A stretch of 30,277 nucleotides of DNA from a virus (taxonomy: Duplodnaviria; Caudoviricetes). This document shows positions 1 through 30,277 of the stretch, piece after piece. The translations under genes and the position numbers were made by a program. A model generated the notes under the pieces. The model had not been told where the DNA came from. It worked only from the letters and a program-made list of their open reading frames with translations, and did not search any database. Location: IMG/VR virus record IMGVR_UViG_3300031951_000845, positions 1 to 30,277 of that record; one strand, given 5' to 3'. Numbering within the stretch: the stretch's first letter is position 1; every line of letters starts with the position of its first letter.

Positions 1-242
1 ATAAAGAGACTGACCGCAACCGACAAATCATAGGATTTGAAGGCTATGCCCTTGCAAGACTCCAATCACTGGAGCAACTTGAAGCACAGGGTGAGTCTCT
101 AGTTATTCAAGATTTCACTGCCGGTGGTGAACCCACAGAGGCAGTGGTGGAGCAGGTGACTTTCACCCGCACCTCACCACCGAACGCCAACTTCTCCGGC
201 TACGGTGGAATCATTCAAGTAATCGCTCGTACTGTCGTCTAA
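1..242 (+). CDS. 3' end of a probable tail/virion structural protein (partial)
   Basis: Open frame from nt 3 (KETDRNRQIIGFEG...YGGIIQVIARTVV) to TAA at 240-242. It lies directly before the lysis cassette; function is inferred from position. Confidence 0.6.
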   Translation, partial: KETDRNRQIIGFEGYALARLQSLEQLEAQGESLVIQDFTAGGEPTEAVVEQVTFTRTSPPNANFSGYGGIIQVIARTVV

Positions 243-261
243 ACACAAAGGGAATACCGCA

Positions 262-465
262 ATGTCACCTGCTGATTGGGCTGGATTAGCCGTCTCTGTA
301 ACAACACTCATTGGCGCTGCTGCCATGGGAGTAAAGCACCTGACTAAACACTACTTGTCCGAACTCAAACCCAACGGCGGGTCAAGCCTCAAGGACAAGG
401 TAAACCATCTTGAAGAGAAGGTGGACATTCTAACCGATTTAGTAAAAGAAGTTCTAAGGAAGTGA
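262..465 (+). CDS. Small membrane protein of the lysis cassette (holin-associated)
   Basis: One N-terminal TM helix followed by PNGGSSLKD and a coiled coil. AAGGGA upstream; precedes the endolysin. Confidence 0.65.
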   Translation: MSPADWAGLAVSVTTLIGAAAMGVKHLTKHYLSELKPNGGSSLKDKVNHLEEKVDILTDLVKEVLRK

Positions 466-471
466 GCATCC

Positions 472-969
472 ATGAAGAAACCCCTTGCCAAAGTTGCCAG
501 CCCTGCTGCATTAGCCGTGCTACGCCAGGCGACTGCTCTTGCACCACTACGCAAGAAGGCATCAGACGGGTTGCTCCCTTCCACTGCTCATTTCAAACAA
601 AGTCCTAACTCAGACCACAACACCGGACTTGCGGTAGATTTGACCCATGACCCAAAGAACGGTATTGACTGTAAAGAAATCTATAAGCATCTCAAAGAGG
701 ATGACCGAGTTTCATATCTCATCTTCAATGGAAAGATTTGGTCCAAGCGGTTGGGTGAAAGAAAGTACACAGGTAACAATCCGCACAACAAACACCTCCA
801 CATCTCCATCAAGCCAGAGCGAGCCAATGACACAAGCCCTTGGTTCTGGTGGAGGAACGAACCCAAACTTGTAAATCAGGTGCTGGCTGGACTCAGCACA
901 CCGCGCTCTAAGAAACCCGCAAGGTTTCCTTCGCGCCCGATTCGCAAGACCAAAAAGAAAGGTAAGTAA
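472..969 (+). CDS. Probable endolysin, Zn-peptidase (M15/LAS-like)
   Basis: SDHNTGLAVD (H-x6-D) and KHLHIS (HxH) zinc ligands; flanked by two membrane proteins. Confidence 0.65.
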   Translation: MKKPLAKVASPAALAVLRQATALAPLRKKASDGLLPSTAHFKQSPNSDHNTGLAVDLTHDPKNGIDCKEIYKHLKEDDRVSYLIFNGKIWSKRLGERKYTGNNPHNKHLHISIKPERANDTSPWFWWRNEPKLVNQVLAGLSTPRSKKPARFPSRPIRKTKKKGK

Positions 970-1152
970 ATGGAAGTACTAAAGCAAGTATCCCTCACTT
1001 GGTTCCGTGCCTCTGCTGCTGCAGCCATCGCTCTCTACCTCGCTGGTGAGACTGACCTGAAAGTGCTAGGTACTGCCGCTTTAGCGGGTTTTCTTGGACC
1101 TGTTCTCAAGTGGCTTGACCCATCTGCGCCGGAGTTCGGCAGAGTAAAGTAG
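970..1152 (+). CDS. Probable holin
   Basis: 60 aa with two hydrophobic helices and a C-terminal WLDPSAPEFGR; abuts the endolysin stop codon. Confidence 0.7.
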   Translation: MEVLKQVSLTWFRASAAAAIALYLAGETDLKVLGTAALAGFLGPVLKWLDPSAPEFGRVK

Positions 1153-1167
1153 TTCGTTTAGACATAC

Positions 1168-1222
1168 AAAGACCCCCGCTTCTCAAGAGAAATCTTGAAA
1201 GGCGGGGGCTTTTTTTGTTTTC
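1168..1222 (+). terminator. Rho-independent terminator between convergent genes
   Basis: CCCCCGC(1173-1179)/GCGGGGG(1202-1208) with an inner TCAAGA/TCTTGA stem, followed by a T-tract from 1210. Confidence 0.85.
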
Positions 1223-1269
1223 TTCCCCAACTGGCATGCTTTCCCCGACATACCAGCGGGTACAGATTA

Positions 1270-1440
1270 CTACCTATTGTCGGTCTTGTAAAACCCTGGA
1301 CCCTTGAAGATTATCCCAGGGGCAGACCAGACTCTCTCCATGCTTATACCACAACATACAGGCTGGCGCTCCTCGCCCATCTCCCGCATCACCTCGTACT
1401 GGCTATTGCAGATGAGGCACTTGAACTCATATATCGGCAT
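1270..1440 (-). CDS. FmdB-family zinc ribbon protein
   Basis: MPIYEFKCLIC...PVCCG..MERVWS....FKGPGFYKTD is the FmdB-type signature. Start placed at ATG 1440. Confidence 0.85.
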   Translation of the reverse strand: MPIYEFKCLICNSQYEVMREMGEERQPVCCGISMERVWSAPGIIFKGPGFYKTDNR

Positions 1441-1645
1441 GGTCATTATCAATCGGTGTCGGTGCTGTCAGCAGTGCGCCACACTCATAGCACTCTGCAT
1501 CAAGCAAATAAAAAACTACTTCTCCCTCATCAAACATGCAAGAAATACGCATCATTGCACACCCACAAGGGCAGGCGTGCGTTGGCACGCCCCTATAATC
1601 AGCCTTCGCAACAGGCTCTGTATGCTCCGGCTCACGCCTACGCAT
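1427..1645 (-). CDS. Small Cys-rich (zinc-binding) hypothetical protein
   Basis: HACPCGC...CYECG motifs; overlaps the FmdB gene start; lies downstream of a leftward TATAAT. Confidence 0.7.
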   Translation of the reverse strand: MRRREPEHTEPVAKADYRGVPTHACPCGCAMMRISCMFDEGEVVFYLLDAECYECGALLTAPTPIDNDHADI

Positions 1646-1662
1646 ACACTTTACCCGTTCTC

Positions 1663-1771
1663 ACGAACAGGATTATAGTGACGAACAGGCTGAAGCACAA
1701 ATTTGTAATTCACCCTCGGCGTGTCGCAGGATAGAAGAGACATTGTGTAGTAAACTCCTCTATTGAAAGGA
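1663..1771. promoter_or_regulatory. Divergent promoter region
   Basis: Minus-strand TATAAT at 1672-1677 flanked by ACGAACAGG direct repeats (1663, 1681). Plus-strand TAAACT at 1751-1756. CGGCGTGTCG (GACAC on the minus strand) at 1717-1726. SD GAAAGGA at 1765-1771. Confidence 0.55.
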
Positions 1772-1777
1772 AGTTAT

Positions 1778-2626
1778 ATGTCTCTCGAAGAAAAGACGGG
1801 TAAGCCGTATATCAGCCACAGCGCCATGTCCACATGGCTCAACTGCGGTTGGTCATATTACCTCACCCGTATTCAGAATGTCCCGCAGAACCCCGCCTAC
1901 TGGCTTGTAGGGGGTAAGGCTGTACACGAGGCGACTGAAATCTACGACACCACCCTTCCCTCCCTGCTCGGTAGTTTCGACCCATCGGCTGTGTTCAACG
2001 CCCGCTGGAACGCTAACTACGAGAAGGACAACAACGGCATGCCGTTTCGTGCCGGAGGTAGGGCGAGCAAGGCATATCCCAACAAGGAGGATGCCTCGTG
2101 GTGGCTTGACAATGGACCCAAGATGGTGGACTTCTGGATTCAATGGCGGGAGGTCAGCGGGTTCGTTCCCTATCAGACACCCTCTGGCGAGTACGCCGTT
2201 GAAACAGAACTCAGTGCCGAGGTAGGGGGAGTGCCCATGAGGGGCTTTCTCGACAGGCTCATGGTTTCACCAGCAGGGGAACTTGTCGTCATAGACATCA
2301 AGACCTCAACAAAAGCACCCGTAGCCAACACTCAGTTGGGTACCTATGCGGTGCTATGCGAGAAGTTGTGGGGTGTGCGACCTACCAAGGGAGCGTACTT
2401 CATGGCACGGACAGGCGAACTGACCGAGCCAGCAAACCTCTCGCACTACACCGAGCCACGCTTGGCAAGCCAAGTCAAGGGCTTCAAGATTGCAGTTGAC
2501 AACAACATCTTCATCCCACAGCCAGGCTTCCTGTGTGGGACATGTTCAGTCAACCACGCATGCTACGCAGTCAACGGCAAAGACTCACACCTCTACCCCG
2601 AACTAGGAGATAACACGGATGAGTGA
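1778..2626 (+). CDS. PD-(D/E)XK exonuclease, Cas4/AddB/RecB-like
   Basis: ISHS..STWLNC, GKAVH, RGFLDR, VIDIKT and QLGTYA motifs plus C-terminal CGTC-x5-C. ATG 1778 follows GAAAGGA. Confidence 0.88.
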   Translation: MSLEEKTGKPYISHSAMSTWLNCGWSYYLTRIQNVPQNPAYWLVGGKAVHEATEIYDTTLPSLLGSFDPSAVFNARWNANYEKDNNGMPFRAGGRASKAYPNKEDASWWLDNGPKMVDFWIQWREVSGFVPYQTPSGEYAVETELSAEVGGVPMRGFLDRLMVSPAGELVVIDIKTSTKAPVANTQLGTYAVLCEKLWGVRPTKGAYFMARTGELTEPANLSHYTEPRLASQVKGFKIAVDNNIFIPQPGFLCGTCSVNHACYAVNGKDSHLYPELGDNTDE

Positions 2627-3038
2627 GAACTCAGCAATCCAAATCAACTGGAAGACCAAGCGCGATGGGATGTTGATAAACCTTCGTGCAAACACACCGG
2701 AGGAACTCGATGTCCTCCTTGATGGCATCACCCTTCGACTCACTGCACTGCTTGACCTAGAGCAGACAACTGAGAACATGGCTGGAACTGCTAAGGCGGT
2801 TGAGGCTGTACAGAACGCGTTTCCAAATGCACAGGTGGTCACACCTACACAGCCTGCACACAACTACGCACCAACTCCACCATCCCCTGGCAATGGAGCG
2901 CCTGAGTGCACCTGCGGTGCTGGTCCAATGCGCCTCGTTCCTGCTGGTATCAGCAAGTCAACAGGCAAGCCATACCGCGCCTTCTTCGCATGCCCACGCC
3001 CACAAGGTTCAGCATGCAAGAACAGGCAGAACGCATAG
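2619..3038 (+). CDS. Hypothetical protein with C-terminal GRF-like zinc finger
   Basis: CTCGAGPMRL...GKPYRAFFACP...C; SD AGGAGA; overlaps the previous stop. Confidence 0.7.
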   Translation: MSENSAIQINWKTKRDGMLINLRANTPEELDVLLDGITLRLTALLDLEQTTENMAGTAKAVEAVQNAFPNAQVVTPTQPAHNYAPTPPSPGNGAPECTCGAGPMRLVPAGISKSTGKPYRAFFACPRPQGSACKNRQNA

Positions 3039-3041
3039 CCA

Positions 3042-3821
3042 ATGCGCCTACTATCCCGTGCTATCAAGACTGCCTCGACAGGCGGTGCAACGCTTCCAAC
3101 AGTGTGGCACACCTTTGCAGCGCAGCAGATAGCGTTTAGACGGGGCGAAGTCAGCATGATTGCGGGACCGCCAGGCGCTGGTAAGTCCACCCTGGCGCTG
3201 TCCCTTGCTGTTCGCGCTCGCGTTCCAACGCTGTATATCTCAGCAGACACGCACTCTCACACGATGAGTCTGCGTTTACTGGCGATGATTACGGGCATGC
3301 CTCAGTCAGAAGTCGAACCCTTGATGGAGCAGGACAGAGAGTGGGCAGGACAAATGCTCCGCGCCTCTGACCACATCTATTGGGAGTTCGATTCTGCGCC
3401 AACGCTCCGTGATGTTGAGGATGCAATCCTCGCATCGCGTGAGCGCTTGGGCAGGGATGTTGAACTCATCGTGCTGGATAACGCTGTTGATGTCACCCTT
3501 GATGGGCAAGATGAGTGGGGCGGACTACGCACCCTCATGCGTGAACTCAAGTGGTGGGCACGAGAGACGGGTGCAGCGGTGGTTGTCTGCCATCATACGA
3601 GCGAAGGTGTGTCTGGTAATCCATGCCCACCACGCAGTTCGTTGCATGGCAAGGTAGCCCAGACCCCATCTCTCATCCTCACAGTGCATGGACAAATCGC
3701 ATCTATGGGTGTGTGCGCTGTAAAGAACCGATACGGACCAGCCGATGCCACTGGTGCTTCACCTGTGTGGTTGTCCTACGAGCCTGCAAGTATGCAGATT
3801 TTGGATTTGATGCAAGCATGA
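3042..3821 (+). CDS. DnaB/RecA-superfamily ATPase (replicative helicase-like)
   Basis: Walker A GPPGAGKST, LYISAD, Walker B LIVLDN, VVVCHH and KNRYG arginine finger. Confidence 0.88.
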   Translation: MRLLSRAIKTASTGGATLPTVWHTFAAQQIAFRRGEVSMIAGPPGAGKSTLALSLAVRARVPTLYISADTHSHTMSLRLLAMITGMPQSEVEPLMEQDREWAGQMLRASDHIYWEFDSAPTLRDVEDAILASRERLGRDVELIVLDNAVDVTLDGQDEWGGLRTLMRELKWWARETGAAVVVCHHTSEGVSGNPCPPRSSLHGKVAQTPSLILTVHGQIASMGVCAVKNRYGPADATGASPVWLSYEPASMQILDLMQA

Positions 3822-4144
3822 GCGACAAATGGATACTCAGATTAGTTGAGAACGCAGGCGACATGCTTGCGAGAGAAGACGACAAAGAGATTGCAGTACC
3901 AAAAGAGCCTCTAGTTGAGGACATGACACAGCACCTATCGTTTACACCGAAGCACTACCTATGGACTATTGGTTGGAGAACCTATGTTTGGCAAGAGAAA
4001 GAAACGGGGAAGTTCCAAGAACTTACCGAAGAGGAGTGGAATGAACTCGCTTCTGTCGGCACTGTCGGTTACTCCAGAGGAGATTCGGCAAGCGATGGAG
4101 CAGGCACCGATGCCACCGGAGATGAAGGAAGCAATCCTGAATGA
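3818..4144 (+). CDS. Hypothetical protein
   Basis: ATGA overlap with the helicase stop; MSDKWILRLVENAG...; acidic tail overlaps the next gene. Confidence 0.6.
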   Translation: MSDKWILRLVENAGDMLAREDDKEIAVPKEPLVEDMTQHLSFTPKHYLWTIGWRTYVWQEKETGKFQELTEEEWNELASVGTVGYSRGDSASDGAGTDATGDEGSNPE

Positions 4145-4421
4145 ACTTCCAAGTCTTGTGGAACATATTGATGAAGCGACAGCAAAAATCTTTGACCCTT
4201 CCAAAGTATGGTTGGAGTCAATCCAGTTCGCTGATTATGTTAGCCAAATGGCTGACCACCTACTCAGCGACTGCGGATGTACACCCGAAGACAAGTTCAT
4301 CCTCGCAGAACAACTGAAATATATTGCTGAAACCTTCAAGGAAGTAGCCGAGTCCTCTATGCAAATCCTTGACCAGTCAGACAAGATTCTTGATAAGGAG
4401 TTAGACCATGGCTCACGGTAA
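4041..4421 (+). CDS. Hypothetical acidic helical protein
   Basis: GAGGAG at 4031-4036 before ATG 4041; overlaps the upstream ORF by 104 nt. Confidence 0.65.
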   Translation: MNSLLSALSVTPEEIRQAMEQAPMPPEMKEAILNELPSLVEHIDEATAKIFDPSKVWLESIQFADYVSQMADHLLSDCGCTPEDKFILAEQLKYIAETFKEVAESSMQILDQSDKILDKELDHGSR

Positions 4422-5142
4422 AAACGAAAGCCTCTCGGTTATCTGGTGCGACAACGGCAACACAGACGGCAAGTTTACCGAGGGTCTTGTTTACACGATG
4501 ATTACCAGCGAGGTTCGTATCACGAACGCCATTCGTGTACAGGGTAATCAAATCGCACGCCAACGCCAAGCAGCCATCGAAATGTGGGGCAAGGTTGGTA
4601 CCGACTGGGCACTCTGGGTTGACTCAGACATCGTGCTCACGAAGGAAGTGCTAGAGATACTATGGGATTCAGCCGATAGGCTGGCTCGTCCCGTGGTGTG
4701 CGGTGTGTACTTCATCTCCAAGCAGAGCGAAGGCACACTGATGCAACCGATGCCCGTCCTCTTCAATGAGGGTGAGACTCAGTATGAAATCAAGTACCTC
4801 CACCCGCTCCCTCACAACCAACTGGTGCGTATTGACAACGCAGGCATGGGCTTGGTACTCATGCACAAGAGCGTACTTGACCGTCTAAACGATAAGTTCC
4901 CAGGCGACTTCTGGTTTGGCGAGAACAACGAGACTGGTGAGAAGTTTATTGGTGAGGACATCGCCTTCTTCCGCAAGGTGCGTGCCTCCGGTATTCCTAT
5001 TCACGCACACACTGGCGCTCTCGTCAAGCACATGAAGCGCTTTTCATTCGACCACGCCTACTACAACCTGTACTGGTCAGCAGTCGAAGCAGCCGAAAGG
5101 AGAGAGCGCGATGCCAAGTCCGCAGATGGCGAACAAGCGTAG
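4408..5142 (+). CDS. GT-A fold (family 2-like) glycosyltransferase
   Basis: WALWVDSD (DxD), AGMGLVLMH, GEDIAFF and a C-terminal HMK; SD AAGGAG. Confidence 0.85.
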   Translation: MAHGKNESLSVIWCDNGNTDGKFTEGLVYTMITSEVRITNAIRVQGNQIARQRQAAIEMWGKVGTDWALWVDSDIVLTKEVLEILWDSADRLARPVVCGVYFISKQSEGTLMQPMPVLFNEGETQYEIKYLHPLPHNQLVRIDNAGMGLVLMHKSVLDRLNDKFPGDFWFGENNETGEKFIGEDIAFFRKVRASGIPIHAHTGALVKHMKRFSFDHAYYNLYWSAVEAAERRERDAKSADGEQA

Positions 5143-5476
5143 AGGTGCAACCTTCGAGATTGAACTCGCCGACTGGTTCGTTGAGTCCGGTCTAAACGCA
5201 CAGCGCCTGCCTCGTGCAGGGCGTAACGATGTGGGTGATGTGTTCGTGCCTGGCAACAATGGCATTTATGTCGTGGAAGCCAAGGCTCCTCGCAGAGACG
5301 GGCGCATAGATTTATCAGGGTGGATTCGTGAGGCTGAGATTGAGGCTCTGAACTATAAGATTCAGAAGAACCTTGCCGTCATGCCTAACCCACTGGTGAT
5401 TATCAAGGCAAGCAACCGACCTATCAGCGATGCTTATGTGGTGCAGAGGTTAGGCAATGTCTTCCCAAACCTCTAA
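5111..5476 (+). CDS. Holliday junction resolvase (Hjc-like PD-(D/E)XK)
   Basis: NKRRGATFE, DVGDV and VVEAK motifs. Confidence 0.8.
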   Translation: MPSPQMANKRRGATFEIELADWFVESGLNAQRLPRAGRNDVGDVFVPGNNGIYVVEAKAPRRDGRIDLSGWIREAEIEALNYKIQKNLAVMPNPLVIIKASNRPISDAYVVQRLGNVFPNL

Positions 5477-5834
5477 GCACGACATGGTGCGGGTGCTGGA
5501 GCACTACGGCTTTGTTATCCCAAGCAATCGCGGTGGGTGGCAGTCGGTCAGGTGCATGTTTCACAATGACCATATCAAGTCTGCCCGTCTAAACATAGAC
5601 AAGGGTGGGTTCCGCTGCTTTGCGTGCGATATGGCTGGAGATGTTTATTCACTGATTATGAAACGAGAAGGAGTCAACTATGCCGAGGCTCTCAAAATCG
5701 CAGAGAGAATCACTGGCGAAAGCCACGGAGAACTACGAGCAAAACCTAGACGAGGTGCTTCCTTATCTGGCGGGTCGAGGTATAACGGAGGAGACGGCTC
5801 GTATGTTCCGCCTCGGCTTCGTAAAGCAACCTGA
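5457..5834 (+). CDS. DNA primase zinc-binding subunit (CHC2 zinc finger)
   Basis: CMFHND...FRCFACDMAGD..LIMKREG..AEA motif. Confidence 0.85.
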   Translation: MSSQTSKHDMVRVLEHYGFVIPSNRGGWQSVRCMFHNDHIKSARLNIDKGGFRCFACDMAGDVYSLIMKREGVNYAEALKIAERITGESHGELRAKPRRGASLSGGSRYNGGDGSYVPPRLRKAT

Positions 5835-6300
5835 GACTGGACACGAGCCATACATCGGCAAGTTATCCATCCCATACTTGACTCCATCGGGGGTGATTGA
5901 TATTAGATTCCGCAGTCTAAACGCAGATGCGGGACCGAAGTACATGTCCCGACCTGGCGCTAGTACCCATATCTACAACATCAGTGCACTGGAGAAAGAC
6001 AGCGATGTGCTGGTCATTTGCGAGGGCGAGATAGATACCATCATCGCTACGCAGGTCGGGTTCGCAGCCGTTGGCTTGCCTGGTGCTAACAACTGGAAAC
6101 CTTTTTACTCCCGTGTCCTTGCAGACTGGGAAAAGATTATGCTCTTCTGCGATGGGGACAATGCAGGGCGTGAGATGGCGAAGAACATTAGCCGTGAGTT
6201 AGACAATGTGTTCCCCGTCTTTATGCCTGACGGCGCTGATGTAAACGATGTGTACCTATCCGAGGGAGCAGATGGCTTGCGGAAACGGATGGGTGTTTAG
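5680..6300 (+). CDS. DNA primase TOPRIM catalytic subunit
   Basis: YLAGRGI, PKY, ICEGEID, DGDNAG and DVND motifs; SD AAGGAG at 5668. Confidence 0.9.
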   Translation: MPRLSKSQRESLAKATENYEQNLDEVLPYLAGRGITEETARMFRLGFVKQPETGHEPYIGKLSIPYLTPSGVIDIRFRSLNADAGPKYMSRPGASTHIYNISALEKDSDVLVICEGEIDTIIATQVGFAAVGLPGANNWKPFYSRVLADWEKIMLFCDGDNAGREMAKNISRELDNVFPVFMPDGADVNDVYLSEGADGLRKRMGV

Positions 6301-6870
6301 ATGCAGTACCCAAACTGGTTCCAAGCCACTGGTGCGCAGGCTAACTTCGAGCGCCACCTCATGCAGTTCAAGGATAAGCCCGTTCAGTTCCTACAGATAG
6401 GTGCCTTCACTGGCGATGCTTCTGTGTGGATGCTAGAGAATGTACTTACCCACGCACACGCCACGCTCACCGATGTAGATACATGGAGGGGTAGTGACGA
6501 GAACTCACACCACGCCATGGACTTCGAGGATGTGTACTCCGTTTACACGGACAAGATTAGGCAGTACGAGAATGTTCATGTGTTCCGAGAGACGAGCGAT
6601 AGTTTCTTTGAGAGCAACAACATGACCTATGACTTCGTTTATATTGATGGCGACCACACCGCCTTCGGTGTGATGCGTGATGGCATGAACGCCTTTGATT
6701 GCCTCAATGTGGGTGGCATCATCGCCTTCGATGATTACCACTGGAGCGAGGGCAGGGGCAACTTCTATGAGCCACGCCCTGCAGTAGATGCGTTCTTCAA
6801 TATCACGCGGGACAAAATCAAAGTTATCGAAATCGGCTGGCAGGTCTGGATACAGAAGGAGTTTGTCTAA
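6301..6870 (+). CDS. Class I SAM-dependent methyltransferase (Methyltransf_24-like)
   Basis: LQIGAFTG, VDTW, YDFVYIDGDH and GGIIAFDDY motifs. Confidence 0.85.
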   Translation: MQYPNWFQATGAQANFERHLMQFKDKPVQFLQIGAFTGDASVWMLENVLTHAHATLTDVDTWRGSDENSHHAMDFEDVYSVYTDKIRQYENVHVFRETSDSFFESNNMTYDFVYIDGDHTAFGVMRDGMNAFDCLNVGGIIAFDDYHWSEGRGNFYEPRPAVDAFFNITRDKIKVIEIGWQVWIQKEFV

Positions 6871-6872
6871 AC

Positions 6873-7277
6873 ATGGCTAAGAACTCATCGTTTGATTTGG
6901 ACTTTGGTTACGGGCGTAAGGGTGAGCAACTCGTAGAGGAACTACTCACCAATGGTAAGAAGGTAGAGGTCAAGAGAGATAGGAAATGGTGGGTCACTAA
7001 CAACATCTATGTCGAGGTGGAGTGCTGGTACCTGAAAACTGAGTCGTGGGAGAAGTCAGGAATCATGGTGACTGAGGCTGACTACTGGGCGTTCGTGCTG
7101 GAGCAGGGCGTACTCATGGTGCCCACTAGCCATGTGCTCTACGCAGTCAAGGAGTTTGGGCGCGACATTACATGCGACATCCCACCAAACAAGAGCAAGG
7201 GCGTGCTGATTACCGTTGATGATTTGCTGATGGCTATGCGTAAACTAAAGAATGATAAGGGTCAATCCAATGGATGA
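6873..7277 (+). CDS. Putative PD-(D/E)XK nuclease-like protein
   Basis: FDLD..G..GE, VEVKRD, TNNIYVE and SGI..TEADYW motifs. Confidence 0.6.
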   Translation: MAKNSSFDLDFGYGRKGEQLVEELLTNGKKVEVKRDRKWWVTNNIYVEVECWYLKTESWEKSGIMVTEADYWAFVLEQGVLMVPTSHVLYAVKEFGRDITCDIPPNKSKGVLITVDDLLMAMRKLKNDKGQSNG

Positions 7278-7425
7278 ACAACAACTGCGTGAGCAGATAG
7301 CCTTAGAACTAGAGAGACAGGCAACCTACGCGATGATAAGTAGCGAATACAACTTCAATGATACCGCTGTTCGTGCCAAGACTTACTGGCATGCTGCTGA
7401 AATTGTGAGGCAATCCAATGGATGA
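7263..7425 (+). repeat. 15-bp direct repeat CAATCCAATGGATGA
   Basis: Identical copies at 7263-7277 and 7411-7425. Confidence 0.9.
7270..7425 (+). CDS. 51-aa hypothetical protein (below ORF-track cutoff)
   Basis: MDEQQLREQIALELERQ...AAEIVRQSNG*. Fills the gap exactly with 8-nt overlaps at both ends. Confidence 0.7.
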   Translation: MDEQQLREQIALELERQATYAMISSEYNFNDTAVRAKTYWHAAEIVRQSNG

Positions 7426-8095
7426 GCAGGACAAGGTATGGGAAACCATCTACGGAGTGGCGAGGCAGGTAACTACCCGCAGTAATCGTATCCATCGTGG
7501 CTTGGTATCCACTGATGATATGTACCAACACCTATCGCTATGGGCGCTAGAGCACTGGCATAAGGTGGAGCAATGGCAGGCAGAGGACAGCCTGAAATAT
7601 AAACTGCGCAAGACTTTCTTCAATGAGGCGCAGAAGTATGTGGCTAAGGAACGCAGTCGCCATGCGCGGGTGCCCGTCACTGACTCGTTCTACTACACGC
7701 TTGAAGTCTTGCATGAGTTGCTTCGTGATGTGTGGTCACATGAGGGGTGGACAGATACACCCGATATGGCTAACGAGTTCGTCACTCACTCGTCTAAACC
7801 AAGTGAAGGTGGCAATCGCCTGGCGTTGTTATCAGATGTGCAGGCTGGTCTTGACCGTCTAAACGACACTGACCGTGACCTGCTGCGGATGCGGTATTCC
7901 AATGGGGGTATGGAGTTTGGTGCGCTGGCTGAATCTCTAGGTGCATCGGAAGAAGCGGTACGCAAGCGAGTCAAGCGGGCGCTGGTGCGCCTACAGGACA
8001 GGCTTGGTGGTGAAGCGCCGGTCTGGTATGGCAGAAGAAGGCGCATGTCTAATGAGCAAGCACGGCAAGAGATAAGAGAACAGGACAACCAATGA
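7418..8095 (+). CDS. Phage sigma-70 (ECF-like) factor
   Basis: Region-2-like DDMYQHLSLWALE; region-4 HTH LDRLNDTDRDLLRMRY...EFGALAESLGASEEAVRKRVKRALVRL. Confidence 0.8.
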   Translation: MDEQDKVWETIYGVARQVTTRSNRIHRGLVSTDDMYQHLSLWALEHWHKVEQWQAEDSLKYKLRKTFFNEAQKYVAKERSRHARVPVTDSFYYTLEVLHELLRDVWSHEGWTDTPDMANEFVTHSSKPSEGGNRLALLSDVQAGLDRLNDTDRDLLRMRYSNGGMEFGALAESLGASEEAVRKRVKRALVRLQDRLGGEAPVWYGRRRRMSNEQARQEIREQDNQ

Positions 8096-8628
8096 TTATC
8101 GGACTGAGTGGATATGCACGAAGCGGTAAGGACACGATGGCATCAACCCTATGTCTAAACTACGGCTTCCGGCGCGTGTCCTTTGCTGACCCAATGCGTG
8201 AGGCTATCCTCATCCTGAACCCGAAGATAGACAGCATCACTCATGTCGCTCACTATGTTGAGGACTACGGGTGGGACATGGCTAAACAGAACCCTGAGAT
8301 TCGTAGGTTGTTGCAAGTATTCGGCACCGATGTGGGGCGCAGGATGTTCGGCGAGAATGTCTGGATAGACATGGCGTTCAAGGACATCAAGCCCGATGAG
8401 AATGTGGTGATTGCAGATGTTCGATTCCCCAATGAGGCTGATGCTATCAAGCAACGGGGTGGTAAAGTCATTCGTGTAAACAGGCACAACCACAGCGCAG
8501 TCAACAGGCACAAGTCTGAGATTGCCATGGATAACTATATGTTTGACCATGCTATCTACAATGACGGAACGCTTGACGACTTCACCGAAAACATTTTCAT
8601 GTTGATGAAGAGTGCGTTTAGACAATGA
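8092..8628 (+). CDS. Deoxynucleoside monophosphate kinase
   Basis: IIGLSGYARSGKDT, SFADPMR, RRLLQVFGTD and DVRFPNE motifs. Confidence 0.92.
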   Translation: MIIGLSGYARSGKDTMASTLCLNYGFRRVSFADPMREAILILNPKIDSITHVAHYVEDYGWDMAKQNPEIRRLLQVFGTDVGRRMFGENVWIDMAFKDIKPDENVVIADVRFPNEADAIKQRGGKVIRVNRHNHSAVNRHKSEIAMDNYMFDHAIYNDGTLDDFTENIFMLMKSAFRQ

Positions 8629-8822
8629 CCGATGATGAGTTCGTCGAGCGTTTCAATGAGTTGCATAAGTATATCTTGGAGCGATTCCATAAGAAGATTG
8701 ATTACGCGAAGATGAACCCTGACTCTCCCGCTTGCTTGCCTGATAAGAGATACTGGGAGGGTTGGAACGCTGGATTAGATTGGGCGCACCGTATCGTGCG
8801 TGGTGATAAATCCGCTGATTGA
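8625..8822 (+). CDS. Hypothetical protein
   Basis: ATGA overlap; YWEGWNAGL motif; last gene before the terminator. Confidence 0.7.
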   Translation: MTDDEFVERFNELHKYILERFHKKIDYAKMNPDSPACLPDKRYWEGWNAGLDWAHRIVRGDKSAD

Positions 8823-8827
8823 AATAG

Positions 8828-8868
8828 AAACACCCGCCACTGGGACTGGAACCAAGTGACGGGTGTTT
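8828..8868. terminator. Hairpin/terminator between convergent operons
   Basis: AAACACCCG(8828-8836)/CGGGTGTTT(8860-8868) with an inner CACT/AGTG stem. Confidence 0.75.
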
Positions 8869-8874
8869 GTCCTA

Positions 8875-9222
8875 TTATAGGGGCAAGAACTCACTTGCTG
8901 TCAAATCGTTGACTCCCCATTTCATAGCCTTGCGATAAAGCACACGCTGTTCTTCGGTCAAGCCTCCCCAAATCCCGTACTTCTCGTGGGCTAGTCCCCA
9001 TTCCATGCACGCATCCCGCACTGGGCATAGGTGGCACAGCATGCTGATGAACCTCTGTTGCTGTACTGGCTCTCGCCTGCCTTCGGGGTAGAACTGATTA
9101 GTGTCCATCCCCTTACACGATGCACCCTCGAACAAGTCGGGTTCATACTGGAGTTGGTAGTAGGTCAAGCCCTTAGACTCCCACTGCTTCTCAATCTCGT
9201 GATGCTCCGGCTTGATGTTCAT
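8875..9222 (-). CDS. whiB: WhiB-family Fe-S transcription factor
   Basis: ASC...C-x2-C-x5-C and YGIWGGLTEEQR; ATG 9222 overlaps the upstream stop. Confidence 0.92.
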   Translation of the reverse strand: MNIKPEHHEIEKQWESKGLTYYQLQYEPDLFEGASCKGMDTNQFYPEGRREPVQQQRFISMLCHLCPVRDACMEWGLAHEKYGIWGGLTEEQRVLYRKAMKWGVNDLTASEFLPL

Positions 9223-9665
9223 TAGTACCACCCTCTCGATAGGTTGCTTCCGAGTGCCTTGCAGATGTTGCCACCGTACTTGCGCTGGATATATGCAAGC
9301 CCTGCTTCAACCTGCACGAACCCGTTGTCTGTGCGCTTGAAGCCCACCAAGTCCCATGTGACCGGCATGAACTGGGCGATACCGTAGGCACCCGATGCTC
9401 TGTTGTATGCCTTGGGTCGCCAGTTGGATTCGCGTGTCCAGAGTTCGTGTAAACAAGACCACTGCTCCAACTTCCCCATCTGTGTGAGCATGTCCACTGC
9501 GTACCGTTGGTACTCGTTCTCGTGGTAAGCAACCACTGTGCCGACGACGGGGTGGTGTTCGATGTATCGACTGGTGCTTGCTCCATTAGGCTTGTCAAAG
9601 AATCGGTTGTCGATGGCTAAAGTTGCACCAACTACCAAAGCGTAAATCAATACCCGTCTAAACAC
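9222..9665 (-). CDS. Secreted/membrane-anchored lytic transglycosylase (SLT/Rpf-like)
   Basis: N-terminal hydrophobic segment; RESNW catalytic Glu, GAYGIAQ and GLAYIQRKYG motifs. Confidence 0.85.
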   Translation of the reverse strand: MFRRVLIYALVVGATLAIDNRFFDKPNGASTSRYIEHHPVVGTVVAYHENEYQRYAVDMLTQMGKLEQWSCLHELWTRESNWRPKAYNRASGAYGIAQFMPVTWDLVGFKRTDNGFVQVEAGLAYIQRKYGGNICKALGSNLSRGWY

Positions 9666-10017
9666 GAGGCACCTCTTTCGCTACATGTCTGATGAACTCG
9701 ACAATCCACTCCGGCACATCCAAGTCGTACCCTTCCTCATCGGATGGACCCATCACGATGGCGTTGCCGAAGAGAATGTCCTCCCCGTTGAGTAAGAATG
9801 AAAGCCCACCCGCAACGGCGTTGATAGGTAGGTCGATGAGCCTGCCTTCCTCGTTCACATAGATGGTGGCAACCTCGTTCTCATAGGTGTGGTCGAAGAG
9901 GCGCACCGCTTCAATCAGACCTCCGACTACTTGCTGGTAGTCCTGCAACTGTGTAAACACACGGTGCTCCCATGTACTGCCAGGGTAGATGATGATTCCT
10001 TTGGCTCTTTCAGTCAT
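9658..10017 (-). CDS. DUF3846-like protein
   Basis: YQQVVGGLIEAV, YVNEEG...LPIN and LFGNAIVMG motifs; ATG 10017 follows GAGGAG. Confidence 0.75.
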   Translation of the reverse strand: MTERAKGIIIYPGSTWEHRVFTQLQDYQQVVGGLIEAVRLFDHTYENEVATIYVNEEGRLIDLPINAVAGGLSFLLNGEDILFGNAIVMGPSDEEGYDLDVPEWIVEFIRHVAKEVPRV

Positions 10018-10153
10018 GGTACTGACTCTCCTCACTGTTCTTCTTGATGTCGTTGATGGTTGGTTCTGTGTGTCGCTCACACCACCGACACATCCCCTTC
10101 CTTTGGATTTGGATGGGGGTGTGTGGGTAGGTGTTACAGATGGGGCATTTCAT
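10010..10153 (-). CDS. 47-aa zinc-ribbon microprotein
   Basis: MKCPICNTYPHTPIQIQRKGMCRWCERHTEPTINDIKKNSEESQYHD. Confidence 0.7.
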   Translation of the reverse strand: MKCPICNTYPHTPIQIQRKGMCRWCERHTEPTINDIKKNSEESQYHD

Positions 10154-10286
10154 GATTCGCTTTCCCTTCTTCGATGCTCTTCTTTAGGTCGTTGATAGTG
10201 GGCGCGAGTCCTTCGTCCTCGCACTGTGTGAAGTGCTTGCTCAGTGTGCGATTACTGTACCGTTCACCGCAGACACCGCACCTCAT
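10134..10286 (-). CDS. 50-aa C2HC zinc-finger microprotein
   Basis: MRCGVCGERYSNRTLSKHFTQCEDEGLAPTINDLKKSIEEGKANHEMPHL. Confidence 0.7.
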   Translation of the reverse strand: MRCGVCGERYSNRTLSKHFTQCEDEGLAPTINDLKKSIEEGKANHEMPHL

Positions 10287-10381
10287 CGTTCGCTTTCCTT
10301 GAAGTCATCACGGCATCCGTCACACCACTTGCTTACTGATGTGCGGGGTTCGTTGCACTCGCAGATTTCGCAGAGCCTCAT
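10283..10381 (-). CDS. 32-aa zinc-ribbon microprotein
   Basis: MRLCEICECNEPRTSVSKWCDGCRDDFKESER; ATGA overlaps at both ends. Confidence 0.65.
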   Translation of the reverse strand: MRLCEICECNEPRTSVSKWCDGCRDDFKESER

Positions 10382-10479
10382 GATAAGTCCAATGGGCAGT
10401 GCTTCTTGTGGCTTTCGCTGATGTCACGCTCACAACTAGAGCACACGAGGCGCTCGCCTTGGCGGATGTAGTTGCTCAT
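10378..10479 (-). CDS. 33-aa C2HC zinc-finger microprotein
   Basis: MSNYIRQGERLVCSSCERDISESHKKHCPLDLS; ATGA overlaps at both ends. Confidence 0.6.
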   Translation of the reverse strand: MSNYIRQGERLVCSSCERDISESHKKHCPLDLS

Positions 10480-10724
10480 GTGTTTAGACACCTCATCATC
10501 TCGTTGAGTTCGGAATAGGACAACTGCTTGCTGATGTAGTTGCAACCGTCCGGCGTTTTCCTGTCGGTCAGTCCGGCAACCTTGACCCAATCGCGGTACG
10601 GCATGGCTCCACTGTATGCCTTCATGAAGAGTGTCGCCGATAGATAGAGTGGGTACTCGTTGTTGATGTAGAGCGCCACATTCCATGTCTCGTAGTTCTT
10701 CCAGCCTTGGTAGGTTGTGCTCAT
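10476..10724 (-). CDS. Conserved phage hypothetical protein
   Basis: YQGWKNYETWNVALYINNE...TPDG motif typical of small phage early proteins. Confidence 0.75.
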   Translation of the reverse strand: MSTTYQGWKNYETWNVALYINNEYPLYLSATLFMKAYSGAMPYRDWVKVAGLTDRKTPDGCNYISKQLSYSELNEMMRCLNT

Positions 10725-10891
10725 TAGAAGGGGCGCTCCTCACTGTTGGCTAGGCGCTGTTGCAGAATTTTGTTCACCTTGCGGAGTTCTTTGTACGCCT
10801 GCTCCAGACGCGAGTGTTGGATGGTTGTGTAAACAAGCAAGCCCACCGACACTGCTGAGACTGCGGTAAGGGCGAGGATTGTTCCAGTCAT
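10724..10891 (-). CDS. Small membrane-anchored coiled-coil protein
   Basis: GAAAGGA SD; TM helix followed by a coiled coil; TAATG coupling to the next gene. Confidence 0.7.
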   Translation of the reverse strand: MTGTILALTAVSAVSVGLLVYTTIQHSRLEQAYKELRKVNKILQQRLANSEERPF

Positions 10892-10927
10892 GATGTTCCT
10901 TTCTGTGTGAGTATTTCCCACATGCAG

Positions 10928-10986
10928 AGGATGGCACTGCGCCAGATAAAAGTCAAGAAAGAAACCAAAAAATATAAAAAAGTTTT
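10928..10986 (-). promoter_or_regulatory. Leftward sigma70-type promoter with AT-rich UP element
   Basis: TTGACT (10956-10951), 17 nt, CATCCT (10933-10928). A/T tract at 10957-10986 and three GTCTAAAC sites upstream. Confidence 0.6.
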
Positions 10987-11074
10987 AGTGTCTAAACACT
11001 GAAGACCGTGGTTGCAGCGGCTTGTCTAAACACCTGGCTAATAATCATGCGGCGCGGTACTACTGTGTCTAAAC

Positions 11075-11106
11075 GAAGAAGCCCCCCACCTGTTGGCGAG
11101 GGGCTG
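11075..11106 (-). terminator. Terminator after the amidotransferase gene
   Basis: Minus strand AGCCCCTCGCC-AACA-GGTGGGGGGCT followed by TCTTCGTTT. Confidence 0.65.
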
Positions 11107-11121
11107 TCTGCGTGGCGTGGG

Positions 11122-11910
11122 TTAGATGGCAAGTTGCTCCGTCTCCTCGTCTGTCCATCCATCGTACTCCCACCATCCGCGATAACTCTTGGTTGACTTG
11201 CGCGGGGTAAATCGGTTGAACTCGACAATCTTGCCAGCCTTGACCTTGAAGTACTCGCCCTCGGAGGCGCTGTATTTCCAAGCGAGGTCGCTGTCTAGCA
11301 TGATGCCAGCGTGTTCGATAGTTTCCTCGGTGGAGCCATAGACAAGTGAGCCACCAGTCGTCTGACCAATCCAGAGTGGGGATGAGTTGACTCGTGCAAG
11401 GTGCAGGGTGTCGGGCTTGTCCTGTTCAAGCCAAGCCAGCGATGCGGTGCCCTCCACCTCGGTGAGGAGTTGGGTCGGGTGGTCTTTGCCGAAGGCGAGG
11501 AGTGCGGTCACTGCCTCGGAGTCAACAAGTCCGTGTCGCTTGACCCGTAACTGTCTAAACAAGTCCTTGTCGTTGGCGATGTGCCCGTTGTGTGTGAGCA
11601 CGATGCGCCCGCGAGGGATGGGGTGGTTGTTGTTGTTGTTCTGCGGTGTGCCTTGCGTTGCCCATCGCGTGTGCAAGATAGCGGTTTGTGCCCGCCTGCA
11701 TAGGTGAGCGCCTGCCCTGCGCACATATTGTGAGGCAGGGATAGGTGCCTTGCGGATGACCCGCCCGCCGGAGCCTGAGTCAATCCATGCTGAGCCGGTC
11801 GCGTGTTGTCCGCGGTGTTCGATGTCGAGAAGCATCTGACCTGCAAGGTCTGCAATCTCGGCGGTCTGATGTTGCTGAGTGCTGAGGCAATAGCCTGCGA
11901 TTCCACACAT
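11122..11910 (-). CDS. Class II (Ntn) glutamine amidotransferase
   Basis: N-terminal MCGIAG, HRG, HTRWAT, NHP, HNGHI and VDSE motifs. Confidence 0.92.
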   Translation of the reverse strand: MCGIAGYCLSTQQHQTAEIADLAGQMLLDIEHRGQHATGSAWIDSGSGGRVIRKAPIPASQYVRRAGAHLCRRAQTAILHTRWATQGTPQNNNNNHPIPRGRIVLTHNGHIANDKDLFRQLRVKRHGLVDSEAVTALLAFGKDHPTQLLTEVEGTASLAWLEQDKPDTLHLARVNSSPLWIGQTTGGSLVYGSTEETIEHAGIMLDSDLAWKYSASEGEYFKVKAGKIVEFNRFTPRKSTKSYRGWWEYDGWTDEETEQLAI

Positions 11911-11964
11911 GTTAGTTAGTCTCCAGTCTGTCGGGTTGTTGAGGGGCTGAGTATAGCACTGTGC

Positions 11965-12120
11965 TCATCGCACATCTCCACCATCGCGCCGGATTTCTTC
12001 CCGACACTCTTGGCACATCGCATCCCGCCGGAAGTACTCTCGCCCGCGGGTGTTCTTCTTCTTTAGCCAGACGATAGAAATATCCTTCTCCTCTTGGCAG
12101 TGTAAACACATCGTGCTCAT
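11965..12120 (-). CDS. 51-aa zinc-ribbon microprotein
   Basis: MSTMCLHCQEEK...DAMCQECREEIRRDGGDVR; ATGA overlaps. Confidence 0.65.
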   Translation of the reverse strand: MSTMCLHCQEEKDISIVWLKKKNTRGREYFRRDAMCQECREEIRRDGGDVR

Positions 12121-12191
12121 CGTTCACATCCTTTGCATGAAGGGCGCAGGCAATCCCCGCAGATGACTCTTTCGTTTAGACGGTCGCTCAT
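12117..12191 (-). CDS. 24-aa Cys-rich micropeptide
   Basis: MSDRLNERVICGDCLRPSCKGCER; ATGA overlaps at both ends. Confidence 0.55.
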   Translation of the reverse strand: MSDRLNERVICGDCLRPSCKGCER

Positions 12192-12337
12192 GAGTTACCG
12201 TCCAGGCATTCGATGACGGTACCGAAGCACCATCCGGAGCCATCCCACCAGATATGGGTGGCGATGTAGTAGATGCCAGTAATGGCGAGCGTGGTGAGGA
12301 GGGCGACAACGATGCGCCCGCGCTTGGTCAGTTTCAT
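12188..12337 (-). CDS. 49-aa membrane protein
   Basis: MKLTKRGR, a TM helix, then IWWDGSGWCFGTVIECL. Confidence 0.7.
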   Translation of the reverse strand: MKLTKRGRIVVALLTTLAITGIYYIATHIWWDGSGWCFGTVIECLDGNS

Positions 12338-12339
12338 GT

Positions 12340-12504
12340 TTAGACATTCCTTCCGGTTGCGTGCTCGTGCTCTGCCTTCTGCGTGATGTAATTGAGTTCC
12401 GCGCTATACCTGAGGAGAAGGTCTAGGAGGTCTTGATGATTGGCAGAAATGTCGAGGGTTCCGACTTTCCATAACCATGCGGTGAGTTGCTCTTGCGCTT
12501 TCAT
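12340..12504 (-). CDS. 54-aa hypothetical protein
   Basis: AGACTGGAG SD; MKAQEQLTAWLWKV...; ends GTC TAA AC ATG. Confidence 0.6.
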   Translation of the reverse strand: MKAQEQLTAWLWKVGTLDISANHQDLLDLLLRYSAELNYITQKAEHEHATGRNV

Positions 12505-12551
12505 GATTCTCCAGTCTTGTCTAAACGCTGACGGTCTTTCCGTCGCGTTCG

Positions 12552-12592
12552 TGGGGTGGGCGGGAGTTGCACCCGCCTACGCTGTCCACCCC
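12552..12592 (-). ncRNA. tRNA-like acceptor/T-arm minihelix (candidate)
   Basis: GGGGTGG-ACAGCGTAG-GCGGG-TGCAACT-CCCGC-CCACCCC-A: a 7-bp stem and a 5-bp stem with a 7-nt T-loop-like loop. Confidence 0.5.
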
Positions 12593-12601
12593 TGCCCGCG
12601 G

Positions 12602-13327
12602 TTAGCGGGCTAGTTCGTCCGCTCTGCCTTTGAGGTAACGGTTGGTTGCCTCGCTGAGGGTTCCCACAAGGGTGAGAAGGTCGAGGAGTTCGCCTACCTT
12701 GGCAACTCTGTCCACGGGTTGGCTCCACTCGTTGGAGTGGTCTAAACGGCTTCCCGCCTTGGAGTAGTTCGCGATGGCGCTGACGAACTCTGCCCATGCT
12801 TTGACCTTGGAGCCGTTGAGAGTTCCGTGATGTAGGCGTACCTCCACGGTTCCGTGGTTACGGTACGCATCGAAGTTGAGGGAGCGATAGCGCCCATTTA
12901 GTCCGATGTTGCGGATGGAGCCGTTGCGGATTGTCTCCACTTGAGAATCGAGTTCCGCAAGCGCCACCGGCACGCAAAACCGATTGTTTAGACGGGATGG
13001 AGCAACGAGCGCGCCGATGGTGGCATGCGCGAGGTTCCAGTTCCACGCGAGATTCGCCAAGCCCTCCAGCCCGTATTCATCCGCGCCAAGATGGACATGG
13101 AGTCCGCACTGCTTGTTCACGGTTGCGCCACCGATGCGGAGTGCACGGGTTGCGGTCTTTGCCTCGTCTAAACGCTCGGCGGTCAGAATCGGGCTAACTG
13201 CCTCGGCGCTGACATGATGCGTTCCGTCACGCTTGACCTGCCAAGCGATGCCGGCGCGGTTGATGAGGGATTGAGCGCTCGGGATGGATATGTCGCTCAC
13301 CTCTAGTTCGATTCCGAAAGTTTCCAT
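12602..13327 (-). CDS. Putative amidoligase (COOH-NH2 ligase, Amidoligase_2-like)
   Basis: TFGIELE, DGT...EAVSP, CGLHVH, RYRSLNF and TVEVRLHHGT motifs. Confidence 0.88.
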   Translation of the reverse strand: METFGIELEVSDISIPSAQSLINRAGIAWQVKRDGTHHVSAEAVSPILTAERLDEAKTATRALRIGGATVNKQCGLHVHLGADEYGLEGLANLAWNWNLAHATIGALVAPSRLNNRFCVPVALAELDSQVETIRNGSIRNIGLNGRYRSLNFDAYRNHGTVEVRLHHGTLNGSKVKAWAEFVSAIANYSKAGSRLDHSNEWSQPVDRVAKVGELLDLLTLVGTLSEATNRYLKGRADELAR

Positions 13328-13354
13328 GGTTCCAGTCTCCTATCGTCTAAACGG

Positions 13355-13900
13355 TTAGTTGGCTTCGGTGAATGATTGATGGCATGCAGGGCACACGGGT
13401 GTGCCTAAACGGTCAAGCGTGGCACGCGAGACTCGGGCGATATAGTTGCAGGGGAGGCACGCCACCTTCAAGAGGCGGGTGGTCTGCTTCTTGACCTCCG
13501 GCAGGGTGACGGAGGCGTGAGGGTAGGCGGGGAGTTGGCTGAGGATGTTCTCAGCCCATGATGGCAAGCCCTCCGCGTTTAGACGGAGCGCTTGGATTGC
13601 TTGGCGATAGGTGGCTCCTTGCTTGTAATCGCCAAGCACTACGGCTACGAGGAGAGGGAGCACGGCACGCGCCACCTCTTCATCGGTGTCGATTTCCGGA
13701 GTGACAAAAACCTCGGCATTGAACTCATCGGAGTTAGTCGGAGGGATGAGGGAGGCGGTTACCTTCTTGCGCTTGCCTTGAGTTGCAGGGAATCCGCAGG
13801 AGAGGCGAACGGACACCTCCTCTTCGGCATAGGGGTAGTGATTGGTTATGAATGGAATGGCGCGATTCGCCAACTCTTTCAGCCATGTCTCGCGATTCAT
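13355..13900 (-). CDS. SprT-like protein lacking HExxH, with C-terminal zinc ribbon
   Basis: RETWL, RLSCGFP, EVFVTP, YPHA and KQTTRLLKVACLPCNY...CPAC motifs. Confidence 0.65.
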   Translation of the reverse strand: MNRETWLKELANRAIPFITNHYPYAEEEVSVRLSCGFPATQGKRKKVTASLIPPTNSDEFNAEVFVTPEIDTDEEVARAVLPLLVAVVLGDYKQGATYRQAIQALRLNAEGLPSWAENILSQLPAYPHASVTLPEVKKQTTRLLKVACLPCNYIARVSRATLDRLGTPVCPACHQSFTEAN

Positions 13901-13982
13901 GTCTTGCTCCAGTCTTAGAACACTTGTTCTAATCGCTACGGGTGGCGCTTTGCCACCTCGTCATTATTCAGTTGTAGTGCGC

Positions 13983-14019
13983 ATCTTTGTCCTCGTGCCG
14001 GTAGGTGTCAAGTCTAAAC
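13983..14019 (-). promoter_or_regulatory. Leftward early promoter with a GTCTAAAC site abutting -35
   Basis: Perfect TTGACA (14011-14006), 17 nt, AAAGAT (13988-13983); the motif lies at 14012-14019. Confidence 0.55.
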
Positions 14020-14439
14020 GGGCAAGTCGCAAAGATTTTTTTATGAGACGGCATCTCAATATGTGAGACGGGAAGAGGGTTAGGTTGTTGAACTTTCAAC
14101 TACCTGCCGGAGGATGCGGGGCGGGGCGATGTCCGCGGGGCAGGTGTCTAAACGCGGGCAGGGCAGACCATGCGGGGCGCGGGGCTATGTCTGCACGGGG
14201 CGCGACTAGGGATGAGGGAGTAAGTGCCACCGCGCCCGCTAGTGCTTGCTCCTGCCAATGCTTGGCATGCCATGCCTTGCAAAGTGATGAGTGATTGCAT
14301 GCAAAAGCGCTTGCAAGTGGATGAGCGAGACCCCAGGGTTTATAAAATGGGGGCGAGCGTGTGTGTATATCTCTACCTACATAAGTTTGCTAGGATTCGT
14401 ATATGCCTTCTGACCTGCACTTTTACTACATCCATAGGA

Positions 14440-14500
14440 TGTGGCATAAATCACACCCCAGAAAGTGTCCGGTAGGACCCTTCTGGACACCTATAGTATA
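14440..14500 (+). promoter_or_regulatory. Probable rightward (late) promoter region
   Basis: TGTGG-N6-TCACA (CRP-like) at 14440-14455; inverted GTGTCC/GGACAC at 14465-14490; TATAGT at 14492-14497. Confidence 0.4.
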
Positions 14501-14655
14501 AGTGAGGAGGCGAAATCGCCGGAGCCTCCGAACGCTAAGCAGCGACCCCAAGGGTCGCCCCCTAAAAGAAGCCCTAACCTTCGGGCTTCGTTAGGACTAC
14601 GCCCTTCGGTTAGGAGTAAGCCCAAGGCTCCCATAAGCCCGCCTTGGTACAACCT

Positions 14656-16518
14656 ATGGAAAGAAAACGAACTACCGCTGCTTCTCACAAAAGCGATGCC
14701 ATCAAGAAGCAAATCATAGATTTTCTGATGCAAGGCTACTCAGTCCAACGAGCCATGGATGCCGTTGGACGAAGCATCAAAACTTACGAGTACTATCGAA
14801 AGACTGACTCTGAGTTTGCTACCGCCATCGACAAAGTACGGTCCATGACCGCCAGGGGTGAGATAGGCGGGGCACGAGGCGAAGTACCACCCTTTGCCGA
14901 GTTCTCTGAGAAGTACCTGGGAACTAAGGTTTTCAAGCATCAGCAGCATTGGATTGACTTATTGGAGGGTAGAACCCCTGAGGATGTCCACCCTGCCATA
15001 GCCTACGAACAAGGCTCACCCGACTTACTCATCGTCAACACCCCACCTGAGCACGCGAAGTCCACGACCATCACGGTCAACTACGCCGTCTATCGGATTT
15101 GCCAGAACCCCAACATCAGAATCATGATTGTGTCGAAGACACAGGCTATGGCACAGAAGTTCCTGCTCTCCATAAAGAACAGACTAACGCATCCTAGATA
15201 CCAGGACTTACAACTGACCTTTGGACCTCCAGGGGGTTTTGAGAAGAACTCTGATTCGTGGAAGCAGGACTTGATTTACCTATCCTCCGAAGCCAGGGAC
15301 TCTGGCGAGAAGGACCCTACGGTGCAGGCTATCGGTATCCGAGGGCATATCTACGGTGCTCGTGCCGATTTGATTATCATGGATGACTGCGTGGACCACA
15401 CCAACGCCCATGAGTACGAAAAGCAGATTGACTGGATTCAGTCGGAAGTCATGTCTCGTATTGACAACGATGGGGGCAGACTACTCGTTATAGGCACCCG
15501 TCTAAGACCCAGAGATTTGTACTCTGAACTGCGCGACCCTATGCGCTATCCGGACGAGACTTCCCCTTGGACTTACTTCGCACAACCCGCCGTCTTGGAG
15601 TTTGACGAGGACCCCGCCAACTGGGTCACCCTCTGGGCTAAGACCAACATGCCACCCGTATCCGGCAAGGGCGAACCTGACGAGGATGGGTTGTACACAA
15701 AGTGGGATGGGACAGCACTTCACAAGAAGCGCTCCCGCATCTCCCCGAACCTGTGGGCTATGGTCTATCAGCAGCAACAGGTACAAGAAGATTCAGCATT
15801 TCCTTCCGATGCCATCAAAGGCGTTATCAACGGCGCTCGCAATGTCGGACTCATACCCCGCGGTAAAGCAGGGAACCGACCCAATGGCATGGATGGACTT
15901 ATCGTTATCGCCGGTCTTGACCCCGCAGGCTCTGGCTACACCGCAGCAGTATGTCTGGCATTGGATGTATCCACCCAGAAGAGATACCTGTTGGATGTCT
16001 CGAACAAGCCTGGTATGAAGCCTGATGAAATCAGAGCGCTCATCAAGGGTTGGACCGACAGATACCGAGTCTCTGAGTGGCGTGTTGAGAAAAACGCTTT
16101 CCAGACCATGCTCACTCAGGACCGTGAGGTACGGGAATACCTGTCGTCACGGGGTGCAATTTTACGCGAACATCACACGGGTCAAAACAAATGGGACTCT
16201 AACTTCGGAGTTGCATCCCTGACGACCCTCTTCCATGGCTATGAAGAAGACGAAGCGCTCATAGAGTTCCCGTCCACTCACGCCTCCGAAGGAATCAAGT
16301 CTCTTATAGAACAACTGGTGACATGGTATCCGGATGCGCCTAAGTCGCAGAAGACAGATACCGTCATGGCTTTCTGGTTCGCAGAACTAGGCTGCCGTGA
16401 CCGTCTAAACAGTGCTCGCTCATTCGCCAGGACTCATAATCGTATGAGCATGTTCCACACGAAGTATGACCAGTCCAGGCAAGTAACAGTCAACCTATAT
16501 GAACAAAACTACGCATAG
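14656..16518 (+). CDS. terL: Terminase large subunit with N-terminal HTH extension
   Basis: Walker A-like PPEHAKST, Walker B LIIMDD, IGTR; nuclease motifs AGLDPAG, VEKN and DTVMA. Confidence 0.92.
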   Translation: MERKRTTAASHKSDAIKKQIIDFLMQGYSVQRAMDAVGRSIKTYEYYRKTDSEFATAIDKVRSMTARGEIGGARGEVPPFAEFSEKYLGTKVFKHQQHWIDLLEGRTPEDVHPAIAYEQGSPDLLIVNTPPEHAKSTTITVNYAVYRICQNPNIRIMIVSKTQAMAQKFLLSIKNRLTHPRYQDLQLTFGPPGGFEKNSDSWKQDLIYLSSEARDSGEKDPTVQAIGIRGHIYGARADLIIMDDCVDHTNAHEYEKQIDWIQSEVMSRIDNDGGRLLVIGTRLRPRDLYSELRDPMRYPDETSPWTYFAQPAVLEFDEDPANWVTLWAKTNMPPVSGKGEPDEDGLYTKWDGTALHKKRSRISPNLWAMVYQQQQVQEDSAFPSDAIKGVINGARNVGLIPRGKAGNRPNGMDGLIVIAGLDPAGSGYTAAVCLALDVSTQKRYLLDVSNKPGMKPDEIRALIKGWTDRYRVSEWRVEKNAFQTMLTQDREVREYLSSRGAILREHHTGQNKWDSNFGVASLTTLFHGYEEDEALIEFPSTHASEGIKSLIEQLVTWYPDAPKSQKTDTVMAFWFAELGCRDRLNSARSFARTHNRMSMFHTKYDQSRQVTVNLYEQNYA

Positions 16519-16532
16519 AACAGGAGGTGGGT

Positions 16533-18353
16533 GTGGCGCTCACTCCAAGTGAAATTGCAGACAACTTTGACCGCATCAAGGCAGACAACGCCGAACGCGA
16601 TTCGCGTATGGAAGAAGTCCTGCTCGTCCGTCAAGGTCGCATGCGAGATGTGTACCCAGACCTGTTCCCAGATGGTCCATTCCAAGACCCAATCGTTGCG
16701 AACATGGTGGACATCTCCGCCCGCGATTTGTCTGAGGTCATCGCGCCCCTACCGGCTTTCAACTGTAACTCGCCTACGATGGTTTCTGAGAAGGAACGCA
16801 AGAAGGCTGACAAGCGTGAGGAAATCGTCAACGGCATCGTTGACTTCTCCGACTTGTCCACACAGATGTTTACCGCTGCTGACAGGTATGTAACTTATGG
16901 CTTTGTGCCTGCACAGGTTGAAGTGGACATGGACAACAACATGCCACGCATCCGCTTCCTCGATGCTTATGGCTCGTACCCAGTCATTGACCGATTCAAC
17001 CGAGTCACTGCTTTCTATCAGAGAATCAACAAGACCACGCAAGAGTTGATGGCTGCATACCCAGAGTATGCCCACATCATCTATGACCGTGATGCTTCGT
17101 CTTCCATGGTTGAGATTGTTCGCTACCACGACAAGGACCAGGATGTTCTCTTCATTCCATCACGCAACAACCTCGTCATAGACCGTGCACCTAACCCACT
17201 GGGTGAGTGCATGATTCGTGTGGTCAAGCGACCATCTCTTGACTCGCAAACACGCGGTCAGTTCGATGATGTCTTGGCTATTCAAGTTGCCAAGGCTCGC
17301 TATGCACTGCTTTCTCTTGAGGCTGCTACTAAGGCAGTTCAGGCTCCTATCGTTGTTCCACGAGATGTAAGCGAGTTAGCCCTTGGACCAGACGCTATTA
17401 TCCCTACTGAAAACCCTGCAGCAGTACGCCGAGTTGCGATTGAAATACCGCCAGGCGCTTTTGCTCAGCAACAGGTCCTTGAAGGCGAACTGCGACTAGG
17501 AAGCCGTTACCCAGAGTCTCGTACCGGAAACATTGATGCTTCCATCGTCACAGGTCGTGGCGTGCAGGCTCTCATGGGTGGCTTTGATACCCAAATCAAA
17601 ACAGCGCATGCAATGTTTGCTCGCGCCTTTGTCGAACTCCTTAGCCTTTCACTCAAGGTTGATGAGAAGATTTTTGGCGATATGGAAAAGCAACTTCGTG
17701 GCACCCGCAACGGAACTCCATACAACATCAAGTACAAGCCAAAGCGCGACATTGATGGTGACTACACCGTTGATGTGCAGTACGGTCTTATGGCTGGACT
17801 TGACCCGAACCGAGCACTTGTCTTCGGACTACAGGCACGCGGTGACAAACTCATCAGCCGTGATTTCCTTCGTCGTCAGATGCCATTCTCCTTCAACGCA
17901 ACTCAAGAAGAAGAGAAGGTTGACACCGAGGAACTGCGCGATGCGATGAAGCAAGCAATCGCTTCCTACGCACAGGCAATCCCTGCGCTCGCCAGCCAAG
18001 GTCAAGACCCATCCGACATTCTCTACAAGTTGTCTTATGTCATCAATGAGCGACAGAAGGGAACCTCAATCGAGGTTGCAGTCTCTGATGCGTTCAAGCC
18101 ACAGACTCCCCCACCTGGCGCTATGACCCCTGGAGGAATCGTAAGTCCCGACATGATTGGGCAACCAGGTGCGGCAATGCCAGGTGGTGAGGGTCTTCCA
18201 GAAGGACTGAGCGCTACTGGTCGTATGGTCGGTGTTGCTCCAGGACAAGTTGCTCCAGGTGGACGACCAGATGTTCAGTCGCTCCTTGCAAGTTTGACTC
18301 AACGAGGCGAGCCGAATCTACAGGCATCCCTCATCAGACGACTACCAGCATAG
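16533..18353 (+). CDS. Portal protein
   Basis: About 600 aa directly after TerL; AGGAGG SD; helical portal-like body with a Pro/Gly-rich tail. Confidence 0.85.
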   Translation: MALTPSEIADNFDRIKADNAERDSRMEEVLLVRQGRMRDVYPDLFPDGPFQDPIVANMVDISARDLSEVIAPLPAFNCNSPTMVSEKERKKADKREEIVNGIVDFSDLSTQMFTAADRYVTYGFVPAQVEVDMDNNMPRIRFLDAYGSYPVIDRFNRVTAFYQRINKTTQELMAAYPEYAHIIYDRDASSSMVEIVRYHDKDQDVLFIPSRNNLVIDRAPNPLGECMIRVVKRPSLDSQTRGQFDDVLAIQVAKARYALLSLEAATKAVQAPIVVPRDVSELALGPDAIIPTENPAAVRRVAIEIPPGAFAQQQVLEGELRLGSRYPESRTGNIDASIVTGRGVQALMGGFDTQIKTAHAMFARAFVELLSLSLKVDEKIFGDMEKQLRGTRNGTPYNIKYKPKRDIDGDYTVDVQYGLMAGLDPNRALVFGLQARGDKLISRDFLRRQMPFSFNATQEEEKVDTEELRDAMKQAIASYAQAIPALASQGQDPSDILYKLSYVINERQKGTSIEVAVSDAFKPQTPPPGAMTPGGIVSPDMIGQPGAAMPGGEGLPEGLSATGRMVGVAPGQVAPGGRPDVQSLLASLTQRGEPNLQASLIRRLPA

Positions 18354-18364
18354 GGGAGGTGAAC

Positions 18365-18538
18365 ATGAAGAAAGCATCAAAGTTGGCGAAGGGCTACAGC
18401 AAGAAGCCAGCGAACCAAGGGTCCGCAGGTAAGCCAAATGTACAGAAGCCTATGTTGGCAAAGAAGGCATCGTCTAAGGGTGGCAAGGTCTATCAGACCG
18501 CAGCACCACGAGGCACACGCGGAAGCAAGAACAAGTAA
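18365..18538 (+). CDS. 57-aa Lys-rich basic protein
   Basis: GGGGAGGTG SD; MKKASKLAKGYSKKPANQ...GSKNK with no acidic residues. Confidence 0.75.
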   Translation: MKKASKLAKGYSKKPANQGSAGKPNVQKPMLAKKASSKGGKVYQTAAPRGTRGSKNK

Positions 18539-18599
18539 TTCAGTGACCTGAGCAAGTCCATAAACTGCTCATAACAACTGACCTTAGGTGGGAGGAAAA

Positions 18600-19031
18600 A
18601 TGGCATTGCCAAGAGAGCAGAACTTTCAGGTATCTGCAACCGGCGGTGCGGGCACGGATGGACAGCCTGCGCGATATGCAGCAGGTGTCGATAATGCTGG
18701 AGAGTTCTATGACATCCAGACTCAAGCACGCATGGCTGGTAAGAATCCAGCAGTAAGTCGTGTGCCATCTCCGTCAGGACAGCGCCCGTTTCGTGGCGAC
18801 TCAGCCTCACCACTTGTGCCACTTACGGCACCAACACAGCGCCCAGAAGAAGATGTCCGCATGGGTTCAGCCATGGGCATGGAAAGCATGTACGCAACTG
18901 ACAACACTGCTAATGCAGAAGATGCTGCTCGTATGCGTGAGGCGCTTCCATATCTGTCCGTCTTGGCTGAATTGCCAGAAGTATCTAACGCCTATCGCAA
19001 CTATGTGCGATACCTACGAGGCATTCTGTGA
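18600..19031 (+). CDS. Hypothetical virion-associated protein
   Basis: GGAGG SD before ATG 18600; GTGA overlap with the next gene. Confidence 0.75.
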   Translation: MALPREQNFQVSATGGAGTDGQPARYAAGVDNAGEFYDIQTQARMAGKNPAVSRVPSPSGQRPFRGDSASPLVPLTAPTQRPEEDVRMGSAMGMESMYATDNTANAEDAARMREALPYLSVLAELPEVSNAYRNYVRYLRGIL

Positions 19032-22000
19032 ATTTTCTTGACTCGCTCGGCAAGGCTGCTGAAAAAATACAATCAAATGGGTTTGCCAAGGACATTGGCT
19101 TACCGACTCTTATGTTTGATGTTGCCAGCATTGCCTCGAACGACAAGAACTGGGTAGGAGATGCGTTCAATATCGCTGCATCTTCCTTTAGAAGTAGCGT
19201 TCTAGCAGCATCGTACCCAATCCGCAAGACTGCGGGCGCTGCTTTCAACAAAGTTTTGCTTCCTACAGCGCAGTTGTCTTACCAAGTTGGTGGCAGATAC
19301 CTGCGTGAGCCACTTTCTGCAGCGCTTTTGACCGCTGCAACGGGTGATGTCAAGAAGTCATGGGAAAACCGCGACGAGATTTCCGCTGGTCAAGCCCTTG
19401 CCTACCTTGGCGACAGGATGACATTCGGAGCAGCACCGTTTATACCGCAAGACTTCGACATCTTCAACCCCAATGACCGCAAGATTTTTCAAGAGGACTG
19501 GACTCTTCGCACCCTTACAGGCGCTTACGACACATTCTTCACAACAGTTACAGACCCGCTAGGCAAAATAGGAAAAGCAGCAGGTCTTGCTAAGAAGGCA
19601 CTGGTTACCCGTCCATTGGGTATGGCAGATGCCAATATGAAGACCCTGGCTCGTGAGTTTTTCGTACCGAAGTCCATCCGCTCTACCACGATTATGTCCC
19701 CCCAGACCCTTGCTAAGGGAATCAACGAGGGTCGTGAAGAAGGTGGCGAACTTTATAACACGCTTTCGTGGTTTGCTAAGAGCGACCAGATTGCAGTGCG
19801 TACACACCCCATGGTTGCAGCATCTACTGATGCAGACACTCTCTCATATTTGTTGGGTCAGGCTAAAAGCGTTGATGAAGTAGCGGACACACTCCTTGCA
19901 GTATCGGTCCGCGATACCGAGGCTATGGCTCGCTTAGTGCAAACTCGCAAGCAAATGTCTTTTGTCTTTGACAAACTCAAGGACACACCACGCACCCAAA
20001 AGCAAGCGTTGGATAACATACCAACCAACGGTATTGTCGAAGATGCCAATGTCTTGGCAGCAGCAGATGATTTGCTTGCCACATTGGGCGAGGACCCATA
20101 CTTCAAGGCTCTTTCTACCTTTGACGATAGAGCAGCAGATTTGAGTAAGCGTACATTCGGTACGCCAGTATTTGAGAAAATGGCTATCAACCGTGCGGAA
20201 CGCCGTGCTGCCAGACTCAAGGATTTTGACCGCCCCACTTCCTTTCCTACGGTAGGATACTTCCAGCCAACCAAGTACCACCCACTCGTGGCGGTAGTCA
20301 ACTTCGGTGTAAAGAAGGTCGGAGATGGATTTGCTGAGAAACCAGCAGGTTATGTCAACCTCAATGACTCTGATTCCTTTACTGAAATTGCGGCATTTGG
20401 CAACCTTCTGCGCCGTGTTGTTGGAAATGGCGCAAGAGAGACAATCCAAAGACACCTAGAGGATTACATCAAGTCTGGTGGTACACCTGAACTTCGTGCC
20501 CGTGTCGTTGAGTCTTTTGAGGACGAGTCCATTGCTCTCATCAACCGCAGACTCGGAGTAAGTGACGAAGCAGGTGCTGCTATCTGGGCAGCGTATAAAC
20601 AACGCCGTAACACCGCCCGTCAAACAATCAAGGACCGCAAGTTCTTGATGACCGAAGATGACCTCATCCTCAAGATTCCATACCTAGAGCGCCAAGGTGC
20701 TAACGCACTGCCAATGGTTGACCTAGAGAACTACGCTCGTGTTATCGAAAAGAACAAGGGCTTTGTAGATTCCTTGGCTGGTGGTTTAGACATCAACGAC
20801 CCAGACTCATGGCGTTACACCACGGGTATTCTCAATGACATGTGGAAGGCTTCGGTCCTTCTCCGTCTCGGCTATACCATCCGAAATGTCTCCGAAGGTG
20901 CACTTTCTATCCTTGCCAAGGGCTACGGCTTGATGGCTTTGAGCGACTTGAACAAAGAAGGATTCGGTGCTTGGTACACCAACCGAGTCCGAGGACTTGA
21001 GCGCCTTGCAGATAAAAGGCTTGTAGCCCAAGGACTTCGTGAAGATTCTGTCAAGTTGCGCCAAGCCTTTGCTGAAAAGCAACAGGAGTTCATGGCTTCT
21101 GAGCGTTTATACGACGAAATCAAAGATTACTTGCCAGCAGTTGAGCGTTTATACAGACAGGGCAAACTGACCGAAGACCAGTACCGTGAGGTAGTTGAGG
21201 TCTTTCAGTACGCAACAGGCGAGTGGCTATACCACGGCTCAACAGCACCGCTAACTGGTTTAGACAATGCCCGCGCTTTTGCGATGACTTACTCTGAGGA
21301 CATTGCCAACCGCTACGCAGAGGCTGGCATGCCAGTTATCTCAGCATCTGAGATTTATCGTAGGATGACCGGCAGGGCTTACCCGATGCCGAAGAACCTA
21401 CGCACCCGTGAGGGCGAGCGCCTTACCCCAAAGCGTGAACCATCGCTTTCTATGCAGACTATCGCAGCAGATATGCGCGAAGGATTCCAGCGAAGCACTG
21501 ACAACGGCAATACCGTTGAAATGCTCAACACTCAGACTGGTCAGTGGCGTGCTATCAACCCAGAGACTGTCTCGCAAGAATCGCTTCTTTCCCGTCAGTT
21601 CCGAGTCCGTAAGCCTGGAAACCAGGGCGTTGTCATGGGTCGCAAGGTGTACGGTCAGACCGTTGACCTTCGCCTAATAAACGGCAACCAGTCTCGTATT
21701 GGTCTAAACGACTATCCAGAACTCAAGACAATTCTTGAGATTGACAGCGCTGCTAAGTGGCGTGGTCGTGCCGGATGGGAAGGCAAAGAGAATCGTCTCC
21801 TTGATTGGATGCGAGCCAACGGTGTTGGCAAACTCGTATTGCCAGATAACAAGGCTAATGGGCGTGCAACCATTCTGGTTGACCCCGACATGGTTGAGGC
21901 GTTTGGCAAGAACCCTGTTGTGTCTTTGGCAGAGAAGCGTATAAACGCAGTCAAAAATCAACAGACACTTCTTGGCGAAGAGTCACGCATCGCAAGCATC

Positions 22001-25000
22001 ATTGAGCGCACGGTTCAACAAGGTGGCGGAACATTCCGCTTTGCCGAGTCTATGGATGGTGATGTACCAACCCAAGGCGTATCCGTTGCAGTTCGTGGCG
22101 CTACCCACTCGTTCAGCCTTGAAGATGCACGCACCAACCCACAGGCATGGATTGACTCCATGGCATCTCACTTTGAGAAGAACCTGGAAAAGTTTGGTAC
22201 CGCTGACCACTTCGGTACTTGGGTTGAAGATATTGATGGCGTGCCACACATTTGGGCAGAGCCAGTCAATGTCGTTATGGACCGCAAGAAGGCTGTACTA
22301 TTAGGCTCAGAAAGAAACCAAAAGGGTGTCTTTGATGTGGGCAAGGGCGAGTTTATCTCCACGGGAGGAACAGGCGATGAAGGAGCAAGCGCAGCGTTTG
22401 CATTGGGTCAAGGCACCAAAGCCAATTTCGGATATGTCTCCAGAGGAGCGGCAGGCGTTCGCCAGAGAACTCGCAGAGAAGGCTTTAGAGAACGCGTTGA
22501 TGAACTCTCGGCAGCCATTGCCTCCAAGCAATACCCTCTCGACGGAATAGTAAATATCATCCGTGAGATTGCGGATGGTCAGGCTTTTGTCCGTAAGGAC
22601 ATGCAACAACTCATGGCTCGTCTCGATGCTCGCATCGTAGAAGAAGCAAGGATTGGTGGACCTAAGGCAATTCAGGGAACTGGTCGCCGTGTAGAAACAC
22701 TTTATGACGGAACTAAGGTAGAGATTGACGATGCCTTCGGTGGCGAACTTGGTCAGATTCTACTCGACAGAACCGACAACACACAGTCCTACAGGAACTT
22801 CGTAGATTACCCTTCGCAGTTGTTTAGCGCCCAGTATGGCAACTTTGCTGAGGAAACCCTCACGCCAAACATGCCTCAGTACTACACGGGTTATGCCAAC
22901 TCGCTCAACACATTCTTCCGTTCCCCAGATGGGCGTATTGACCCGCTCATCGAAATGTTCATCAACGGCAGCAAGCCAGAGGATGTAGTCCGATGGCTGC
23001 GAAAGCCAGAGAACAAGGCATACGCACAGCGCTTCAATATCGACACACCTGGTATCAAGGTGCAGTCAGAGCGCTTGAATGTCTCGATTGATGCAGAAGA
23101 GTTCGTTGGTGACTTGTATAGCGCCTACAACCGCTACCTGCCAGATGCTCAGATTCAAGAAGCCTTCCGTGCTGGAATCATTGATGAGCAGTGGCTACGC
23201 CGTCACTTCGCAGATGAGCCTGCTATGCCAGACATCATTGGGCGTATCGTGCCAACCAGCCCACAGGCTCGTAACTGGCAAGATGCTATGGCTAAGGTTG
23301 TTGACCGAGCGTTCTACTTCCTTGGCTCACTGCCTGAGACAACGATTGCTCGTCACCCGCTGGCTCGTCAAATCTACAGGGCTGACATCAAGCAACGCCT
23401 CAACACAGCCTTGGCTACAAAGCGTGTAAACGACCCAAAGGCTGAACTAACCCTGGATGAAATCAATGCCGTCCGCAAGGTTACGATTGAGTCAACGCGC
23501 CGAGAAATCAACAAGACACTTTTTACGATTATCCGCAAGTCCTACGCGGGCGAGAAGATGCGCTTTATCATGCCGTTCTTCAACGCCTGGGAGAACACCA
23601 TCCGCCGATGGGGTGGCTTGGCTGGAGACAATCCGGCAGTCATTGCCCGTGCAGGTCAGATTGTTTCCTCCCTTCGTAATCAGCCTAATGTGGTTGACCA
23701 GAACGGAAACCCAACAACTGAGTTCTCCTACGACAACAAGATTGTTGTGCCTATGTCAGAGGGCGCTCTTAGCGCCGTTAGCAAGATTCCAGTCTATGGC
23801 AAAGGTATGGCACAGGCGCTTCGCGCAGCAGGAACCGAAGTAAGGATTCCAGTGCGAAGCCTTGACATCCTGTTCCAGGGTGAAGCAATCGCTGGATTCG
23901 GTCCAGTGGTAACCATGCCAGTCAACGAGATTGTCAAACTCAAGCCGGACTTGGAAGACATTGTTACATCAAGCGTGCTTCCTATCCTGCCATTCGGTCC
24001 ACAAGAGGGAACCATCCAGCAGTTGTTCCCACCAGCAGCGCAGAAACTTGTCTCGCTCGTTGGACAGGATGAGGCATGGAGTCGTACCTTCAACACCGTC
24101 TATCGTTATGAGTTGATTCGCTTCAACCTTGGCGATAGGGACACGATGCCAACGCTTGAAGAAGTGCGCGAACTGGCTAACAACATGTACCGAGTCAAGA
24201 TGCTCTCGAATCTGGTCATGCCATTCGCTGCCCAGTACGACTCGCCACTAAGTTTCTACACTACGCAGTTCCGCAAACTGCAGCAGACCTACGGAGCCGA
24301 TGCAGAGGTGCTATTCCTGCAGATGTACCCAGAGATGGGTCCTGCTTTGGTGAGTGCTTCCTACAACCCAACGGGTGCACAGGCTTCTCAGAAGGCGTAC
24401 CAAAACATTCAGAAGTACAGCAGCCTTATAAGCAAGGTGGGTCAGCAAACCCCTGAGATGATTGGCTTCTTGGTCAATGACCCTGAGGGCAAGTATGACT
24501 TCTCTGAGGCTGTGTACGCCTGGCAGTATGGCAACGCACCAGTTCCTGGCTCAACCGAGAACTACCGCGCTCGCCGAAACCCTGCTGAACTCAAGAAGGA
24601 TGCCAATGTCAAGGTTGGCTGGATTGAGTTCCGCAAGAAGATGAACATGCTTGATTCACAGTTGTACGCACAGGGCTACCAGTCATACTCGGAATCAGGC
24701 GCTGAGGAGTTCAACACCCTTCGCCAGATGATGATTGCCGACATCACAACCCGCAACAAGGACTGGGCTGCTGACTACTACAGCGTAGATAGAGGCAAGT
24801 GGATTTACCGCATGGAGTCTCTCAAGACAATGCTCTCAGACCGCAAGTGGATGGCTGACAACGCGCAGCGCCCAGTGGTCAGCAGCATAGCAATTTACCT
24901 CAATACGAGAACACAGATTGCCAGAGAGTTGGCTAACCGCAAGGCATACGGTGGGGCATCAACCCTTACCGCGAAGGAAAACGAAGACCTTGATGGCTAC

Positions 25001-25096
25001 TGGAACAGTGTCATCTACCAACTCAAGACTGGTTCTCCAGAGTTTGAGGACTTCTACAACCGCTTCCTACAAAACGACCCAGTGACACTCGGATAG
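19028..25096 (+). CDS. 2022-aa internal virion/ejection protein with inserted ART-like and SAM-lyase-like domains
   Basis: Uninterrupted ORF in the morphogenesis block with a helical scaffold (W..SVLLRLGYTIRN, FIMPFFNAW); enzyme-like inserts at about aa 732-1117. Confidence 0.75.
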   Translation: MNFLDSLGKAAEKIQSNGFAKDIGLPTLMFDVASIASNDKNWVGDAFNIAASSFRSSVLAASYPIRKTAGAAFNKVLLPTAQLSYQVGGRYLREPLSAALLTAATGDVKKSWENRDEISAGQALAYLGDRMTFGAAPFIPQDFDIFNPNDRKIFQEDWTLRTLTGAYDTFFTTVTDPLGKIGKAAGLAKKALVTRPLGMADANMKTLAREFFVPKSIRSTTIMSPQTLAKGINEGREEGGELYNTLSWFAKSDQIAVRTHPMVAASTDADTLSYLLGQAKSVDEVADTLLAVSVRDTEAMARLVQTRKQMSFVFDKLKDTPRTQKQALDNIPTNGIVEDANVLAAADDLLATLGEDPYFKALSTFDDRAADLSKRTFGTPVFEKMAINRAERRAARLKDFDRPTSFPTVGYFQPTKYHPLVAVVNFGVKKVGDGFAEKPAGYVNLNDSDSFTEIAAFGNLLRRVVGNGARETIQRHLEDYIKSGGTPELRARVVESFEDESIALINRRLGVSDEAGAAIWAAYKQRRNTARQTIKDRKFLMTEDDLILKIPYLERQGANALPMVDLENYARVIEKNKGFVDSLAGGLDINDPDSWRYTTGILNDMWKASVLLRLGYTIRNVSEGALSILAKGYGLMALSDLNKEGFGAWYTNRVRGLERLADKRLVAQGLREDSVKLRQAFAEKQQEFMASERLYDEIKDYLPAVERLYRQGKLTEDQYREVVEVFQYATGEWLYHGSTAPLTGLDNARAFAMTYSEDIANRYAEAGMPVISASEIYRRMTGRAYPMPKNLRTREGERLTPKREPSLSMQTIAADMREGFQRSTDNGNTVEMLNTQTGQWRAINPETVSQESLLSRQFRVRKPGNQGVVMGRKVYGQTVDLRLINGNQSRIGLNDYPELKTILEIDSAAKWRGRAGWEGKENRLLDWMRANGVGKLVLPDNKANGRATILVDPDMVEAFGKNPVVSLAEKRINAVKNQQTLLGEESRIASIIERTVQQGGGTFRFAESMDGDVPTQGVSVAVRGATHSFSLEDARTNPQAWIDSMASHFEKNLEKFGTADHFGTWVEDIDGVPHIWAEPVNVVMDRKKAVLLGSERNQKGVFDVGKGEFISTGGTGDEGASAAFALGQGTKANFGYVSRGAAGVRQRTRREGFRERVDELSAAIASKQYPLDGIVNIIREIADGQAFVRKDMQQLMARLDARIVEEARIGGPKAIQGTGRRVETLYDGTKVEIDDAFGGELGQILLDRTDNTQSYRNFVDYPSQLFSAQYGNFAEETLTPNMPQYYTGYANSLNTFFRSPDGRIDPLIEMFINGSKPEDVVRWLRKPENKAYAQRFNIDTPGIKVQSERLNVSIDAEEFVGDLYSAYNRYLPDAQIQEAFRAGIIDEQWLRRHFADEPAMPDIIGRIVPTSPQARNWQDAMAKVVDRAFYFLGSLPETTIARHPLARQIYRADIKQRLNTALATKRVNDPKAELTLDEINAVRKVTIESTRREINKTLFTIIRKSYAGEKMRFIMPFFNAWENTIRRWGGLAGDNPAVIARAGQIVSSLRNQPNVVDQNGNPTTEFSYDNKIVVPMSEGALSAVSKIPVYGKGMAQALRAAGTEVRIPVRSLDILFQGEAIAGFGPVVTMPVNEIVKLKPDLEDIVTSSVLPILPFGPQEGTIQQLFPPAAQKLVSLVGQDEAWSRTFNTVYRYELIRFNLGDRDTMPTLEEVRELANNMYRVKMLSNLVMPFAAQYDSPLSFYTTQFRKLQQTYGADAEVLFLQMYPEMGPALVSASYNPTGAQASQKAYQNIQKYSSLISKVGQQTPEMIGFLVNDPEGKYDFSEAVYAWQYGNAPVPGSTENYRARRNPAELKKDANVKVGWIEFRKKMNMLDSQLYAQGYQSYSESGAEEFNTLRQMMIADITTRNKDWAADYYSVDRGKWIYRMESLKTMLSDRKWMADNAQRPVVSSIAIYLNTRTQIARELANRKAYGGASTLTAKENEDLDGYWNSVIYQLKTGSPEFEDFYNRFLQNDPVTLG
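22377..22550 (+). CDS. Nested out-of-frame 57-aa gene inside the 2022-aa gene (candidate)
   Basis: GGAGG at 22364-22368, 8 nt before ATG; MKEQAQRLHWVKAPKPISDMSPEERQAFARELAEKALENALMN...; +1 frame. Confidence 0.6.
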   Translation: MKEQAQRLHWVKAPKPISDMSPEERQAFARELAEKALENALMNSRQPLPPSNTLSTE

Positions 25097-25100
25097 GACT

Positions 25101-26294
25101 ATGGCAACTAAAGCAGAGATAAGGCAAAAGATTCGGGCTAAGTATCCCGACTTGCCAGATAGCGACCTTCGTGATGCTGTGGATTACTTCATAGCCAATC
25201 CAGAGCAGTTCAACCCCAGAGACATTGTTTTGCCAGTAAGCAGAACCGTCCTTGAAGGTGGCGTTGTTTCTGGTGGCAAGGCTGCTTACGCTGGAGCAAA
25301 AGCAGGTCTAAAAGCAGCAAAAGATGTTGCCAAAACTTATGTTCCGAGGACTAAAACCGGCAAAGTATCTAAGGGCAAGATTTTTCTCGGAGGAAGTGCT
25401 CTTGGTGTTGCAGGTCTTATGCTTGGTGGCGGAGATGAAGATAACACCGCGCAAGAAGAAGCCTTGGCAGCACAGGCGCAAAACGACATGATGATGCAAC
25501 TTGCCATGGCTCAGGCTCAAGGTATTGATGTCGAAAGCCTAGTAAGCCAGCCACTCGGACAAGCACTTCTCTCAAGCAGTGGTATTGATGCCAAACTACT
25601 TACCGGAGCAGCAGGTATCGTCCCAACCGCTGGCGGTGTTTACACGGGTAAGCCAGTTACGGTTAGCGCATATCCAGCAGAGGGTGGCGGAAGACCATCG
25701 TTTACTACCACCGACACCGTATCCACCAAAGAGTGGTCAAATATGTTTCCCATTGGCGACCCAAAGAAACTGTCTGAGTGGAAGAACACGCTCGTCAAGT
25801 CTGGGGTTGTCTCTGCAAGCGCCGGTCTTACGGAATTACGCCAGCAGTGGGATGCCTGGGGCGAGTTGTCTCAGCAGATGAACCGCATGGGCAACAAGTT
25901 GACACCTAACCAACTCCTAGAAATCCAGCGTGGTCTATGGGGTGGAGGCGGAGCCGATAGGGGACCGTCCTACAGCACATCCTTGATAAAGACCGAAAAC
26001 GCTATGGCGATGTTCAAGCAGGGTGTTGAGAACCTTACGGGTCGAGTTATTGATGACACCGAGGCTGAGGAGTTTGCCAAGTTAGTCCGCAAGCGCCAAC
26101 TCAAGAAGCCAACCAAGACATCCGTACAGGTTGTCGATGGTAAGAGAGTTACTGTTACGGACCCAGGATTTGGCGAGGCAGAGGCTGCTGCTCTTGTTGA
26201 GAGGCGTGCTCAGAAGGACCCAATGTTCGCAGAGTTCCAGACATCCAATGTATTTGGCAGCGCACTTGAGAAGGCTTTGGGGGTTAGAGGCTAA
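25101..26294 (+). CDS. Probable internal virion (ejection) protein
   Basis: Gly/Ala-rich with a hydrophobic segment (IFLGGSALGVAGLMLGG); lies in the cluster after the giant protein. Confidence 0.6.
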   Translation: MATKAEIRQKIRAKYPDLPDSDLRDAVDYFIANPEQFNPRDIVLPVSRTVLEGGVVSGGKAAYAGAKAGLKAAKDVAKTYVPRTKTGKVSKGKIFLGGSALGVAGLMLGGGDEDNTAQEEALAAQAQNDMMMQLAMAQAQGIDVESLVSQPLGQALLSSSGIDAKLLTGAAGIVPTAGGVYTGKPVTVSAYPAEGGGRPSFTTTDTVSTKEWSNMFPIGDPKKLSEWKNTLVKSGVVSASAGLTELRQQWDAWGELSQQMNRMGNKLTPNQLLEIQRGLWGGGGADRGPSYSTSLIKTENAMAMFKQGVENLTGRVIDDTEAEEFAKLVRKRQLKKPTKTSVQVVDGKRVTVTDPGFGEAEAAALVERRAQKDPMFAEFQTSNVFGSALEKALGVRG

Positions 26295-27238
26295 TGGCAG
26301 ACCCATTTGATAAGGACCCGCTAGGCACAGGTAAGCCATCCATGACTACATGGATTGTCAACTTGCTCAAGAATGTCCCAGAACTCAAAAACATTTATGA
26401 CACCGTAAGGGACCCAAGCACCGGCAAGTTCTTGTATAACGCAGATGCCATTACGGATATGATTACCAGTAGCAGTTGGTATCTATCCAATGGACCAACC
26501 GTTGCAGGAAATATCGCAGCACGGTTCAAGTTTGGCGAGAAGTTCTACCAGCAAAAGGTAAACGAGTACAAGATAACCGTATCGGCTCTTGCTCGTGCCA
26601 TGGGTCTTGATGTTGCTGACCCAAGTATATCTGAGTACCTCAGCGGGCTTGCTGAAACCTCATTCCTCAATGGATGGGATGAAAACTACATTGAGAACAC
26701 CATCGTATCTAATGCAGATATTGTCGGTAAAATCTCCGGTGGAGCATACGCTAATCAGATTCTTGACCTCAACGAGTATGCAAACTTGATGGGCGTGAAG
26801 TTGAGCGACCAGACCAAGAGCAACTATCAGCGCCGACTTATCGGCGAGGTAGGTATTGATGGGCTTCGCAAGGCTGCATCTGTCGATGAACTCAAGAAGG
26901 AAATCGTCAACCAGCAGTCACTTCTCTACCCAATGTTTTCAGATGACTTTGCCGTAGGTCGAACCCTCTGGGATGTTACTTCCCTACAGCGCAAGAAGTG
27001 GGCAGACCTGCTTGAGGTAGATGAGGACACCCTTGACTGGGATGACCCGCTCTGGAAAGACGGCAAGATATTCACAATGATGGATGAGAAGAGCGGCAAG
27101 GTCGTAGCCCGTCCGGTATGGGATGCCGAGAAACTCGTCAAGAACGATGAGCGTTGGCAATATACGGAAAATGCTGCACGAACCTATGAGCAGTACGGTC
27201 TAAACATCCTTGGTCGCTTTGGATTGGTGGCACGCTAA
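26294..27238 (+). CDS. Probable internal virion protein
   Basis: TAATG coupling; C-terminal KNDERWQYTENA. Confidence 0.6.
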   Translation: MADPFDKDPLGTGKPSMTTWIVNLLKNVPELKNIYDTVRDPSTGKFLYNADAITDMITSSSWYLSNGPTVAGNIAARFKFGEKFYQQKVNEYKITVSALARAMGLDVADPSISEYLSGLAETSFLNGWDENYIENTIVSNADIVGKISGGAYANQILDLNEYANLMGVKLSDQTKSNYQRRLIGEVGIDGLRKAASVDELKKEIVNQQSLLYPMFSDDFAVGRTLWDVTSLQRKKWADLLEVDEDTLDWDDPLWKDGKIFTMMDEKSGKVVARPVWDAEKLVKNDERWQYTENAARTYEQYGLNILGRFGLVAR

Positions 27239-28510
27239 ATGGCTATGACTGCAGCGCAGTGGGCACGCTTTCAGGCTAGGTTGCCTGAGGAAGATAGAAT
27301 GTCTTACCAAGAGTATTTGGCATCCGTTGGAACTGCCCCGACTCCACAGGTTACCCCTCAGACTCCAGATTTGACTGCAACAGAAGAGCGCACATTTGGT
27401 ATTACAAACGCTCAACTCAACGCATTGCAAACGCCAGCAGTTACCGCTCCTACTACAACTACACCAGCAACATCTGCTGTTACAACTACACCAGCAACTT
27501 CTGCCGTAACAACCGGACCTGCTACCTCTGCGACAACTGGCGCTCCAGCCGGTACCGTCACAAAAGAGCAACTAGATGCTGCAATCAAGTCAGCATTGGC
27601 TACCCAAGCAACCGCATTTGCCAATCAACAGAGAGAAGCGGCAGCCCAGGCTTCGGCACAACGCGAGGCTGAGAGGCGTGCTGGAAAGCAGAAGGCTTCT
27701 GACCGGCTTGTTGCTCTCTTTACAACCTATGATTTAGGTAACCTTGCCCAGTTCATCGACAAGCAAATCATGAACGATGTCTCAGAAGACATGCTCATGC
27801 TTGAGATTTATGAGCGCCCTGAGTATAAGACTCGCTTTCCTGGTATGGCTGAACTGCGTAAGCAGGGTAAGGTAATCAGCGAAAAAGAGTACATGGGCAT
27901 TGAGAAGCAGATGGAGCAGACTGCCCGTTTCTTTGACTTGCCTAAGGGTTTCTACGATGGACCAGAAGATTTCGGTAATTTGATTGGCAAGCAAGTATCT
28001 GCCAAAGAGTTCCAGGACCGCCTCCAGGTAGGTCAAGACTTGTCCCGTAGCCTCAACCCTTATATCAAGGAATCCCTCAGCAGCCTCTACGGTGTTGGAG
28101 AAGGTGCGCTTACCGCCTATGTTCTTGACCCAGATAAGGCGCTTAGCCTTATTCAGAGGCAGGCTAAGGCTGCACAGTTCGTTGGCTATGCTCGTGAAGC
28201 AGGCTTTGGACTCTCCAGCATTACGCCAGAAGTTGCCACGGATATTGCAGGCACTGCGCCTTATGCAAGTCTTTCAGAGCAACAACTGCAGAAGTCTTTG
28301 CAGCAAGCAGGTCAACTCCGCAGGGAGCAGTCACGCTTGGCTGGCATCGAAGGCGAGCCTTACCGCGAGCAAGAAGCGCTTGATGCAGTTATCAGTGGAA
28401 GTTCAGAAGCCCTCCTCGCATCACAGCGTAGGGCACAGCGTGAGGTTGCTCGCTTCGGCGGTACCTCAGGTTTGACAGGAACTTCCCTTAGGTCCGCAGA
28501 CCTCATCTAA
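27239..28510 (+). CDS. Probable internal virion protein with Thr/Ala/Pro-rich repeat
   Basis: YKTRFPG..EKEYM..E motif; N-terminal low-complexity repeat. Confidence 0.6.
   Translation: MAMTAAQWARFQARLPEEDRMSYQEYLASVGTAPTPQVTPQTPDLTATEERTFGITNAQLNALQTPAVTAPTTTTPATSAVTTTPATSAVTTGPATSATTGAPAGTVTKEQLDAAIKSALATQATAFANQQREAAAQASAQREAERRAGKQKASDRLVALFTTYDLGNLAQFIDKQIMNDVSEDMLMLEIYERPEYKTRFPGMAELRKQGKVISEKEYMGIEKQMEQTARFFDLPKGFYDGPEDFGNLIGKQVSAKEFQDRLQVGQDLSRSLNPYIKESLSSLYGVGEGALTAYVLDPDKALSLIQRQAKAAQFVGYAREAGFGLSSITPEVATDIAGTAPYASLSEQQLQKSLQQAGQLRREQSRLAGIEGEPYREQEALDAVISGSSEALLASQRRAQREVARFGGTSGLTGTSLRSADLI
27452..27532 (+). repeat. About three copies of a 27-bp coding tandem repeat (TTTPATSAV)
   Basis: ACAACTACACCAGCAACATCTGCTGTT-like units in tandem; the third copy is diverged. 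Confidence 0.75.
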
Positions 28511-28517
28511 ACAGAAT

Positions 28518-28603
28518 CCCCACCCTGACCGACCAGCCCAGGGGGGCGTAGAAGTCTGGTAGCGATAGCCGTATGGGTTTCCCCGAACCTATGCGTGGAT
28601 TGC
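28518..28603 (+). ncRNA. Structured leader upstream of the scaffold gene (candidate pseudoknot plus long hairpin)
   Basis: CCCTG/CAGGG stem whose loop ACCAG pairs with CTGGT; CGTATGGGTT/AACCTATGCG hairpin. Confidence 0.5.
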
Positions 28604-28633
28604 GAATACAACCAACAAAAGGGAGATAGGTAG

Positions 28634-29080
28634 ATGGCTACCAACTATACATACGATGACGAAGATGACGACACCTCAACAGATGTTGTCGCTCAACTCC
28701 GCAAAGTAAATCGTGCGCTCGAAAAGCGTGCAAAAGAACTAGAGCAGGAGTTGTCAGGTCTGAAAACACAGACCCGTCAGCGTACTGTCAAGGAAGTGCT
28801 ACAGGCTAAAGGACTCAACCCAAAGATTGCAGCGTTTATCCCACAGGATATTGATGCTTCTGAGGAAGCAATCAACCAGTGGGTTAGCGAATATGGCGAT
28901 GTATTTGGTGCACCAGTTCCAGCCCAAGAAGAAGCAAGACCCGCTGCGGATGTCAGCGCCCACGCAAGAATCAATAATGTTGTGGCATCAGGTCAACCAC
29001 CAACGGTGGATGAAGATGCTATGGCAAAGGTTCTTGGGGCAAAGACCCGCGAGGACCTTGATGCACTCCTTGGTCTATAA
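28634..29080 (+). CDS. Capsid scaffolding protein
   Basis: Acidic N-terminus and coiled coil; lies immediately before the major capsid gene. Confidence 0.75.
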   Translation: MATNYTYDDEDDDTSTDVVAQLRKVNRALEKRAKELEQELSGLKTQTRQRTVKEVLQAKGLNPKIAAFIPQDIDASEEAINQWVSEYGDVFGAPVPAQEEARPAADVSAHARINNVVASGQPPTVDEDAMAKVLGAKTREDLDALLGL

Positions 29081-29118
29081 ACCAAACCCACATCAACCAA
29101 TCACCAGGAGGTGAACAC

Positions 29119-30277
29119 ATGGCATTTACCGACACAACGGCTCTCGCTGGTCTAGTCAAGACAGCGTATGACCGCTATGTTGAGTTTGCCCTCCGCGCTC
29201 AGCCGATGATTCGTGCAGTCGCGGACAAGAAGCCTGCACAGCAGGCTATGCCTGGTTCAAGCGTTGTATTCTCACTCTACAACGATTTGACCGCGGCTAC
29301 TTCTACCCTCGCTGAGACAACTGACCCAGATGCAGTAGCACTGCCAGATGTCTCCACCGTTTCCGTTACTCTCAATGAGTACGGCAACGCAGCGCTCGCA
29401 ACTCGTAAACTTGAGTTGTTCTCGCTCTCCGATGTTGACCCTGCAATCGCAGACATCATCGCCTTCAACATGGCTGACTCCCTCGATACTGTCGCTCAGA
29501 CAACTCTCGTTGGCGGAACCAATGTTCAGTACTCAGGCGCTACCGCAACCAGCACCGTGACTGTCACCGCAGCAGCGACTATCGACTCTGCAGACATCCG
29601 CAAGGTTGTTGCTAAGTTGCGCTCCAACAAGGCTGTCCCACGCATGGGTAGCCTCTACTGGGTTGGTATCCACCCAGAGGTATCGCATGACCTCCGTGCA
29701 GAGTCTGGCTCTGTCGGCTGGCGCGATACTCACTCACACACCGATGCCTCCCTTGGCAACCTCTTCGCAGGTACCATCGGAACATACGAGGGTGCTTTCT
29801 TCGTAGAGAACCCACGCATGTACTCGGCTAAGGATGGCGCTGACCAGTCCACACTTGCTACCACTCAGGTAACAGTTGCTGGTACTTCGGCTGGCTTCAC
29901 CATCGGCGTTGCTTCCACTTCTGTTATCGCTCAGCGAGCAGAGGTTGGCGACAAGATTTCGGGCACCAATCTCGCCTCTGGCGCAAAGATTGCTGCTATC
30001 GAAGTTGGCGCAACGACCACCACGCTTACGCTCTCTGCTGCCAACACTGGCGCAGTCAGCGCAACAACCGTTGTCACCGTCACTCCGGTTACTCGTGTCT
30101 TCCGCACCATCGTTGCTGGAAAGCAAGCGTTGGCTGAGGCTGTTGCACAAGAGCCAGGTGTGGTCATCGGACCAGTTACTGACCGCTTGATGCGCTTCCG
30201 CCCAATCGGGTGGTACGGCGTTCTCGGTTGGAGCCGTTACCGTGAGGCTGCTCTCTATCGTATTGAGTCAGGTTCCT
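29119..30277 (+). CDS. Major capsid protein (N4-gp56-like HK97 fold), 3'-truncated
   Basis: AGGAGGTG SD; MAFTDTT...VTLNEYGN...GIHPEVSHDLR...IGTYEG...DRLMRFRPIGWYG; open to the window end. Confidence 0.9.
   Translation, partial: MAFTDTTALAGLVKTAYDRYVEFALRAQPMIRAVADKKPAQQAMPGSSVVFSLYNDLTAATSTLAETTDPDAVALPDVSTVSVTLNEYGNAALATRKLELFSLSDVDPAIADIIAFNMADSLDTVAQTTLVGGTNVQYSGATATSTVTVTAAATIDSADIRKVVAKLRSNKAVPRMGSLYWVGIHPEVSHDLRAESGSVGWRDTHSHTDASLGNLFAGTIGTYEGAFFVENPRMYSAKDGADQSTLATTQVTVAGTSAGFTIGVASTSVIAQRAEVGDKISGTNLASGAKIAAIEVGATTTTLTLSAANTGAVSATTVVTVTPVTRVFRTIVAGKQALAEAVAQEPGVVIGPVTDRLMRFRPIGWYGVLGWSRYREAALYRIESGS

Follow-up and report, generated by a model that had tools for sequence, protein, structure and literature searches.

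A selected gene nested in the +1 frame of a giant phage ORF and its linkage to one uncharacterised domain family

Results

A 57-residue gene lies in the +1 frame inside the 2,022-residue ORF of the window (the whole 30,277-nucleotide stretch of tailed-phage DNA analysed here), immediately downstream of an uncharacterised domain. This gene is real: a 37-residue core of its product is selected as protein in the +1 frame, the only such segment in the 2,022-residue gene, and the peptide is a family-wide partner of the domain upstream. The best reading of these results would be an effector-plus-inhibitor cassette, with a layout like that of a MuF toxin and its immunity gene, that sits in the middle of polyvalent virion proteins, the partner gene being kept as a nested ORF.

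A giant ORF with an inserted block of domains

The window is a phage head module with genes for the terminase, the portal, the 2,022-residue ORF, three more large genes and the major head protein. The giant ORF lies between the portal (phrog_104) and major head (phrog_1357) genes and matches phrog_10618, a family of unknown function (E 4e-72). Like polyvalent proteins it is a large multidomain protein encoded among virion genes, and it likely belongs to the polyvalent proteins that are packaged in the virion; packaging as well as ejection is suggested by the order of the genes and by homologues with an annotation. It is related to gp9 of Streptomyces phage FlowerPower (1,635 aa), which aligns to residues 258-638 and 1134-2017 and has no counterpart for approximately residues 640-1130, about 490 residues of inserted domains. 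The domain considered here is assigned to this inserted block because gp9 lacks a counterpart between residues 638 and 1134. A Pfam scan recognises no effector domain in the giant protein of the window, nor is there a match to PF04233 (MuF) anywhere in its 2,022 residues.

The inserted domain that precedes ours carries a motif that we take to be ADP-ribosyltransferase (ART)-like (Table 1), and a Pfam search of this region gave no match. In 13 of 30 relatives the ART-like region holds an extra insert of 158-214 residues at about residue 800, the presence of which differs even between close relatives; all three inserts tested (L017:2597-3943, L052:1606-2943 and L088:1588-2943) match ADPrib_exo_Tox, with E between 1e-6 and 6e-12. 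In two relatives (L018:2599-2911 and L025:4378-4936) the giant ORF stops early, 104 and 186 residues past the domain, in L018 through a frame change; both early ends may be assembly errors. The listed GTG starts at 16527 (portal) and 19028 (giant ORF) have no well-spaced Shine-Dalgarno sequence, and the true starts possibly lie elsewhere.

Table 1. Features of the giant ORF and of the gene nested in it (positions in the window)
Feature	Position	Strand	Remarks
Giant ORF, 2,022 aa	19028..25096	+	Contains the nested gene
Preceding inserted domain, aa ~728-975	21209..21952	+	H-G-S...F..T motif; conserved in relatives
Uncharacterised alpha/beta domain, aa 988-1117	21989..22378	+	Ends T-G-G-T-G-D; cognate to the nested peptide
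Shine-Dalgarno-like GGAGG	22364..22368	+	From the Gly-Gly codons of TGGTG; 8 nt before the ATG
Nested ORF, 57 aa, partner peptide	22377..22550	+	+1 frame of the giant ORF; ATG 22377, TAG 22548-22550
Selected peptide core, residues ~6-42	22394..22501	+	dN/dS and column conservation over 54 homologues

The nested ORF in the window and in close relatives

The codons at the end of the domain (ACG GGA GGA ACA GGC GAT GAA) supply both a GGAGG and an ATG, and the first-pass annotation was right in placing the former 8 nt before an out-of-frame start of a 57-residue ORF. An open +1 run in one genome alone is not beyond chance, as +1 runs of at least 45 codons make up 16 of 61 in the giant gene, and synonymous recoding of the linker that the main frame encodes here leaves the +1 frame open with P=0.47; for 25 representatives the median is 0.26. 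Across relatives it is beyond chance. Five scans yielded 199 loci. Adding the window makes 200, of which all but L107, truncated ahead of the site, extend to it; these 199 collapse to 68 distinct non-redundant overlap regions with 48-100% domain identity. Both frames are open in every one of the 68, with a +1 product of 54-61 residues, so that the stop codons that the first-pass annotation had proposed looking for in relatives are absent throughout. Searching with the domain alone gave 97 loci; the ORF is present in each of the 96 that extend to the site, and the conservation is therefore not a product of searching with the peptide. Conversely, all 62 viral and 28 metagenome loci retrieved by the peptide profile contain the domain.

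The start signals are kept to differing degrees. The start codon is ATG in 66 of the 68 regions and GTG, behind AGGAGG, in the other two. The Asp codon that supplies it is GAT in 68/68, compared to 52 of 126 Asp codons in the gene of the window, the 68 sequences being related. What had been described as a perfect Shine-Dalgarno sequence is present in the window, yet only 24 of the 68 keep GGAGG at 8 nt; the rest have weaker forms, 17 having a loose purine-rich stretch only. In 11 regions the ATG lies two codons later with AGGAG 6 nt ahead, the start and ribosome-binding site thus having shifted together, and four of these 11 read ATG TAG ATG.

Selection on the two frames

We estimated dN/dS (Jukes-Cantor) from 25 representatives below 90% identity (300 non-independent pairs), drawn from the 61 of 68 regions whose flanks were long enough. 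Over the core, dN/dS is 0.19 in the +1 frame and 1.34 in the main frame. On the domain flank the values are 1.04 and 0.22, and on the downstream flank 0.92 and 0.23, respectively. When considering the 191 closer pairs, the core gives 0.24 in +1 and 0.57 in the main frame. Purifying selection hence switches from the main frame to +1 over the core only in the dual-frame comparison that the first-pass annotation had suggested. Its description of the ORF as a real protein holds for residues ~6-42; the last 15 codons follow the main frame (1.26 in +1 and 0.16 in main for the close pairs). A similar picture emerges from the ratio of third- to first-position variability in 30 full-length giant genes, which bottoms at 0.49 at residue 1122, compared to a lowest value of 1.17 outside residues 1085-1175 and a median of 1.76.

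The core consists of a hydrophobic strand (L8-x-W10-V11), a P-K-P motif, M20-[ST]-x-x-E24 and an amphipathic helix (F28, A29, L32, A33, A36). The conserved positions are the hydrophobic residues 8, 10, 11 and 17, M20, S/T21, E24 and the helix face formed by 28, 29, 32, 33 and 36. Two called proteins of 63 residues on short contigs (P0005 and P0006) include the core of the peptide and stop near its residue 43, in agreement with the selected core.

These values bear on the possibility that the ORF is an unexpressed relic of capture or a by-product of constraint on the main frame. Open +1 runs of such size are common in one genome, and the transcript coverage of the nested ORF comes as assembled contigs of one RNA run, both of which would suit this explanation. 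Against it stand the core dN/dS of 0.19-0.24 in +1 and 0.57-1.34 in main, reversed on both flanks in a pattern unique in the gene, and the lack of any stop in 68/68. We give it next to no probability, and the relic of capture that the first-pass annotation had allowed for is ruled out by dN/dS.

The upstream domain and its host proteins

The domain corresponds to phrog_17808 and phrog_3170, both of unknown function, and its family comprises 565 cluster representatives at E<=0.001. Predicted alone, it gives confident models (pLDDT 87.9 and 90.7). None of the Pfam models match it and PDB searches gave no match, as did hhalign against SAM lyases, so the label "enzyme-like" given to it by the first-pass annotation found no backing in any family or fold. 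Because the domain has no Pfam or PDB match, "enzyme" for the domain and "inhibitor" for the peptide are putative labels here.

The domain occurs in internal virion proteins of cyanophages (P60 gp34, Syn5 gp45, S-CBP42 and SS120-1), and the ORFs that carry it have Pfam matches to ART, MuF, ParB, GNAT, zeta toxin, NUDIX, 2H and prohead protease; of 57 proteins scanned, 19 gave a match of any kind. The zeta toxin, NUDIX and 2H matches are in host proteins without the partner; ART, MuF, ParB and GNAT are also found in hosts, MuF in one distant host protein (L318). This company matches the effector domains described in the available text on polyvalent proteins (PMC5512222).

The partner gene in distant phages

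A motif scan returned at least 120 loci, 103 of them distinct, of which 4 belong to the close clade and 99 are distant. Among the matches listed, a profile made solely from close-clade peptides reaches 10 bits or more behind TGGTG in 17 of the 99 when the +1 frame is read, compared to none of 99 in each other frame and none of 4,566 control windows. At the 99th percentile of the controls, 31 of the 99 listed loci score in +1, compared to 3 and 1 in the other frames, and a second profile round adds 6 of the remaining 68 listed. Setting aside 15 loci with a broad domain score below 60 bits leaves 84 confident distant loci. Among these listed matches, 36 have the partner in +1 right behind the TGGTG end of the domain; in 30 it is nested, the main-frame ORF running on, and in 6 it is free or overlaps the domain's stop. 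In the free forms (L278, L308, L289, L299, L327 and L262) the main frame stops 2-36 codons past the domain; the nested class includes L316, which runs to the contig end, and several loci that show only 99 codons downstream. The homologue search proposed by the first-pass annotation thus found, in distant phages, nested as well as free peptide genes that follow immediately on the same domain.

A feature invisible to the peptide profile agrees with these assignments: GGAGG in the TGG codons together with a start codon at the domain end is seen, among the matches listed, in 27 of 36 partner loci compared to 5 of 48 others, in 12 of 13 compared to 3 of 32 when counted by 60% clusters, and in 9 of 10 compared to 1 of 17 below 58% G+C. 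In a separate set of nine loci from bacterial genomes, L377 contains a nested partner (18.5 bits) and L376 an in-frame fusion (15.3 bits); the other 7 are without it. Among in-frame protein tails, 3 of 86 reach 10 bits, the best being P0011, a fused form (17.0 bits). In a tree built from 87 rows of the domain, free forms are interspersed with nested ones, and partner presence requires 7 changes compared to 28.9 for shuffled labels; given this clustering, the loci represent few independent events.

The distribution of nested, free and fused forms also bears on a programmed +1 frameshift, by which a shortened giant protein would end in the peptide. The shift is always +1, from the domain end, and in-frame fused forms exist, as such a mechanism would have it. 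Yet four of the 68 relatives place an in-frame TAG directly before the ATG, start and Shine-Dalgarno sequence move together in 11, the GGAGG-plus-start feature marks the listed partner loci, and free-standing forms lie beyond the domain's stop. We regard frameshifting as very unlikely. The occurrence of partner homologues across distant nested, free and fused loci points to the Gly/Ala/Arg linker of the main frame, and not the peptide, as probably the newer, overprinted frame, which fits the neutral-looking dN/dS of the linker. The featureless look of the linker had been ascribed to overprinting; the neutral-looking ratio agrees, with the difference that the linker itself is probably the overprint.

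Domain copies without the partner are frequent. Among the matches listed, none was detected at 48 of the 84 distant loci, 19 of them in ORFs of at least 300 residues, nor was one detected in the four cyanophage proteins named above or behind stand-alone actinophage domain genes. Five loci (L263, L284, L309, L257 and L293) by eye resemble divergent partners and were left out of the counts. After clustering, small stand-alone genes and large fusions have the partner in 1/13 and 8/24, respectively, among the matches listed, a difference that is not significant (p=0.12).

Several domain loci have features of their own. Eight small stand-alone domain genes (L258, L288, L304, L319, L328, L301, L310 and L370) are followed by a different conserved gene, with the motif DD.AA..LA.GHPKS...APGANGPPTTG. 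Four stand-alone actinophage copies (L172, L174, L176 and L177) lack the TGGTG tail and have G+C-rich, terminator-like hairpins downstream. In L378, L379, L380, L382, L383 and L384, from Armatimonadota- and Acidobacteriota-labelled genomes, TGG[TS]G is extended by a conserved PP..ERL tail and not by the partner gene. In ten loci (L338, L346, L339, L351, L297, L323, L285, L357, L255 and L265) the domain is divergent, with a broad score of 38-44 bits, and in two of them it is fused to a prohead protease. This form is followed by or fused to a protein of 60-70 residues with the motif L..M[ST][ND]EEI[DE].LI, which scores 5-14.5 bits with the partner profile and is possibly a longer form of the same pair. 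Finally, the domain forms the end of Bxz1 gp104 (L373:1637-3105), the stop of which is overlapped by the start of gp105 (TGATG), with AGGAGG ahead; the N-terminal helix of gp105 resembles the partner weakly (2.4 bits), which if real would offer a cultured test system.

Predicted complex of domain and peptide

The first-pass annotation had suggested modelling the domain together with the peptide. With ESMFold2 and paired alignments the pair gives an ipSAE of 0.56, compared to 0.00-0.01 for three controls (best 0.01), with contact agreement of at least 88% between runs and a partner pLDDT of at least 71. The tool rates such a score as weak: its mark is reached by 116 of 157 solved pairs and 2 of 215 mismatched pairs, and those that score no higher than 0.60 are just 18 of the solved pairs and the two mismatched ones. 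Given the gene linkage, this pairing was already likely before the prediction, and PDB searches found no similar complex. The model weakly suggests that the peptide binds the domain directly.

Another possibility is that the peptide is a small phage protein with a role apart from the domain, for instance as an anti-defence factor, in assembly or as an inhibitor of the ART-like domain next to it, and that the TGGTG codons only serve to start its translation. Codons for TGGTG can easily contain GGAGG, and a start codon arises from GAT-G or GGT-G; unrelated genes begin directly behind some stand-alone copies, and an ART-like region does lie upstream of the domain here. However, the same peptide family (26-36% identity) is found behind the domain in very different host proteins, every viral and metagenome locus found with the peptide profile contains the domain, only 1 of 25 partner-bearing host segments (~500 aa each side) has an ART match, and the control complexes, made with other chains, have the near-zero scores given above. 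We consider this explanation improbable.

The same linkage and the same complex prediction would be expected if the peptide were a needed subunit, chaperone or activator, completing the fold or an oligomer or helping packaging, and maybe co-delivered. Its strand and helix could add to a sheet. In-frame fusions exist, and as these would block the domain in cis unless cleaved, they fit a helper as well as an inhibitor. On the other side, the domain is predicted to fold alone (pLDDT 88-91) and many copies of it have no partner. A helper role is thus rather doubtful in our view, if less so than an unconnected protein.

Discussion

We lean towards a nested product that binds the domain and holds it inactive until delivery into the next host. 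The effector and inhibitor pair put forward by the first-pass annotation gains from the selected nested gene, its linkage to the domain and the complex model; the enzyme half of it gained no match. The original cassette was most likely the domain, a stop and a small gene coupled to it, an order that L278 and L308 still have and that MuF toxin-immunity pairs share. On its incorporation into longer proteins, this stop would have been lost or read through, the main frame then running over the partner gene. The partner would retain its start signals in the TGGTG codons, with an independent translation start at GGAGG and ATG, and would be made from the late message beside the giant protein, keeping the domain quiet during particle building. 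The domain would then act only after reaching a new cell without its partner. We propose only tentatively the account as a whole, in which phages move a new effector domain and its immunity gene into the interior of injected polyvalent proteins by stop read-through, the TGGTG codons give the ribosome-binding site and start, the inhibitor becomes nested and the linker is the overprint.

This account offers a solution to the problem of making a harmful domain late without self-damage when it lies in mid-protein, with no free downstream gene slot. The work defines an unannotated domain family together with a partner of 35-60 residues missed by gene callers, and suggests a simple rule for finding more: in polyvalent proteins, examine the +1 frame downstream of each effector domain. 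If the account is true, giant virion proteins would carry, in the linkers that follow their effector domains, a systematic and unannotated store of the inhibitors cognate to these domains. Among openly accessible articles and their main texts, we found none that deals with the domain, with the peptide or with partner genes nested in virion proteins.

Comparison with known systems

In the MuF polymorphic toxins of temperate phages, as the available part of the source describes them, a small immunity ORF directly downstream is the usual arrangement (PMC5576092). The likeness is that of a head-associated protein with a variable domain and then a small ORF: an ORF of fewer than 150 residues follows immediately in 68/68 close and 36/84 distant loci, and the free layout of the MuF pairs is seen in 6 of the 36 partner loci (distant counts among the matches listed). 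Unlike the MuF pairs of that description, the partner gene is nested in a continuing ORF in 30 of these 36 listed and in 68/68 close loci, and the effector domain is not C-terminal in the window (about 905 residues follow), being terminal in some distant loci (e.g. L278, L308 and L289). The protein of the window also lacks a MuF match, and toxicity and immunity are putative here.

Polyvalent proteins are large multidomain proteins encoded among virion genes, with ART, GNAT, 2H and NUDIX-type domains, according to the available text of PMC5512222, and the giant ORF and many of the ORFs that carry the domain fit this account. Unlike the domains of that account, ours matches no Pfam model; the available passages describe no nested partner genes, and the word "overlap" is absent from the main text.

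Phage SAM lyases (T3 gp0.3 and Svi3-3) and SAM-AMP lyases, for which the available portions of the sources give residues G56, Y58, E69 and Q104 (PMC7877911, 10.1101/2025.04.28.651013), are likewise small alpha/beta phage domains. By eye, G1063-x-W1065, E1078 and Q1098 of our domain, the Gln lying past the last helix, recall these residues, and among the 50 rows listed 7ock_L gives the longest alignment to the domain (96 residues). G-x-W is invariant in 54 rows, with D/E and N-Q present; the spacing differs from that of the SAM lyases, and N-Q is fixed by the search pattern in the distant rows. A SAM lyase would further be expected to have a ferredoxin- or PII-like fold, to form a trimer and to cleave SAM to MTA plus homoserine lactone.

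Each element taken singly has precedents, be it effector-immunity pairs, polyvalent proteins or phage genes that are nested. A precedent for the nesting is the Rz/Rz1 spanin pair of lambda, in which a small gene lies wholly in the +1 frame of another phage gene and the two products, membrane and lipoproteins of lysis, work together. Unlike Rz1, the partner described here is soluble, is tied to one internal domain, and moves with that domain between unrelated proteins.
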